DNA from: an uncultured Clostridia bacterium
GTDB lineage: Bacteria > Bacillota > Clostridia > Christensenellales > UBA1242
NCBI GenBank assembly: GCA_944377315.1
Contig: CALWEM010000011.1
Span: 1,897 to 65,896 of the forward strand
Length of the DNA stretch: 64,000 bases
Direction: 5' to 3'
Below the pieces are notes generated by a model that saw only the letters and a program-made list of their open reading frames with translations, did no database searches and was not told where the DNA came from. Shown one piece after another: positions 1-64,000 of this stretch; the first letter of the stretch is position 1; every line of letters starts with the position of its first letter. Made by a program: the position numbers and the translations under genes.

Positions 1-1
1 T

Positions 2-262
2 TTGGCACTTGCTTGGGCGGGGCACTTAATATATAGTTATCTCACAAGTTTTAAAGAAGAATTGAATGAAGATTTTGAATACTATAAAGCAGAAACAATC
101 AATTCAAAAGGCGTGTCAAGTGAAGAGTTTGAGAAAAATTTGAGTTACTATAAAAAACAATTCAACAAAACTGTCATCAAGGACAAAATAATCTACATTT
201 CAAAAATTATTTTTGCCTTTGGCATCGCCATTCTCTTCATTATGGCAATGTTCGTTGCATAA
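2..262 (+). CDS. C-terminal fragment of hypothetical membrane-anchored protein (ORF open at window start)
   Basis: ORF reaches the window edge. It ends in the hydrophobic helix IIFAFGIAILFIMAMFVA and is followed by a terminator at 270-291. Confidence 0.4.
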   Translation: MALAWAGHLIYSYLTSFKEELNEDFEYYKAETINSKGVSSEEFEKNLSYYKKQFNKTVIKDKIIYISKIIFAFGIAILFIMAMFVA

Positions 263-269
263 AAATTTT

Positions 270-291
270 GGGAGCGGAAACTCCCTTTTTT
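270..291 (+). terminator. Rho-independent terminator
   Basis: GGGAG-cggaaa-CTCCC hairpin followed by TTTTTT, directly after the stop of the 2-262 ORF. Confidence 0.7.
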
Positions 292-374
292 ATATAAAAA
301 ACAACCAATTTTTAACTTGATTTTTGTTGTTGTGGGGTAGGAAATATAGTTTTTTTAAAAAATAAATATATAGA

Positions 375-410
375 TATCTATTCGCAAAAGACAGGTTTTG
401 CGAATAGATA
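375..410. repeat. Perfect 15-bp inverted repeat TATCTATTCGCAAAA / TTTTGCGAATAGATA with a 6-nt spacer
   Basis: Read directly: 375-389 pairs with 396-410. A third identical 15-mer lies at 976-990. Confidence 0.9.
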
Positions 411-975
411 ATCAATATTTAGCGTGTTATGCAAGAAAAATCAACAATATTTTGTGGTATTATGCAAACTTTGCCTAAATGTTATGCAACATCCTATTTT
501 TCAAATTTTTTATATAATATTATGCTAATTGGCATAATATTTTTTATAAAGAAAAGAATGTGTGAAATTTTCAATTACTTTCTGGCTTATTTTCTGTCAA
601 ATTTTTTTGATAATTCTCTCACAAATTAAATTTCATTATTAATTTGCCTAGATTTTTTCTGTTAAAAATTTTATAGTATTATGCATCTGACTTATCATAG
701 AAAATGGAAGAAACATCACCAGAAATTTTGTGGTTTATTCACAAGAGTTTTTTAATATGATTTATTTAAGTTTTTAAAGTTGATTTATATCTCACAATTT
801 CTTTGCATTAAATAAAAATTGTTATCACACTAAATTAAAACTCGCTGTCATATTTTGTAAAAAGTTAAATGATATTTTTTATTATACAGCATTTTAAACA
901 AACACATAAAAAAACACCACGGAATAACCCGCAGTGCTTATAAAATATTGTTTACTTTGTTGCTTTTAATTTGTT

Positions 976-990
976 TATCTATTCGCAAAA
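976..990. repeat. Third exact copy of TATCTATTCGCAAAA; forms 15-bp terminal inverted repeats with 396-410
   Basis: Exact 15-mer match to 375-389 and reverse complement of 396-410. Confidence 0.9.
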
Positions 991-1150
991 TACTTAATTT
1001 TTATCTATCAAATTAAATTTTTGTTTAATTACGAACAATTTTTATGTTTAAAAATCAAGTTTGAACAAAAATATAAATTTTACAATAAATCATCGTCATT
1101 TTCACAGTTTATTCTTATAAATCAATGAAATTGGTGAGATTTTAACGATT

Positions 1151-1567
1151 TTAGTTCATCATTTTGGCGTTTTTGAGTGCCTTTTTTGCTTCTTTTTCTC
1201 TTCTTTTATAGTAATCTTCAATTGCAGAATGTATGGTTTCTTCTGCCATAATTGAGCAGTTGATTTTGTTTTGAGGGATGTCGCCCAGCACATTGATAAT
1301 TTCCAAATTTGTTATTCGGAGCGCCTCATCAATTGTTTTCCCTTTAACCAAATCGCAAGTAAGGTCAGCCGAAGCGATTGAAGCACAGCAACCAAAAGTT
1401 TTGAATCTTGCGTTTTCAATATATCCATTGTCATCAATTTTGAGATACAAACGCGTCATATCGGTGCAACCTTCTTTTGTCACTTCGCCAATTGCGTTAG
1501 CACCGTGCATACCGCCGGCATTTTTTGGATTTTGAAATCTCTCCATTATTGTTCTGCTATACAACAT
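1151..1567 (-). CDS. iscU: Fe-S cluster assembly scaffold IscU/NifU-like
   Basis: 138-aa ORF with the three conserved Cys contexts (KEGCTD, FGCCASIAS, INCSIMAE). Sits directly downstream of a cysteine desulfurase gene. Confidence 0.85.
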   Translation of the reverse strand: MLYSRTIMERFQNPKNAGGMHGANAIGEVTKEGCTDMTRLYLKIDDNGYIENARFKTFGCCASIASADLTCDLVKGKTIDEALRITNLEIINVLGDIPQNKINCSIMAEETIHSAIEDYYKRREKEAKKALKNAKMMN

Positions 1568-1569
1568 AA

Positions 1570-2742
1570 TTATATCCTCCCCGCTTGAATTGGTGAGATT
1601 GCTCTCAATTTTGCGACTGCTTTTGCAAGTTCAGAGATTGTGTAATCGATATCTTGTTTGCTGATGTTTGTTCCAAATGAAAATCTAACAGAGGATTGAA
1701 TGATCTCATCTGGCACTTTCATTGCTTTCAAAACGTGAGATGGCTCACTGACTTTTGATGTGCAAGCCGAACCAGTTGAAACACAAATACCCGCCAAATC
1801 CAAAAGTATCAAAAGTGACTCCCCTTCAATTCCATAGAAAGAAATGTTGAGAATTTCATTTGATTTTTGTTGTTGATGACCATTGATTTGATAATATTCC
1901 ACATTTTCAGCAAGTTTATCCAAGAAATATTCTCTGATAGTTTTCAATTTTCGGTTGGTTATCATATAGTTTTTGGTGGCATTTTCAACTGCCTTGCCCA
2001 GTCCAGCAATTCCCGGAACATTTTCTGTGCCAGAGCGTTTGCCTCTTTCTTGATTTCCTCCAAAAGTGATTGGCTCGAATTTCACACCATTACGAACATA
2101 CAATGCTCCAACACCTTTTGGCCCGTGAATTTTGTGACCAGAAAGAGAAAGCAAGTCAATTTCCATATCTTGAACATCAATTTTGATTTGCCCAATTGCT
2201 TGAACAGCATCAGTGTGAAAAAGAATGTCATAGTCGTGAGCAATTTTGGCAATTGATTTGATATTTTGAATGGTGCCAACTTCGTTGTTAACTGACATAA
2301 TTGAAATCAAGATTGTGTCTTTTCTTATTGAGTGAAGAAGGTCTGGAATGCTGACCAAACCATTCTTGTCAACTGCAAGATATGTAACTTCAAACCCTTC
2401 TTTTTCCAATTCTTTGCAAGCATTAAGAACCGAGTGGTGTTCAATTTGGCTTGTTATTATGTGCTTACCCTTGTTCATATACGCGTGAGCAACACCCATA
2501 ATTGCCAAGTTGTTTGCTTCTGTTCCACCACTTGTGAAATAAATTTCAGTGGGTTTTCCGGCATTAATCCCCTCTTTAACTCTGTCTCTTGCTTTGTCAA
2601 CGATTGCTGTTGCATCGCGACCAAAACTGTGAAGAGAGCCAGCATTGCCATACACGGCATTAAAGCAAGGCACCATCTCATTGAGAACCTCGGAAGAAAC
2701 ATAGGTTGTCGATGCATTATCTAAATAAACTTTTCTATTCAT
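1570..2742 (-). CDS. nifS: Cysteine desulfurase (NifS/IscS, class V aminotransferase)
   Basis: PLP-lysine motif SLSGHKIHGPKG and active-site loop STGSACTS. Start moved to ATG 2742 (MNRKVYLDNAS) behind an AGAGGGG RBS; the ORF track extends to 2826. Confidence 0.85.
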   Translation of the reverse strand: MNRKVYLDNASTTYVSSEVLNEMVPCFNAVYGNAGSLHSFGRDATAIVDKARDRVKEGINAGKPTEIYFTSGGTEANNLAIMGVAHAYMNKGKHIITSQIEHHSVLNACKELEKEGFEVTYLAVDKNGLVSIPDLLHSIRKDTILISIMSVNNEVGTIQNIKSIAKIAHDYDILFHTDAVQAIGQIKIDVQDMEIDLLSLSGHKIHGPKGVGALYVRNGVKFEPITFGGNQERGKRSGTENVPGIAGLGKAVENATKNYMITNRKLKTIREYFLDKLAENVEYYQINGHQQQKSNEILNISFYGIEGESLLILLDLAGICVSTGSACTSKVSEPSHVLKAMKVPDEIIQSSVRFSFGTNISKQDIDYTISELAKAVAKLRAISPIQAGRI

Positions 2743-2832
2743 TTTCCCCTCTTTTGTGGCAGTTACCACCTTACCTAAATAAATTTTATCATTAAAACGG
2801 CAAAATGTCAATACCTTTCTTTTCAAAAAGTG

Positions 2833-3144
2833 TTATTTTGTTAATTTGTTTAACTCGTCCACCATTGCATCTTTCATCCAAAGACCGATATGTTTGTCCA
2901 TCATTTCTCCATTTTTGAAAGTGATGATGGTTGGAATGCTCATAATGCCAAATTTTCTTGCCAAGTTTTCACTTTCGTCAACATCAACCTTATAAATTTG
3001 CACCTTGTCGCCCATTTCTTTTTGAACATTTTCAAGAATTGGTGACATCATTCTGCAAGGACCACACCAAGTGGCAAAAAAATCAACGACCACAAAGCCA
3101 TCTTTCACTTTTTCATCAAAGTTCTTTTCGCTTAAAATTTCCAT
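2833..3144 (-). CDS. trxA: Thioredoxin
   Basis: WCGPC active site. Start set at ATG 3144 (MEILSEKNF), 6 nt after an AAGGAG RBS. Confidence 0.9.
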   Translation of the reverse strand: MEILSEKNFDEKVKDGFVVVDFFATWCGPCRMMSPILENVQKEMGDKVQIYKVDVDESENLARKFGIMSIPTIITFKNGEMMDKHIGLWMKDAMVDELNKLTK

Positions 3145-3164
3145 AACACTCTCCTTAATATTTT

Positions 3165-3845
3165 TCACAGATTTTCATTTTTTATTATTTCATTGCAAAC
3201 TTGTGCAGACAAAACACAGCCACACATTGCTGGATAATACGAGATACTGCCCACCATTTCACTTTTCATAGGAAGTGACAAAGGAGCAACAACCTTCAAG
3301 TTTTTGACGCCTTTTTCGCGAAGCCTTTTTCTCATAACTTTGGCGAGCCCATCATTTGTCGTTTTGTATATGTCCATAACTTTGAATTGTGGCACATCGA
3401 ATCTGTTGCCTGCACCCATTGCGCTTATGATTGGAATATGATTGAAGTGGCAAAATGCACATAACTCAACCTTGTCTTTCACACTGTCAATGCAGTCGAT
3501 GCAATAATCCAAATCTTTTTCTATCAATTTTTCCACATTATCTTCTGTCAAGCGTTCACTCAAAACTTTTAATTGGATTTTTGGATTGATTTGAGTTAAA
3601 ATTTCGCTCAAAACATCCACTTTAAGGCGTCCAATGGTCTTTGTGTTTGCCATCACCTGCCTATTTATGTTTGTTTCGTCCACTCTGTCAAAATCAATAA
3701 GCGTGAGAAAGCCAACACCACAGCGAGCCAACATAACTGCAACATAGCCACCCACACCACCAAGTCCGACAATGGCAATATGAGATTTTTCAAGCTTGTC
3801 CAAATTTTCCTGACCAATCAGCATTTTGGTTCTGTCCAGCCACAT
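3165..3845 (-). CDS. tcdA: ThiF/HesA-family E1-like enzyme, TcdA-like (tRNA threonylcarbamoyladenosine dehydratase)
   Basis: Rossmann motif VGLGGVGG, with size and layout like TcdA/CsdL. Start set at ATG 3845 (MWLDRTK), just after the hslU stop at 3853. Confidence 0.6.
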   Translation of the reverse strand: MWLDRTKMLIGQENLDKLEKSHIAIVGLGGVGGYVAVMLARCGVGFLTLIDFDRVDETNINRQVMANTKTIGRLKVDVLSEILTQINPKIQLKVLSERLTEDNVEKLIEKDLDYCIDCIDSVKDKVELCAFCHFNHIPIISAMGAGNRFDVPQFKVMDIYKTTNDGLAKVMRKRLREKGVKNLKVVAPLSLPMKSEMVGSISYYPAMCGCVLSAQVCNEIIKNENL

Positions 3846-3852
3846 ATCGCAC

Positions 3853-5157
3853 CTATTCAATTGTGAAACCCATTTTGATTTTGTTTTTCTTTTGCTTGGA
3901 CTTGTCTTTGTATTGTTTTTGAACATACTCTCTGTCAATTTCAACAACGGTCATTGGATGTTCGCCAGTGGCATTGAAAGAAATATCTTCCAAAAGAAGT
4001 TCCATTATTGTGTGCAATCTTCTTGCTCCCAAATCTTCCATTTCATTTTCGTTTGCTGCAATTGTGGCGATTTCGTCAAGAGCGTCATCGGTGAATTTGA
4101 GCTCGATATTGTCCACTTTCAAAAGGTTGGCATATTGAACAGTCACTGCATTTTTTGGTGCAGTCAAAATTTTCTTAAAATCTTTTTGCGTCAGGCTTTC
4201 AAGTTCCACACGAATTGGGAAACGCCCTTGAAGTTCAGGTATCATATCTTCCATTTTTGCCAAATGGAAAGCACCGGCAGCGATGAAAAGGATGAAGTCA
4301 GTTTTCACATTGCCATATTTTGTTGGCACGGTGCTTCCTTCAACGATAGGAAGAATATCTCTTTGCACGCCTTCTCTTGAAACATCGGCAGAATTTGTGG
4401 CTTGACTTTTGCCGATAATTTTGTCAACTTCATCAATGAAAATAATCCCCTGTTCTTCGGCAAGAGAAATTGCTTCTTCATTGACATTGTCCATATCAAT
4501 TATTTTGTCAGTTTCTTCTTGAAGAAGAAGGTCGCGTGCGTGACGAACGGTCATTTTCTTTTTCTTATGTCTTGGTGGTTGCAAACTGTCAAACATTGAG
4601 CCCAAATTAATCTCGTTTCCGCTAAATGCCATAATTGGTTTTGGGTTGTCAATCACATTAACTTCAACAATTTCATCTTCACATTTACCACTTTTCAGTT
4701 CGTCCAAAATATCTTCTCTTTTCACTTCCACAGTGGTCACACGGCGATTTTGGAAAAGAGCATCAATAAGTTTTGCTTCCACAATCGGCATAACCTTGTT
4801 TTCAACTTCTTTCTTTTTCTTGTCTTTAACCATTCTCACGGCAACTTCGACAAGGTCGCGAACCATACTTTCAACATCTCTGCCCACATAGCCGACTTCG
4901 GTGTATTTGGTGGCTTCAACTTTGACAAAAGGAGCACCCACGAGTTTGGCAAGACGCCTTGCAATTTCGGTTTTACCAACACCGGTTGGACCTCGCATAA
5001 TGATGTTTTTTGGAGTGATTTCTTCGCGTATTTCAGTTGGAAGGTGTGAACGGCGATATCTATTTCGAAGAGCAACAGCCACCGCGCGTTTAGCCTTGGC
5101 TTGCCCCACAATATATTTGTCAAGTTCGCTGACAATTTGTTTTGGTGTGAAATTCAT
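3853..5157 (-). CDS. hslU: ATP-dependent protease ATPase subunit HslU
   Basis: Walker [16 protein letters not shown], Walker [29 protein letters not shown], and sensor [18 protein letters not shown]. Confidence 0.9.
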
Positions 5158-5198
5158 TTTTATCTCCTTAAAGTAATGTAAGCAAATCGCTTTGAAAT

Positions 5199-5226
5199 AT
5201 TATAGCATAAAAAAGATGAAAAGCAA
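5199..5226 (-). promoter_or_regulatory. Sigma-A-type promoter upstream of hslU
   Basis: Minus strand reads TTGCTT, 16 nt, then TGcTATAAT (extended -10), in the 107-nt topA-hslU gap. Confidence 0.5.
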
Positions 5227-5264
5227 TAGAAAATAAGCAAAATAAAAAGAAAAGAGCAATAAAA

Positions 5265-7337
5265 TTATTGCCCTTCTTTGACATAGTCACACATTGAACA
5301 TTTGATTTTTTTGCCTTTTTTCACGAGATAACCTTCGCAATTTGGACATTTTTCGCCAGTTGGAATATCCCAACTCATAAAATTGCAACCATCTTTGTCT
5401 TCACAGGCATAGAAGGTTTTACCCCTTTTAGATTTCAGTGCAAAGACATTTTTGCCACATTTTGGACATTTACCGACTGGTTTCTTTTCATTTTCCAAAT
5501 TATATGGCATAATATTTCGGCATTTTGGGAAATTGGAACAGCCATAGAATTTGCCATATTTCCCTTCTCGCAAAAGCATTTTATGACCACACTTGTCGCA
5601 GACAATATCAGTTTCAATCGGTTCGGCTTTCATTGTGACGCTTGATGCATCTGCCTTTCCCAAAAGCCCTTTAAAACCATTCCAAAAACTGTCAACGACA
5701 TCGTGCCAATCATCTTTGTTTTCGGCAATATCATCAAGACGATTTTCCATATGTGCAGTGAATTTGACATTGATGACACCGCTGAAAAATTTTTCAAGGT
5801 ATTCGGTTATTCGCTTGCCTAGATCGGTTGGAACAAGATATTTCCCTTCTTTTTCACAATACGCTCTTGCCGTCAAAATTGTGACCGTGGCAGCATAAGT
5901 TGCAGGACGCCCAATCCCCTTTTCTTCCATTGCTTTGACAAGGCTTGCTTCAGTGAATCGAACTGGTGGTTTGGTGAATTTTTGCTCTTCTTTTATTTCT
6001 TTCACCAAGACTGTTTCGTTTTCCGATAAAGGTGGAAGCTTGGAGATTTCTTGCTTTTGCTCTTTATTGTCATCGTCAACATATTCCTTGTATACCGCCG
6101 TGTAACCAGCAAATTCCAAGGTTTTTCCAGTTGCCTTGAAGTTATAATCACACGCGTCAAGTGTGGCGGTGACATTGGAATATTCTGCTTCATTCATTTG
6201 ACTTGCCAAAAAGCGTTCATAGATGAGTTTGTATAGTTTGTAGTTGTCTTTTGACAAACTGTCTTGCACCATTTCTGGCGTTATTTGCATTGATATCGGT
6301 CGGATTGCTTCGTGTGCGTCTTGTGCTGTCTTTTTTGTGGCATATATATTTGGTTTTGCAGGCAAAAACTTTTCGCCATACTTTTCCTTAATAAACTCGC
6401 GACACGCCTTTTGTGCATCTTCTGAAACACGCGTGCTGTCCGTTCTGATGTATGTGATAAGAGCGATTTTGCCTTCACCCTTGACTTCCACACCTTCATA
6501 GAGTTGTTGTGCTGATTCGGTGGTTCTTTTCAAACTCATACCAGCTTTGTTTAAAGCATCTTGTTGCATCGTGCTGGTGGTGAAAGGTGCTGGCGCGTGA
6601 GATTTTGTTTTGGTTTTCTTGATTTGAGAAACGATGAAATCTTTACCCTTAATTTCAGCCAAAACTTTTTCCACTTCTTCTTTGTTTGAAATTTTGATTT
6701 TTTTGTTTTTGTATGCTTGCAAGGTGGATTTGAAAGAAATCTTGTCTTTTTCGTGCTGTGCAGTCACCGTCCAATATTCTTCTGGAACAAAACTCTCAAT
6801 TTCTTTCTCTCTGTCCACAACGAGTTTGAGAGCAACTGATTGCACTCTTCCCGCTGAAAGTTTTGGAGCAACTTTTTTGGAGATAATTGGTGAAAGTTTA
6901 TAGCCCACAATTCTGTCCATAACACGCCTTGCTTGTTGAGCGTTCACAAGATTAAGGTCGATGGCACGCGGACTTTTCAAAGCCTTCAAAACGGCATTTT
7001 TTGAAATTTCATTGAATTGAATACGGCATTTTGTGTTCGGGTCAAGTCCCAGAACATTCGCAATATGCCAAGAAATCGCCTCTCCTTCTCTGTCCGGGTC
7101 GGTTGCGATTAAGACTTCTTCGGCTTTGCCAGCCTTGTTTTTAAGTTCGCTTATGAGTTCTTTTTTGTCCGGTTTATTTTCATAATGTGGCTCATAGTTA
7201 TTGTTCATATCGATTGCGAAAGATTTGACAGGCAAGTCACGAATATGACCTTTTGTGGCAAAAACTTCATAACCAGAGCCAAGATATTTTTTCAATGTTT
7301 CCCTTTTTGCTGGGGCTTCGATAACAACAAGTTTCAA
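5265..7337 (-). CDS. topA: DNA topoisomerase I (type IA)
   Basis: Toprim N-terminus (ATDPDREGEAISWH), YIRTDS active-site Tyr region, and C-terminal C4 zinc-ribbon repeats. Confidence 0.95.
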   Translation of the reverse strand: MKLVVIEAPAKRETLKKYLGSGYEVFATKGHIRDLPVKSFAIDMNNNYEPHYENKPDKKELISELKNKAGKAEEVLIATDPDREGEAISWHIANVLGLDPNTKCRIQFNEISKNAVLKALKSPRAIDLNLVNAQQARRVMDRIVGYKLSPIISKKVAPKLSAGRVQSVALKLVVDREKEIESFVPEEYWTVTAQHEKDKISFKSTLQAYKNKKIKISNKEEVEKVLAEIKGKDFIVSQIKKTKTKSHAPAPFTTSTMQQDALNKAGMSLKRTTESAQQLYEGVEVKGEGKIALITYIRTDSTRVSEDAQKACREFIKEKYGEKFLPAKPNIYATKKTAQDAHEAIRPISMQITPEMVQDSLSKDNYKLYKLIYERFLASQMNEAEYSNVTATLDACDYNFKATGKTLEFAGYTAVYKEYVDDDNKEQKQEISKLPPLSENETVLVKEIKEEQKFTKPPVRFTEASLVKAMEEKGIGRPATYAATVTILTARAYCEKEGKYLVPTDLGKRITEYLEKFFSGVINVKFTAHMENRLDDIAENKDDWHDVVDSFWNGFKGLLGKADASSVTMKAEPIETDIVCDKCGHKMLLREGKYGKFYGCSNFPKCRNIMPYNLENEKKPVGKCPKCGKNVFALKSKRGKTFYACEDKDGCNFMSWDIPTGEKCPNCEGYLVKKGKKIKCSMCDYVKEGQ

Positions 7338-7349
7338 AATCGTTCTCCT

Positions 7350-8435
7350 TTAATTTAACATAAAAGTCTTTGAAGGCATCTTTTTTATTAAACCACGAAT
7401 TTCCAAAGTTGTCAAACAACTATTCAAAATATTTGTTGAAAAATTGGATTTTTTTGCTAATTCGTCAAAATCCTTTTCACCATCTTGGAGTAAATCCATA
7501 ATGATTTGCTCTTCAAAATTAAGTGTTATGGCAATTTTTTTCTCTTTTGACGAAGAAACACCATAATACTCCAAAATATCTTTCCCAGACAAAACGCACT
7601 CTGCCTGTCCGGATTTTATTAAACTGTTTGGCAGTTCACTTTTGGCTGAATTAATATTCCCCGGCACAGCAAACAAGTCTTTCCCATATTCAAGGGCAAA
7701 TTCTTTGGTGTGAATTGTGCCACTTTTGATGCCTGCTTCTGTGATTAAGACACCTTTTGAAAGTCCGGCAATAATCCTGTTCCGCTTTGGAAATGAATAT
7801 TTGGTTGGCTTGGATGATGGTGGATATTCTGACAAAAGAAGACCTTTCTGTGCAATTTCATCGGCAAGGAAAGTGTGTGGTTCAGGATATATGTGGTCAA
7901 AACCGCCACCCAAAACAGCAATCGTCTTTCCGCCCACTTCAAGACATTTTTTGTGAGAAAGAGAGTCCACGCCATACGCCAGTCCACTGATAATCACAAG
8001 CCCTGCTTTTGCCACTTCTTCGACAATTTTGTTGGTGGCATAAACGCCATAATTTGACGGCATACGCGTGCCAACAACAGCGATGGCATCTTGGTTTAGA
8101 AGTGACAAATCGCCTTTGGCAAAAAGAGTGTATGGTGCATCATCAAAATTTATTAACGATTTTGGATAATTTTCATCATCTTGAAGAATAATTTGGATGT
8201 TTTTCTCTTCAAGATGCTTTATCATTGAAATGATTTGGTCGCCGTTTTTAATTATATTATGATATTCATTTGTCGACAACAAATTGACAAAAGCGTCATT
8301 TTTATATAGTTCATCGACATCTTCAATTTTTTCTTTTGCAATTATGTTCAAAGCTTTTTCCACTTTGCTTTTTGAAAATTCCAAACTTGCAAAAAGTGCA
8401 TAAATTTCCTTTATTTTTTCCACTAAAAACTCCAA
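7350..8435 (-). CDS. dprA: DNA processing protein DprA
   Basis: DprA Rossmann core (VVGTR...ISGLAYGVDS...GGG...YP). Conserved position upstream of topA. Confidence 0.9.
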   Translation of the reverse strand: MEFLVEKIKEIYALFASLEFSKSKVEKALNIIAKEKIEDVDELYKNDAFVNLLSTNEYHNIIKNGDQIISMIKHLEEKNIQIILQDDENYPKSLINFDDAPYTLFAKGDLSLLNQDAIAVVGTRMPSNYGVYATNKIVEEVAKAGLVIISGLAYGVDSLSHKKCLEVGGKTIAVLGGGFDHIYPEPHTFLADEIAQKGLLLSEYPPSSKPTKYSFPKRNRIIAGLSKGVLITEAGIKSGTIHTKEFALEYGKDLFAVPGNINSAKSELPNSLIKSGQAECVLSGKDILEYYGVSSSKEKKIAITLNFEEQIIMDLLQDGEKDFDELAKKSNFSTNILNSCLTTLEIRGLIKKMPSKTFMLN

Positions 8436-9967
8436 TATTTTCTATCCAGACCGCGATATGAAATCGCTTCTGCGATGTGATTTGGTTGAATTTCTTCTGA
8501 CCCTTCAAGGTCGGCAATTGTTCTTGCCACTTTCAAGATTCTGTCGTGTGCTCTTGCGCTTAATTTGAGATTTGTGAAAGCAATTTCCATCAGATCTTGA
8601 CAGGTCTTGGAAAGTTTGCAATATTTTTTTGTTTGTGGAACTGACATTTTGGCATTGCAATAAGTTTTTTCACCTTTGAATCTTTCAAGTTGAATTTGGC
8701 GTGCCTTGTCCACTCTTTCTTTGATTTTGGCAGTTGGCTCTTCTTTGTTCTCTTCAGAAAGTTCACGATAGGAAATATTGTCCACTTCAACGTGAATGTC
8801 AATTCTGTCCATTATTGGTCCAGAAAGTTTGGAAAGATATTTATGAATTTGAGTTGGCGTGCAAGTGCATTCTCTGTCTTTTGAGCCAAAATTTCCGCAC
8901 GGACAAGGGTTCATACTGGCAATCAGAGTGAATGATGAAGGATATGTGATTGTTTGATTGGCTCTTGCCACTGTGATATAGCCATCTTCAAGCGGTTGAC
9001 GCAAGGTTTCAATCAAATTGCGTGAATATTCCGGAAATTCGTCCAAAAACAGCACACCATTATGTGCCAGACTGATTTCGCCCGGCTTACTGTGAGTGCC
9101 ACCACCAGTCAAACTCACCACAGTTGCTGTGTGGTGTGGAGAACGGAAAGGTCTTTCGGTTATGATACCCTTTTTAAGGTCAAGTTCGCCAGCAACAGAG
9201 TGGATTTTGGTGACTTCGAGTGCTTCTTCAAAAGTGAGATTTGGCAAGATTCCAGAAAAACACTTGGCAAGCATACTTTTTCCGCTCCCCGGTGGACCAA
9301 TCATCAAAACATTATGACCGCCGGCGGCAGCGATTTCCAAAGCGCGTTTTGCCATTTTTTGCCCTTTCACATTTTCAAAATCAAGTTTGTTGACACTGTT
9401 TTTTTCAATTTCATCAAAAGATTTTGTGGCAACTTGAAAGTTATATAACAAATTTTCTCCGCCAGTCAAAAAATTCACCACATCGCTCAAAGTTTTGAAC
9501 GACAGAATTTCAATGTTGGAGATATAACTTGCTTCTTCACGATTTTCATATGGAATGATAAATTTTTTGTATCCTTGCGTTCTTGCACTAATAAGCATCG
9601 GCAAAACGCCTTTCACTTTCTTTATTGTTCCATCAAGCGAAAGTTCTCCCAAAAATATGTAGTCCTTATATTTTTGATTTTTTATCTGTCCATAGCACGC
9701 CAAAATGCCAACCGCCAGTCCTAAATCATATATCGGACCTTCTTTTTTGATGTCCGCAGGTGCTAAATTGACAGTTATATGCTTGACAGGATATTCAAAA
9801 TCAGAATTTTTGATTGCTGATTTCACTCGTTCTTTGGCTTCTTTGACCGCAGTGTCGCCCAGTCCAACAAGTTCAAAATGCGGAACACCATTGACGATAT
9901 CAGTTTCAATTTCCACCAAAAAGCCATCAATTCCGGTGAGTCCAAAACTTTTTAATTTTGATAACAT
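8423..9967 (-). CDS. comM: YifB/ComM family Mg-chelatase-like AAA+ ATPase
   Basis: Lon-like N-domain, Walker A GPPGSGKS, LFLDEFPE, and a C-terminal ChlI-type domain. Start set at ATG 9967 behind a GGGAGA RBS. Confidence 0.9.
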   Translation of the reverse strand: MLSKLKSFGLTGIDGFLVEIETDIVNGVPHFELVGLGDTAVKEAKERVKSAIKNSDFEYPVKHITVNLAPADIKKEGPIYDLGLAVGILACYGQIKNQKYKDYIFLGELSLDGTIKKVKGVLPMLISARTQGYKKFIIPYENREEASYISNIEILSFKTLSDVVNFLTGGENLLYNFQVATKSFDEIEKNSVNKLDFENVKGQKMAKRALEIAAAGGHNVLMIGPPGSGKSMLAKCFSGILPNLTFEEALEVTKIHSVAGELDLKKGIITERPFRSPHHTATVVSLTGGGTHSKPGEISLAHNGVLFLDEFPEYSRNLIETLRQPLEDGYITVARANQTITYPSSFTLIASMNPCPCGNFGSKDRECTCTPTQIHKYLSKLSGPIMDRIDIHVEVDNISYRELSEENKEEPTAKIKERVDKARQIQLERFKGEKTYCNAKMSVPQTKKYCKLSKTCQDLMEIAFTNLKLSARAHDRILKVARTIADLEGSEEIQPNHIAEAISYRGLDRKYWSF

Positions 9968-10158
9968 AAATTCTCCCAAGGATAAATAATCTACAAAAGA
10001 TTATATCATTTTTTTTCTATCTTTCAAAACAAAAAAAGCGAAAAACCAAAATTTAGCACAAATTGTTAAAAATTTTGATGAAAAATATTGAAAATAGTAT
10101 ATCTTTTTCGTGATATAAAATGGAATTATATGAGTTTTTCAAAAAAGATAAGACTTAA

Positions 10159-10196
10159 TTAAAAAAAGATATATTGACCAAAAATCAATATATCTT
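10159..10196 (-). terminator. Rho-independent terminator after clpX
   Basis: Perfect 12-bp stem (10166-10177 with 10185-10196) and 7-nt loop, followed by a U-run on the minus strand. Confidence 0.75.
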
Positions 10197-10215
10197 CCAT
10201 ATTTTCAAAATCTAA

Positions 10216-11502
10216 TCAATTTTCTTCGCCCGCAACTTTTGGCAACTCTTCTTCGCGTTTGACAAGAGTTGGTTCGCCTTCACCCGACATAAATTCTTTG
10301 GTGATAATAACTTTTCCATACACTTTTGGGTCTGGAAGGTCAAACATAAGTTCGGTCATACGCGTTTCCATTATTGTTCTGATACCACGCGCACCAGTTT
10401 TAAGTTCAATTGCCTTTCGTGCCACAAAGGAAAGAGCCTCGTCTTCAAATTCAAGTTCAAAGCCGTCCATCTTGAAAAGTTCGGTGTATTGTTTTATTAA
10501 AGCATTTTTTGGCTCAACCAAAATTTTCTCGAGAGCATGTTCATCCAAATTTTCAAGCCCAGTGACGATTGGCAGACGACCAACAAATTCTGGAATCAAA
10601 CCATACTTAATTAAATCATCTGGTTGAACATCTTTAGAGTAATTTATCTTTGCTCTTTCTGAAGAGTTCTTGATTTGAGCATTGAAGCCAAGTGATGATG
10701 ACGCCATACGCTTATATATGATATCATCAAGCCCAACAAATGCCCCGCCACAAATGAAAAGTATGTTTGTGGTGTCGATTTGGAGCATTTCTTGATGCGG
10801 ATGTTTTCTTCCGCCTTGTGGTGGCACGGAAGCCACAGTGCTTTCAATGATTTTCAAAAGAGCTTGTTGGACTCCTTCACCACCAACATCACGAGTGAGA
10901 GAGCGGTTTTCACTTTTTCTTGAAACCTTGTCAATTTCGTCAATATAAATGATTCCACGCTCTGCTTTTTGAATGTCATAATCGGCATTTTGGATAAGTT
11001 TCAACAAAACATTTTCAACATCTTCGCCAACATACCCCGCCTCTGTCAAAGTTGTGGCATCAGCACAAGCAAAAGGAACATCCAAAATTTTGGCAAGAGT
11101 TTTGACAAGAAGAGTCTTTCCAGAGCCAGTTGGTCCAATCATAAGAACATTGCTTTTTTCAAGTTCAATCGGATTGTTGCCTTTTTTCTTTGCATTGTCA
11201 AGTTTTGTGTGATAATTATAGTTAATTCTCTTATAGTGGTTAAAAACAGCAACCGACAAAACTTTCTTTGCTTGTTCCTGACCAATAACATAATTATCCA
11301 AACTCTTTTTAATTTCCTTTGGTGAAGGAATTTCTAAATCTTTGAAAACCTTGATTTTGATGGCTTCTTCCTTGATAATTTCCGCACAAACGCGAACGCA
11401 ATCATCGCAGATATAAACATCACCACGAGGATTTGCAATCAATCTTTTTGCTTGTTTTTGCAGTTTGCCACAAAATGAGCAAACAACTTCAGTATCTCTC
11501 AT
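10216..11502 (-). CDS. clpX: ATP-dependent Clp protease ATP-binding subunit ClpX
   Basis: N-terminal C4 zinc finger (CSFCGK...CDDC), Walker A GPTGSGKT, and IIYIDEIDK. Confidence 0.95.
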
Positions 11503-11520
11503 ATAACCTCATTTTATTTC

Positions 11521-12114
11521 TTATTTGTTTTCTTGCTTTCTTGTGTAGAAAATATTGTCAATAAGACCATATTCTTTTGCTTCTTCAGCAGACATAAAAT
11601 TATCTCTGTCAGTGTCTTTTTCAATAACTTCGAGAGTTTTTCCAGTGTTCTCACTCAAAATTTGATTGAGTTGCTTTTTGGTTTTTTGAATATGTCTTGC
11701 TTGGATTTCGATGTCACTTGCTTGACCTTGTGCACCGCCAAGTGGTTGGTGAATCATAATTTCACTGTTTGGAAGAGCAAAACGCTTTCCTTTTGTACCA
11801 CTTGAAAGAAGAAAAGCACCCATCGAAGCAGCCATTCCAATGCAGATGGTGGAAACATCGCATTTGATGTATTTGATTGTGTCATAGATTGCCAATCCGG
11901 CGCTGACAACGCCACCTGGGCTATTGATATATAGATATATATCTTTGTCTGGATTTTTTCCTTCAAGATAGATGAGTTGTGCAATGACAATATTTGCCGA
12001 AGCATCATTGATTTCACCTGTCAAAAAGATGATTCTGTCTTCCAAAAGGCGGGAGTAGATGTCATATGATCTCTCATTTGCGCCAGTTTGGTCAACGACC
12101 ATAGGTACTAACAT
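11521..12114 (-). CDS. clpP: ATP-dependent Clp protease proteolytic subunit ClpP
   Basis: [11 protein letters not shown] catalytic Ser context and IMIHQPLGG. Confidence 0.95.
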
Positions 12115-12147
12115 ATTTTTTCCTCCTAAATTTTTTTCGTTTATTTA

Positions 12148-13419
12148 TTAATCTTCTTGAATAATTTTGTTGTTTTTCTTCAAAAATTCATAAGCCTTTG
12201 CGAGCAAAACATTGTTTTCAGCATAGATTCTGTCATCTCTTGTCAAATCTTTCTTATGTTTTAATTCTGGCATTTCCTTAATTTTGTCTTCAATTTCTTT
12301 TTCAGTTGCTGTTATGTTGTTTTCTTCAATGATTTGTCTAATGATATATCGAGTTTTGATGCCATCAATCGCACGAGGCTCCCAACTTTTGCGATATTCA
12401 GCCAAAGTTGTGCCCATACGAGAAAGATATTCATCAAGTGTGACTTGGTATATTTCGCACGCTTCACGAATTTGTGAAATATTGTTTTCCACTTCATTTT
12501 CAATGAGAGTTTGTGGAATTGACATTTTAACTTCTTTGATGAGATGTTTCAAAATATCGTGCTTAACATCAGTGTCAGCTCTTTCAGCTTTCATAGAATG
12601 AATATGCTCTTTTACGTGTTTTTTATACTCTTCAACCGTTTCAAATTCTGTCGTATCAGAAATAAATTTGTCATCAAGTTTTGGAAGGATTTTTTCTCTG
12701 ATATCTTTGATTGTCACCTTGAAAAGTGCCTTTTTGCCAGCATATTCATCAGCTGGATAATCGTCTGGGAATTTGACATTCACATCAACATTGTCACCTT
12801 TTTTCTTGCCAACAAGTTGTTCTTCAAAATTGTCAATAAAAGATTGAGAACCGAGTTCAAGGTCGAAATCTTGTGCTCTTCCGCCTTCAAATTCCACTCC
12901 ATCGATTGAGCCAACAAAATCAATAATCAAAGTGTCGCCCATTTTACTTTCACGATTAACACTCTTAAACTTTGCATTGTCTTCAAGCAAGTGATGAATT
13001 TCGTGTTCAATTTCCTTTTCTGACACTTTTGTGCTTGCTTCCTTGAATTCAAGTCCAGTGTATTTTGGAAGTTCAAATTCTGGCATAACATCAAATTCAA
13101 TTGTGAAAGTGATGCCATCGCCAACGATATACTCGCCAAGTTTCACATTTGGATATGAAACTGGTTCAAGTCTGCCGTTTTCGCTCAAAAAATCGCTGAG
13201 AGTTTTTCTGATGAAATAGTTTAAAGTGTCTTCATAGAAAATATCATCCCCATATTTTTGTTCAATCACCTTTCTTGGTGCGTGGCCATTTCTGAAACCG
13301 ACCACATTAAATTTTCCTCTGGTGTCTTTGTAAATTTTTTCAACACCATCTTGCCAATCTTTGTCATCAATTTTGACATTAATGGTAACCTTTGTGTCTT
13401 TAACTTCAAAGTCAAACAT
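12148..13419 (-). CDS. tig: Trigger factor
   Basis: N-terminal ribosome-binding motif GFRNGHAPRKV, central FKBP-like domain, and the tig-clpP-clpX order. Confidence 0.9.
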   Translation of the reverse strand: MFDFEVKDTKVTINVKIDDKDWQDGVEKIYKDTRGKFNVVGFRNGHAPRKVIEQKYGDDIFYEDTLNYFIRKTLSDFLSENGRLEPVSYPNVKLGEYIVGDGITFTIEFDVMPEFELPKYTGLEFKEASTKVSEKEIEHEIHHLLEDNAKFKSVNRESKMGDTLIIDFVGSIDGVEFEGGRAQDFDLELGSQSFIDNFEEQLVGKKKGDNVDVNVKFPDDYPADEYAGKKALFKVTIKDIREKILPKLDDKFISDTTEFETVEEYKKHVKEHIHSMKAERADTDVKHDILKHLIKEVKMSIPQTLIENEVENNISQIREACEIYQVTLDEYLSRMGTTLAEYRKSWEPRAIDGIKTRYIIRQIIEENNITATEKEIEDKIKEMPELKHKKDLTRDDRIYAENNVLLAKAYEFLKKNNKIIQED

Positions 13420-13697
13420 AACTTTTTCTTCTTCCTTTTGTTAGATTTTTTGTTAAGTGGTTTCAAAATCTTAAGTCGAATATTTTTCACCATTAACAAA
13501 ATTATGCTAATTATAGCACAGATTTTTGGAAAAAGCAAATATAAATGAAGAGATTTTTTGTCTTCTTGCTTTTATTCGTGTCGAAAATTGTCTAAACTTC
13601 CAATTTCCAAAATTTTTTGGAAAAAAGCAAGCAAAAATCTCGATTCAAATTTTCATATTCAAAAAGTCACTTTTTCGGCATTTTTGGTATATATAGA

Positions 13698-13718
13698 GTA
13701 GTATGCACTGCATACCAC
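13698..13718. repeat. 21-bp near-perfect palindrome GTAGTATGCA-C-TGCATACCAC
   Basis: 9 of 10 arm positions pair. Its right half TGCATACCACA (13709-13719) is identical to 56920-56930. Confidence 0.85.
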
Positions 13719-13730
13719 ACAAAATATTGT

Positions 13731-14780
13731 CTAATTTTCGTAAAAAGAATTGGTTATCTTAACTTTCTTCGCCACACCTTTTCGCATATCTTCGCCAATC
13801 GCTGCATAGTGTTTTTTCGTTGTGTTGACATCTTTATGCCCCAAAACATCAGCCACAATATATATGTCATTTGTTTCTCGATATAAATTTGTGCCAAAAG
13901 TGGAACGAAGCTTGTGCGGAGAAATTTTTTTGAGCGGATTTGACTCTCTTGCAAACTTTTTCACCAAATTTTCAACTGCACGCGTGCAAATACGCCTGTT
14001 TTGAAGAGAAATGAAAAGAGCCTTTTCATCATCGCCAATCGGCAAAGTTTTTCTTATGTCCAGCCACTCCATAATGGCATATTTGACTTCGTTTGGATAA
14101 TATAAGATTGCTTGGTTTCCGCCTTTTCTTGTCACTTTGAAGGCATTTTGCGTCAAATCAAAATCGTCCACATTGAGTCCAACAAGTTCGCTCACTCTTA
14201 TGCCTGTGCCTAAAAAGAGAGTGACAATGGCATTATCGCGGATTTTGGTGTTTTTGTTATAGTTTTTTTGGCGTTCTGTGAAAGTGGTTGGAGTTTGAAC
14301 AGCGTCCAGCATTCTTTCAACTTCATCGCTTTCAAGACGGATTATTTCCTTGCTGTGCAATTTTGGCGTTGGAACTTTGCTGACAACATTTTTGCTTATT
14401 TTGTCGTGATTGAAAAGGTATTTGAAAAAACTGCGAACACTGGCAAGTTTCCTTGCTTTACCATTTTCAGTGTTACGATAAACCTTGCCGTCAATCTCAT
14501 AGAAAGATAGATACGACAAAAAACTTTCAATGTCGCGGGCTTGCAAATTGTCAAGATCAGAAAGTGAGATAAGTTTCTCATTTTTTTTGAAGACATATTT
14601 TGACAAATAGTCATAAAAAATGGAGATATCCATTGCGTAATTAAGTCGAGTGAGCGAAGAAGTGTTGAGTTCAATCCCAGTGAAAAAATCATAGCAATAG
14701 TCGGGCAAATTTTCAAGATATCCCCCGATTTTTTCCATATTCTTCAAATCACGCTTTTCAAAATATGACAAACTTTTCAT
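13731..14780 (-). CDS. Tyrosine site-specific recombinase, XerS/XerC-like
   Basis: Catalytic signature GTGIRVSELVGL (Arg), HKLRSTFGT (His-x-x-Arg), LGHKDVNTTKKHY (His/Tyr). N-terminal SAM-like domain is laid out as in XerS. Confidence 0.8.
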   Translation of the reverse strand: MKSLSYFEKRDLKNMEKIGGYLENLPDYCYDFFTGIELNTSSLTRLNYAMDISIFYDYLSKYVFKKNEKLISLSDLDNLQARDIESFLSYLSFYEIDGKVYRNTENGKARKLASVRSFFKYLFNHDKISKNVVSKVPTPKLHSKEIIRLESDEVERMLDAVQTPTTFTERQKNYNKNTKIRDNAIVTLFLGTGIRVSELVGLNVDDFDLTQNAFKVTRKGGNQAILYYPNEVKYAIMEWLDIRKTLPIGDDEKALFISLQNRRICTRAVENLVKKFARESNPLKKISPHKLRSTFGTNLYRETNDIYIVADVLGHKDVNTTKKHYAAIGEDMRKGVAKKVKITNSFYEN

Positions 14781-14786
14781 ATTGAT

Positions 14787-14815
14787 ATTATATCAAAATC
14801 ATAAAGAAATTGCAA
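14787..14815 (-). promoter_or_regulatory. Sigma-A-type promoter of the recombinase gene (leaderless configuration)
   Basis: Minus strand reads TTGCAA, 17 nt, TATAAT (14787-14792), then 6 nt to ATG 14780. No Shine-Dalgarno. Confidence 0.5.
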
Positions 14816-14945
14816 AGATTTTACGCATAGTTTCAAAATTTCTTGATGAAAAGTGAAAATTTGAAATTGATTCTAAAATATATAAACCAATTTTTGCTTA
14901 TACTTAAAATTTTGTTTCCAAACTCCCTTCAAAAAGATTTTAAAC

Positions 14946-16103
14946 TCACACCATCCAGTCAGTGTAAACACCATAACCTTTTGTTGGATCGGAAAGGAAA
15001 ACGTGAGTCACAGCACCCACAATTTTGCCATTTTGCATAATTGGCGACCCACTCATTCCTTGAACAATGCCACCAGTAAGGTTCAAAAGTCTTTTGTCTT
15101 TCACGCGAAAAACCAGACTTTTGTCGTTCGCTTTCTTTTGATAGTTGACTTTTATGATTTCAATTTCATATTCTTCTTTGATGCCACTTATGTCGCTCAC
15201 AATGAAAGCCTTGCCAGGTGTCACCGAATATCTCCCGCCAACCTTGGCTGTCAAATTTTCATCAACAAGTCCATTTTTGTTTGTCAAAACTCCTTTGATG
15301 CCAAATTTGTTGTTTAATTCAATCGTTCCCATATTTTTCTTTGCTTGCACAAAAACACAGCGAAGTTGTCCCGGCTTGTTTTTTTCACCTTTGGTTATTC
15401 CGATGAGATTGCAAGAATAAACATTTCCGTCACACACCGGCACAACACTCCCACCTTTATCTTCCACAATCGCGTGTCCCAGTGCTCCATATTTCCCCGT
15501 TTTTGTGTTCACAAAAGTGAGTGTTCCAACGCCAGTAACATTATCTTTGACCGTCAGTCCAAGTTTATATTTACCTTTCTCATTCTTGACTTTCAAAAGA
15601 GTTTTGAGTTCCTTGTTTTTTCTTATGAACGACACTTCAACTTCATCTTTATCCTTCAAAACACTTTCAAAGTCTTCAATTTTTGAGAATTCCACTCCGT
15701 CAATCTTGGTGATGATATCTCCTTCCTTAATGCTCGGATTTTCATCATCGTCAATCACAATTCCGCCGTCTGAATATATCGAAAGTCCAATCGGCGAGCC
15801 ACCAATATAATAATCATCATCACTCGCCAAAACAACCGAAACTTTGCGAATTGGAATGAAGCCAAAAAGTTTGAAGATGATTTCACCGCTTGTCGACTTT
15901 TCCAAACCAGTTTCTTCTTCTTTTTTGACAAGTTCGCCATCAATAAAATTTCCAAACAAATTATTTTTGTTGGCGTTTTCAATGTCTTCATAACTAACAA
16001 GAAAATTATCTTCAATTGAAAAAACATCAAAAACCGGCACAATAATCATCATCAAGGTCAAAACACAAAGAAATGAATAGTATATCCAGAAATTTTTTCT
16101 CAT
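14946..16103 (-). CDS. spoIVB: SpoIVB peptidase (S55 family, sporulation signalling protease)
   Basis: N-terminal TM helix and PDZ-like region, catalytic contexts GTLTFVN..GKYGALGHAI and GMSGSPIMQNGKIVGAVTHVFLSDPTKGYGV. Confidence 0.85.
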   Translation of the reverse strand: MRKNFWIYYSFLCVLTLMMIIVPVFDVFSIEDNFLVSYEDIENANKNNLFGNFIDGELVKKEEETGLEKSTSGEIIFKLFGFIPIRKVSVVLASDDDYYIGGSPIGLSIYSDGGIVIDDDENPSIKEGDIITKIDGVEFSKIEDFESVLKDKDEVEVSFIRKNKELKTLLKVKNEKGKYKLGLTVKDNVTGVGTLTFVNTKTGKYGALGHAIVEDKGGSVVPVCDGNVYSCNLIGITKGEKNKPGQLRCVFVQAKKNMGTIELNNKFGIKGVLTNKNGLVDENLTAKVGGRYSVTPGKAFIVSDISGIKEEYEIEIIKVNYQKKANDKSLVFRVKDKRLLNLTGGIVQGMSGSPIMQNGKIVGAVTHVFLSDPTKGYGVYTDWMV

Positions 16104-16108
16104 TTTTC

Positions 16109-16137
16109 TAGTATCTTTAAAAACAAAAATTTTATTC
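16109..16137 (-). promoter_or_regulatory. Putative forespore sigma-F/sigma-G-type promoter of spoIVB
   Basis: Minus strand reads GAATA, 17 nt, GATACTA (compare the sigma-G consensus GHATR-N17/18-CATxxTA), ending 5 nt before ATG 16103. Confidence 0.35.
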
Positions 16138-16248
16138 CAATTGGCGACTATTATATATATAAATAACTTATAAATAAAACCAAATCCTATTAAAAAATGC
16201 GTATATTAAAATATTTTGTAAAATTTACAAAAAATATGTCGATAACAG

Positions 16249-16277
16249 TTGCATTTATTTTTTATTTGTGATAAAAT
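16249..16277 (+). promoter_or_regulatory. Sigma-A-type promoter of the Rho-like gene
   Basis: TTGCAT, 17 nt, TGaTAAAAT (extended -10). An AAGGAG RBS lies upstream of ATG 16317. Confidence 0.55.
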
Positions 16278-16316
16278 CATCTGCGTAGCGAAAAATTAAT
16301 AAAATAAGGAGTTAAA

Positions 16317-17483
16317 ATGTCTAAAACACAAGTTACTTATGAAAATCTAACAAGAGCACAAGAGAGAAGTTACAACCTTATTGTTGGACTTGGAATCTAT
16401 GAATTGCGTTCCATTGCCAGAGTTTTTGGTGATAATTCTCCAACAACTTCAAAACGCAATGACCACATCAAATTTATTATGGACAAAATCATTTCAGGCG
16501 AAGATTTGCAACCAATTCCAATTCGTCAAGGTCGTCCATACAAAATTTTGTCGAATGTTGAAAGTATTTTGGAAGAATTGTCCGCCATCAATGGCAAAGA
16601 CTACACTCTCAAATCTCTCACAAACAAGCAAAATGACAATGTTCGTGCCATCGGTTTCAGACAAGTGGAAATTGACATTGTCAAACAAAAATTGTTCCCA
16701 ATAAAAGTTAGAGGCGTGGTGATTAATCACAGCGTTAACAATTTTTATTTGACAAGCGAAAACATTGATGTTTTGATTGAGAAAAAGACTTTTCCAAATC
16801 TCGAACAATTCGACTATGTTGAAGGCACAGCCGTTATTATGAACGAAAACAATGAATATATCTTGGACGAAGTGGAAAGAGTGAATTTCACCGACATTCA
16901 AAAATATTCCTCAAAAATTATCTCCCAAGAGTTGGTTTTGCCATCGAAAAAAATATCACTTTCTTCAAAGGAAGCAGTTTTGGGACAAAGATACCTCATT
17001 GGTGCAAGCAAATTGACTGACAATCTTGAAAACTTGAAGAAAATGGTGTCAGAATTCAAGAAGAATAACATCGTGACAATGGCACTTGTTGCAAACACAA
17101 TGTTCGATGACTATCTCCTTCTTCAAAAAGCACAATTTGACAACCTTTGCGTTTTGAAATTTGATGATAAACCAGCTGACTATTCCAAGAAAATTAACAT
17201 TTTCATCAATCAAGTGAAACGCTTGAACGAAATTGGAAAAAGCGTGGCAGTTTTTGTGCAAGACATCGTCACAATCATTCATATTCTCGACTCATATTAT
17301 GATGGTTCAGCGAAAACATATTTCAATCACACTGAAGAAACTGCGAGCCTTGTGAAAGATATCATTATGCTTGCCAAAGCGACTTCATCAATGACCACCA
17401 CACTTTTTGTGACAAATGATGCGACCGACAACAATGACCTATTATATATGACATTTGTCAACAAAGTTTCACACAAATTATAG
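16317..17483 (+). CDS. Rho-like protein with degenerate ATPase motifs (Rho_N-like, OB/CSD-like and RecA-like core; lacks the Rho C-terminal ~70 aa)
   Basis: By-eye colinearity with E. coli Rho. IKVRGVVINH..YVEGTAVIMNENNEYILDEVERVN matches the Rho RNA-binding domain. FDDKPADYSKKINIFINQVKRLNEIGKSVAVFVQDIVTI matches [39 protein letters not shown]. The Walker A position reads GQRYLIGASKLTDNL, with no GKT. Confidence 0.5.
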   Translation: MSKTQVTYENLTRAQERSYNLIVGLGIYELRSIARVFGDNSPTTSKRNDHIKFIMDKIISGEDLQPIPIRQGRPYKILSNVESILEELSAINGKDYTLKSLTNKQNDNVRAIGFRQVEIDIVKQKLFPIKVRGVVINHSVNNFYLTSENIDVLIEKKTFPNLEQFDYVEGTAVIMNENNEYILDEVERVNFTDIQKYSSKIISQELVLPSKKISLSSKEAVLGQRYLIGASKLTDNLENLKKMVSEFKKNNIVTMALVANTMFDDYLLLQKAQFDNLCVLKFDDKPADYSKKINIFINQVKRLNEIGKSVAVFVQDIVTIIHILDSYYDGSAKTYFNHTEETASLVKDIIMLAKATSSMTTTLFVTNDATDNNDLLYMTFVNKVSHKL

Positions 17484-17493
17484 AAAATCGAAA

Positions 17494-17526
17494 AGTTAAA
17501 TCTCAAAAAGATTTGACTTTTTTTTC
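17494..17526 (+). terminator. Rho-independent terminator after the Rho-like gene
   Basis: 9-bp stem AGTTAAATC/GATTTGACT (one G-U pair), 7-nt loop, then an 8-T run. Confidence 0.7.
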
Positions 17527-17556
17527 TTTATTTCATATACTCATATAAGGTGAAAT

Positions 17557-18399
17557 ATGACACTCATTTCAACTGGTTTTGATTTTTTGGGATTGCATAT
17601 AAATTATTATGGATTAATAAGCGCATTGGGATATCTGATGGGCGTGGTTATTGTTTGCCTTGTGGCAAAAAAACGCGGTTTCACCACGGACGACATCATT
17701 CTCCTTGCTTGCTATGTCATTCCACTTGCCATTATTGGTGCAAGATTATACTATGTTCTTTTCTCGCTCGACCAATTCACAAATTTCTGGCAAATTTTTG
17801 AAATTTGGAAAGGTGGACTGGGCTTCTATGGCGGTCTTATCGGCGGAACAGGCGGTGTTATACTCTTTTGTGCAATTCACAAAAAGAATTTTTTGAAACT
17901 CGCTGATATTGTGGTTTTAGGCCTAATTTTCGGGCAAGGAATTGGTCGCTGGGGAAATTATGTCAATCAAGAAGCATTTGGTTTCTATATCACCGATGAA
18001 AATCTTCAATGGTTTCCATTCGGAGTCTATATTGAAAATTGTCATCAGCAAGGTTGTGAATGCCCTGGATACGGCTGGCATCTTGCCACCTTTTTCTATG
18101 AGTTTGTCAATAATATGGTCATCTTCGCCATTTTGACCATTCTTTTATATAAAGTCAACTTCAAAAGTAATGGCATAATCGCAGGATGCTATCTCATTAT
18201 GTATGGCTTCTGCCGTTTTGTGGTGGAAGGCTTAAGAATGGACAGTCTGATGCTTGGACCTTTCAGAATATCACAACTTTTGAGCGTTATTTTCATTATT
18301 GTTGGTGTCACCTACATTGTCACCACATATATCATAAACAAAAGAAAAAAAACCTCGTTTGACATAATTATGGATGTTTTGAAAAATGATTTGAAATAG
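17557..18399 (+). CDS. lgt: Prolipoprotein diacylglyceryl transferase
   Basis: Polytopic membrane protein with Lgt motifs (GARLYYV, WKGGLGFYGGLIGG, GQGIGRWGNYVNQEAFG). Confidence 0.9.
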   Translation: MTLISTGFDFLGLHINYYGLISALGYLMGVVIVCLVAKKRGFTTDDIILLACYVIPLAIIGARLYYVLFSLDQFTNFWQIFEIWKGGLGFYGGLIGGTGGVILFCAIHKKNFLKLADIVVLGLIFGQGIGRWGNYVNQEAFGFYITDENLQWFPFGVYIENCHQQGCECPGYGWHLATFFYEFVNNMVIFAILTILLYKVNFKSNGIIAGCYLIMYGFCRFVVEGLRMDSLMLGPFRISQLLSVIFIIVGVTYIVTTYIINKRKKTSFDIIMDVLKNDLK

Positions 18400-18440
18400 A
18401 ATTTCCACTTTCTCAAAATAAAATCTTAAGATATCACAAA

Positions 18441-18980
18441 TTGAATAAGCCAACAATTTTGAGAAATATTAAATATATGCGTGGAAGAATAAACGGCATC
18501 AAAAAAACATACATTTTGCGAGGACTTTTGGTGTCCTTGTCACTTATATTTCTCATATTTCTTTTTTTTGATATTTTCATCCTGCCTAAAAAGACTCTTT
18601 GGTTTTATTGTTTTTCTCTTTTGTTGGGAATTTATGAAATTTCAAAAAGTCGCCTATTTAAACTCGACAGCGGTTTCTATCTTGGCAATTTTCTCTTTTT
18701 CCTTGGCGTAAGCGGATTTATTTTCACACTAACCAAAACTGCGAACTTTTGGTATTTATATCTCATTTTTGATTTCTTTCTTGCATCCTTTTTCACATTC
18801 ATAGTCTGTGGGCAATATTTTCATCTAATTTTTGATTATTCGCTATTTTTCTTGCTTGTTTTCTCCACTTTTTACACATTTTCCATCATAACATTGGCGA
18901 TTTTTATTGCTTTTTTGGTTACTTTTTTGGTATTATTTATATTGATAATAGTTCTAAACTTTTTAAGGAGGAAAAAATGA
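18441..18980 (+). CDS. Hypothetical polytopic membrane protein
   Basis: ORF rich in Phe/Leu with about 5-6 predicted TM helices. Stop overlaps the next start (ATGA). Start uncertain: TTG 18441 or ATG 18477. Confidence 0.45.
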   Translation: MNKPTILRNIKYMRGRINGIKKTYILRGLLVSLSLIFLIFLFFDIFILPKKTLWFYCFSLLLGIYEISKSRLFKLDSGFYLGNFLFFLGVSGFIFTLTKTANFWYLYLIFDFFLASFFTFIVCGQYFHLIFDYSLFFLLVFSTFYTFSIITLAIFIAFLVTFLVLFILIIVLNFLRRKK

Positions 18981-19687
18981 ATTTTTCTCGCGAATATGAT
19001 GGCTACAAAAAAGATGAAGTGAATGCCTACATAGAAAAATTGAAAGCAACAAGTGAATCCAAACTTATGGAAGAGCGTTTGAAGACTTTGGAAGCCGAAC
19101 GCCGTCTTCTTGATTTACGCAATCAACATCTTGAACTTCGCCACAAAGAAAAAAACATTTTGGAAGCAATTGATGTCATCGAGAAAGCCAAAAAATTCGA
19201 AGAAGAAGGTGCAAAAAGTTTCTATGCCCTTGTTTTTGACAAATTGCAACTTTTGGTGCAAGAGCTTGAAATCAAATTTCCTCACCTTAAAAATGACAAA
19301 GAATATGAAGAAATTTTGAATGAACTCATTTCCGTTATTAATGACTATAAGAACAAATTTTCAGTGGAAGCCAACATCACAAACCCTATCAACTCACCAA
19401 ATGACAGTATGCGCCTACTATTAAACAAAATGCAAGAATACAAAAAAGGTCAAGACTTTCCGCGTGAAATCCATATTTCCACAAATAAGAATGAAGAAGA
19501 TGAAATTCCGCCATATCTTCAATTTTTGCAAGCAAGAGAAGACCGACCATTAAATATTCAGCCAAGCATCCCACAAGATGTGAGTGAAAGCGGTTTCAGT
19601 TTTCAAGAAGCGCTTAATCCAAAAGAAAATTTGGAAGAGATTATGAAGGCTTTTGACTTCTATAACGAAGGCAAGAAAGGCAATTGA
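18977..19687 (+). CDS. DivIVA-domain protein
   Basis: N-terminal FSREYDGYKKDEVNAYIEKL matches the DivIVA F-x-x-x-x-x-GY-x-x-x-EV-x-x-(F/Y) motif, followed by coiled coil. Confidence 0.6.
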   Translation: MNFSREYDGYKKDEVNAYIEKLKATSESKLMEERLKTLEAERRLLDLRNQHLELRHKEKNILEAIDVIEKAKKFEEEGAKSFYALVFDKLQLLVQELEIKFPHLKNDKEYEEILNELISVINDYKNKFSVEANITNPINSPNDSMRLLLNKMQEYKKGQDFPREIHISTNKNEEDEIPPYLQFLQAREDRPLNIQPSIPQDVSESGFSFQEALNPKENLEEIMKAFDFYNEGKKGN

Positions 19688-19690
19688 ACG

Positions 19691-19727
19691 AAAAAAACAT
19701 ATTGACCAAAAGTTAATATGTTTTTTT
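19691..19727. terminator. Bidirectional terminator between convergent genes
   Basis: A7CATATT...AATATGT7 stem of 13 bp or more, with A/T runs on both sides. Lies between the stops at 19687 (+) and 19753 (-). Confidence 0.65.
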
Positions 19728-19752
19728 ACATTTTTTTATGAAACGAATTTAT

Positions 19753-20721
19753 TTAGAAAAATAAAGTTAAAAACATTCCAGACACAACACCGATGAAAAA
19801 TTGAAGGAAAATTATACCCAAACTCTTCAGTGGATGTTTTTTATTTCTTGACACAAGAATGAAAAGACCAACTCCTGCTCCCGTTGTGAGCCCTGCCACA
19901 AGTGCTGGAAAACATAACCCACCTTCAAGGAAAAATTCCACAAGGAAAACACTGGAAGCACAATTTGGAATAAGACCAACCAAACTTGCAATCAAAATTT
20001 GAATGAAAGGATTATTTGTCAAAATTGTTTCAAAAATTTCAATTGAAAAGTAGCCCACCAAAATGTTAATCACAAAAGTTGCCAAAAGGACATAGATCGA
20101 AATTTCAAAAGTGTGCAAAAAAGCATCAAGGAAGATGTTGTCAGCACAATTATCGCCGTGCGTGTGATGGCAATGACTGTCGCACTCTTCGGTGTGAATA
20201 TGTCCGCACTCGTGTTCGTGATGATGCGTGTGCTTTTCTTCTTCAAACGATTTTTCAATTTGCGAAAGACTTTCAAGATTTTTCTCTTCCACTCTTTTTC
20301 TTTTCATTTTTGAGAAAAGTTCCACCACAAAATCAATTCCATATCCCCACAAAAGTGCAAGCACAATTTTGATACCAATCAAGATAAGCATATCCAAAAC
20401 ACTCTCTGGCGTGGAAATCATAATTGGAATTGCCTCGTCCGAAGTCGCCACAAAAACGGCAACTAATGTGCCCAAAGTGACTTTTTGTTTGGAGTATAAG
20501 TCAGCAATAACGGTCGAAAAACCGCACTGTGGAACACAGCCCAAAAAGGATGCATATAAAACGCTTGTGCGCTTTTGCTTGCTCAAAAATCCAGAAAATT
20601 TGTGGTTATGGTCGTGCGAAAGGTATGCAACAAGAAGATATGCCAAAAACAAAATCGGCACCATCTTCAAAACATCTAAAACTGCATCCAAAATTGCATC
20701 ATAAAAAATCTCTTGCCACAT
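19753..20721 (-). CDS. Putative heavy-metal transporter (ArsP_2/DUF2899-like, 10-TM) with a His/Cys-rich loop
   Basis: Motif GCVPQCGFSTV...VFVATSDEAIPI. Central loop KHTHHHEHECGHIHTEECDSHCHHTHGDNC. The family name is recalled from memory. Confidence 0.55.
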   Translation of the reverse strand: MWQEIFYDAILDAVLDVLKMVPILFLAYLLVAYLSHDHNHKFSGFLSKQKRTSVLYASFLGCVPQCGFSTVIADLYSKQKVTLGTLVAVFVATSDEAIPIMISTPESVLDMLILIGIKIVLALLWGYGIDFVVELFSKMKRKRVEEKNLESLSQIEKSFEEEKHTHHHEHECGHIHTEECDSHCHHTHGDNCADNIFLDAFLHTFEISIYVLLATFVINILVGYFSIEIFETILTNNPFIQILIASLVGLIPNCASSVFLVEFFLEGGLCFPALVAGLTTGAGVGLFILVSRNKKHPLKSLGIIFLQFFIGVVSGMFLTLFF

Positions 20722-20786
20722 AGTCGAATATTATTATACACTCATAAAATAAATTTGTAAAGAAATATTGAAAAATAAATTTTGGT

Positions 20787-20815
20787 TTGACATATTATAT
20801 GTTTCTGTGATAAAT
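20787..20815 (+). promoter_or_regulatory. Sigma-A-type promoter of the ABC transporter gene (leaderless configuration)
   Basis: TTGACA, 17 nt, ATAAAT, then 7 nt to ATG 20823. No Shine-Dalgarno. Confidence 0.5.
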
Positions 20816-20822
20816 TATATTT

Positions 20823-22928
20823 ATGGAAGAAAACAAAGACAACATAATCCTTTCCATTCAAAAGGTAAACAAGAAATATAAACTTGACAAAACTCAATCT
20901 TTTCAAGCTCTTTTTGATGTTTCACTTGACTTTAAAATGGGCGAACTTGTTTCCATTGTCGGTGAAAGTGGAAGTGGAAAAAGCACACTTATGAATTTGA
21001 TTGGCGGACTTGATTCTCTTTTCGATGGAAAAATCATTGTTGACAACAAAAATTTGAGAGAACTTTCTCCAAAAGAACTCGACAGATATCGTAAAGATAA
21101 AGTTGGGTTTGTTTTTCAATCCTTCAATCTCATTCCATATTTGTCCATTCTTGAAAATGTCACAATGGCACTTACTCTTTCCAATGTCAGCGAGAAAGAA
21201 AAGGAAGAGCGTGCCACAAAAATACTCAAAAGTGTCGGTCTTCAATATCATATGAAGAAAAAGCCTTCTCAACTTTCCGGCGGACAAAAACAGCGTGTGG
21301 CAATTGCAAGAGCGTTAATAAATGACCCAGATATCATCATTGCTGACGAACCAACAGGTGCACTCGACAGTGCCACATCAATGCAAATCTTGAAAATTTT
21401 GAAGAAAATTGCAGACAGCGGAAAACTTGTCATAATGGTCACCCACTCTGAAAAGGTTGCCAAAGTTTCTTCGCGTGTCATTGAGATATCTGACGGCAGA
21501 ATTGTCAGCGACAAAATAAATCCTTCATATAAGGCACACAAGGAAAAAATTTCGCAAACCAAAAAAAATCCAACAAAACAATATCTTTCAGTATATTCTG
21601 CTCTCCATTTGTCATTTTTGAATATGTGGGCGAACAAAACCAAAAACTTCTTTATGTCATTTGGCGTGGCAATCGGAATCGGCAGTTTAATCTTGATGCT
21701 GTGTTTCAGTTTTGGGATTTCCAACTACATAAACGACACACGAGCCTCTTTTTCTGACCCAACCATTGTCACAATTTCGAAAAAATCGACCACAAGCGAT
21801 ATGAAGTCATATGAACAGTTTACTGACGAAGAAATCACGAATATAATCGATGATTTGAATAAGTTTCTTGAAAAAAATAACTATAATTTTGTGATAGACA
21901 CCGGCAGCGAAGAAAAAAATGTCACATATGGGTTTGAAGCATTTGCCACTGATGTTTTGGGTGGCGGACTTTCAGCCAGCATAAGTTGTGATTTCAATCT
22001 TGACGGCGAATACACTGAAGATGAAACGATGAAGATTTATTATCTATACTCCACACCACCATATTATGGTGACAAAAATTTAATCAAAGGCGAGATGTCT
22101 TCAAGTGAAGGCGGAATAATGGTCAACTCTTCAATATTGCAAATATTTGACGATTTGGACTCGGCACTTGGAAAAAAGGTGAAAATCACAATAAACTATG
22201 ACAGCGGTGTGAACTCAAGTGACACATTACTTGAAAACGAAGTTTCATCAATGGCACAAGAAACCTTTTTCTTTGAAAATATCACCGCCATTGTGGACAC
22301 ATCTTTCTTGTCCAATTATCCAATTATGTATATTGACTATGACCTATTAGAATATCATTTTGAGCGTCTTTTAGGCGAAAAATTGTCGCCAAATTCAATA
22401 TATATCAAAACGCCAAACGAGAAAATCACAAATGCGATAAATTCCTATCTTCAAGAAAATTATTCAAATGAGCTCACTGGTGCAATTGAAAATAGTTTGG
22501 CATCCATTCTTGGAGAAATGGGCAATATTATCGGCACTTCTCTTATTGTTATCTCACTTGTCGCCTTGCTCGTTTCCGCCATAATGATTTTAGTGGTTAT
22601 GCATATGAGCGTCACCGAACGCACAAAAGAAATTGGCGTTTTGAAATCTATCGGCGCACGAAAGAGTGATATCGGACGCCTGTTTTCTTGTGAAAGCCTG
22701 CTTATCGGATTTTTCAGTGGACTTATGGGACTTGTTGTCAGCGGAGTATTAATCCTTGTCGCCTACCTATGTTTAATTCATCTTGTCGGGCTTGCGCCAA
22801 TCACATTCAAGTGGTATTTTGTGGCAATCGCGCTGGGTGTTTCCATCGTCATTTCCACTTTGAGTGGAATATACCCTGCCCAACGCGCGGCGAACCTTGA
22901 CCCAGTCGAAGCTTTAAGGAGAGAATAA
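20823..22928 (+). CDS. MacB-type ABC transporter, fused ATPase and FtsX-family permease
   Basis: Walker A GESGSGKST, signature LSGGQKQRVAIARAL, Walker B IIIADEPT. A large extracytoplasmic domain lies between the first TM helix and a C-terminal FtsX-like 3-TM bundle. Confidence 0.85.
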   Translation: MEENKDNIILSIQKVNKKYKLDKTQSFQALFDVSLDFKMGELVSIVGESGSGKSTLMNLIGGLDSLFDGKIIVDNKNLRELSPKELDRYRKDKVGFVFQSFNLIPYLSILENVTMALTLSNVSEKEKEERATKILKSVGLQYHMKKKPSQLSGGQKQRVAIARALINDPDIIIADEPTGALDSATSMQILKILKKIADSGKLVIMVTHSEKVAKVSSRVIEISDGRIVSDKINPSYKAHKEKISQTKKNPTKQYLSVYSALHLSFLNMWANKTKNFFMSFGVAIGIGSLILMLCFSFGISNYINDTRASFSDPTIVTISKKSTTSDMKSYEQFTDEEITNIIDDLNKFLEKNNYNFVIDTGSEEKNVTYGFEAFATDVLGGGLSASISCDFNLDGEYTEDETMKIYYLYSTPPYYGDKNLIKGEMSSSEGGIMVNSSILQIFDDLDSALGKKVKITINYDSGVNSSDTLLENEVSSMAQETFFFENITAIVDTSFLSNYPIMYIDYDLLEYHFERLLGEKLSPNSIYIKTPNEKITNAINSYLQENYSNELTGAIENSLASILGEMGNIIGTSLIVISLVALLVSAIMILVVMHMSVTERTKEIGVLKSIGARKSDIGRLFSCESLLIGFFSGLMGLVVSGVLILVAYLCLIHLVGLAPITFKWYFVAIALGVSIVISTLSGIYPAQRAANLDPVEALRRE

Positions 22929-23603
22929 ATGGATTGGAAAGAAAAAGTGGAAAATTTCCTGACAAATTCCAGCGAAGAAAAACTTGCTGAATTTCACAAA
23001 AGACTTGTTGACACAAAACACAAAATATATGGAGTAAGAACCTTGGCTCTCAAAAATTTTGCCAAAGCTCTTTCAAAAGAAAACTGTCCTGTTGACGCCA
23101 TCAAACCAAACTCACACGAGGAGATTTTAATCCGTGGTTTCTTGCTTTCAAACTGTAAATATGACGACAAGAAAACCATCACTGAATTAAAGAAATTTCT
23201 TGATGAAATTGACAACTGGGCAACCTGCGATATGATTGTCGGCTCGCTCAAAAATTTGACGAGCGAATATGCTTTCAACTTCTTTATCGAAAATCTTTCA
23301 AAGCCATCTCCATTCAAAAAGCGTGTTGGCATTGTTGGTCTTATGGACTATTTTCTATGCGATGAAAAACTCGATGTTGTGATTGAAAACTTATTAAAAA
23401 TTGATGATGAAAATTACTATGTCAAAATGGCAATTGCGTGGCTTTTGTGCACGCTTATCTGCAAAAATTATGAATATGGCGTTTTTGCTCTTCAAAAGTT
23501 TCAAGACAAATTTGTGAGAAATAAAGCAATTTCAAAGTGCCAAGACAGTTTTCGACTTGACAAAGAGAAAAAAGAAAAATTGAAAAAATTGAGAATTTCT
23601 TAA
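22929..23603 (+). CDS. DNA alkylation repair protein (AlkD-like HEAT-repeat family)
   Basis: Size and helical-repeat pattern fit, with a NWATCDM motif. ATG abuts the ABC transporter stop. Confidence 0.55.
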   Translation: MDWKEKVENFLTNSSEEKLAEFHKRLVDTKHKIYGVRTLALKNFAKALSKENCPVDAIKPNSHEEILIRGFLLSNCKYDDKKTITELKKFLDEIDNWATCDMIVGSLKNLTSEYAFNFFIENLSKPSPFKKRVGIVGLMDYFLCDEKLDVVIENLLKIDDENYYVKMAIAWLLCTLICKNYEYGVFALQKFQDKFVRNKAISKCQDSFRLDKEKKEKLKKLRIS

Positions 23604-23652
23604 CCTTAATTTATATATAAAATAAAAAAAGAATACATTTGTATTCTTTAAT

Positions 23653-24003
23653 TTATTTGTTGTCTGCTGATTTAACTTTGGCAGCTTTTCCAGTGAGTTC
23701 GCGAACATAATAGAGTTTTGCTCTTCTTGGTTTACCACTTCTAACCACTTCAATGCTTGCGATTTTTGGTGAATGGATAGGATAAGTTTTTTCCACACCA
23801 ACGCCATAAGAGATTTTTCTCACAGTGAATGTTTCTCTAACGCCACCATTTTTTCTTGCAATAACGACACCTTCAAAGGCTTGGATTCTTTCTTTGTCAC
23901 CTTCTTTGATTTTGACATTGACTCTAACAGTGTCGCCAACCGAGAAAGTAGGAACAGACTCTTTCATATTTTCTCTTTCAATTTGGTCGATTATATTTGC
24001 CAT
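23653..24003 (-). CDS. rplS: 50S ribosomal protein L19
   Basis: Canonical L19 sequence ([33 protein letters not shown]...FTVRKIS.GVGVE). Confidence 0.95.
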
Positions 24004-24153
24004 TGACTTATCTCCTTTTTTCAGATTTTCGACATAATGCTCATAATATATATAAATAACAGCGGAACATCAGAAGTCGTTTTAAGTATAGCATAACAAA
24101 AAACAAAAAATCAAGTGTTTTGGCAAAAAAATAAAAAATAAGGTTAAAAAACC

Positions 24154-24507
24154 TTACATAAAAGCATTTTCAATATGATTAATTTCATTGTCCACGATTT
24201 CAACGACATCAAATCGCACATCAGAATCAAGATTTTTGGTTTTGTTGAGATAATATTCTGCCACTTTTTTGATGGTTCGTTCCTTTCGATAGTCAATCGC
24301 TTCAATCGGACGCCCATACTGAAAAGAAAGACGCCTTTTGACTTCCACAAAAACAATCGTTTTTTTGTGACGAGCAATGATATCAATCTCACCAAACTTT
24401 GTGCTGAATTTGGTTGCCAAAATTTTGTAACCTTTCTTTTTCAGCAGATTCACACTCAAAACTTCGCCAATATCGCCTTTAATTTTGTTTAATCTCTTAT
24501 TTTCCAT
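24154..24507 (-). CDS. yraN: YraN family endonuclease (UPF0102)
   Basis: G..GE..A...L...GY.IL..N......GEIDIIA....T.VFVEVK pattern. Confidence 0.85.
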   Translation of the reverse strand: MENKRLNKIKGDIGEVLSVNLLKKKGYKILATKFSTKFGEIDIIARHKKTIVFVEVKRRLSFQYGRPIEAIDYRKERTIKKVAEYYLNKTKNLDSDVRFDVVEIVDNEINHIENAFM

Positions 24508-24662
24508 AATCTCTCTTTCAAACTTTTATAGTCAAATTACTTTTTCATAATTATATTAAAAATTGTCCATTAAAGCAAAAAAATCATAAAAAAGATTGTA
24601 AATTGAATTTTTCGAAAACCTTTCTTACGCAATCTTTCTTAAAATCGAAAGCATAAAGAAAG

Positions 24663-25472
24663 TTAATCAAGAGTTATTTTGCCAATGCGACCTTTGCGAA
24701 AATCATCGACAAAAGAATAACTTGCCCGTTCCAAGTCAATTTCACCGCCGTTTGTGACATACTTACGCAATTTGGCAATATCTTCAACCGATTGGCAATT
24801 TGGATAGCGTTTTGAAATCAATGAAGAATATTTTTCTTGAAGAAGAGCAAAAAGTTCTTCGGCAAGTGAAACAAATTCCAAAACTTCATCTCTCACACTT
24901 CCAACAAATGCCAGTTTTTTGGCAACTTCTTGGTCGTCAATATTTGGATAGAGTGTGCCAGGCGTGTCATAGATTTCAATGCCATCACCAACATTCAACC
25001 ACTGACCGCTTTTTGTGACCCCAGCACGATTGCCTGTTATTGTTTTTGCTTTCTTGCAAAGATTATTGACAAGCGAACTCTTGCCACTGTTTGGCACTCC
25101 CACCACCATCACGCGAATGGTTGGCTTGACACCTTTTTTGAGATATTTTTCAATTTTTGCTTTTGCCAGTTTCTTTATTTTGGCAAGCACTAACTCACTT
25201 TTGAAAGAAGTGGAGTTGAAAAGTAAAAAGTCCTTGTTTTCACCAACAAAATTTGTCAAAAGATCCTTCACTCGTTTTTCATCGGCAAGGTCAATTTTGT
25301 TGATGAGAAAAAGAATAGGTTTTCCTTCAGCAATTTTTGATAAAGTTGGATTGAGTGAAGAAAGTGGAATTCTGGCATCCAAAACATAGACACAAACATC
25401 AACTTTTTTGAGTTGATTTTCAATGTCTTTGAGTGCCTTATGCATATGTCCTGGAAACCAATTAATTTTCAT
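24663..25472 (-). CDS. rbgA: Ribosome biogenesis GTPase A (YlqF/RbgA)
   Basis: Starts MKINWFPGHMHKA. Circularly permuted GTPase motifs (NKIDL, then GVPNSGKSSLVN, then DTPG). Start at ATG 25472 behind a GGAAGAA RBS. Confidence 0.9.
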   Translation of the reverse strand: MKINWFPGHMHKALKDIENQLKKVDVCVYVLDARIPLSSLNPTLSKIAEGKPILFLINKIDLADEKRVKDLLTNFVGENKDFLLFNSTSFKSELVLAKIKKLAKAKIEKYLKKGVKPTIRVMVVGVPNSGKSSLVNNLCKKAKTITGNRAGVTKSGQWLNVGDGIEIYDTPGTLYPNIDDQEVAKKLAFVGSVRDEVLEFVSLAEELFALLQEKYSSLISKRYPNCQSVEDIAKLRKYVTNGGEIDLERASYSFVDDFRKGRIGKITLD

Positions 25473-25533
25473 AAATTCTTCCTTTTTATCAATATCTTGC
25501 TGTGCTATGCAGTGCATAACACACAATGTATAG

Positions 25534-26196
25534 TTATTCCATCAAATCCGCACGCTTTTGTTTGGTGATTTTCAAACTTTCATCATTTCGCCATTTTTCG
25601 ACTTCTTGATGATTCCCAGACAACAAAACTTCTGGGACTTTCAAACCTTGAAATTCACTTGGTCTTGTGTATTGCGGATATTCCAAAAGCCCATTTGAAA
25701 AACTTTCGCAATCCAAACTCTCTCGCTTGATAACGCCATCGACAAATCTTGAAAGCGTGTCAATAATCACCATTGCTGGAAGTTCTCCGCCGGTCAAAAC
25801 ATAGTCGCCAATTGAGATTTCATCAATATCAAAAAGTTGAAAAACACGCTCATCCACGCCTTCATAATGCCCACAAACAAAAATGATATGCTCAAATTTC
25901 GATAACTCTTTTGCCACATTTTGACAAAAAACTCTCCCGCGTGGTGAAGGGAAAATGATTTTGGAATTATCTTTTTTCACGCTTTTGATGGCATCATAAA
26001 GTGGTTGCACCGTCATAAGCATCCCAGCGCCACCGCCAAAAGGATAGTCATCACATTTTTTATGTTTGTCCTTTGAAAAATCGCGAATATTGACTATATT
26101 GAACTCCAAAAGTCCATTTTCTTCTGCTCGTTTCAATATGCTTGATTTCAGCGGAGCGAACATTTCTGGAAAAAGAGTCAAAATATCAATTTTCAT
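25534..26196 (-). CDS. trmD: tRNA (guanine37-N1)-methyltransferase TrmD
   Basis: MKIDILTLFPEMF N-terminus, CGHYEGVDERV, LTGGELPAMV. Confidence 0.95.
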   Translation of the reverse strand: MKIDILTLFPEMFAPLKSSILKRAEENGLLEFNIVNIRDFSKDKHKKCDDYPFGGGAGMLMTVQPLYDAIKSVKKDNSKIIFPSPRGRVFCQNVAKELSKFEHIIFVCGHYEGVDERVFQLFDIDEISIGDYVLTGGELPAMVIIDTLSRFVDGVIKRESLDCESFSNGLLEYPQYTRPSEFQGLKVPEVLLSGNHQEVEKWRNDESLKITKQKRADLME

Positions 26197-26686
26197 AATC
26201 CGTCTTCGCCCCCTCATATTCCTTTCTAATCACAAATAAGGTTCCGTTTTTGTTTTTGAAAATATCTTTGACAAAAGGCAGTTGATAGAGTCTTTCACCT
26301 TCTTTCACAATAATGACATCATCAAACCCAAAATTTTCCACGCCCATAATTTGTCCGACATACTCATTGTTTTCATCAAACAAAGTTTGTCCAACCATAT
26401 CGTCAATGAGATAGACATTTGAAGGAATTTTATAAAATTCTTCTTTGTTGATATAAACAAGTTGATTTCTCAATTTTTCAGCATCGTTTCGCGATAAAAC
26501 ACCATCAAATCTCACATAGGCAAAACCCAAACGATAGGAAGACGAGAGAGTTTTGACAGGCTTTTTGTCGATAAAAAACTCGTGTTTACCATTAAAAATC
26601 GCAGGAATATCAACAAGTGGAGCAATTTTAACTTCACCCTTAATACCCTGCGGTTTAACAATTTTTCCAACGCACAAAAATTCCAT
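26186..26686 (-). CDS. rimM: 16S rRNA processing protein RimM
   Basis: G.I.KPQGIKGEVKI N-terminus and a PRC-barrel C-terminus. Conserved rimM-trmD order. Confidence 0.9.
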   Translation of the reverse strand: MEFLCVGKIVKPQGIKGEVKIAPLVDIPAIFNGKHEFFIDKKPVKTLSSSYRLGFAYVRFDGVLSRNDAEKLRNQLVYINKEEFYKIPSNVYLIDDMVGQTLFDENNEYVGQIMGVENFGFDDVIIVKEGERLYQLPFVKDIFKNKNGTLFVIRKEYEGAKTDYEN

Positions 26687-26916
26687 CAGTCACCAAATTT
26701 CACAAAAACTTTTTTGTGTTCTTTCGCACCAATAGATTTGATGATTGTTCTTATGCTACTTGCCATTTTGCCGTTTTTACCGATAACTTTACCGATATCA
26801 TCACTTGCCACCTTAACAAAGAATGTGATGGATTTTTCATCTTCTTCCTTTGTCACTTCCACTTCATTCTCTTCTTTCACAAGTGTTTTCACTAATAGTT
26901 CAAGTAATTGTTGCAT
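26686..26916 (-). CDS. KH-domain RNA-binding protein (YlqC/UPF0109)
   Basis: 76 aa with a GKVIGKNGK KH motif, between rpsP and rimM. Confidence 0.85.
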   Translation of the reverse strand: MQQLLELLVKTLVKEENEVEVTKEEDEKSITFFVKVASDDIGKVIGKNGKMASSIRTIIKSIGAKEHKKVFVKFGD

Positions 26917-26940
26917 ATTTTCTCCTTAATTTGAAAAAAC

Positions 26941-27198
26941 TTATTTATTTTCAGTTGAAATAACACCACTCTTAACCAAAATTGACTTTGCAGTTTCAGT
27001 TGGAAGTGCACCGTTTTTAAGCCATTTTGTTGCTTTTTCATTGTCGATTTTGATTTCTGCAGGATTTGTGAGCGGATTGTAAGTTCCGATGATATCGATG
27101 AATTTACCATCTCTTGGGCTCTTTGAATCTGCAACAACAACACGGTAGAAAGGTGATTTTTTATCTCCCATTCTTGTGAGTCTAATTTTAACAGCCAT
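26941..27198 (-). CDS. rpsP: 30S ribosomal protein S16
   Basis: [31 protein letters not shown]. Start at ATG 27198 behind a GGAGAG RBS; the ORF track over-extends to 27246. Confidence 0.95.
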
Positions 27199-27271
27199 TT
27201 TTTCTCTCCTTTTAATTAAAATTTCTTTTGTTATATAAACCAACAAATGTTGGAGTATACCAATTTCTCAA

Positions 27272-28594
27272 TCACATTCCAAACATACCACGCAATCCAC
27301 CGCGTTTGTTGTTTTTGAGTTGTTTCATCATCTCTTTGGATTGCTCAAACTGTTTCAGAAGTTGATTGACTTGCTGGATACTTGTTCCACTTCCATCGGC
27401 AATACGCTTTCGCCTGCTTGCCTTGATTATTTCTGGATTTCTTCTTTCTTCAATGGTCATACTTTGAATGATTGCCTTGTTCACTTGAAGTTGCTTCTCA
27501 TCAATAACCACACCTTTAAGTTTGCTTGAAGCACCCGGAAGCATCTTCAAAATGTCGTTTATTCCACCCATCTTCTTCAAATTTTCCATCTGAACAAGAT
27601 AATCTTCAAAAGTGAAGGAATTTTCTCGAAATTTTGCTTCAAGTTTCTTTGCTTCTTCTTCCGTTACTGCTTCTTGTGCTTTTTCAATAAGCGACAACAC
27701 ATCGCCCATATCCAAAATTCGTCCGGCAATACGGTCTGGGTAAAATGGTTCAATGTCGCCAATCTTTTCGCCGACACCAGAAAACTTGATTGGCTTTCCA
27801 GTGATTGCTTTGATTGAAAGCGCCGCACCACCACGAGTGTCGCCATCAAGTTTGGTCAAAATGACGCCCGATATGTCCAAATCGTTGTTGAAACTTTCAC
27901 TGATTGTCACAGCGTCTTGACCAGTCATCGCATCCACAACAAGCAAAATCTCTTGTGGCTTGACTTCTTTCTTGATTTCTTTAAGTTCGTTCATCAACTC
28001 TTCATTTATGTGAAGTCGCCCAGCCGTGTCGATGATAACAACATCAAAACCTTGCTTCTTGGCGTGGTCAATTGCTTGTTTCGCCGTTTTGACAGGATTT
28101 TGTGTTCCCCGCTCAAACACTTCACAATTTGCTTGTTTCCCAACAACTTGAAGTTGATTTATGGCAGCTGGTCGATAGATATCACACGCAACCAAAAGTG
28201 GTTTTTTGCCACTTTTCTTCAGATAAGCCCCGAGTTTTCCGCACATTGTGGTTTTTCCTGCACCTTGAAGTCCGCACATCATAATGATTGACGGATTGTG
28301 TGATAATTGCAATTTTTGGTCGGTGCTGGACATCAGTTTCACAAGTTCATCACGAACAATTTTGATGACCATTTGACCCGGCGTCAAGCTTTTCATCACA
28401 TCTTCGCCCAATGCCTTTTCCGAAACATCATTAATGAACTTCTTTGCCACCATATAGTTGACATCAGCTTCCAAAAGTGCAATTCGCACTTCTCGCATCG
28501 CTTCTTTGATTTCAAGTTCAGTGAGTTTCCCGCGTTTGGTTAGTTTTGAAAATATATGATTTAATCTTTCAGATAAGTTTGAAAAAATTGCCAT
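27272..28594 (-). CDS. ffh: Signal recognition particle protein Ffh
   Basis: N, G and M domains: GLQGAGKTT, DTAGR, TKLDGD, and a Met-rich C-terminus. Confidence 0.95.
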   Translation of the reverse strand: MAIFSNLSERLNHIFSKLTKRGKLTELEIKEAMREVRIALLEADVNYMVAKKFINDVSEKALGEDVMKSLTPGQMVIKIVRDELVKLMSSTDQKLQLSHNPSIIMMCGLQGAGKTTMCGKLGAYLKKSGKKPLLVACDIYRPAAINQLQVVGKQANCEVFERGTQNPVKTAKQAIDHAKKQGFDVVIIDTAGRLHINEELMNELKEIKKEVKPQEILLVVDAMTGQDAVTISESFNNDLDISGVILTKLDGDTRGGAALSIKAITGKPIKFSGVGEKIGDIEPFYPDRIAGRILDMGDVLSLIEKAQEAVTEEEAKKLEAKFRENSFTFEDYLVQMENLKKMGGINDILKMLPGASSKLKGVVIDEKQLQVNKAIIQSMTIEERRNPEIIKASRRKRIADGSGTSIQQVNQLLKQFEQSKEMMKQLKNNKRGGLRGMFGM

Positions 28595-28911
28595 TACATA
28601 TCTCCTAAAATTTCATCGACTTTTCTTTTTGTTTCTTCCAAAGTTTTTGTGTTTTTCATCTCTTTCAGTTTGTTTTTTATTTTTAATATATTCAAAACCT
28701 TTTCATACTCTTCAAGTTTCTCGCACGATTTTGTGATACTGTCCAAAACCGCCTGTCTTGATATCTTTTTCTCATCGGAAATTTCTGCAAGTGTCATATT
28801 GAAAGCAAAATACATCGTCATTATGTTTTGTCTTTCATCACTCAAAAGTTTGCCATATATTTCAAAAAGTTCTCCATAGCGAATAAAATCATTGAGTTCT
28901 ATTTTTGCCAT
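28594..28911 (-). CDS. ylxM: YlxM/p13-like helix-turn-helix protein (UPF0122)
   Basis: 105 aa with the sigma-70 region-4-like HTH LAEISDEKKISRQAV. Conserved position upstream of ffh. Confidence 0.8.
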   Translation of the reverse strand: MAKIELNDFIRYGELFEIYGKLLSDERQNIMTMYFAFNMTLAEISDEKKISRQAVLDSITKSCEKLEEYEKVLNILKIKNKLKEMKNTKTLEETKRKVDEILGDM

Positions 28912-29024
28912 TTGCCACCTTTTTGTAAAGTCATTTTACTTTACATTTTGTATTATATCAAATATTTTCTTAAAATGCAACCATTTATCGCAATATTTTT
29001 GAAAAAGTTGCCTTTCCGCGCCAC

Positions 29025-30119
29025 TCACAAAAGAGAATTGATAACAAAATCAGAAACAAGATAATATTTATCATTGAGAAAAAACCTGCCATTTTCTTCA
29101 AATAAGACACCTTTTGCGATGAAATCTAAATAGTTAGCATTTTTTTTGATATCATAGCCCAAACTTTTTAACTCTTTAACGGACACGCCAAAAAAGCATC
29201 TTAAACCCAAGAAGATTTTTTCTTCAATCGCTGTTTTTGAAGTGTTTTCATCATTGATGACAACATTATCATAATAATCGAGCAAAGAGTTGGCATTTTG
29301 TTTTCGCTTGCCATCAAGGAAGGAATGAGCAGAAGCACCAAAACCGACATAATCGCCATATATCCAATAATTTATGTTGTGCTGGCTTTCGAAACCCTTA
29401 ACAGCAAAATTGCTCACTTCATACTGCCAAAGCCCACATTTTTTCAAAGTGGTAACCAGTTTAGCATATAATTTTGCAAGTTTGTCATCGTTTGCAAGGT
29501 GAAAAGTCCCTTTTTTCACGCTGTCAAATATCGGTGTGCCTTCGTGAATTTCAAGAAGATAGGACGAAATATGTTTAACGCCCAATTTGACAAGTTTTTT
29601 GGCAAATTTATGGGTATTTTTCTCATTTTCTAATCCCAAAATCAAATCAGCAGAAACATTATCAAAAATCTTGCACGCATCTTTAACGGCACGAATTGCC
29701 ATTTTTCTGTTATGAAGTCGCCCAATTTTTTTCAAAGTCCAATCATTCAAACTTTGAACGCCAACACTGACTCTGTTCACGCCCAAATGTCGATATAACT
29801 CGAATTTCTCTTTTGTGACCGAATTTGGATTTACTTCAATCGTGATTTCAGCATTTTTTTTGATTGTGAAATTTTTGTGAAGTGCGTCAAAAATTTTTCT
29901 TATGTTTTTTTCACTCAAAATTGACGGCGTGCCACCACCAAAATATATTGTTTTCACAATTTTGTCGGTTTTGAAAGAATTAATTTCCTTCACCAAATGC
30001 TCCACATACTCATCTTGTTTTTTCTCATCAAGGCAATAAGAAACGAAAGCACAATATTTGCACTTTCTTTCGCAAAACGGAATATGAATATAGACAGAAA
30101 TTTCGTTATTCTTCATCAT
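29025..30119 (-). CDS. hemW: Radical SAM heme chaperone HemW (HemN-like)
   Basis: [16 protein letters not shown] CxxxCxxC motif and GGGTPS. Conserved position next to lepA. Confidence 0.85.
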
Positions 30120-31914
30120 TAAGTTTCAAAATGCTCATAAAGGCTTCAGACGGGATTTCGACTGACCCGATTTTTCGCATTCTTTTTTTGCCTTCTTTTT
30201 GTTTTTCAAGGAGTTTTCTTTTTCTTGTGATATCACCACCATAACACTTTGCCAAAACATCTTTGCGAAGAGCCGAAATGGTTTCACGAGCGATAATTTT
30301 GTTGCCAATGCACGCTTGAATCGGCACTTCAAAAAGTTGGCGTGGAATGATTTTCTTTAATCGTTCAGCAAGTTCTCTGCCACGAGAATAAGCCTTGTCT
30401 TTGTGGACAATCATTGAAAGTGCATCACATTTTTCGCCGTTTAGAAGGATATCCACACGAACAAGTTCAGACGGCGAATAACCCATTGGCTCATAGTCAA
30501 AACTTGCATAGCCGTGTGTTCGCGACTTCAAACTGTCGAAAAAGTCATAGATAATCTCACCAAGCGGAAGGTCATAGTTTAGTTCCACTCTTCGTTTGTC
30601 AAGATAGGTCATATTTTTGTATATACCGCGCTTATCTTGACACAAATCCATAATTGCACCCACATAATCTGGTGGAGTGAAAATGTTGACTTTCACCATT
30701 GGTTCTTCAATTCTGTCAATTTCGACTTGTGGTGGAAGATTGGATGGATTGGAAATTTCAAGCATATCGCCATTAGTTTTATAGACATTGTAACTCACAC
30801 TTGGCGCGGTGGTGATGATGTCAAGATTAAATTCTCTTTCCAAGCGTTCTGTGATAATTTCAAGGTGCAAAAGTCCCAAAAATCCGCAACGGAAACCATA
30901 GCCCAATGCTGTGGAATTTTCTGGAGAAAATTGCAAACTTGCATCATTAAGTTTGAGTTTGTCAAGAGCGTCTTTGAGTTCGCCATACCTTGCACCGTCA
31001 ACTGGGAAAATACCACAAAAAACAACCGGTTGCACTTCTTTGTAGCCAGCAAGTGGCGTGTCAACAGGATCATCAGCAGAAGTGACCGTGTCACCCACAC
31101 GAACATCTTGAATTGTCTTGATTGAGCCGGCAATGTATCCAACATCACCTGCCGAAAGCACATCAACTTCCTTTGTCATTGGAATAAAAATGCCCACTTC
31201 TGTGACTTCAAACACTTTCTTTGTTTGCATCATCAAAATTTTGTCGCCTTTCTTAACTTTTCCGTCAAACACACGAATAAGGCAAATTGCACCTTTGAAA
31301 TTATCATAGTGGCTGTCAAAAATAAGACATTTAAGTTTCCCATTCTCATCACCTTTTGGTGCTGGAATCAACTCAATAATCGCCTTCAAAACATCTTCGA
31401 CATTTGTGCCTTCCTTGGCAGATATGCAAGGGCAATTTTCTGCAGGCAGACCAATCACATCTTCAATTTCACGCTTGACTTCATCAACTCTTGCAGATGG
31501 CAAATCAATTTTGTTTATCACAGCCACCGTTTCCAAATTGTTGTCAAGAGCAAGATATGTGTTGGCGAGCGTTTGTGCTTCCACGCCTTGAGAAGCGTCA
31601 ACAAGAAGGATTGCACCTTCACACGCAGCGAGCGAGCGTGAGACTTCATAGGTAAAATCCACGTGCCCCGGCGTGTCAATAAGGTTCAAGGTGTATTCTT
31701 CACCATTATATTCATATATAAGTCTGGTTGGAGCAAGTTTGATTGTGATACCCTTCTCTCTTTCAAGCTCCATACTATCCAAAATTTGGTCTTGCATATC
31801 GCGTTTGGAAACGGTGCCAGTAAGTTCAATAAGACGGTCAGCCAAAGTGCTTTTTCCGTGGTCAATATGTGCGATTATGCAAAAATTTCTGATGTGGTCC
31901 AATCTATTATTCAA
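30106..31914 (-). CDS. lepA: Elongation factor 4 (LepA)
   Basis: [32 protein letters not shown], and the LepA C-terminal domain. Start set at TTG 31914 behind a GCGAGG RBS. The ORF-track extension to 32004 crosses a promoter/terminator region. Confidence 0.9.
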
Positions 31915-32006
31915 AATAACCTCGCTTATGAAATTATACAATAAAACCAAGATTTTTACAAACAAAAAATCAGGAATTTTCTCAAAAATCAATAAATAAT
32001 CCAAAT

Positions 32007-32043
32007 CTTCAAAAGAAAAAGGCTCGGATTTTTCCCAAGCCTT
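32007..32043 (-). terminator. Rho-independent terminator ending the lipoprotein-1 transcript, downstream of the repeat units
   Basis: Minus-strand RNA forms AAGGCUUGG-gaaaaau-CCGAGCCUU (9 bp, one G-U) followed by UUUUUCUUUU. Confidence 0.7.
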
Positions 32044-32059
32044 AAAGAGTTAAGTGTTT

Positions 32060-32257
32060 TTTTGTTGGATTGTTTGTGAGTATCTATTTTTTCTGTCGCT
32101 CAAACTCCGTTTGCTAGAATTTAAAAAGTGACACGGTCACCACACCGCGTGTGGATTTTGTTGGTTTGTTTGCGAGCAAGAATATTTCTCTCGCTCAAAC
32201 TTTACTTGGAAGAATTTAGAGAGTGACACGGTCACTCGCACGCGAGAGTTTTGATGT
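32060..32257. repeat. Two tandem units (period 96 and 93 nt) of a structured intergenic repeat; unit B overlaps the last codons and stop of lipoprotein 1
   Basis: Unit starts TTTTGTTGG at 32060 and 32156, TTTTGATGT at 32249. Conserved blocks are TTGTTTGYGAG, TCGCTCAAACT, AGAATTTARARAGTG. Hairpins lie at 32128-32140, 32140-32154, 32223-32235 and 32235-32246. Confidence 0.85.
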
Positions 32258-35200
32258 TAATGGTCACGCGAACTCCCAAAGTGTTTTCCAGCTTCATTTG
32301 CGTGCCAGTTATGCCACCCGCTGAAATCGTTTGGGCATTGTTTAGATTCGAGCCAACATCGCGTGTCCAATAGAATAGATAGCCATCCAAGATATCAGCC
32401 ATAAGGTCGGAAAACTCTGCTGACAAGTCGCCAAACACACTTTGAATTTCAATTTCATTTGACGCAATTGCTTTTGTGGTAATATTTGAGCTGGATGTTG
32501 TGCCGTTTGCCATTTTAAAATTGGTGGCCGTATATGTTTTTGAATTCAAATAATCCGATTCCATATATGACCCATTAATAATTCCACTAACATTGGTGCT
32601 GATTTGGGCATTCGCATAACCCTTACCCAAGCAATCGCTTGTCGACCAGCCGGTTTGGAAAACACTTGCAAAAACGATTTTTTCAGAAACCGCTGTCACA
32701 TTGCCACTTTCGGTTGCATAGCCGTCTTTCAAACTGGAACTACTCTGCAAAACATATCTCACCGGCTCAACTTCGTAGTATTCGCCGTTATATAGTGCAT
32801 ACTTATCACTGCCATACTTATATTCTTTCAGCGTTTGCCCAGCGATTGAGTAAGTCACACCAGTTGCCGTGCCACTCGTTTTGATATTATTTTTAAGCGT
32901 TGAATTTGTCACTTTGCTTTGTGGAAAATAGCCCATTTCCACATACCAAAGACCTTTTTCGCTATCATATCTTGCTGGGTTTTTTGGTATCCAATAAGCA
33001 TACCACATTGTGTCGCTAAGTTGAGCGTTATGTGGTGCTAATATGTTTCCATCTTCATCAATCATTTGAGTCTCAGTACCATTTTCATTTGTGTAAAATC
33101 CTCCAAAATCAAAGCCAATACGTGTTGGAACTGTTATTAAATCAATCGTTTGTGTACAACCTTCTGTTGTATACCAGTCAACATCATATTTTAAATATAA
33201 ATATGTATCATTATTTCCATTTTCATACTTTAATGTTGTTTGATAGACATAAGAATTGAAATAAATATAAACTCGCGTTATTTGAGCTGGCATAGTGAAT
33301 GTAAGTGTTGATGTTGAATTCGTCAAATTTAGTTGCGGACAGTTCATATAATTAAAATAATAACCATTTGGATAACTATTCACTTCAACAGTTATTTCTG
33401 TTCCATAGTCTTGTAATTGATAATAATCTTTATAATTATTTACTATAAGATTATTATTTGCATATAAATTAAATGTAAAACCATCAATACCATTAGTGCT
33501 ATAAGAAGCACCATTTACATTTACATTCACATCAAAGTAATACTGATTTACTGTCCATTCTGCATAAAGTGTTATGTTAGATATAATATTACCAATAATT
33601 CCACCATCATCATAATGTGTGCCTGTTCCGTCAGCTTCCGTGTTCCAGCCATTTGCAGTATGCCCTATACGATTTAATTCGTTTGTTTGCAGAGTTATTT
33701 CTCCGCCATAATGAATATATTGCTGTTCAGGGACTGTCCCATCTGTATTATTATTTCCATCATAAGAAATTGTATAACGTTCACAAACATATATAGTAAT
33801 TGTTACACTTCGTGTTGGATTCCACGAATAAGAATGTATATCCATATAACCTTCCGCAATCATGTCATAGTCAGTAGATGTGGGCACACTTCCAATTTTA
33901 AAATAATATGATACACCTGAAAATTGCCCATTTGAACTATTTGGATTTCTTAAACTAAAATTAATGGTATGAGTATTTAAATTTACATAATTTACATCAA
34001 TAGATTCACCATTTGAAATTGTATCACTAAATATAATAGAAGATTGATAATATGACATGTATAAATTTATACTATTAGAAACTGAAGTTCGAAAATTAAC
34101 TGTAAGTGTGCAGGCAGACCAATTTGCTATCATTGTTACAGAGTTTCCCATTCTCATACCCAAATTTTTAAAATATGTAGCAAGTGTGGGTGTTACACCG
34201 CCATTTTGCCACGAAGACCAAGTTGTTGAACTCATACCTTGCTTAGTAATTGTCATATTATAAGTCATAGATGTCCAACCATTAAAGTCATAACCAGTCC
34301 TAGTTGGATTTTGAATATTAACAGGAGAACCATACAAACCATAATAAGGTGTTTGAGATAAACTGCCCGAATTTAAGGTATAGGAAATTCTATATGCCGT
34401 TTCTCTTAAAAATGGATAGTTATTATTTATTCCAGTTTGTTGTAACCAAATTGTTGAACTAGTGCTTGAAGTGGCATTTTCAATATCCCAACTGGATAAA
34501 AGATTTCCATTTACATCATAAAAAATAGATGCTCCACTTCCCGTAACTTCTATGCAGCCACTATCTTTTCCATTCTCATCCCCATTCCCATTTCCATTAG
34601 TTGATGTACAATTTTCACCAAAATAACAACTTGAAACGCTTGAAGAATATTCACCAATAACTCCACCCGTCATATATCCAGAAACCGAACCAACATTAAA
34701 ACAAGAATTAATAGAACCAGCGTCTTCATTTTGACCACAAACTCCACCTATAATAGAATAACCACTTATCGTTCCTGTATTATAACAAGAAGATACTCCA
34801 CCCCCATTTTGACCAACAATTCCGCCAGCATCCATATACCCTGTAACATTGCCACGGTTAAAGCAATTATAAACTTGGGATCTATATGCACCTATTGAAT
34901 AGAGTCCCCCTACAATTCCTCCTGTCTCATAATAACCAGAAACTGAACTTGTGTTATAACATTGATACACCTGTCCACTAGCTCGATTTGTTGCATCAAC
35001 ATAACCAGCAATTCCACCTGCCGCTAAATACTGTCCACTACTAATAGTACCATCTGCATTAAAACAATTATAAATTGTGGCAGCTCTTTTTGTTTCTCCT
35101 ATAGCACCTGCATAAGCAACTATACCGCCAACATAACCATTACTTCCAGTTTTTGCAAATGAACATTCAACAAGACCTAAGTCATGTATAGTTGCACCCT

Positions 35201-35612
35201 GGGTATAACCAAAAAGCCCAACATAAGTCTCACTTGAAGTAAGATTTATGCCAGATATTATATAACCATCACCATCATAATAGCCTCTAAATGGATTAGA
35301 AGCATTTCCAATTGGAGTGTTAAAACTGGAAGCAACAATGTTTACGGTTTGTCTATAATATGATGATGTTCCAACACCACTATTAATATTACTTGCAAGT
35401 GTATATAAATCAGATGCAGATTGTATTAAATATGGCGAAGACCTTGTTCCCGAACCAGATAATTGCGCTGACACTTCATTTTGTAAGTTGTCAAATCCCC
35501 CCCCCGTATCTTCGAAGTGAGTTTGATTACAACCGGAAAATATTAAACCACCGCCGATTGTTGCAGTGGTTATAAACAAAAATGAAAAAAGACATAATAA
35601 AAACTTTTTCAT
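32232..35612 (-). CDS. Giant surface lipoprotein 1 (GLUG-like GG[IV][VA]G repeats, Listeria-Bacteroides/Flg_new-type repeats, family-specific C-terminal module)
   Basis: Signal peptide with lipobox IFSG|C. AAGGAG RBS before ATG 35612. Repeated GGIVG/GGIAG motifs. Repeats of the type GYDFNGW, GHTANGWNTEADGTG, GFDFGGFYTNENGT. C-terminus is paralogous to 51632-54228. Confidence 0.8.
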   Translation of the reverse strand: MKKFLLCLFSFLFITTATIGGGLIFSGCNQTHFEDTGGGFDNLQNEVSAQLSGSGTRSSPYLIQSASDLYTLASNINSGVGTSSYYRQTVNIVASSFNTPIGNASNPFRGYYDGDGYIISGINLTSSETYVGLFGYTQGATIHDLGLVECSFAKTGSNGYVGGIVAYAGAIGETKRAATIYNCFNADGTISSGQYLAAGGIAGYVDATNRASGQVYQCYNTSSVSGYYETGGIVGGLYSIGAYRSQVYNCFNRGNVTGYMDAGGIVGQNGGGVSSCYNTGTISGYSIIGGVCGQNEDAGSINSCFNVGSVSGYMTGGVIGEYSSSVSSCYFGENCTSTNGNGNGDENGKDSGCIEVTGSGASIFYDVNGNLLSSWDIENATSSTSSTIWLQQTGINNNYPFLRETAYRISYTLNSGSLSQTPYYGLYGSPVNIQNPTRTGYDFNGWTSMTYNMTITKQGMSSTTWSSWQNGGVTPTLATYFKNLGMRMGNSVTMIANWSACTLTVNFRTSVSNSINLYMSYYQSSIIFSDTISNGESIDVNYVNLNTHTINFSLRNPNSSNGQFSGVSYYFKIGSVPTSTDYDMIAEGYMDIHSYSWNPTRSVTITIYVCERYTISYDGNNNTDGTVPEQQYIHYGGEITLQTNELNRIGHTANGWNTEADGTGTHYDDGGIIGNIISNITLYAEWTVNQYYFDVNVNVNGASYSTNGIDGFTFNLYANNNLIVNNYKDYYQLQDYGTEITVEVNSYPNGYYFNYMNCPQLNLTNSTSTLTFTMPAQITRVYIYFNSYVYQTTLKYENGNNDTYLYLKYDVDWYTTEGCTQTIDLITVPTRIGFDFGGFYTNENGTETQMIDEDGNILAPHNAQLSDTMWYAYWIPKNPARYDSEKGLWYVEMGYFPQSKVTNSTLKNNIKTSGTATGVTYSIAGQTLKEYKYGSDKYALYNGEYYEVEPVRYVLQSSSSLKDGYATESGNVTAVSEKIVFASVFQTGWSTSDCLGKGYANAQISTNVSGIINGSYMESDYLNSKTYTATNFKMANGTTSSSNITTKAIASNEIEIQSVFGDLSAEFSDLMADILDGYLFYWTRDVGSNLNNAQTISAGGITGTQMKLENTLGVRVTINIKTLACE
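35497..35505. repeat. Homopolymer C9 (G9 on the coding strand) 107 nt into the lipoprotein-1 CDS, in frame
   Basis: Counted directly: tcaaatCCCCCCCCCgtatc. Encodes T-G-G-G. Confidence 0.95.
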
Positions 35613-35796
35613 AAAACTTTCTCCTTGTTTATTATAAGAAAAAATCACTCAAAAAAACAAACAAATTTACATAAAAAACAAAAAAATAATTAAAATTGCA
35701 AAAAATGAAAAAATTTAAACAAAAAATATATATTTAATTTTGAAAAATCGCACAATTTATGTTGTTTAATTTTGTCTAGACAAAAAATTTATTTCA

Positions 35797-35827
35797 AGAA
35801 AAGAAAAAAGTAAGAGAAAACTCTTAC
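35797..35827 (-). terminator. Rho-independent terminator of efp
   Basis: GTAAGAG-aaaa-CTCTTAC stem (35810-35827) includes the efp stop codon. A U-rich run follows on the minus strand. Confidence 0.7.
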
Positions 35828-36384
35828 TTTACTTTTTCCATATATGAGCCGTCACGAGTGTCCACTCTGATGATATCACCAATATTGACAAAAAGTGGAA
35901 CATTGATGGTGTAGCCAGTGATGAGTTTGGCTGGCTTTTTCGATGCTTTTGAAGTGTCGCCTTGGATGCCCGGTTCAGTGTCCACAACTTCAAGTTCAAC
36001 AAAAGTTGGTGGATAAACTGCGAATGGCACACCTTTATACATATACATTGTTGTGTTCATATTTTCGGTGACAAAGTTAAGAACATCAGCAACAACATCT
36101 TTATTCAATGGCATTTGTTCATAGGTTTCGTTGTCCATAAAGTAGTAAAGTTCGCCATCGTTATAAAGATATAACATTTCTTTCTTTTCAATCACTGCTT
36201 CTTGGAATTTGTCAGAAGGGTTGAAAGTGTCTTCACGCACTTGACCGGTCATCACATTTTTGATTTTTGCTCTCACAAATGGTGAGCCTTTGCCTGGTTT
36301 TACGTGCAAGAAATCGACAACATTATACACCGCTCCGTCCATTTCAAAGGTTGTTCCTTTTCTAAAATCTCCTGCTGTTACCAT
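35824..36384 (-). CDS. efp: Elongation factor P
   Basis: DFRKG..FE.DG..Y.V..F.HVKPGKG...VR.K.KN motif. Start at ATG 36384 behind AAGGAG. Confidence 0.95.
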
Positions 36385-36496
36385 AAAAATCTCCTTAAAA
36401 TAATTTGTAAATTTCAAATTTAAGTTAGGTCAAAACAAAACTTAAATTTAAGAACTTGACAAGTCAAACGACTTTAGCGTGTTTATTATATCATAA

Positions 36497-37360
36497 TTAG
36501 TTTTGAAAATCAAGCGTTTTCAAGTAAATATCTTTCATCGTTTTGCTGTCTTCTGCCATTGTGCCATTGGACTCACAAATAATGTGGCAAGAAAGGTCAT
36601 AGTCAATCAAAATGTTCACCAAGTCTTCAAAATTTGGACCATAAGTTGTGTCATCAAAAGTCAAATGTCTGATTTCACCTTTCTCACCATATTGAATTTT
36701 TGAAAAATGAATATGTGCTTTTTTTGTTCGCTCTTCGCCCAATTTTTCAAAGGAATAATCAAAAATCCGCTTATAGTCATTGCTCGTTTTGAGTCCACCT
36801 TGCGTCAAAGCATTGATATGCCCAAAATCAAAGGTTGGAAGAAGATTTTTTGAAATTGTGCAAAGGTCGATAATTTCCTTGTATGTGCCAATTTGCATAA
36901 GTTTTCCCATTGTTTCCGGACAAAGATATTTCTCCCCCAATTCTTCTTCAAAAGTTGGCATCATTTCTTTCAAACGATTTGTCATCAAAGAAACTGCCTC
37001 TTCTCTTTTCTGCTTTCCGCAAGATGCTGGATGAAAAACCATTCGGTCGGCTTGCATATTTTTCATAAATTTGATGCCGGTTGTGATATAGCCAATGCTT
37101 TTTTGAAACATCTCATCATCTGGGTTGGCAAAATTGATGAAATATGGTGCGTGAAGCGAAAGAATGATACCTTCTTTTTTGAACTCTTCACCAATCTTAA
37201 CAGCGGTTTCGCTGTTCATTCGATACCCTTGTCCAAAACTATATTCAAAAAGGTCAAGCCCACGCTCTTTCACCCATTTTGGAGTTTCCATTGTGGATTT
37301 ATGCCCTTCATCAAAAAATGATAAACTGTTGCCCGCAGGCCCAAAAAGAATCTTTCCCAT
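36497..37360 (-). CDS. Xylose-isomerase-like TIM-barrel protein (AP endonuclease family 2 / Nfo-like)
   Basis: 287 aa. By-eye beta/alpha pattern with conserved His/Glu/Asp metal-ligand contexts (SLHAPY, VFHPA, CPETMG, FDFGH, HIHFS). Confidence 0.5.
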   Translation of the reverse strand: MGKILFGPAGNSLSFFDEGHKSTMETPKWVKERGLDLFEYSFGQGYRMNSETAVKIGEEFKKEGIILSLHAPYFINFANPDDEMFQKSIGYITTGIKFMKNMQADRMVFHPASCGKQKREEAVSLMTNRLKEMMPTFEEELGEKYLCPETMGKLMQIGTYKEIIDLCTISKNLLPTFDFGHINALTQGGLKTSNDYKRIFDYSFEKLGEERTKKAHIHFSKIQYGEKGEIRHLTFDDTTYGPNFEDLVNILIDYDLSCHIICESNGTMAEDSKTMKDIYLKTLDFQN

Positions 37361-37385
37361 ACTCCCTCACTTTATTATTCCAAAA

Positions 37386-38255
37386 TTAGAATTCACTTAA
37401 TCTCAATATCATCTTAACTTCGCCATTTTGGCATTCTCCAACACCCAAAAACTTGTCTTTAAAGAAAATTTTGTGTTTACCATCTTGGCAAATTTTTTGA
37501 ATATGTTGACCATTTTTGATTTTGAAAAATTCATCTTCCTCTAGATATATACTATCACACTCAAACAGGTCCTGGCAAGGAATAATTTGAAATTCGCCAT
37601 TTTCAATCTCATCCAAAGTGAAAGCATCTTCAATGCAGAATACACCACATCTTGTGCGTAGTATGCATTGCATACTACCATATGTGCCAAGTCGATATGC
37701 CAAATCACGACACACGCTTCTTATGTATGTTCCGCTTGAACAAGTGATGAGAAAGCGATATTTATTTTTATCAATTTTTTTCAGAATCTTGAAATCCAGA
37801 ATCTCCACTTCTTTTTCTTTAAGGTCGATTTTCTCACCTTTTCTTGCAAGTTTGTATCCCACCTGACCATTGACTTTCTTCGCGCTATATTGTGGTGGCA
37901 TTTGCATATATTTGCCAACCATAGCCCGAACTTCACGCTCCAAATCTTCGTCAGAAAATGACGCTTCTTTTGTTTTCAAAATTCTTCCAGATGTGTCCAA
38001 AGTGTCAGTTTCAAAACCAAAAACAAACTCTGTTTCATATGTCTTGTCCTTTTCAAGAAAAAAGTCAAAAAGACGAGTGGCAGAATTGATTGTCACCGGC
38101 AAAAGTCCTTCACCTTCAAGGTCAAGCGTGCCCAAATGACCACATTTTTTTGCACCCAATTTGAATTTCACAAGATTCACCACCTTGTTCGATGAAATAC
38201 CTTTTGGTTTGTTGACAAGAAGAATGCCACTTTCTTTGAACTTAAACTCTTTCAT
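37386..38255 (-). CDS. truB: tRNA pseudouridine-55 synthase TruB
   Basis: GILLVNKPKGISS, GHLGTLD catalytic Asp motif, and a PUA-like C-terminus. Start at ATG 38255. Confidence 0.9.
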   Translation of the reverse strand: MKEFKFKESGILLVNKPKGISSNKVVNLVKFKLGAKKCGHLGTLDLEGEGLLPVTINSATRLFDFFLEKDKTYETEFVFGFETDTLDTSGRILKTKEASFSDEDLEREVRAMVGKYMQMPPQYSAKKVNGQVGYKLARKGEKIDLKEKEVEILDFKILKKIDKNKYRFLITCSSGTYIRSVCRDLAYRLGTYGSMQCILRTRCGVFCIEDAFTLDEIENGEFQIIPCQDLFECDSIYLEEDEFFKIKNGQHIQKICQDGKHKIFFKDKFLGVGECQNGEVKMILRLSEF

Positions 38256-38272
38256 AAAGAAAACCCCTTGTC

Positions 38273-39250
38273 CTAAAATTCCAAACAAATCTTTTTCAGT
38301 TTTTTCTTAATGGCAAAACGCGAACCAAAAAGATTGAAGCCAGCCGCCATTTTGTGACCGCCACCGCCATATTTTTGAGCAATTTTTGACACAATGAAGC
38401 CATTTTTTGAACGGCAACTCACCTTGTATTTATTCTTTTCAATTTCATATGCCACCATAATTACATTGAAATCCTTGATTGTGTTAAGGTCATTCACGAA
38501 AAATTTGAGGTCGTCAGGTGTGGCGTTCAGTTTTTTGAAGACTTTTTTTGTCACGATGATATAGCAAATATTCTTTCCAGCACAATGAAAATTGTTCAGC
38601 AAAAACTTTTGCATATTAATCTGTTCAATGGTGACAGAACGATAGGCAACATCATAGATTTTTTGCATATCAAACTTATATTTCATAAGTTTCACCACGC
38701 ATTCGAAGGTGTCAATGTCGGTGTTTGTGTTAAGAAAACGCCCAGTGTCGCCCACAATGCCAGCAAAAATATAGCCAGCATATTCGCTCGTAAGTTTGAT
38801 TTTGTATTCAAACAAAAGGTCAGCAATAATCATACTTGCAGCACAAACTTCGCTGTGAATATAGAACTTGCAACCTTCTTCCACCACACTTTGTTCGTGG
38901 TGGTCTATGATGAGAATGTTTTTGTGAGATTTGACTTTCTCGCGGAATTTTATGTCGACACGCGAAAATTCATTGCAATCCACCATCAAAACAAGGTCAA
39001 AATCGTTTGGCTCAAAATTTGTTTTAACCAATGACTTGTCAAATATCTCATTAAGAAAGGATTTTTCAGGATTAACCGCAAACAATGTGGCTTTTGTGCC
39101 CAAATTTTCGCAGAGATATTTTGCGCCAAACATCGCACCATAACAATCCAAGTCAGGATTGACGTGACCAAATATTGCCACATTTTTTGATGATGAAAGG
39201 ATTTTCTTTATATCTTCACTTGTGACATACAAATTCTTTTCATTCGCCAT
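38273..39250 (-). CDS. nrnA: DHH/DHHA1 phosphoesterase (NrnA-like oligoribonuclease/pAp phosphatase)
   Basis: DHH motifs (GHVNPDLD, MVDCN, IDHH) and DHHA1 GGGH. Start at ATG 39250. Confidence 0.8.
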   Translation of the reverse strand: MANEKNLYVTSEDIKKILSSSKNVAIFGHVNPDLDCYGAMFGAKYLCENLGTKATLFAVNPEKSFLNEIFDKSLVKTNFEPNDFDLVLMVDCNEFSRVDIKFREKVKSHKNILIIDHHEQSVVEEGCKFYIHSEVCAASMIIADLLFEYKIKLTSEYAGYIFAGIVGDTGRFLNTNTDIDTFECVVKLMKYKFDMQKIYDVAYRSVTIEQINMQKFLLNNFHCAGKNICYIIVTKKVFKKLNATPDDLKFFVNDLNTIKDFNVIMVAYEIEKNKYKVSCRSKNGFIVSKIAQKYGGGGHKMAAGFNLFGSRFAIKKKLKKICLEF

Positions 39251-39605
39251 CTTCTTCGTCCTCCGCTGGAATATCAAGATTTCTCAATATTTCTTCCACT
39301 TGAAGAGTGGTTGCAGTGCCCTTGTCCACTTCAAACTTGAATTTTGGCATATATGGAAGGTCAATCATATCTTTCAACTCTCTTTTGATGTAACCTTCAG
39401 ATTTTTGCAACACTTCCACCACACCTTTGGCGTCTTTAAGGTCCAAAACGCTGACTTTTACCTTGCAAAATTGAAAATCAGGACTGACTTTCACTTCTGT
39501 CAAGGTAATCACTTTTTGAAGTCGCGGGTCGTTCATCTTGTGCTCAATAATTTCAATCAAACATTTTTGAATTTCGCTTGAAGCTCTCTCTTGTCTGTTA
39601 CTCAT
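39240..39605 (-). CDS. rbfA: Ribosome-binding factor A
   Basis: 121 aa with a KH-like fold pattern. Conserved infB-rbfA order. Confidence 0.9.
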   Translation of the reverse strand: MSNRQERASSEIQKCLIEIIEHKMNDPRLQKVITLTEVKVSPDFQFCKVKVSVLDLKDAKGVVEVLQKSEGYIKRELKDMIDLPYMPKFKFEVDKGTATTLQVEEILRNLDIPAEDEEDGE

Positions 39606-39639
39606 AACCCCTCCTTATAATGAAAAAGAGATTTGACAG

Positions 39640-42120
39640 TTAATCTCTTTTTACTTCTTCTTTCACATAGTATTCCACAATATCGCCTTCTTGAATGTCA
39701 AAATTATCCTTGAATTTCACACCACATTCAAATCCGCGAGCAACTTCTGACTTTTCATCTTTGACAATTTTGAGCGATTCCACGCTGGTTTCGCAAACAA
39801 TTTCACCGCCACGCTTAATTTTGGCAATGGCATTTCTTTGGATTTTGCCGTCAGTGACATAACTTCCAGCAATTTTGCCAGCAGAAGAAAGTTTGAACAC
39901 CATACGGATTTCCGCAGTTCCAATATATTTTTCTTCATATTTAACAGCCATCATACCTTTTGAAAGGCGTGTGATTTGGTCAACAACTTCATAAATAATC
40001 TTGCTTTCAATGATTTGAACTTTCAAACTGTCAGCCATTTGTTCAGTTTTTGATGGTATTTTCAAGTTGAAGGCAATGATAACCGAACCAGTGGTTTGTG
40101 CAAGAATCAAATCGCTTTCCGTGATTGCACCGGCACCACTGTGAATTGTCACAACCTTGACTTCTTCATTGCGTATGGCTTCAAGCGAACCACGCAGTGC
40201 TTCCACAGAGCCTTGTGTGTCGGCTTTTATTATGATATTCAAATTCTTCAAAGTGCCTTCGTGAATTTTGTTCATAAAGTCATCAGCACTCACGCCTGAA
40301 GTTTGTTTTGCTCGTTCTTTCTTTATCTTGTCAATTCTCTCGTGAATAACTTGTTTTGAAAGCGAGTCTTCAACAGCAAACACTTGGTCGCCAGCAGACG
40401 GCACTTCGTTAAAGCCCATAACTGCAACAGGAGTTGAAGGTGTGGCTTTTTTGACTTGCTTGCCATTTTCATCAAACATCGCTTTGACCTTGCCATAAGT
40501 GATACCACAAATGATGCTGTCGCCAATTTTGAGAGTGCCATTTTGAACAAGAACAGTGGCAACAGGCCCTCTTGCTTTGTCGAGTTCCGCTTCAATGACA
40601 ACACCGGTCGCTTTGCGGTTTGGATTTGCTTTAAGGTCTTCCATTTCAGCAACAAGAAGAATCATTTTCTTCAATTCGTCAAGTCCCATACCAGTTTTTG
40701 CTGAAATTGGAATGCAAATGGCATCACCACCCCACTCTTCTGGCAAAATGCCATATTCAGTGAGTTGTTGTTTCACGCGGTCTGGATTTGCTTCTGGTTT
40801 ATCCATTTTGTTTATCGCCACAATCATTGGCACTTTTGCGGCCTTGATATGATTGATGGCTTCCACAGTTTGTGGCATTATTCCATCATCTGCTGCCACC
40901 ACCAAAATGGCAATATCAGTAACTTCCGCACCACGAGCACGCATTGCAGTGAACGCAGCGTGACCCGGAGTGTCGATGAAAGTGATTTTTTCGTTGTTGA
41001 ATGTGATTTGGTATGCACCGATTTTTTGTGTGATACCACCGGCTTCACCACCAACCACATTTGTTCTTCTGAATGCATCAAGAAGAGAAGTTTTGCCGTG
41101 GTCAACGTGTCCCATAACAGTCACAACAGGTGGACGCTTAACAAGCTCTTTCTCGTCTTCTTCGTTTGAAGCATCAATAAGTTTTTCTTCAAACGATTTG
41201 TCAATTTTGAGTTCGAGTGTGATGCCAAAATCAGAGCAAATAAGTTCGCAGGTGTCGAAATCTATTGTGCTGTTAATGGTTGCCATAATTCCCAAAAGCA
41301 TACATTTTTTAACAATTTCGGCAACAGGTTTACCAATTTTCTCACTCAAATCTTTGATGGTTATTTCTCTTGAAGTTAAAACTGCGTGAGTGATTTTTGG
41401 AGCAATAATAATTGGAGTATCTTTCTTTTTCTTGATGAGTTTTCTTGAACCCATTGTGGTTTCTTCAAAACCTTCATCATCCAAAACAAAAATATTGTTG
41501 TTTGAGTTGTGTCTTTCTTGAAGTTGTTTTTGTCTTGCCGTTATCTTTCTTGTTTCATCAATATTAACCCGTTTTTTGTTTTTGTTTCCAAAATTTCTTT
41601 CCGGTTGTTGAGCAGTGTCACTTGGAGCAAAACTCTTATAATTATTCGCCTTTGTCGAAACAAAAGATTTTTGTTTTCCATCTTTTGGCGGTTGGTTTTT
41701 GTTGAAAGATGGTTTATTAAATGGTGGTTTGTTGGCATTTGGCTTGCCGGCAAAATTCTTGCCTTGGTTTTGAGGCTTTTGGTCAAACTTGCGGAAATTG
41801 CCATTTTGTCGATTGCTGACAAATTGTGGCTTTTCTTTCACTTCAACCTTTTTCTCTTCTGATGGTTCAGGTTTTGCCAAGACCACTTCCACTTTTTCGA
41901 CAACTTCTTTCTTTTCTTCAACCTTATTGCTTTCAATAACAGCTTTTTTCTCTTCTTCACGAAGTTTTTGTTGAAGTTCACTCTTTTTGTCTTGCAACTT
42001 TTTGGAAAAAGTGTCAAGTTGAGTCTTTGAATTTTTGATTGCCAATAATAAATTCTGCAAAGAGCCATCTCTTTGAATTGAATTTATTGTTTTAAGTCCG
42101 TTTAATTGTTGATTTGCCAA
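39640..42120 (-). CDS. infB: Translation initiation factor IF-2
   Basis: G domain [21 protein letters not shown]. Low-complexity Lys/Glu/Pro N-terminus. Confidence 0.95.
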
Positions 42121-42121
42121 A

Positions 42122-42409
42122 CTATACTCCTTTTAAAATCGTGATTATTTCATCACTTAATGCTTTATTTTTGAAAGCAACCGCCTTGCAATTTTCAATA
42201 CCAATTTGAACGCTCAAATTTGGAATTTCAATGAGTGGAATATTGCGATTGTCTGCCACAAAATGCATTTCTCTTTTAAGCGATTTGCCAGACGAAGAAT
42301 CCAGCAAAATCAAATACATTTTATGCGAGTTATTAAGGATATTTTCGCCACCAATAATGGCATAGCCTGCTTTGCGACAAATATTGACAACACCCCTACA
42401 ATCTTTCAA
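42122..42409 (-). CDS. ylxQ: L7Ae-family RNA-binding protein YlxQ
   Basis: 95 aa, L7Ae-like, in the conserved position between ylxR and infB. Confidence 0.75.
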   Translation of the reverse strand: MKDCRGVVNICRKAGYAIIGGENILNNSHKMYLILLDSSSGKSLKREMHFVADNRNIPLIEIPNLSVQIGIENCKAVAFKNKALSDEIITILKGV

Positions 42410-42656
42410 TTTCCGCTCCTATTTTATCATATATTTCGTCTTTGATTTCGCACTTAAAAGCACGATTAAGACCACGAGTTTTGCGAAGTTTTTGGAAGCA
42501 TTCAGGACTTGAACAAATGTATGCACCACGCCCGTTTGCTTTCCCCGTTTTGTCGACAAAGATATCGCCATCTTTGTTTTTGACAATTCGCAGAAGTTCT
42601 TTTTTATCGCTTCGTTCGCGACAAATTATGCACATTCTCAACCTTTCTTTTTGCAT
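42396..42656 (-). CDS. ylxR: YlxR family RNA-binding protein (DUF448)
   Basis: R.CI.CR....K.EL.R.V......I..D..GK..GRGAY.C motif, downstream of nusA. Confidence 0.85.
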   Translation of the reverse strand: MQKERLRMCIICRERSDKKELLRIVKNKDGDIFVDKTGKANGRGAYICSSPECFQKLRKTRGLNRAFKCEIKDEIYDKIGAEIERL

Positions 42657-43819
42657 TATTTTTCCTCATCATCACCATTGATTTCTTCAAATTCGTCAAG
42701 GTCGCTCATTGTGTCGAAAGAATCTTCATCAGTAAGTTCTGTGAGCTCATATTCGGTTTCTTTTGTTTCTTCACTTGGTCGAACATAGCTTTCTGGCTTC
42801 ACATCAATTTTCCAGCCAGTGAGTTTTGCAGCAAGTCGAACATTTTGTCCATTTTTGCCAATTGCGAGTGAAAGTTTATCATCTGGAACAATCACTTGAC
42901 TCATATTCAAGCTGTCATTTGTTTCCACTGACAAAACTTTTGCTGGGCTCAAGGCTCTTGCAATGTATTCAAGTGGGTCGTCTGAATATTCCACAAGGTC
43001 GATTTTTTCACCATTAAGTTCATTGACAATGGTATTAATTCTTGTCCCCCTGTTTCCAACACAAGTGCCGATTGGGTCGATGTTTGGACGGTCTGTGTAG
43101 ACAGCAACTTTGGTTCTGTTTCCAGCGTCACGAGCGATGTTCTTAATTTTCACTTCGCCACTTGCAATTTCTGGAATTTCAAGTTCAAAAAGTTTTCTCA
43201 CAAATCCAATATTGCTTCTTGAAACTTGGATTTGTGGTCCGTTATATGAATCCTTAATTTTCTTGACATACACCTTCACTCTGTCGCCAACTTGGAATTT
43301 GTCACCTGGAATTTGGTCGTTTTTCATTAACGCACCTTCAGTGTGAGTGCCAGCGATTTGAACATAGACATTGTCGCCGTCAATGCGTTTAACCACAGTT
43401 GTGAGAAGTTCATCTTCTTTTTCAGAAAGTTCGTTTGCAGCATTTTGTCTTTCAAGTTCACGAAGTTTTTGCATAACAACTTGCTTTGCAGTTTGTGCCG
43501 CAATACGACCAAAGTCTTTTGTGGTTTCTTCCACTGCCACCATATCTCCAACTTTGTATGATTTTTTGATTTGTTTTGCATCTTCAAGCGAAATTTGCTT
43601 GTCAGCATCTTCCACAACATCGACAACAGTTTTGTATGAGAAAATTCTGATGGTGTTACGCTCTGGATAAAGCTTCACCAATGCACTTTTTGCTTCACCA
43701 TACATCTTTTTGTATGCAGAAGTAAGTGCTGTTTCAAGTGTTGTGATGAAAGTTTGTTTGTCAATTTTTCTTTCTTGTTCCAAGTCATCAAGTGCCTTAA
43801 AAAAATCTTTGTTTACCAT
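42656..43819 (-). CDS. nusA: Transcription termination/antitermination factor NusA
   Basis: N-terminal domain, S1 domain and two KH domains (IGTCVGNRGTRI, AIGKNGQNVRLA), with an acidic C-terminus. Confidence 0.95.
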   Translation of the reverse strand: MVNKDFFKALDDLEQERKIDKQTFITTLETALTSAYKKMYGEAKSALVKLYPERNTIRIFSYKTVVDVVEDADKQISLEDAKQIKKSYKVGDMVAVEETTKDFGRIAAQTAKQVVMQKLRELERQNAANELSEKEDELLTTVVKRIDGDNVYVQIAGTHTEGALMKNDQIPGDKFQVGDRVKVYVKKIKDSYNGPQIQVSRSNIGFVRKLFELEIPEIASGEVKIKNIARDAGNRTKVAVYTDRPNIDPIGTCVGNRGTRINTIVNELNGEKIDLVEYSDDPLEYIARALSPAKVLSVETNDSLNMSQVIVPDDKLSLAIGKNGQNVRLAAKLTGWKIDVKPESYVRPSEETKETEYELTELTDEDSFDTMSDLDEFEEINGDDEEK

Positions 43820-43829
43820 TTTTTACTCC

Positions 43830-44288
43830 TTAAAATTTAATAACAAGTTTAATGTTTGCGACTTTTTCGCGTTCAAAAGTTTTGGTGTCTTTGCCGATTT
43901 CCAGTGTCACTGTTTTCTCATCAAAGTCCTTCAAAACTCCTTCAAACACTTTTTGTCCGTCTAGTTTTGAAAAAAGTGTCAAAACAACTTCGTTTCCCAA
44001 ATTTCTTCGGAAATCTCTGTCAGATTTTAGAGGTCTGTCAAGTCCCGGGCTGGAAACAACCAAAGTGAAAGGCTGGTCGCCAGTTGGATTAAGTTCATCA
44101 ATGATTGGGTCGATTTTTTTGTTGACACGCTCGCAATCATCAATATTGACTCCCTCTTCTTTATCAATTGTGAAAACAAGGTTCATACCGTCAAACTCTT
44201 TGACATATTCCACATCAACAAGGTCATAGCCCATTTCTTCAATGATAGGTCTTAACTTTTCTTCACAGATTTGTTTGACTTTTGCCAT
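43830..44288 (-). CDS. rimP: Ribosome maturation factor RimP
   Basis: GY.LVDVEY motif and SSPGLDRPL. Start at ATG 44288 behind AGGAGG. Confidence 0.9.
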   Translation of the reverse strand: MAKVKQICEEKLRPIIEEMGYDLVDVEYVKEFDGMNLVFTIDKEEGVNIDDCERVNKKIDPIIDELNPTGDQPFTLVVSSPGLDRPLKSDRDFRRNLGNEVVLTLFSKLDGQKVFEGVLKDFDEKTVTLEIGKDTKTFEREKVANIKLVIKF

Positions 44289-44350
44289 AAATCCTCCTAT
44301 TAACACAAAGAGTGAGCAAAACTGCCCACTCCCTGCCACTAGATATTGTT

Positions 44351-44379
44351 ATTATAACCGATAAATAAATAAAAATCAA
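44351..44379 (-). promoter_or_regulatory. Sigma-A-type promoter of the rimP-nusA-infB operon
   Basis: Minus strand reads TTGATT, 17 nt, TATAAT. Confidence 0.6.
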
Positions 44380-44457
44380 GCATTTTCAATAAAATATTTG
44401 GGAAAATAAGAAAAAAGTGTGAGAATTTTTATTTTCAAAAGGAGAATTAAAACTTTA

Positions 44458-45987
44458 CTACTTAATCTCATTAAGTTTCAAAAGAACTTGCGCTGTTGCA
44501 AAAGCGTCATTCCAAGCCCTGTGTGCGTCTTTAAGTTCAATCCCAAGAGCTTTTGTCACCACGCCCAAATTAAATCTTGAAATTTTAAGTTTTGAAACGC
44601 GGGCTTCGTTCATTGTGTCAATGATGTCATTGTCAAAATTAAGATTGTATATAAGCCCGAAGCGCCTAATGAATTTGAGGTCAAACCCGATAATATTATG
44701 TCCGCACAAAACACAATCTCTTGAGAATTCATAAAATTTTTCAATCACAACTTCAATTGATGGTGCGTCTTCCACCATTTCGTTTGTGATATGTGTGAGT
44801 CTGGTCACTTCAAACGGAATGTCAATTGTCGGCTTCACAAAAGTGGAGAATTTTTCCACGATATTCCCCTTTTCAATTTTGACAGCGCCCAGTTCAATGA
44901 TTTGGTCCAAATCTGGATTTAGCCCAGTGGTTTCAATATCAAAAACGACAATGGTGTTGTTCATAATTTTTGCATTATAATGGTTGACCGCGCCAAACAT
45001 ATTGTCTTGCATAAGAGCGGAAAGCTTTTCGATTTCAACATCTTTAACTTCCGCTTCGTCTGCCACTTTTTCTTCTTTTTGTTCCACTTCACTTGCAAGA
45101 GCCATTTTGTCGATATACAAAGTCAAGCGATTATTCAACCCCATTCTGACATCGCCGTGCAACAACAAAAACATACCTTCTTCAAGTGCTTCCAAGTCCT
45201 TAAGCCGTGAGTTTGGACAAAAATATATGCAATCAATTTTGCCGTGGCGGTCTTCCAAAACAAAGGTGAAATATGCCTTTTGTTGACCTGCTCGCTTTCC
45301 TTTTTTGATGATGAAATCCTTTCTCTCAATTTTGTATATGTATCCAGCGACAAGCACAGAATTTTTTGGTGCGACAATTTGCGACAAAAATTCCGGCTTT
45401 GGCAACATTGAAGTGCCAAAAATATCTTTGATTATCAAAACATCATATCGTTGTGTTTTTCTGTGTGAAGTTTTGATGACAACATTGTCAATATCAACTT
45501 CGTCCACTTTTTCAGCACACGGCATAACTGTGATGACGAAATCGACAAGATAATTGTTTTTGAGTTCCTTTGAGAGATAATTTGCCACCTTGCTTGTTGT
45601 GATAAATTCATTAATGCGTGGGCTGACTTTCAAAATAACTTCCACATCAAGATTTGTGATTTTGATTTCAATGTCGTCATCTTGGATGTATGTGTTCAAA
45701 AGTTTGAATTTGTCTTCAAAAATCTGAAAAATCGACTTTTTTATCAATTTCTCTTCAACATACACCTTCAAAAACTTAACTTTGAGTTCAAGGTGCGAAA
45801 GATTAAGTTTGTTTTTGATGAATGTGGTGATTTCTTCTTTTTCATCATCAGTCAAATTCTCTTTTTGGGAAGGATAAAGAAAAGTTATCGTGCATAAAGA
45901 TTGTGACGAAGAAACTGTCACACTTTTAAGATATAAAAAGGAATATTTATCACCAAAAAAATTAAAAAAGTCCTGTTCAAAATTCAT
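44458..45987 (-). CDS. Mini-PolC: PolC-type N-terminal domain, OB fold and DnaQ-like 3'-5' exonuclease, with no PHP or polymerase domains
   Basis: Exo I VVFDIETTGL, Exo II CGHNIIGFDLKFI, Exo III HRAWNDAFATAQV. OB-like segment YFTFVLEDRHGKIDCIYF...GMFLLLHGDV is colinear with the PolC OB domain. Sits between rseP and rimP, where polC lies in Bacillus. Start set at ATG 45987. Confidence 0.7.
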   Translation of the reverse strand: MNFEQDFFNFFGDKYSFLYLKSVTVSSSQSLCTITFLYPSQKENLTDDEKEEITTFIKNKLNLSHLELKVKFLKVYVEEKLIKKSIFQIFEDKFKLLNTYIQDDDIEIKITNLDVEVILKVSPRINEFITTSKVANYLSKELKNNYLVDFVITVMPCAEKVDEVDIDNVVIKTSHRKTQRYDVLIIKDIFGTSMLPKPEFLSQIVAPKNSVLVAGYIYKIERKDFIIKKGKRAGQQKAYFTFVLEDRHGKIDCIYFCPNSRLKDLEALEEGMFLLLHGDVRMGLNNRLTLYIDKMALASEVEQKEEKVADEAEVKDVEIEKLSALMQDNMFGAVNHYNAKIMNNTIVVFDIETTGLNPDLDQIIELGAVKIEKGNIVEKFSTFVKPTIDIPFEVTRLTHITNEMVEDAPSIEVVIEKFYEFSRDCVLCGHNIIGFDLKFIRRFGLIYNLNFDNDIIDTMNEARVSKLKISRFNLGVVTKALGIELKDAHRAWNDAFATAQVLLKLNEIK

Positions 45988-45993
45988 AAAGAT

Positions 45994-46023
45994 ATTGTAT
46001 AACCAAACTCTTGCCTTTGTCAA
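45994..46023 (-). promoter_or_regulatory. Sigma-A-type promoter of the mini-PolC gene (leaderless configuration)
   Basis: Minus strand reads TTGACA (46018-46023), 18 nt, TACAAT (45994-45999), then 6 nt to ATG 45987. No Shine-Dalgarno. The -35 lies inside hairpin 46008-46026. Confidence 0.45.
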
Positions 46024-46035
46024 GAGAAAACTGGT

Positions 46036-46205
46036 TTTTGATGAATTGTTTGCGAGCTTTTGTTTTTTGGTCGCTTAAACTTCGCTTTCCAGAATTTAGA
46101 GAGTGCTACGAGCACCACACCGCGTGTGGAGTTTTGTTGGGTTTACTTATGTCTATCTGCTTGTTTCATAAATCAAATTTGTTCGAATATAGAATTTTTA
46201 AAGCA
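46036..46205. repeat. Second locus of the ~96-bp structured repeat: one full unit plus one degenerate unit abutting the rseP stop
   Basis: Unit starts TTTTGATGA at 46036 and TTTTGTTGG at 46132. Hairpins at 46103-46115 (GTGCT-ACG-AGCAC) and 46115-46129 (CCACAC-CGC-GTGTGG). Shares AGAATTTAGAGAGTG with 32211-32225. Confidence 0.85.
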
Positions 46206-47319
46206 GAAAATGCAAGATATCGACAAGGATAACAAAGGCAAATAATATGCAAATACCAACAAAATGAATGGTGTTTTCCACTTTGCGATTGATTGGTTTT
46301 CGGCGTATCCACTCAATCGTGGTGAAAAGAACGTGCGCTCCGTCAAGTGCTGGGAATGGCAACAGATTGAAAACAGCAAGATTGGCAGAGATAAGTGGAA
46401 TGAAAATGAGAAGATTGGCGATGTTTTGTTGAGAATATTCCGCCATTGTGGCAATTGTTGTCACCGTTCCACCAATTTCTGTGATTGGAATTTGAAAAGT
46501 GATGAGAAGCCACAAACTTTTCAGAACCACCCACGCAAAACCGAAAGCCATTGAAAAAGAACGCCCAAGTCCTTCAAAAAAGCCAAATTTATATGCTGTT
46601 GTGCAGATTTTGCCAGCAATATCGCTTTCAAGTCCAATAACATATGCCGTTTGAGAAATTTCTTCGCCGATTTTGTCATCAGTTGAAGTTATTTCATATG
46701 GCACAACTTCCACTTCAATTTCTCGATATCTTTCATCACGCGTTATCACCATTTTGAAGGTGTATGTGCCACCATCATATGAGTCACTTTCATAATATTC
46801 TTTGGCTTCCAATTTTTGCTTTTGAATGGCATTTGGGAAAGTGTCGCCAAAAGCAAAGTCGATTTTTGTGCCATCCACACTGCGAATGACATCACCTTCT
46901 TGAAAAACTCCAACATTGATGGTGTCGCTGGAAGCCACAATCATCGGAATATCGTATCCAACCGCACAAAGAAGAATCCAAGAAAAAAGAATTGCCGTCA
47001 CAAAATTCATCGTCACGCCGGCAAGAAAAACGATAATCCTTTTCCACGGTTTTTGGTTGTTAAAAGATTGCTCATCACCTTTTCCGTCTTCTTCCTCGCC
47101 ATAGAAAGAGCAGTAACCACCCAGCGGAAACAGACGAAGCGAGAATTTTTCGCCCGTTTTTTTGGATGTGCGAGAAAATATGGCTTTACCAAAGCCAATC
47201 GAAAATTCTGTTATTTTAAATTTCAAAACTCTGCCTGCAATGTAATGTCCAAGTTCGTGCACCAGCACCATAAAAAGGAGTATCACAATTGCCAGCAAAA
47301 TATAAAGAAAAGTCATCAT
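46198..47319 (-). CDS. rseP: RIP metalloprotease RseP (site-2 protease, M50)
   Basis: HELGHY zinc motif in the first TM helix, a PDZ-like insert, and the C-terminal NLLPFPALDG motif. Confidence 0.9.
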   Translation of the reverse strand: MMTFLYILLAIVILLFMVLVHELGHYIAGRVLKFKITEFSIGFGKAIFSRTSKKTGEKFSLRLFPLGGYCSFYGEEEDGKGDEQSFNNQKPWKRIIVFLAGVTMNFVTAILFSWILLCAVGYDIPMIVASSDTINVGVFQEGDVIRSVDGTKIDFAFGDTFPNAIQKQKLEAKEYYESDSYDGGTYTFKMVITRDERYREIEVEVVPYEITSTDDKIGEEISQTAYVIGLESDIAGKICTTAYKFGFFEGLGRSFSMAFGFAWVVLKSLWLLITFQIPITEIGGTVTTIATMAEYSQQNIANLLIFIPLISANLAVFNLLPFPALDGAHVLFTTIEWIRRKPINRKVENTIHFVGICILFAFVILVDILHFLL

Positions 47320-47364
47320 AAATCTACCCTATTAAACACAACAATTGACTTATCTTTTGTGAAA

Positions 47365-48336
47365 TTATAATGCAAAAATCCAAAAAGCAAGCAAAATGTA
47401 TGGAGCAATGAAAATATATGAATCAATGCGGTCCAAAAGTCCGCCGTGTCCCGGAATGAATCTTCCGCTGTCCTTGACACCAGCACGGCGTTTGATGATT
47501 GACTCAAACAAATCACCACAAACAGCCACGCCAGCGCCCACCAAAACGATGAGAAGATATGCCCAAATTGGGAAATCAGACCAAAGGAAGGTGAATCCGG
47601 TTATGTTGGCAAAGATAAGCCAAACACAACTCATAAGCAAAACTGACCACAAGATTCCACCAACAAGACCAGAAATAGTCTTTCCCGGGCTTATTCTTGG
47701 ACAAAGTTTTTTGCCACCAATAACTGAACCTGTGAGCATTGCAAAAGTGTCATTAAACATTGGGATTAAGATTGCGGTTAAAAGAATGAGAATGGAAATA
47801 TCCACGGTCAAGCCTTCAAATTTTGCAAGTGCAAGTTCGCCAATATGATTGACGAAGATAAAGAAAAGGAAGAAAAACGCTGGATAGATGAAAATCATCA
47901 AGGTATTCAAGCATTTTTTAAACAAAAATTTTGTTGTGGACATATTTTTAACTTCTCTTGTTGCCATCTCATTCAAAATTTTTCTTCTTGTCAAAAGACC
48001 GATTAAGAATGCACCGAGCACTGTCAAAAGCATAAGTCCAATATCAATCAAAATTGCCCACAAAACCCAATAAATATCGCTTTGATTGCCAGCATAGAAA
48101 ACACAAACAAGGTTAACAGCCAACATTATTGCTGGAAAAATCACTGACAAAATTTGATAGTTAAACAGTTTTGTTTTTGACATAAGTTTTGACATTTCGT
48201 ATGATGCAATACAAGCAATAATGCCAAAAAAGGCGTCAAAAAAGTATGCTCCAAAACTTGGAACGGCGATTTTGAGCACGAACAAAATTGCGAGTATCAG
48301 CACAATTAATATTGATGAATAAACTCTTTTTTTCAT
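47365..48336 (-). CDS. cdsA: Phosphatidate cytidylyltransferase
   Basis: Polytopic membrane protein with the CDS signature SIIKRRAGVKDSGRFIPGHGGLLDRIDS. Confidence 0.9.
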   Translation of the reverse strand: MKKRVYSSILIVLILAILFVLKIAVPSFGAYFFDAFFGIIACIASYEMSKLMSKTKLFNYQILSVIFPAIMLAVNLVCVFYAGNQSDIYWVLWAILIDIGLMLLTVLGAFLIGLLTRRKILNEMATREVKNMSTTKFLFKKCLNTLMIFIYPAFFFLFFIFVNHIGELALAKFEGLTVDISILILLTAILIPMFNDTFAMLTGSVIGGKKLCPRISPGKTISGLVGGILWSVLLMSCVWLIFANITGFTFLWSDFPIWAYLLIVLVGAGVAVCGDLFESIIKRRAGVKDSGRFIPGHGGLLDRIDSYIFIAPYILLAFWIFAL

Positions 48337-49031
48337 TAATTTCCTCCAAATCTTCTGTTGCGTTTCGAATATATTTTTAATGCTTTTAAAAGTTCTTTTC
48401 GCCTAAAACTAGGCCAGCAAACTTTTGGAAAATAGAGTTCGCTGTATGCAAGTTGAAAGAGCATAAAGTTTGACAGACGCATCTCTCCACTTGTTCGAAT
48501 CAAAAAGTCAATGTCTGGTGCCGGAAAGGAATATAAATTTTCAAGAATATCATTTTCAGTCACCTTCTTTTTGCCTTTTTCGAGCGAATTGTTAACCGCA
48601 CGCACAATGTCATCTCTCCCGCCATAGTTAAGTGCCAAATTAACAACAAGCCCAGTGTTATTTTTGCTTTCTTCCACTTCTTTTATAATTCTTTTTTGAA
48701 TTTCACTGTCAAAACGCGAAGTATCACCCATAACAGTGAACTTGACATTCCATTTTTTGAATTTTTCTTCATTTTCGTCAAACATATTTTTAACAATATC
48801 AAAAATGGCGTCAATTTCTTTCTTATCTCTGTTCCAATTTTCAGTGGAAAAAGCGAAAAATGAAGCAAATTTGATTTCTTTGATTTTTGTCAACTCGCCT
48901 ATTATCTCGACAATGGATTCAGCACCTTTTTTGTGACCATATTCCTTTTTGAGTCCTCTTCTGACAGCCCAACGCCGATTGCCATCCATAATAAACGCGA
49001 TATGAACAGGATAATTTGCAATTTTTTTCAT
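48336..49031 (-). CDS. uppS: Undecaprenyl diphosphate synthase
   Basis: HIAFIMDGNRRWA, FSTENW.R, and RTSGE.RLSNF motifs. Confidence 0.95.
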   Translation of the reverse strand: MKKIANYPVHIAFIMDGNRRWAVRRGLKKEYGHKKGAESIVEIIGELTKIKEIKFASFFAFSTENWNRDKKEIDAIFDIVKNMFDENEEKFKKWNVKFTVMGDTSRFDSEIQKRIIKEVEESKNNTGLVVNLALNYGGRDDIVRAVNNSLEKGKKKVTENDILENLYSFPAPDIDFLIRTSGEMRLSNFMLFQLAYSELYFPKVCWPSFRRKELLKALKIYSKRNRRFGGN

Positions 49032-49042
49032 AAAACCCCTAA

Positions 49043-49609
49043 CTAGACTTTCATAACCTCGTCTTCTTTCTCGCTTGCAAGGGTGTCTGCAAGAGATGTG
49101 TATTTATCAATCATCTTTTGAACATCTTTTTCGCATTGAGCAAACTCATCTTCGGAAAGTTCACTGTCTTTCTTAAGGTCTTTCAACATATCAAGACTGT
49201 CACGGCGAGCATTACGCATTGTCACCTTGGTTTCTTCAGCAATCTTCTTGACTTGTTTGACAATTTCTCTTCTTCGCTCTTCTGTGAGAGTTGGAAAAAC
49301 AAGTCGAATTGTTTTGCCATCATCAGTTGGAGTGATGCCAATTTCCGCTTGATTTATTGCTTTCACAACATTTTTGATTTGACTTTGATCCCAAATATTA
49401 ATATTGAGGATTCTTGCCTCGGAAACAGAAATTGTGCCCATTTGATTGATTGGAGTCATCACGCCATAATATTCCACCATAACCTTGTCCAAAATATGCG
49501 GGTTTGCTCTTCCCGCCCGTATAACAAGATATTCACTTTGCTGGTGAGAATATGCTTTTTCCAAATCTTCTTTAAGTGTTGAAAAAATGTCATCAACCAT
49601 TTCGTTCAT
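49043..49609 (-). CDS. frr: Ribosome recycling factor
   Basis: Canonical Frr (IRAGRANP..LD...V.YYG...P.NQ). Start at ATG 49609 behind AAGGAG; the ORF track over-extends to 49711. Confidence 0.95.
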   Translation of the reverse strand: MNEMVDDIFSTLKEDLEKAYSHQQSEYLVIRAGRANPHILDKVMVEYYGVMTPINQMGTISVSEARILNINIWDQSQIKNVVKAINQAEIGITPTDDGKTIRLVFPTLTEERRREIVKQVKKIAEETKVTMRNARRDSLDMLKDLKKDSELSEDEFAQCEKDVQKMIDKYTSLADTLASEKEDEVMKV

Positions 49610-49694
49610 AAAAATCTCCTTAACGAGTTTATTATATATTAAAAGAAAAATATTTGCAAACAAAATTGCATAAAAACAAAAATAAGTTGACAAA

Positions 49695-49731
49695 GACAAA
49701 ATTAAAGCCACGCAAAATATTCGTGCGTGGC
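49695..49731 (-). terminator. Rho-independent terminator after tsf
   Basis: GCCACGCA/TGCGTGGC 8-bp stem with a 9-nt loop, followed by UUUAAUUUUG on the minus strand. Confidence 0.7.
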
Positions 49732-49741
49732 AATAATCAAA

Positions 49742-50395
49742 TTATTTTCCAGCCATTTGTTTTGCAACTTCTTCTGCCAAATTATCGTTTCTTTTTTCCA
49801 TACCTTCACCAAGTTCATAACGAACAAAACGGCGAATGGAAATTTTTTCTCCGATTTTCAAAGTTGCTTCTGTCAAGATATCTTTGATTGTCTTACTGCT
49901 GTCTTTAACAAAAGGTTGATTAAGAAGACAAACATCTTCATAATATTTCTTAATTCTGCCTTCAATCATTCTTTCAACGATATTTGCAGGTTTGCCTTCG
50001 TTGAGAGCTTGAACCTTCAAAATTTCTTTTTCGCTTTCAAGTTCGCTGGTTGGAACTTCGCTTTCTTGAACATATTTTGGATTGGCAGCAGCGATATGCA
50101 TTGCAATATCCTTAACGAGAATTTGGAAGTCCTCGCTTTTTGCCACGAAGTCAGTTTCACAGTTAACTTCGACCAAAACACCAATTTTTCCGCCCATATG
50201 AATATATGAAGCGACAAGACCTTCTGAAGCGATTCTTGCTTGCTTTTTGTCAACCGCTTTAAGTCCTCTTTCACGAAGAATCACGATTGCCTTTTCAAAA
50301 TCACCATTGGCTTCTTGAAGTGCGTTTTTGCATTCCATCATACCAACGCCTGTTTGTGCTCTTAATTTTGCAACATCTTGTGCAGTAAAACTCAT
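49742..50395 (-). CDS. tsf: Elongation factor Ts (short form, 217 aa)
   Basis: UBA-like N-terminus (VAKLRAQTGVGMMECKNAL) and a single core domain. Confidence 0.9.
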   Translation of the reverse strand: MSFTAQDVAKLRAQTGVGMMECKNALQEANGDFEKAIVILRERGLKAVDKKQARIASEGLVASYIHMGGKIGVLVEVNCETDFVAKSEDFQILVKDIAMHIAAANPKYVQESEVPTSELESEKEILKVQALNEGKPANIVERMIEGRIKKYYEDVCLLNQPFVKDSSKTIKDILTEATLKIGEKISIRRFVRYELGEGMEKRNDNLAEEVAKQMAGK

Positions 50396-50413
50396 AATAT
50401 TATCTCCTTTTAA

Positions 50414-51334
50414 TTATTCTGCATCACTTGCAGATTCAGTTTTTTCGTCTGCCTTCACAGTGGCATCGACATTTTCATCTTTCTTTTCTTCAACCTTTTC
50501 TTTTTTTGGAGCAGGTTTTTTCTTTGGCTTTTTGTTTGTTTTCTTCACTTCTTCACCAGCTTCAGCAAGTTCAAGACTTGGCTTTGCTTCAGTGAGCAAA
50601 CTTTCAAGGTCAACTTTTTCTTCTTCAGATTCTTCATCTTTCTTCATTGAAACACCTTCTCTTGCTTCAATACAAGCATCAGCGATGGCACTTGCAATGA
50701 GTTTGACAGAGCGAATCGCGTCATCATTTCCAGGAATAACAATGGTGACATTTGAAGGGTCGCAGTTTGTGTCAACCAAAGAAACGACAGGAATATTCAA
50801 AATGTTTGCTTCGTGAACGCAGATTTTTTCGTTTGTAGGGTCAACAACGAACAAAGCGCCAGGAAGTTCACGCATTTCTTTAATTCCGCCAAGATTTTTT
50901 TCAAGTTTATCTCTTTCTTGTTTCAAAAGAGCAACTTCTTTTTTTGGAAGAAGGTCAAATTCTCCCACTTTTTCCATTTGATTAAGTTTGTTTAATCTTT
51001 CAATTCTGTTTCTGATTGTTTTGAAGTTGGTCAAAGTTCCGCCGAGCCAGCGAGTGTTCACGAAGAACATACCGCATCTTTCAGCTTCTTCTTTAACAGC
51101 TTCTTGTGCTTGTTTTTTTGTTCCAACAAAAAGCACTGATTTACCTGATGCAACAACATCACGGATGAATGAGTAAGCTTTGTCAACTTGCTCTGATGTA
51201 ACTTCAAGATTCAAAATGTGAATATCATTTCTGGCAGTGAAAATGTATTTCTTCATTTTTGGGTTCCACTTTCTTGTTTGGTGACCGAAGTGAACGCCTG
51301 CTTCAAGAAGTTGTTTCATTGAAATAACTGACAT
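50414..51334 (-). CDS. rpsB: 30S ribosomal protein S2 with a long charged C-terminal tail
   Basis: [20 protein letters not shown]-terminus. The C-terminal Lys/Glu-rich tail runs roughly 70-80 aa beyond the S2 core. Confidence 0.95.
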
Positions 51335-51515
51335 AAAAATATACCTCCTTGTTTTTGTCCTTCCCCAAAGTTTTAACTCTTTAAGTCAACCCAAGATTAC
51401 TCTTTTGCTTTGCGATAAATTCAAACAAAAATTTTCCAAACCAAAAATCACAAAGCGTTCAGGCAACCGACCTAAAAATGTTCTTTGAGTGCAAATTTGT
51501 CTCAATGACGCGATG

Positions 51516-51544
51516 ATTATAGCATAATAAATTAAGAAAATCAA
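51516..51544 (-). promoter_or_regulatory. Sigma-A-type promoter of rpsB-tsf (long 5' leader)
   Basis: Minus strand reads TTGATT (51539-51544), 17 nt, TGcTATAAT (-10 at 51516-51521). ATG is at 51334, so the leader is about 175 nt. Confidence 0.6.
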
Positions 51545-51631
51545 GCATTTTTCAGCATATTGCAAAAATATTTTCAAAAACGCTTGATTCTCACCTATCA
51601 TATTTATTTGCAGTCAAAATGCCAAAAAAAC

Positions 51632-54228
51632 TTAAACACACACATATTCTGACACCTTGATTGTCAATCGCATACCCAAAAGAGATGTCGGACGCTGACC
51701 GATACCACCAACTCCGCCACTTGTTTTGCACTCAATGGTGTTCAAGTTCGAGCCAAGGTCGCGGACAAAATAATATTTCCCATCACCAAACATATTCAAG
51801 AAATCACTCACAAGGTCGGAAAATTCGCAAGCAAAATCACCGCAAGTGGACAATATTTCCTCCTCACTTGCCAAAGCGATTTCATTTTCAAAAGTTTCCT
51901 TTTCAATGCGAGATGTGGCAGAAAATTTTTCAGCATTAAAGGTATAATTTTCCAAAAAGTTCTTATTTTCCAGCGTGAAATTATGAAGATAATCATCAGC
52001 AAAAGAATATTCGCTGTTTGCAGAGATATAACCTTCTCCAACACTCAAAGATGCGACAGAATATTTCCCCACATACACCACGCTTTCCATCACAGCAAGA
52101 GCACCATTATTGTTAAAATTATTTGACACATTATTGCTGTTGTATTCAATTCGCCACCTAACCGGCAAAACACGATACCAATTTCCAAACGCATATGCAT
52201 ACTCTTCGCCGTCATAAATCTTTGCCGAAAGCATCAGCCCAGCAAAGAAATAGGAATATGGCGAATTTGTGACGCCGTCCGTGTCATCCAGCGTGTCATC
52301 GTTTTCAAGGAAAGTGATTATTGTGGAGTTCTCCACTCGCTCTTGTGGCATTTTGCCGTATTCAATATACCAATAATCACCTTCTTCATCATAATACGCC
52401 GGCACATTCGGTTTCCAATATGCAAAAATTTCGGTGTCAGACACCGTGAAAGTCGGCTCTGCCACAATAACCCCACTCTCGTCAATAATCATCACCCCTT
52501 CGCCATTTTCGCCGGTGTAATAACCCTTGAAAATGTGGCCAACTCGTGTCGGCAAAGAAACTTGTGTTATCAAATTCGTTGTTGCATCATTGGAATAAAA
52601 GCCAGTATTATATTTTTCATATATTTTTGCAATTTCGCTATAGCCATTTTGATAATTTAATGAGATTGTGTAAGTCCCCAATTCCCAATCTGCAAACAAA
52701 GTGAAGTGGTCGTGAAAATATGTGTTTGAAACAAGAAAATTTCCGTTTTCGTCAATAATTTTTGTGCCTTGTCCATTTAAAGAAGTGTAATAGCCCAAAA
52801 ATTTATAACCAGTGAGTGTTGGAGTTTCAATGGAAGTTATCATCTCCATTGTTTCAGAGTCAGAATAAAAGCCAACACCGTATCTTTGATAAATATATGT
52901 GTTCTCGCTTTCATTTTGAGAGTCCAGCGTGATTGTTGACACATCAAGATAGCCTGATGTGTTGTTAAACACTTCATTTAGATTGAGGTGAAGTGCTGGT
53001 CGCACAGCGTAAGAAGCACTCACATTGCTGACATTGAATTTACTCCCAGACGGATAGAGAATGAAAGCACTATTAGCAAAATTGGAGTAGCCAGAACGGA
53101 GCCAAGAATAGTTAATCACATATGTTCCACAATCAGAATTGTCGCTCCCTACGCCCGGTGTGATTGATGAAGTGGAAGAAGATATATTTTGTCTTTGTGT
53201 CTGTGATGTTTTCCATAAACCCAAATTTGAAGAGTCATATCCCGTTTCTGCCAAACTTGGAAGCCAAATATAATCATTCGCCCAAGCACTATAATCTTCT
53301 ATTGAATGGTAGTTAAATCCTGAATAATAATCCCCTTCCAAAACGCCTGTCGGGTCATTTATGGAATCATTTGGCAAAAGACTACTAGACAAAGATGGAT
53401 TGTTCTCTGGAGAACTTTGCAATAATTGCCACGAAACATCATTTGGTGTCACCAAAAAAGATGTCAAACTCTCCTCAACTTCATCCATCGTAAATTTTGC
53501 AAAAACACTGTTTTCATTTTGCTCTGCTGTTGTGGATGCCGAAGTGCTCGTTGCATAAATTCCACCATTATTGAGTGTCACAGCACGAATATAACTTGTG
53601 CCATACATATTTGACGGATAATTTACACCTGTTGAAGTTGAATAAAAATCATCAGACCAATCCGAATAAAGAGATCCATTTAAAAATCCATATAAGGTTC
53701 CTTCTGTTCTTGAATATTCCAAAAACTTCTCTTGGTAGCTTGAAGAAAGCCACAATGTGAGAATATTATTTCCTTGATTATCTTTGGATAGATAAACAAC
53801 TTGCCAGTCAAGACCGCCCAGTATCACAATCACATCTTGTCCGTTTGATTTTGGAATTTCTGTGTTTGTCAAAACTTTTTCACGAATATCTGCTGATGTT
53901 GTCGCATTTTCTGCCATTGTGCTTATTGACGCCATTGTTTCGTCGTTCACACCAGCATTTTCGTTTCCGGTTATGTATCTTAAAAGTGTGGTTAAATTTG
54001 TTCGATTGAATTTTAAGCTGTTGTCGTCATATATCTCATCCACTTTGACATATGAAGTTGTGTCATCATCGGTTATTAATTCACTTGCATCTTCTTTTTC
54101 ATCTTGTGAAATCCCCCCCCCGCTTGTTCGAAGTGGGTTTGGTTACAGCCGGCAAAAAGAAAGCCACTGCCGAGTGTTGCAGTGGAGATAAAGAGAAAAG
54201 AAAACAGGCACAACAAAAACTTTTTCAT
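51632..54228 (-). pseudogene. Giant surface lipoprotein 2, frame-interrupted at a G9 tract (phase-OFF state or homopolymer miscall)
   Basis: ATG 54228 behind AAGGAG opens a 50-codon ORF (MKKFLLCLFSFLFISTATLGSGFLFAG|C..., stop at 54076-54078). The 803-codon body ORF (51632-54043) is open in another frame from just after the Cys codon. A tract of 10 or 7 G would fuse the two frames. Confidence 0.75.
54113..54121. repeat. Homopolymer C9 (G9 on the coding strand) 107 nt after the lipoprotein-2 start codon, out of frame with the gene body
   Basis: Counted directly: gaaatCCCCCCCCCgcttg. Confidence 0.95.
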
Positions 54229-54383
54229 ATTATCTCCTTGAAAAAGAAATTTTTGTCAAAAATCTTCAAAAATCGATATTTTCAAAGTCATTTTTTTGAC
54301 ATATCAACAAAATTATTATAAATCTTTTTGAGCAAATTACCAAACAAATTCACGTGTATTTTTTGAAAAAATATAAATTTTTA

Positions 54384-56876
54384 CTATTTTGTGTCAAAAA
54401 GGTTCTTACCTTCACCAACATTCACAATGAGTGGCACTTTGAAGGTTTTGACATTTTCCATACACGACTTGACAATTTCCTTCACTTTTTCAAGTTCACT
54501 TTTTTCAGTGTCAATCACAAGTTCGTCGTGCACTTGCAAAATTATATGACTTTTCAAATTTTTAAGTTCGCGGAAAGTGGCAATCATTGCGAGTTTAATG
54601 ATATCGGACGCAGTGCCTTGCAGTGGCATATTCATCGCCACGCGTTCGCCAAACTTTCGAACATTGAAATTTGAAGAATTGAGTTCTGGAATCATTCGGA
54701 TGCGACCAAAAAGCGTTTTGGCATAGCCATTAGTTTTGGCAAATTCAATATTTTTGTCCATAAACTCTTTTATTTTTGGATATCGTGAGAAATAGTTATC
54801 AATATATATTTTTGCTTTCACACGTGAAGTTTTGATGTTTTGTGACAAGCCGTAGTCGCTTATGCCATAAACAATACCAAAATTCACCGCTTTTGCATCT
54901 CTTCTCATACTTGGCGTCACCTTGTCGATTGGCACATTAAAAATTTCGCTTGCGGTTTTGGTGTGAATATCAATGCCGTTTTGATAGGCTTCAATCAATG
55001 AATCCTCTTCTGCCATATTTGCCAGCAATCTTAATTCAATTTGGTTATAGTCGGCAGAGAGAATGACGCCATCGTCAAACTTGGAGACAAAAATTTTTCT
55101 CAAATTTTTTCCTTCTTCATCACGCGTTGGAATATTTTGCATATTTGGTTCAGAACTTGAAAGTCGCCCAGTGTTTGTGAGTGTTTGATTGAAAATCGTG
55201 TGAATGACATCACCACGCGTTTTGCAAATTTCTTTATACACATTAATATATGTGCTTTTAAGTTTATATACCTTTCGATAGTGAATGATAAGATTGACAA
55301 TCTCGTTGTCAAACCTAAGTTCATCCAAAATGGCAAAACTTGTCGAGCGCTTTTTGTTGTTATATGGCACAATTTTCAGCTTATCAAAAAGAATGGTCGC
55401 CACTTGCTTTGGAGAGTTAATGTTGAACTCTTCGCCAGCCATTTGGTATATCTCTTTTTCAAGTTCCTTTATCTCCAAAGATATCTTTTGGTCAATCTCA
55501 TCCAAAATTCCTTCATCAATTTTGAAGCCTTCTTCTTCCATTGACGCCAAAACTTCCACAAGCGGAATTTCAATGTGATGATAAACAAAATCAACACCTT
55601 TTTCTTTGATTAAATCTTCAAACTCCACCTTGAGAGCAAAAAAATCGGCTGGGTTTTTCGATAAATCATTGGAAACTGTGGTGAAGCAGACATATCTGGC
55701 AATTTCGAGGTCGAAAAAGGAACGGAATTGAATTCCCAAACGCTTCAAAACTTTCATATCATCTTTTGAAGAAAGTGTGATTTTTCGAATTTTCTCATCT
55801 TCAAAAACATTTTTTAATTTTTTCAAAACCTCGTTTAAATCAATAAAAGACGAAAAAAGGTTTGGATTTTTTTCAAGATAATAAACTTTTGAAGAATTTG
55901 GCGAAAAGGAAAGTTCTGTGATGCTGTATGAAAACTCGTCCTTAATTTCCTTTATCATATCATCAATTTGCGAGAGATTTTCCACCAAAACTCGTTCAAC
56001 TTCGCGTTCTTCCTTTTTTGGTTCGCCGAAGATATCTTCTCTTTTTGTGAAAGAGTTGAAATTCCAATACTCAAAAAAGTCGCGAACTTCATTACTGAAT
56101 GGAAAGGAATATTCACATTCTTTCAAATCAAATTTCAAATCGCAGTCAGTTTTTATTGTGGCAAGCGTTTTTGAAAGATAAGCATTTTCCTTGTCAAAAA
56201 CGAGTTTTTCTTTGAGCTTTCCGCTGATTTCATCAATATGTTCGTAAACACCGTCCAAATCGCCATATTTTTGAAGAAGAGAAAGTGCGGTTTTTTCACC
56301 CACACCGCTGACACCCGGAATATTGTCCGAACTGTCGCCCATAAGTGCTTTAAGGTCGATGATGATGGATGGAGCAAAGCCATATTTTTCTCTGATTGCA
56401 CCTTCATTCATCACATCAAGTTCGGTGACACCTTTCTTTGTCAGCCACACAGTCGTGTTGTCATCAACAAGTTGAAATAAGTCCCTATCTCCAGAAAGCA
56501 AGATATTTTCATTTTGAGAATGTTTGGCAATCGTGCCGATGATATCGTCCGCTTCAATTCCTTCTTGTTCAAAAATTTTGATATTCATCTTCAAAAGCAT
56601 CTCTTTGATGAAAGGAAATTGTTTTCGCAAGTCTTCTGGCGTTTCTTTTCTCGTGCCCTTATATTCACTGTATATTTCATTTCGAAAAGTTTTTCGTGCG
56701 TGGTCAAATGCCACGGCAATATAATCCGGCTTTTGCTCAGTTATCAGTTTTATCAAAATGTTTGCAAAACCAAAAATTGCACCAGACGGCTGAGCCTTGA
56801 TATTTGATAAATATGGCATCGCATAAAATGCCCGATTCGCCAAACTATTTCCATCAACAATCAAAAATTTTTTCAT
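54384..56876 (-). CDS. polA: DNA polymerase I
   Basis: 5'-nuclease domain (LIVDGNSLANRAFYA), a central exonuclease-like domain, and pol motifs (DYNQIELRLLA, RRDAKAVNFGIVYG, QVHDELV). Start at ATG 56876. Confidence 0.95.
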   Translation of the reverse strand: MKKFLIVDGNSLANRAFYAMPYLSNIKAQPSGAIFGFANILIKLITEQKPDYIAVAFDHARKTFRNEIYSEYKGTRKETPEDLRKQFPFIKEMLLKMNIKIFEQEGIEADDIIGTIAKHSQNENILLSGDRDLFQLVDDNTTVWLTKKGVTELDVMNEGAIREKYGFAPSIIIDLKALMGDSSDNIPGVSGVGEKTALSLLQKYGDLDGVYEHIDEISGKLKEKLVFDKENAYLSKTLATIKTDCDLKFDLKECEYSFPFSNEVRDFFEYWNFNSFTKREDIFGEPKKEEREVERVLVENLSQIDDMIKEIKDEFSYSITELSFSPNSSKVYYLEKNPNLFSSFIDLNEVLKKLKNVFEDEKIRKITLSSKDDMKVLKRLGIQFRSFFDLEIARYVCFTTVSNDLSKNPADFFALKVEFEDLIKEKGVDFVYHHIEIPLVEVLASMEEEGFKIDEGILDEIDQKISLEIKELEKEIYQMAGEEFNINSPKQVATILFDKLKIVPYNNKKRSTSFAILDELRFDNEIVNLIIHYRKVYKLKSTYINVYKEICKTRGDVIHTIFNQTLTNTGRLSSSEPNMQNIPTRDEEGKNLRKIFVSKFDDGVILSADYNQIELRLLANMAEEDSLIEAYQNGIDIHTKTASEIFNVPIDKVTPSMRRDAKAVNFGIVYGISDYGLSQNIKTSRVKAKIYIDNYFSRYPKIKEFMDKNIEFAKTNGYAKTLFGRIRMIPELNSSNFNVRKFGERVAMNMPLQGTASDIIKLAMIATFRELKNLKSHIILQVHDELVIDTEKSELEKVKEIVKSCMENVKTFKVPLIVNVGEGKNLFDTK

Positions 56877-56907
56877 ATTCTTTCCTTTCATCAGATACTA
56901 TATATGG

Positions 56908-56930
56908 TGTGTTATGCATTGCATACCACA
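56908..56930. repeat. 23-bp near-perfect palindrome TGTGTTATGCA-T-TGCATACCACA
   Basis: 10 of 11 arm positions pair. Lies 32-54 nt upstream of the polA ATG. Its right half is identical to 13709-13719. Confidence 0.85.
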
Positions 56931-56942
56931 ATGCATTTTGTG

Positions 56943-57263
56943 TTATAGCGTCAATGAAAGTGGATTTGTTGAACTGAACCAACTGTATATAACATCTGGA
57001 CAAGCCATAACAATGATATAAACAACAATCGCCACAATAAGCAGAATGAAGAAAACAACTTTTAATGGATTTCCAGCAAAATTCACAAGTGCGAACAGGA
57101 AGATTATTGCCACGCCACCAAAGTTGACAATAAGGTCAAACCAAGGTCGAAATCCACCCATATCTGGCTCCCACGCCGTTTGTGCATCAATAACGTGCAC
57201 AATCAAAAATCCGATATAAACAATTGATAATATTGACAAAACTGTGTAAAGAATTTTTTTCAT
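56943..57263 (-). CDS. Hypothetical small membrane protein (3 predicted TM helices)
   Basis: GGAGGGG RBS and its own promoter (TTGTCA, 17 nt, TGcTAGAAT) upstream. Hydrophobic segments are visible in the translation. Confidence 0.5.
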   Translation of the reverse strand: MKKILYTVLSILSIVYIGFLIVHVIDAQTAWEPDMGGFRPWFDLIVNFGGVAIIFLFALVNFAGNPLKVVFFILLIVAIVVYIIVMACPDVIYSWFSSTNPLSLTL

Positions 57264-57370
57264 TTCCCCTCCAAATATATATATTCCATTCTAGCATAAA
57301 AAATATTTTTTGACAAACATTTTTCACCTTGATAACAAAAAACACAAAATTTTTCTCAATTTTGAAGGTA

Positions 57371-57397
57371 TAAAAAAATAAGGGATTGAAAAATCCC
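57371..57397 (-). terminator. Rho-independent terminator after the holin gene
   Basis: GGGATT-tttc-AATCCC on the minus strand followed by UUAUUUUUUUA. Confidence 0.7.
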
Positions 57398-57407
57398 CTA
57401 TCTTTCT

Positions 57408-57725
57408 CTATTTTTCATCTTTCTCTTTCTCATCTTCTTCAAAAGTGTTTTCTTCATTTCCGTCATCTTGTAAATCGTCCTCGTCATTCTTTTCGCTTTC
57501 TTTGTTTTCTTCGTCCATATTTTCCGTTTTCTGGTCATCTTTGACAACAAGTCCAAAAACCACAAGAACACCGGCAAACGACATTATGACATTCTCAACC
57601 ACATTGTTTTCAATCTCAAAGCCAAAAATATTTCCAAGGCAGTTCAAAAAGATTATCAATGCACCTGAAAGAGAAATCCAAAAACTGTAATGTTTCATTT
57701 TTTCAAGCAGTTTCTTCAAATTCAT
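57408..57725 (-). CDS. Phage holin (phi LC3 / Phage_holin_1-like): 2 TM helices plus an acidic tail
   Basis: The N-terminal pattern HYSFWISLSGALIIFLNCLGNIFGFEIEN...VLVVFGLVVKD resembles the LC3-type holin layout. Highly acidic C-terminus. Confidence 0.55.
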   Translation of the reverse strand: MNLKKLLEKMKHYSFWISLSGALIIFLNCLGNIFGFEIENNVVENVIMSFAGVLVVFGLVVKDDQKTENMDEENKESEKNDEDDLQDDGNEENTFEEDEKEKDEK

Positions 57726-57936
57726 CCTCGCTTTTCAAAAATTCTTTGATATCTTGGAGCTCTTCTTTGACATCTTCAAGGCTTGAAAGTGTGCTGGTTA
57801 ATTTTTCAATTGTTTCTTGATATTTCACTTCTCGCTTTGAAGAATCTTTCATTTGATAGAAGAAAAGCCAAACAAAAAGCACTGCAAAAATACCATTGCT
57901 GACAACCATTCTCAACACTTCATTCCAAATTTCCAA
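57703..57936 (-). CDS. BhlA/UviB-family holin-like protein
   Basis: 77 aa with a single N-terminal TM helix GIFAVLFVWLFFYQMKDSSKRE followed by coiled coil, matching the BhlA pattern recalled from memory. TTG start behind AAGGAAG. Confidence 0.6.
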   Translation of the reverse strand: MEIWNEVLRMVVSNGIFAVLFVWLFFYQMKDSSKREVKYQETIEKLTSTLSSLEDVKEELQDIKEFLKSEDEFEETA

Positions 57937-58043
57937 GATTTTCTTCCTTTTTCAAATTTAAAGTTATATTTATCATCTCATCTTCTCCTTTTTTATAGAA
58001 AAGTTTTCGATTATAAAAACGAACAAAATTGGTGTAAATCATA

Positions 58044-59549
58044 TTATGAAATAACATCAAACACAATCATTGGTTTGGAAATATGGCAGTTTGCAGAATT
58101 TGTTTTGAACGAAATTTGAAAATTTCTCCCACAAACATTACAAAAACTCCTTTGCTCTTTCTCACTGCCTTCAAAGGTGTATGTTTTTGTTTCAAGGTCG
58201 CTTTCAATCACGACTTCACAGTCGGTTTCGGTGTTGAGAATAATCTCTTTCACTCTTTTCATTTTGCCCTTATAATTTAAGTCTGTCTTGAAAGAACACC
58301 AAAATTTTTGATTGACATTATTGAAAATCTTGCCGTTATGTGTCAGTTCTCCGAGATGCCCTTTGTTTTCACCATTGAAAATGGCAATCACCTTGCTGAA
58401 ATATGGCACATCAAGCGCCACGATTTTTTTGATATCAATCCCCCTTAATATGTCCACACTGTTCGTTTCAATGTCCACTTCAAAAAGAACATTGTTTTTG
58501 AAGAGAGTTTCATTTTCCGAGCCAAGCGACAAACCATCATCAAACTTGCAACGCGTGGCAAGGTAATATTTTCCATCAAGCGAACAAGCAGAGCAATGAG
58601 TGTTGTCAAGATTTTTGAAATATATGTCATAGTCTTCACAAATTTTCTTCACACTTGAGCCATTGAAAGAATAAAGTCCGTCACGCGTGACAAAAAAGAT
58701 GACATCTCCACAAACGGAAACCGAATTTTCATATATTTTTGAAGTTGAAGAATATAGATGATTAAAAGAAAAATCGCCCGAAGCGGTATACTCTGAAATT
58801 CGAGTAATACCATACTCACGAAACAAATAGATATAGTCATTAAATGTGACGAGTTTGTTAAACGCACCACGCTGGTCAAGAAATTCAATCACTTTGTTGT
58901 CCGCCCCATCATATGTGGTAAGGTCAAGGTTATCTTGATATATAAGTTCATTTCTGTTAGTGTCAGTGATACCAAAAAATTTGTCATAATGAACAGCCAC
59001 CGACAAAAGTGGTGGCACATTTTCATATTTCTCGGTTTCATAGCCAGAAGAACTTATCATTCCAGACGGAAGAAAATACAATATGCAGTCATAATCATCA
59101 AGTCGATATTGGCAAGTGGAAACAATATTGTTGAATCCAATGTCCGACTTTGGAATTGGATAGCCCACTTCATCAATAACCGAGCAAATATACAAATACC
59201 CATTTTGGTCAACAATATTCATATGATAATAAAACCTGTCATCTTGAATATGTTTGTATCTGAATGTGTCAAGTGCTTGGATTTCTGTGATATTCCACTC
59301 TGTCATATCAAAAGAATGCACATCTTCCAAATCGTCTTCACTTTCTGGAACTTCCACATCTTTGAAGCCTAATCCAGTTTTGAGTGCCCCGTCAATAAGC
59401 GTATAGTTATAAAATGTTTTGCATTCATTCGGATTTGATATGAGGTCATCTTCGTTTGAGATGACCCCATTTTTGAATATCGAAAAAGTTATGTTCTTTT
59501 CATTTGTTTTTTTATGTTTTTTAAGGTTTTTATAAAATATCAAAACCAT
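58044..59549 (-). CDS. Phage structural protein of unknown function (possible head-completion or tail-hub component)
   Basis: 501-aa ORF translationally coupled to the upstream gene. Position after the capsid and two small ORFs parallels P22 gp10. No motif recognised. Confidence 0.35.
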   Translation of the reverse strand: MVLIFYKNLKKHKKTNEKNITFSIFKNGVISNEDDLISNPNECKTFYNYTLIDGALKTGLGFKDVEVPESEDDLEDVHSFDMTEWNITEIQALDTFRYKHIQDDRFYYHMNIVDQNGYLYICSVIDEVGYPIPKSDIGFNNIVSTCQYRLDDYDCILYFLPSGMISSSGYETEKYENVPPLLSVAVHYDKFFGITDTNRNELIYQDNLDLTTYDGADNKVIEFLDQRGAFNKLVTFNDYIYLFREYGITRISEYTASGDFSFNHLYSSTSKIYENSVSVCGDVIFFVTRDGLYSFNGSSVKKICEDYDIYFKNLDNTHCSACSLDGKYYLATRCKFDDGLSLGSENETLFKNNVLFEVDIETNSVDILRGIDIKKIVALDVPYFSKVIAIFNGENKGHLGELTHNGKIFNNVNQKFWCSFKTDLNYKGKMKRVKEIILNTETDCEVVIESDLETKTYTFEGSEKEQRSFCNVCGRNFQISFKTNSANCHISKPMIVFDVIS

Positions 59550-60103
59550 TTCCTTTTAGGAAGTTTGATTTCACTTTTCTTTCTTGAAAGCACAAACAAA
59601 CTTTCCTTGAAGCGTTCTTCCCATATCTCCGCGTCCTCACTTAATCCATCAACCAAAAAATACTCACTTGCAATGCCATAAGCAAAAATTCTGGCAGACA
59701 AGCCATTAAAGAAGACAAATTCATCTTCAAGGTCTTTTTTGTCTGGCAAAAAGGAATATGTTATGGATTTTGCCTTGCCCAAAATTTCCACATATTCTGG
59801 AAATTCACGGAAGCGAACATTACAGCCGAAACTTCCTTTAATGGCATAGACACTGATAAGTGTTTTGGAAAGGTCAGAAAAATTCAGAATGGAATTTTTG
59901 ACATCAATTTCTTCAGTCGTGAGATATGGTAAATAGTCGCTTGCAATTTCTTCATTAACAAAATTAAAACATCTCAAAAGAGTGTCAACTTTTTCTTGTT
60001 CTTTATCCGAATATGAAACTGTTCCGCTTTGGTTTAATTTTTCAGCAATTTCTTTTTCTCCAATAAAACCACACGCATAAGCAATAATTTCTTTAACTTT
60101 CAT
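59540..60103 (-). CDS. Phage hypothetical protein (possible head-tail adaptor)
   Basis: ATG 60103 behind GGAGG. Assignment rests on position in the structural module. Confidence 0.35.
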   Translation of the reverse strand: MKVKEIIAYACGFIGEKEIAEKLNQSGTVSYSDKEQEKVDTLLRCFNFVNEEIASDYLPYLTTEEIDVKNSILNFSDLSKTLISVYAIKGSFGCNVRFREFPEYVEILGKAKSITYSFLPDKKDLEDEFVFFNGLSARIFAYGIASEYFLVDGLSEDAEIWEERFKESLFVLSRKKSEIKLPKRKWF

Positions 60104-60410
60104 AAATTGCCTCCATATCATTCAAAATATCCTTTTTGCGTTGTTTTTCAAGTTTTTCATTTTCCGCGTCCAATTCTTTTATTAATTCATCGCGTTTAAA
60201 ACTCTGTGTTTTGAGCGTCAAAGAAATTGCTCTCTCATCCAAACTCTCAAATGGCAAAGTAAGACAAAAGGTGCCGTTCTCTTGCAAATGATTGTGAAGT
60301 TCAAAAGTTTTTCTGTCAAGATTATAGACAACAAAGTAATCTTTGTCTATCTCTTTAAGACGCGGAATCACATCTTGACAATCGCTGTATATTTCAAATG
60401 ACCTATTCAT
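60093..60410 (-). CDS. Phage hypothetical protein
   Basis: 105-aa ORF directly downstream of the capsid gene. Confidence 0.35.
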   Translation of the reverse strand: MNRSFEIYSDCQDVIPRLKEIDKDYFVVYNLDRKTFELHNHLQENGTFCLTLPFESLDERAISLTLKTQSFKRDELIKELDAENEKLEKQRKKDILNDMEAIYES

Positions 60411-60424
60411 AAATTTTCCTTAAA

Positions 60425-61600
60425 TTAAGTGTTGTTATCTGCGGTTAAAGTTTTGGCAACTTTTGAGTATTTGCCTTGTCCTGCTGGTTTTTCACAAACA
60501 AGTTCAGCATATTTCACCAAAGTTGCTTGGTATACTGGATAATTTGGAACTTGCTTCAAAATTCTTCCGCTTTCATCTTCCAACCATTTCCAATCGCACA
60601 TTTCATACATTGTGAAATCATTTGTGTTCAAGAAATACATTGTGTCATCATTAACGAATCTGTCGCCAACAACTGGAATACCATTATATGTTATTGTTTT
60701 GAATCCGCCTTTGAGTTCAGTCACATCAATATTTCTTCTGTATGCTCCAAGATAATCTTGATAGAGTCTTCTTATTGCCTTTGTTGTGGCAATATAGTTG
60801 ATGTTAGAACCACAAGTGTCTTCAAGATAGTCAAGCATTGTTTGAATTGTGCTGTCAGAAATATAAACTGTTGTGCTAACTTTGTATGGGTTTAACCACT
60901 TATTGTCAGCCTTGGTGAGTCCATAAAGAGATGTGTTTTCAAAAATTCCTTCAATACCAGTGATTTCCTTGTCTTTTGAACCTTGAACATACAAAAAGTC
61001 ACCGCTTGAAAGGTTGGCACTGCTGTAGTTATCTTCTGCAGTGTAAACATAATTATTGGTTCTGTCCACGCCGGTCACAGTGTATTTATAACCAGATGAG
61101 TGTTCAAGAATCATTCCTTCCACAACATCTTTAACGCTTCCGTCAATGTTAATGCAATTGTTTGCTGGAGTTGATGAATCTATTTTGACAATTTTTCCTG
61201 TGCCATCGCCAAAGAGCATTCTGCCAAGATTAAAGTTTGACGATTCAATCAATCTTTCCATTTCATCATTGAGAAGATTAACAAAACTGTTGGCATTGTT
61301 TTGAGTTGCTCTCAATGCCTTGTCAGAAATCTCAATTTTTCCATAAAGGTTTTTGAGTTCTGCCACAAATTTTGCATAAGTTGTTCCTTTTGCTGTTGGC
61401 AATTCACCGTCTTCATCACCTGCACCAATACCACCGCTGATGCCAATTGGTGCTGCCAATCTCACTTCTTTGCCATTAATATGATTTGTTGAGCGTTTAA
61501 TTTGTGCAAGAAGTGGGTTTGCTGCAACATTCAACTGATTTGCCAAAACTCCTAAATAAACTTCTTTGAGTGCATTTTCTGCGCTTGTTAATGTTATCAT
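60425..61600 (-). CDS. Phage major capsid protein (HK97-fold type, no delta domain)
   Basis: 391 aa, preceded by separate scaffold and portal genes. The family call rests on gene order and general resemblance only. Confidence 0.6.
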   Translation of the reverse strand: MITLTSAENALKEVYLGVLANQLNVAANPLLAQIKRSTNHINGKEVRLAAPIGISGGIGAGDEDGELPTAKGTTYAKFVAELKNLYGKIEISDKALRATQNNANSFVNLLNDEMERLIESSNFNLGRMLFGDGTGKIVKIDSSTPANNCINIDGSVKDVVEGMILEHSSGYKYTVTGVDRTNNYVYTAEDNYSSANLSSGDFLYVQGSKDKEITGIEGIFENTSLYGLTKADNKWLNPYKVSTTVYISDSTIQTMLDYLEDTCGSNINYIATTKAIRRLYQDYLGAYRRNIDVTELKGGFKTITYNGIPVVGDRFVNDDTMYFLNTNDFTMYEMCDWKWLEDESGRILKQVPNYPVYQATLVKYAELVCEKPAGQGKYSKVAKTLTADNNT

Positions 61601-61611
61601 TTTCTCTCCTT

Positions 61612-62241
61612 TTATTTGGAAAACAAGTTAAATAAATAATCTTTTGCTTCCTTCAAATTTTGAGGAGTTTGGGTGACAGGATTTGCCACCCGCTTCCCCG
61701 AAGAAGAAATCTTGATTGGTGAACTGTTTTCCGATAATTGATTTACATATTTTTCAAGAACCATATTTTTAAGTTGTTCGTTATTAAAAACATAGCCCAC
61801 GACCTCTTCACTTATTTTGTTTGGCGTTTTCAAATTGTTATATATATGTTCTGCCCAAACAAAACTGAAAGGGTCGTCCATTTTTTTCAACTTTTCATCG
61901 CCAAGAACCTTTTTCTTTAATTCCTCGGCGTATGAATTTGCCTCGCCATTTGTCAAAAGGAATGATTTGAGTTTTTGTTCAATTTCCTCGTTCGATTTTT
62001 CACTCTCCTGCATCTTATCTTTCTCAAATTCGGCTAGTTGTTGGCATTTTTTGGTGAATTCTCTTTCAAGGTTGTTATACGCATCAAGTAAATCGCCCAC
62101 ATTTTTAAATTTTCCAATCGTTTCGCCTTTTGCTTCAATTTCTTGTGCTTCTTCCTTTTCTTCACCTTGCTGGGAGCCGTCAGAATTTTCGTCTAGAACC
62201 AAATCTTCAGGTTGTTCCCAGTATTTTTCATCTTCATCCAT
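61612..62241 (-). CDS. Phage scaffolding protein
   Basis: Acidic, coiled-coil-rich 209-aa ORF between the portal and capsid genes. Confidence 0.55.
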   Translation of the reverse strand: MDEDEKYWEQPEDLVLDENSDGSQQGEEKEEAQEIEAKGETIGKFKNVGDLLDAYNNLEREFTKKCQQLAEFEKDKMQESEKSNEEIEQKLKSFLLTNGEANSYAEELKKKVLGDEKLKKMDDPFSFVWAEHIYNNLKTPNKISEEVVGYVFNNEQLKNMVLEKYVNQLSENSSPIKISSSGKRVANPVTQTPQNLKEAKDYLFNLFSK

Positions 62242-62245
62242 AATA

Positions 62246-63988
62246 TTAACCTTCCTTTACAAGATTTTTGTGTTTTTCAATATGTTTCAAGAAAATTTCT
62301 TCCACATCTTTGTCCGCTTCCTTATAAAAATTGCCAGAAAGCATAAACGCAATATGCTCGTTGATGTGAAGAGCGTGGTCATCAATAGTCTTCACTTCCA
62401 CTTCATTTTTCTCAAACATTTCAAGATTTTCGCTGTCCGCTCTTTTTGTGTGAAGCGACTCAATGTCCACCGCACTCTCATAATTTCCAAAGCCAATCAT
62501 CTCAAGGATTTTGTTTTTCATTGTGGCAGAAATTTTGCCATTTTCGTCAAACAAAATTCCTTTTTCCAAAAGTGTATAGACCATATTTCTTCTTTGCGTC
62601 AGTGTGTCATTACTTTCAATTTCGGTTTCAAGTTCCACATCATCTGACGAGATGTCACTTGACTTAAAGTAGAATATTTCCACATCACCATTGTCGCCCA
62701 AAATTTTGGTTAGGCGTGGGAATGTGGCATATTGCTTAAACAGTCTTAAAATTTGCTTCCCAATCTCTTTTATCGCATTTTTAATACTGTCAGTGGTGAA
62801 AGAAAGACGGGTTTCATTTTCATCAATCAACAGTTCAAGAGCTGTTCCGCTTATTGATGAAGAAATCGTGTCCATCGCACCCATTTCATTTGTTCCACTC
62901 ACGGAGGTGAATTCTTCAAGCAATCTTTCTTCTTCCTTTTCAAAATCAGCAGGCAGATTTTCGGTATCCAGAAATCTTGGTGGGTTTGCTCCTTGGCGAT
63001 ACACCAAAATTTTTCCCGGAGCAAGTCCTTCTTCTTCCAGATTGTCGATATCAACACTGCCATCTTCAACTGACAAAACACCCAGCGTCAAGCGATTGAG
63101 ATATTCGTGCTTGCGATTTTTGACAGCGTTATACGCCCTTTGGATTGGAATCATCCTGTCAATCAAACTAACTCCCCAAAAACTTCCCACATTGTCACAA
63201 CAAACCTGCTTAATGAAAGGAAAATCGCGTTTCCCGTCCGTGCCATTAATGTATGGCAAATCCCCGTCAAACACAAGTTCATCGCCTGCCACAATGATAA
63301 GACGCCCATTCGGATACCCTTCACTTGGTCTAACATATTTTTCAATCACAATTGAAGAATTTTGTTTTGTGGTTTCCGTCACTCTTGCACCCAGTCCATT
63401 GATACCTAAACCACCGAGCGAAATGGTGTTGTCAAGTGAGAAAATGTTGATATCACTTCCTTCGACTTCCACACCATACATATCTTTTATCTCTTCTTTG
63501 GAATAGACTTTGGCGTGAATAATACTTTGACAGTCCTCCAAATTTTCGTTTGCCACTGAATCTGGATAAATTTCAAATGGTGAACAAACAAGAACATCAA
63601 CATCACCTGTCTTTATTTTCCTGCCACTCTCTTCAATTGCCACCACCTGTCCAAGATTACTGTTCCAAAAAACTTTATAGAAACTTGTTCCACAAATTTC
63701 GCTCCACTTTGTCGCTTGGTTTATCTTTTGCGACAATTGATGCTTGTTGGCAACTGAATCCAAAATTTTCTTGGACATTTTTGCTGTGTAGATGTCACTC
63801 TCATCATTACTTGCTGGCACAACACGCATTTTAGGTTTAATCTTGCTTAACTTTGCAAGGCGAATGTCAATCTTTGGTGCGATATGATTGAAAACTTCTC
63901 GCTCTTGCCAAAAATATTCTCGGTCAAAGTTGTCAATAATACTGCCCAGTCCCACCGAGCAAAATTGATTACCCATATAAAAATTCAT
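62246..63988 (-). CDS. Phage portal protein (N-terminus may extend past the window end)
   Basis: Size (at least 580 aa), position upstream of scaffold and capsid, and an acidic C-terminus. The frame stays open from 63988 to position 64000. Confidence 0.6.
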   Translation of the reverse strand: MNFYMGNQFCSVGLGSIIDNFDREYFWQEREVFNHIAPKIDIRLAKLSKIKPKMRVVPASNDESDIYTAKMSKKILDSVANKHQLSQKINQATKWSEICGTSFYKVFWNSNLGQVVAIEESGRKIKTGDVDVLVCSPFEIYPDSVANENLEDCQSIIHAKVYSKEEIKDMYGVEVEGSDINIFSLDNTISLGGLGINGLGARVTETTKQNSSIVIEKYVRPSEGYPNGRLIIVAGDELVFDGDLPYINGTDGKRDFPFIKQVCCDNVGSFWGVSLIDRMIPIQRAYNAVKNRKHEYLNRLTLGVLSVEDGSVDIDNLEEEGLAPGKILVYRQGANPPRFLDTENLPADFEKEEERLLEEFTSVSGTNEMGAMDTISSSISGTALELLIDENETRLSFTTDSIKNAIKEIGKQILRLFKQYATFPRLTKILGDNGDVEIFYFKSSDISSDDVELETEIESNDTLTQRRNMVYTLLEKGILFDENGKISATMKNKILEMIGFGNYESAVDIESLHTKRADSENLEMFEKNEVEVKTIDDHALHINEHIAFMLSGNFYKEADKDVEEIFLKHIEKHKNLVKEG

Positions 63989-64000
63989 ATTGAGTCGCCA

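Follow-up and report, generated by a model that had tools for sequence, protein, structure and literature searches.

A probable motor-less descendant of transcription termination factor Rho in Christensenellales-type gut Clostridia

The window (the whole stretch of DNA that was analysed, 64,000 nucleotides from an uncultured Clostridia bacterium whose genome has 36% GC) carries a gene for a 388-residue protein next to the divergently oriented spoIVB. The gene and the signals around it are the following:

16237–16243, + strand: Spo0A-box-like heptamer TGTCGAT, matching TGTCGAA at 6 of 7 positions, 5 nt upstream of the -35 element
16249–16277, + strand: putative sigma-A-type promoter (-35 TTGCAT at 16249–16254, a 17-nt spacer, TG at 16269–16270, -10 TAAAAT at 16272–16277)
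16306–16311, + strand: ribosome-binding site AAGGAG, 5 nt before the ATG
16317–17483, + strand: open reading frame of 388 aa plus stop with an ATG start, taken from the ORF list and the sequence; probable ATPase-dead Rho descendant
17490–17526, + strand: putative intrinsic terminator, an AT-rich 14-bp hairpin followed by a U-run (dG -12.6 kcal/mol, z -3.58)

The original prediction had given this gene its own promoter, ribosome-binding site and terminator, and the orthologue alignment, the AAGGAG and the folding of the hairpin make it plausible that it does form its own transcription unit, with a putative sigma-A-type promoter and a terminator. The promoter is kept as TTGCTA-17-TGnTATAAT in the closest orthologous loci (L001–L004), and in 39 of 49 related loci the gene is likewise followed by a hairpin and a U-run, though these are unrelated in sequence. 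A strict consensus scan, with minima of 4/6 matches in each hexamer and of 3 G-C pairs, found neither the promoter nor the terminator because of these thresholds.

The consensus of the Spo0A box (TGTCGAA core) and the bases contacted within it have been described (PMC3485338). The heptamer in the window keeps G2, C4 and G5, and a perfect TGTCGAA occupies the homologous place in L001–L003. Perfect boxes are present in 29 of 55 orthologous loci, where chance would give 0.035 per 200 nt, and in 26/49 orthologous loci as compared with 20/292 controls (odds ratio 15, p 1e-13); in the A2 clade only 10 of the 50 loci have one. Both the orientation and the geometry of the box are fixed among the orthologues, and in most of them it falls within the promoter spacer, which favours repression. 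No Spo0A gene was seen in the DNA retrieved from the window's clade; we infer its presence there from spoIVB and from the Spo0A genes of related lineages. A regulatory loop between Rho and Spo0A is documented in B. subtilis (PMC11599450).

The identity of the divergent neighbour as spoIVB was borne out (Pfam Peptidase_S55, E 1e-71). The linkage to spoIVB that had been proposed as something to survey did not hold up as a functional clue: the two genes are adjacent only in L001–L004 (and near each other in L015 and L021), so that the association appears incidental. The conserved neighbour is instead lgt, and both clades share a block made up of Rho-like, lgt, membrane protein and DivIVA-like genes. 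Given the terminator that lies between the first two of these in those 39 loci, we treat the block as a conserved neighbourhood and not as an established operon.

The protein itself can be divided as follows:

16353–16496, + strand: Rho_N-like helical bundle, aa 13–60, LGIYELRSIARVFGDNSPTTSKRNDHIKFIM (helices at 13–23, 27–36 and 47–60 in the AlphaFold2 model)
16497–16556, + strand: basic, AT-hook-like hook carrying R-x-G-R-P-x-K, aa 61–80, PIPIRQGRPYKIL, a predicted disordered loop
16557–16691, + strand: rest of the insertion between the bundle and the OB fold, aa 81–125 (bridged alignment with E. coli Rho)
16692–16886, + strand: OB fold, homologue of the Rho RNA-binding domain, aa 126–190 (strands within 129–189; colinear with E. 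coli Rho 52–117)
16950–17480, + strand: RecA-like core without the residues for nucleotide hydrolysis, aa 212–388 (hhalign, PDB profile and motif table)

The AlphaFold2 model (pLDDT 84.9, pTM 0.69) has a helical bundle at residues 13–60, five beta-strands in an OB-like arrangement at 129–189 and an alpha/beta core at 212–388; together with the bridged alignment, it agrees with the Rho_N-like helix pair, OB segment and RecA-type core that had been proposed by eye. Relatives that share the bundle signature score above the Pfam gathering score of 24.9 for Rho_N (P0204 with 27.4 and P0266 with 30.4 bits), and P0203 and P0204 reach 28.8 and 35.2 bits for Rho_RNA_bind (threshold 27). In a block alignment that rests on such bridging sequences, two aromatic positions of the primary RNA site are kept (F64 as Y/F and Y110 as the nearly invariant Y181) while F62, R66, Y80 and E108 are replaced; the loss of these several residues makes RNA binding via the OB fold uncertain. 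The column table sets Y110 one column off from the block alignment.

Between the bundle and the OB fold lies an insertion of ~65–75 aa as a whole. Its hook is poorly ordered in the model (pLDDT <50 for residues 68–78), G72, R73 and P74 are invariant in the 52-sequence family, and the motif R-x-G-R-P-x-K is found across the wider radiation of these proteins and, as RGRP, in the canonical Rho of the order. Residues 81–125 are modelled as helices at 81–92, 98–103 and 119–123 with low-confidence linkers, and take the place of a Rho N-terminal insertion domain. Neither this insertion with its hook nor the Spo0A box in the promoter had been noticed in the original prediction.

The colinearity of the 388-aa product with Rho does not show in single-sequence searches. 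Pfam and NCBIfam searches with the window protein gave no match at E<=10, and single-sequence phmmer against the PDB gave a best E of only 0.77; such searches are too weak here, so that profiles and structure are needed to assign the family. When a profile of 52 homologues was compared with the PDB, the 11 best matches were all Rho (best E 7.6e-4, aligning residues ~245–372 with E. coli Rho 192–322), and hhalign of the family profile against E. coli Rho gave E 2.3e-4 over residues 220–367 and 168–319, respectively. All of the 50 top Foldseek matches of the AlphaFold2 model were Rho, with E between 1e-16 and 1e-13 and with as many as ~400 aligned columns; identity to Rho is ~15%. The profile and the structure searches, proposed at the outset as the way to check the assignment, therefore both return Rho and bear out the colinearity, which is well beyond chance.

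Bridging relatives pass the Pfam thresholds for Rho_N, Rho_RNA_bind and ATP-synt_ab. Against the NCBIfam models for Rho they give E-values of 1e-27 to 1e-53, yet stay under cutoff: the closest full-length intermediates score 96–180 bits against NF006886 (cutoff 315) and 102–179 bits against TIGR00767 (cutoff 509). One relative, P0251, has 36% identity to residues 157–363 of E. coli Rho. An origin in anti-phage defence or from a phage was also considered and rejected, as PADLOC and PHROGs searches with the window protein gave no matches.

Three segments of the core mark what has become of the ATPase site:

16983–17027, + strand: former Walker A, GQRYLIGASKLTDNL replacing GQRGLIVAPPKAGKT (K184 at N236 and T185 at L237 by hhalign)
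17082–17102, + strand: former segment of the catalytic Glu and Arg valve, ALVANTM replacing VLLIDER (the invariant N260 at D210)
17244–17264, + strand: Walker B-like strand VAVFVQD (Q315 at D265)

The absence of Gly-Lys-Thr from the Walker A position, which spans 178–185 in E. coli Rho, had been noted from the outset and was confirmed by the hhalign alignment. In the family, G223 of this region is invariant and R225 and Y226 nearly so, and no short P-loop-less member has [AG]xxxxGK[TS] at this position; the few matches to that expression beyond four P-loop-bearing relatives fall elsewhere in the protein. The segment LLIDE had been mislabelled as Walker B: in Rho it carries the catalytic Glu211 and Arg212, and Walker B is D265 in VIILLD. 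E211 and R212 have become T261 and M262 (V/T and M/L/I in the family). The D265 column is Q315 (Q/E/H in the family) and is followed by a nearly invariant D316, so that a shift of the register by one residue is possible. In the Q-loop, K283 is kept as the nearly invariant K333 and T286 is replaced by Y, and in the R-loop K326 has become D371, an invariant Asp in the family. R173 of the GQR motif is retained. The protein had been described as ending about 70 residues short of the Rho C-terminus; in the alignment it stops at about E. coli Rho 340–345 with ~75 residues missing, and with them go R353, the Arg finger R366 and the C-terminal subdomain (~350–419). Judged from these residues, the "dead Rho" reading is supported, and the protein appears to lack what would be needed to couple ATP hydrolysis to RNA translocation.

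Gut Clostridia of the Christensenellales type hold a large radiation of degenerate Rho proteins, to which the window protein belongs. It comprises ~395 clusters when grouped at 50% identity, and none of the inspected members keeps the full catalytic set. GK[ST] is kept in only 4 of ~130 full-length representatives, and those four have K or Q at Glu211. Intact full-length ORFs of the window type are present in 118 species-level genomes (55 and 63 in two clades with no overlap), with one copy per genome examined according to the family patterns. Among 52 sequences there are 47 invariant columns; conservation is highest in the hook (0.93), followed by the bundle (0.83) and by the OB fold and core (0.59–0.61). 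The gene diverges faster than lgt (44% vs 60% identity within the clade and 25% vs 48% between clades), and dN/dS among orthologues is 0.036–0.057 at dS 0.15–0.66.

As to where such a protein comes from, intact Rho of the Christensenellales type carries the same N-terminal signature and RGRP hook, so that the window protein owes its best-conserved part (bundle and hook) to the intact Rho of the order. The canonical and the degenerate rho genes of other lineages share a position after a gene for an MBL-fold protein (58 of the best 80 loci), which indicates that rho has decayed in place there. This positional orthology is shown for those lineages only: the gene of the window's clade lies away from the MBL position, and neither the window nor any of the A1 and A2 loci has the MBL-fold gene that marks the ancestral place of rho. 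A search for a canonical rho with tblastn and E. coli Rho, run on 0.77 Mb of retrieved loci in a first round and on 1.53 Mb in a second, found only the Rho-like genes themselves, and none of the 118 genomes was among the matches listed (at least 120) for the canonical peptide MEIHLDRKLSE.

Taken together, the best explanation, to which we give a probability of roughly 0.7, is that the product derives from the Rho of its own lineage and has lost the motor. It keeps the architecture of Rho, from the N-terminal bundle and the insertion to the OB fold and the RecA-like core, but not the residues that drive the motor. Most likely it is the remnant of Rho in this clade and not a helper of an intact Rho. 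The label "paralog", under which it was originally described, is unproven, and the protein may instead be a decayed orthologue of the lineage's rho. How it works, beyond its inability to hydrolyse ATP in the manner of Rho, we can only infer. It would act as an ATP-independent binding factor, with the near-invariant bundle and the R-x-G-R-P-x-K hook as the business end, in contact with the transcription machinery or with nucleic acid; the scaffold, and probably also a module for oligomerisation, would be provided by the OB fold together with the inert RecA-like core and its Lys at the Q-loop position; and Spo0A~P, through the putative box in the promoter, may set the level of the protein as cells turn from growth to sporulation. 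More tentatively, and at somewhat less than even odds, Rho would have been converted in this clade and not lost, by a stepwise decay of the motor (Glu211, the Arg finger, the P-loop and the C-terminus) into an ATP-independent, Spo0A-controlled replacement for the canonical factor. This replacement would regulate transcription or RNA when growth gives way to sporulation, with the N-terminal "reader" head and its GRP hook maintained by strong selection.

Several other explanations have to be weighed against a motor-less Rho descendant. The protein could be mainly a DNA-binding one, nucleoid-associated or chromosome-organising, built from a helix-extension-helix (SAP/LEM-like) bundle and an AT-hook-like GRP, and have no link to RNA or termination. 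An AT-hook is recognised by a GRP core flanked by basic residues, and bundle and R-x-G-R-P-x-K hook are the two best-conserved elements of the protein; the AT-rich genome, the loss of several primary RNA-site residues and the position of more distant members next to scpA-scpB all fit such a role. On the other hand, the intact Rho of the order already has the bundle and the RGRP hook, which makes this module compatible with a role in RNA binding or termination, and "extended AT-hooks" of the GRP type have been reported as RNA binders too. We regard a mainly DNA-binding protein as unlikely. The idea put forward originally, that of a true paralogue which coexists with an intact Rho and acts as an inactive subunit in mixed rings or as a competitor for rut RNA or NusG, is in our estimation decidedly unlikely. 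It does draw on the retention and conservation of the RecA-like core, which forms the subunit interface in Rho, and on the location by lgt and not at the MBL-rho position, as relocation is expected of a duplicate; expression dependent on Spo0A would moreover time the modulation of termination and fit the loop between Rho and Spo0A in B. subtilis. But no second Rho homologue was found in the 118 genomes by family patterns or in the ~1.5 Mb of retrieved loci, and in many lineages the only visible rho decays in place. The Arg finger of Rho reaches into the ATP site of the neighbouring subunit, and with a core at ~15% identity and the C-terminal ~75 residues gone, Arg finger included, co-assembly with Rho looks unlikely.

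That the protein is a divergent yet active Rho, binding and hydrolysing ATP with non-canonical residues, is scarcely credible. R173 of GQR, the Q-loop Lys and an Asp beside the Walker B position are indeed kept, and the Rho of M. tuberculosis is reportedly a weak ATPase that can still terminate; yet the core is without Gly-Lys-Thr/Ser, catalytic Glu, Arg valve, Arg finger and C-terminal subdomain, and the catalytic positions vary freely among orthologues, unlike those of an active site. The least probable of these readings is a functionless, decaying relic, a pseudogene in progress. The gene does evolve faster than its neighbours (44% as against 60% for lgt), but a dN/dS of 0.04–0.06 means that it is no pseudogene; the full-length ORFs are intact throughout the 118 species-level genomes, the N-terminal module is near-invariant, and promoter, regulatory box and terminator are conserved. 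At the level of sequence, the selection analysis already appears to contradict such a relic.

Rho is among the most conserved bacterial transcription factors, and a lineage is usually counted either among those with Rho or among those that have lost it. The locus points to a third state, invisible to annotation pipelines, in which the gene is under strong purifying selection and the motor has been dismantled. If these proteins are the sole Rho homologues in their genomes, surveys of Rho distribution put an entire clade of abundant gut Clostridia in the wrong category, some function of the N-terminal half is separable from translocation and worth keeping alone, and the series from intact to P-loop-less proteins is a natural dissection of how the features of Rho depend on one another. 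If the conversion of Rho into an ATP-independent replacement is true, it would be a natural case of a hexameric helicase turned pseudoenzyme: a "Rho" without Rho-dependent termination. The conserved putative Spo0A box, finally, ties the radiation to the Rho-Spo0A circuit of B. subtilis and offers a concrete regulatory hypothesis.

Compared with E. coli Rho (PDB 1PV4/3ICE; TIGR00767, NF006886), the window protein has the same domain order and folds; the GQR Arg, the FD..P segment, the KRL helix and the order of strands align recognisably, and it retains aromatic residues at F64 and, by the block alignment, at Y110, as well as the Lys of K283. It differs in being without the P-loop Lys/Thr, Glu211, Arg212, Lys326, Arg366 and the last ~75 residues, and, invisible to Rho HMMs at E<=10, would never be annotated as Rho. 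The intact Christensenellales-type Rho proteins (e.g., L130, L146 and L177), which are probably ancestral to it, share its N-terminal signature [IL]FELR..AR..GV.SPT..K and have a basic RGRP-type hook between the bundle and the OB fold; they differ in having 47–55% identity to E. coli Rho, all catalytic motifs and the C-terminal region, and in sitting after the MBL-fold gene and not beside lgt.

The original prediction knew of no described example, and the literature searched gave no functional description of such proteins, the nearest being the "Rho-like" sequences of PMC11347177 (NAR 2024). That survey of 2730 reference genomes calls "Rho-like" those proteins in which the N-terminal and/or RNA-binding domains are detected and a recognisable Rho ATPase domain is not; the class is HMM-defined and given in the supplement only. 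It also catalogues duplicated rho genes, cites an earlier "Group A/B" scheme and includes a short form of Rho without the N-terminal domain. The distant relatives P0203 and P0204 would fit its "Rho-like" class by HMM, whereas the window protein falls outside it, having no HMM-detectable Rho domain and keeping a full, inert RecA-like core; it also comes from uncultured genomes beyond the survey. The short-form paralogue (NF041509 paralog_Rho2; "Group B") is likewise a non-standard Rho-derived protein with the opposite change: the window protein keeps the N-terminus as its best-conserved part, loses the ATPase and gives no match in a search with NF041509. Closest in kind are the degenerate homologues that still bear a P-loop (P0251, P0237 and P0266; L131–L197), which share the N-terminal signature, the hook, the order-level clade and the trend of decay. 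They differ in being 440–530 aa long and in keeping GK[ST] and often the C-terminal region, with Gln or Lys at Glu211 and without the Arg finger; these motifs would still allow them to bind nucleotide, and the window protein is not expected to do so via a P-loop.

Searches of Pfam and NCBIfam with the 388-residue window protein gave no match at E<=10, and a single-sequence PDB search found Rho, but at E 0.77. Its 156 homologues of ~390 aa all lack Pfam domains and are all unnamed or called "hypothetical." A family profile built from 52 of them (the window's own clade, A1) had Rho only among its 11 best PDB matches (best E 7.6e-4), and hhalign of this profile against E. coli Rho (reference sequence 419/419 identical to PDB 1PV4) gave E 2.3e-4, pairing residues 220-367 with Rho 168-319, so that the likeness to Rho originally seen by eye is beyond chance. 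The AlphaFold2 model made from the alignment is confident (pLDDT 84.9), and all of its 50 best Foldseek matches in the PDB are Rho chains (E 1e-16 to 1e-13, at most ~400 aligned columns). When 1.84 billion representatives were searched exhaustively by HMM, 395 clusters came back at E<=1e-3, the longer members of which form a bridge to Rho: P0204 scores above the Pfam gathering thresholds for Rho_N and Rho_RNA_bind, P0203 for Rho_RNA_bind, and P0237, P0251 and P0266 for ATP-synt_ab. The NCBIfam Rho equivalog models match bridging members at E 1e-27 to 1e-53, yet far below their trusted cutoffs, and P0251 shares 36% identity with E. coli Rho 157-363. Taken together, the profile, structure and bridging-relative matches establish that all three domains are homologous to those of Rho.

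The catalytic residues of E. coli Rho are replaced in the window protein as follows (from the alignments):

K184: N236
T185: L237
D210: N260, invariant
E211, the catalytic Glu: T261
R212, the Arg valve: M262
D265, Walker B: Q315, followed by a nearly invariant D316
K326, R-loop: D371, an invariant Asp

The absence of Gly-Lys-Thr at Walker A is thus as originally predicted (K184 and T185 replaced); the "Walker B LLIDE" of that prediction was mislabeled, since this segment carries the catalytic Glu and Arg valve and Walker B is at D265. The chain ends at about Rho residue 340-345, and R353 and the Arg finger R366 are therefore absent as well. To judge from its sequence, the ATPase of the window protein is dead. 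Among ~130 full-length representatives of the radiation, GK[ST] is kept in only four, all with Glu211 replaced by Lys or Gln; a few have Glu211 and Arg212 with the P-loop absent, and none has the complete catalytic set.

The gene and the features around it in the window (G+C 36%) are:

13731-14780, minus strand: tyrosine recombinase (Phage_integrase and SAM-like N-terminal domain), between tig and spoIVB
16237-16243, plus strand: candidate Spo0A box TGTCGAT, G2, C4 and G5 kept (sequence)
16317-17483, plus strand: intact Rho-like ORF, 388 aa (ORF listing and sequence), with the ribosome-binding site AAGGAG 5 nt upstream (plus strand, sequence)
17557-19687, plus strand: lgt, a ~167-aa multi-pass membrane protein and a ~236-aa coiled-coil protein, also in loci L001-L055 and L059-L108
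19753-20721, minus strand: ArsP_2-type permease with a His/Cys-rich loop, HTHHHEHECGHIHTEECDSHCHHTHGDNC; cluster C1 in L059-L116

In the upstream alignment of the closest orthologues, both a -35 (TTGC..) and an extended -10 (TGnTATAAT) are conserved where the promoter was predicted. A hairpin with a U-run follows the gene in 39/49 A1 loci, the hairpin sequences being unrelated (window: -12.6 kcal/mol, z -3.6); on this evidence the Rho-like gene forms a transcription unit of its own, and both promoter and terminator hold up as predicted. The terminator's 3' half overlaps a good sigma-A-like promoter match (TTGACT-17-TATACT, 10/12; window 17513-17541, plus strand), from which lgt would be expressed independently.

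The family is under strong constraint. Its alignment of 52 sequences has 47 invariant columns, and orthologue pairs whose dS is not saturated (0.15-0.66) give a dN/dS of 0.036-0.057; by these measures, the Rho-like ORF is evidently a functional gene. Conservation is 0.83 in the helical bundle, 0.61 in the OB fold, 0.59 in the RecA-like core and 0.39 in the interdomain linker, and it reaches 0.93 in segment 61-80 (PIPLRQGRPYKELSN), of which residues 68-78 are predicted to be disordered (AlphaFold pLDDT below 50). High conservation combined with predicted disorder typically marks a short binding motif. Across the radiation, R-x-G-R-P-x-K is found repeatedly (e.g. KRKGRPYKK), and it resembles an AT-hook core.

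Just upstream of the -35, the closest orthologues share a conserved TGTCGAA, the core Spo0A box, in which G2, C4 and G5 are specifically contacted (PMC3485338). Of the 55 A1 loci, 29 have a perfect TGTCGAA in the 200 nt that precede the gene, with an expectation of 0.035 per 200 nt, and in 27 of these 29 it has the orientation of the gene. In most of L001-L055, some 50-145 nt separate the heptamer from the start codon of the orthologue downstream. Against matched controls (292 other genes of the same loci with upstream gaps of at least 100 nt), the box is found in 26/49 versus 20/292 (odds ratio 15, p 1e-13). Its placement follows two fixed geometries. In the window and in L001-L003, L008 and L014 it lies shortly before the -35, and L001 and L002 have a second box right after the -10; in most other loci it lies inside the spacer, with a TTGT.. 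-35 on one side and the extended -10 on the other. The boxes in the spacer and after the -10 suggest that Spo0A~P would act as a repressor. Spo0A genes with DNA-binding domains 81-88% identical are present in several lineages of the radiation, and a regulatory loop between Rho and Spo0A is documented for B. subtilis (PMC11599450, PMC5540618). TGTCGAA also lies within 200 nt upstream of several neighbor genes: a gene directly upstream of the Rho-like gene (~4900-5800 in L005, L007, L009 and L011), the tyrosine recombinase (L034, L036, L038) and spoIVB (L001-L003). Even among the controls the rate (6.8%) exceeds the ~1.8% that composition predicts, which would fit these genomes having a sizeable Spo0A regulon.

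A1 comprises one Rho-like gene per genome in 55 species-level genomes (36-66% identity), and its sister clade A2 is found in 63 genomes, its core members ~25% identical to the window protein. The two genome sets do not overlap. Every carrier is an uncultured member of the Clostridia from a gut metagenome, and some bear the names Candidatus Caccovivens, Catabacter or Christensenella. The near-canonical intermediates P0204 and P0251 each follow an MBL-fold gene, and a scan for this gene found a Rho homologue directly downstream in 58 of the best 80 loci. The position after this gene (Lactamase_B_3; L130-L197, related genomes) is occupied by canonical Rho (47-55% identity to E. coli Rho, L[IV]DERP and all motifs intact) or by variously decayed homologues (27-38% identity, catalytic Glu gone, P-loop present or absent); rho has therefore decayed in place in those lineages. 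The stages there, which include P-loop kept with Glu211 lost and P-loop lost, make up a natural decay series.

The window's gene could be either the remnant of the only Rho or a paralogue that modulates a canonical Rho, and we favor the former, given this continuum and the single-copy pattern. The ~1.5 Mb of DNA examined yielded no canonical rho. The MBL marker is absent from the window and its clade's loci. The gene of the window's clade lies at another position, and positional orthology covers the other lineages only. The intact Rho proteins of the order already have the N-terminal signature [IL]FELR..AR..GV.SPT..K and the RGRP hook, and the best-conserved module of the window protein was thus inherited from the lineage's own Rho.

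The window protein is Rho-derived, incapable of Rho-type ATP hydrolysis, constrained and single-copy, in its own transcription unit with a Spo0A box. We propose that it may act as an ATP-independent binding protein, with the N-terminal bundle and GRP hook as the key interaction surface; the OB fold, which retains Y144 and Y181, and the inert core, with Lys preserved at the Q-loop position, would serve as a scaffold, possibly a ring. Its abundance would shift at the onset of sporulation, and RNA, AT-rich DNA or RNA polymerase are candidate targets.

In the literature searched, neither a conserved Rho that lacks the P-loop and has an inert RecA-like core, nor the stepwise decay of rho in place, nor a Spo0A box at a gene of this kind was found described, in keeping with the original statement that no described example was known. 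The nearest are "Rho-like" sequences (N-terminal and/or RNA-binding domain without ATPase) in 421/2730 reference genomes, catalogued along with duplicated or truncated Rho in a survey that confines their discussion to its supplement (PMC11347177); the class is defined there by HMM matches, of which the window family yields none. What the Rho short-form paralogue (NCBIfam NF041509) lacks is the N-terminal domain, not the ATPase residues.

The divergent gene indeed encodes SpoIVB (Pfam Peptidase_S55, E 1e-71), but the linkage is not kept: the two are direct neighbors in L001-L004 alone, and L015 and L021 have spoIVB close by. Downstream, co-directional lgt (Pfam LGT, E 1e-63) belongs to the part that both clades retain: the Rho-like gene, lgt, the small membrane protein and the coiled-coil protein (DivIVA-like N-terminus, MNFSREYDGYKKDEVNAYIEKLK), the last two not recognized by Pfam, with the permease nearby. 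This block is kept although the Rho-like proteins share only ~25% identity between clades, the Rho-like gene evolving faster than its neighbors there, and it may reflect function or slow rearrangement. The other window genes are ordinary housekeeping genes (tig, clpP, clpX, topA, ffh, trmD, rplS, nusA, infB, tsf and others). In each clade the permease is at most a few genes away from the Rho-like gene: one clade has it downstream and on the other strand, and in the second it immediately precedes the Rho-like gene and points the same way. The tyrosine recombinase is inverted relative to its neighbors in other loci of the clade, a mark of local rearrangement beside the Rho-like gene.

Elsewhere in the radiation, L127 (GCA_002919055.1, PPCM01000005.1) and L128 carry a P-loop-less Rho homologue of 449-470 aa that retains Glu211 and Arg212 and ends a row of sporulation genes (spo0A, veg, sipL-like, spoIIR, sleB, ypeB), which is another sporulation-flavored context. 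A 384-aa subgroup located after scpA-scpB (7980-9134 in L117-L121) has GDRGLIVGNKRSRL at the P-loop position, keeps NETPE and a Walker B-like ITDL, and is the short form closest to E. coli Rho (E 1e-16).
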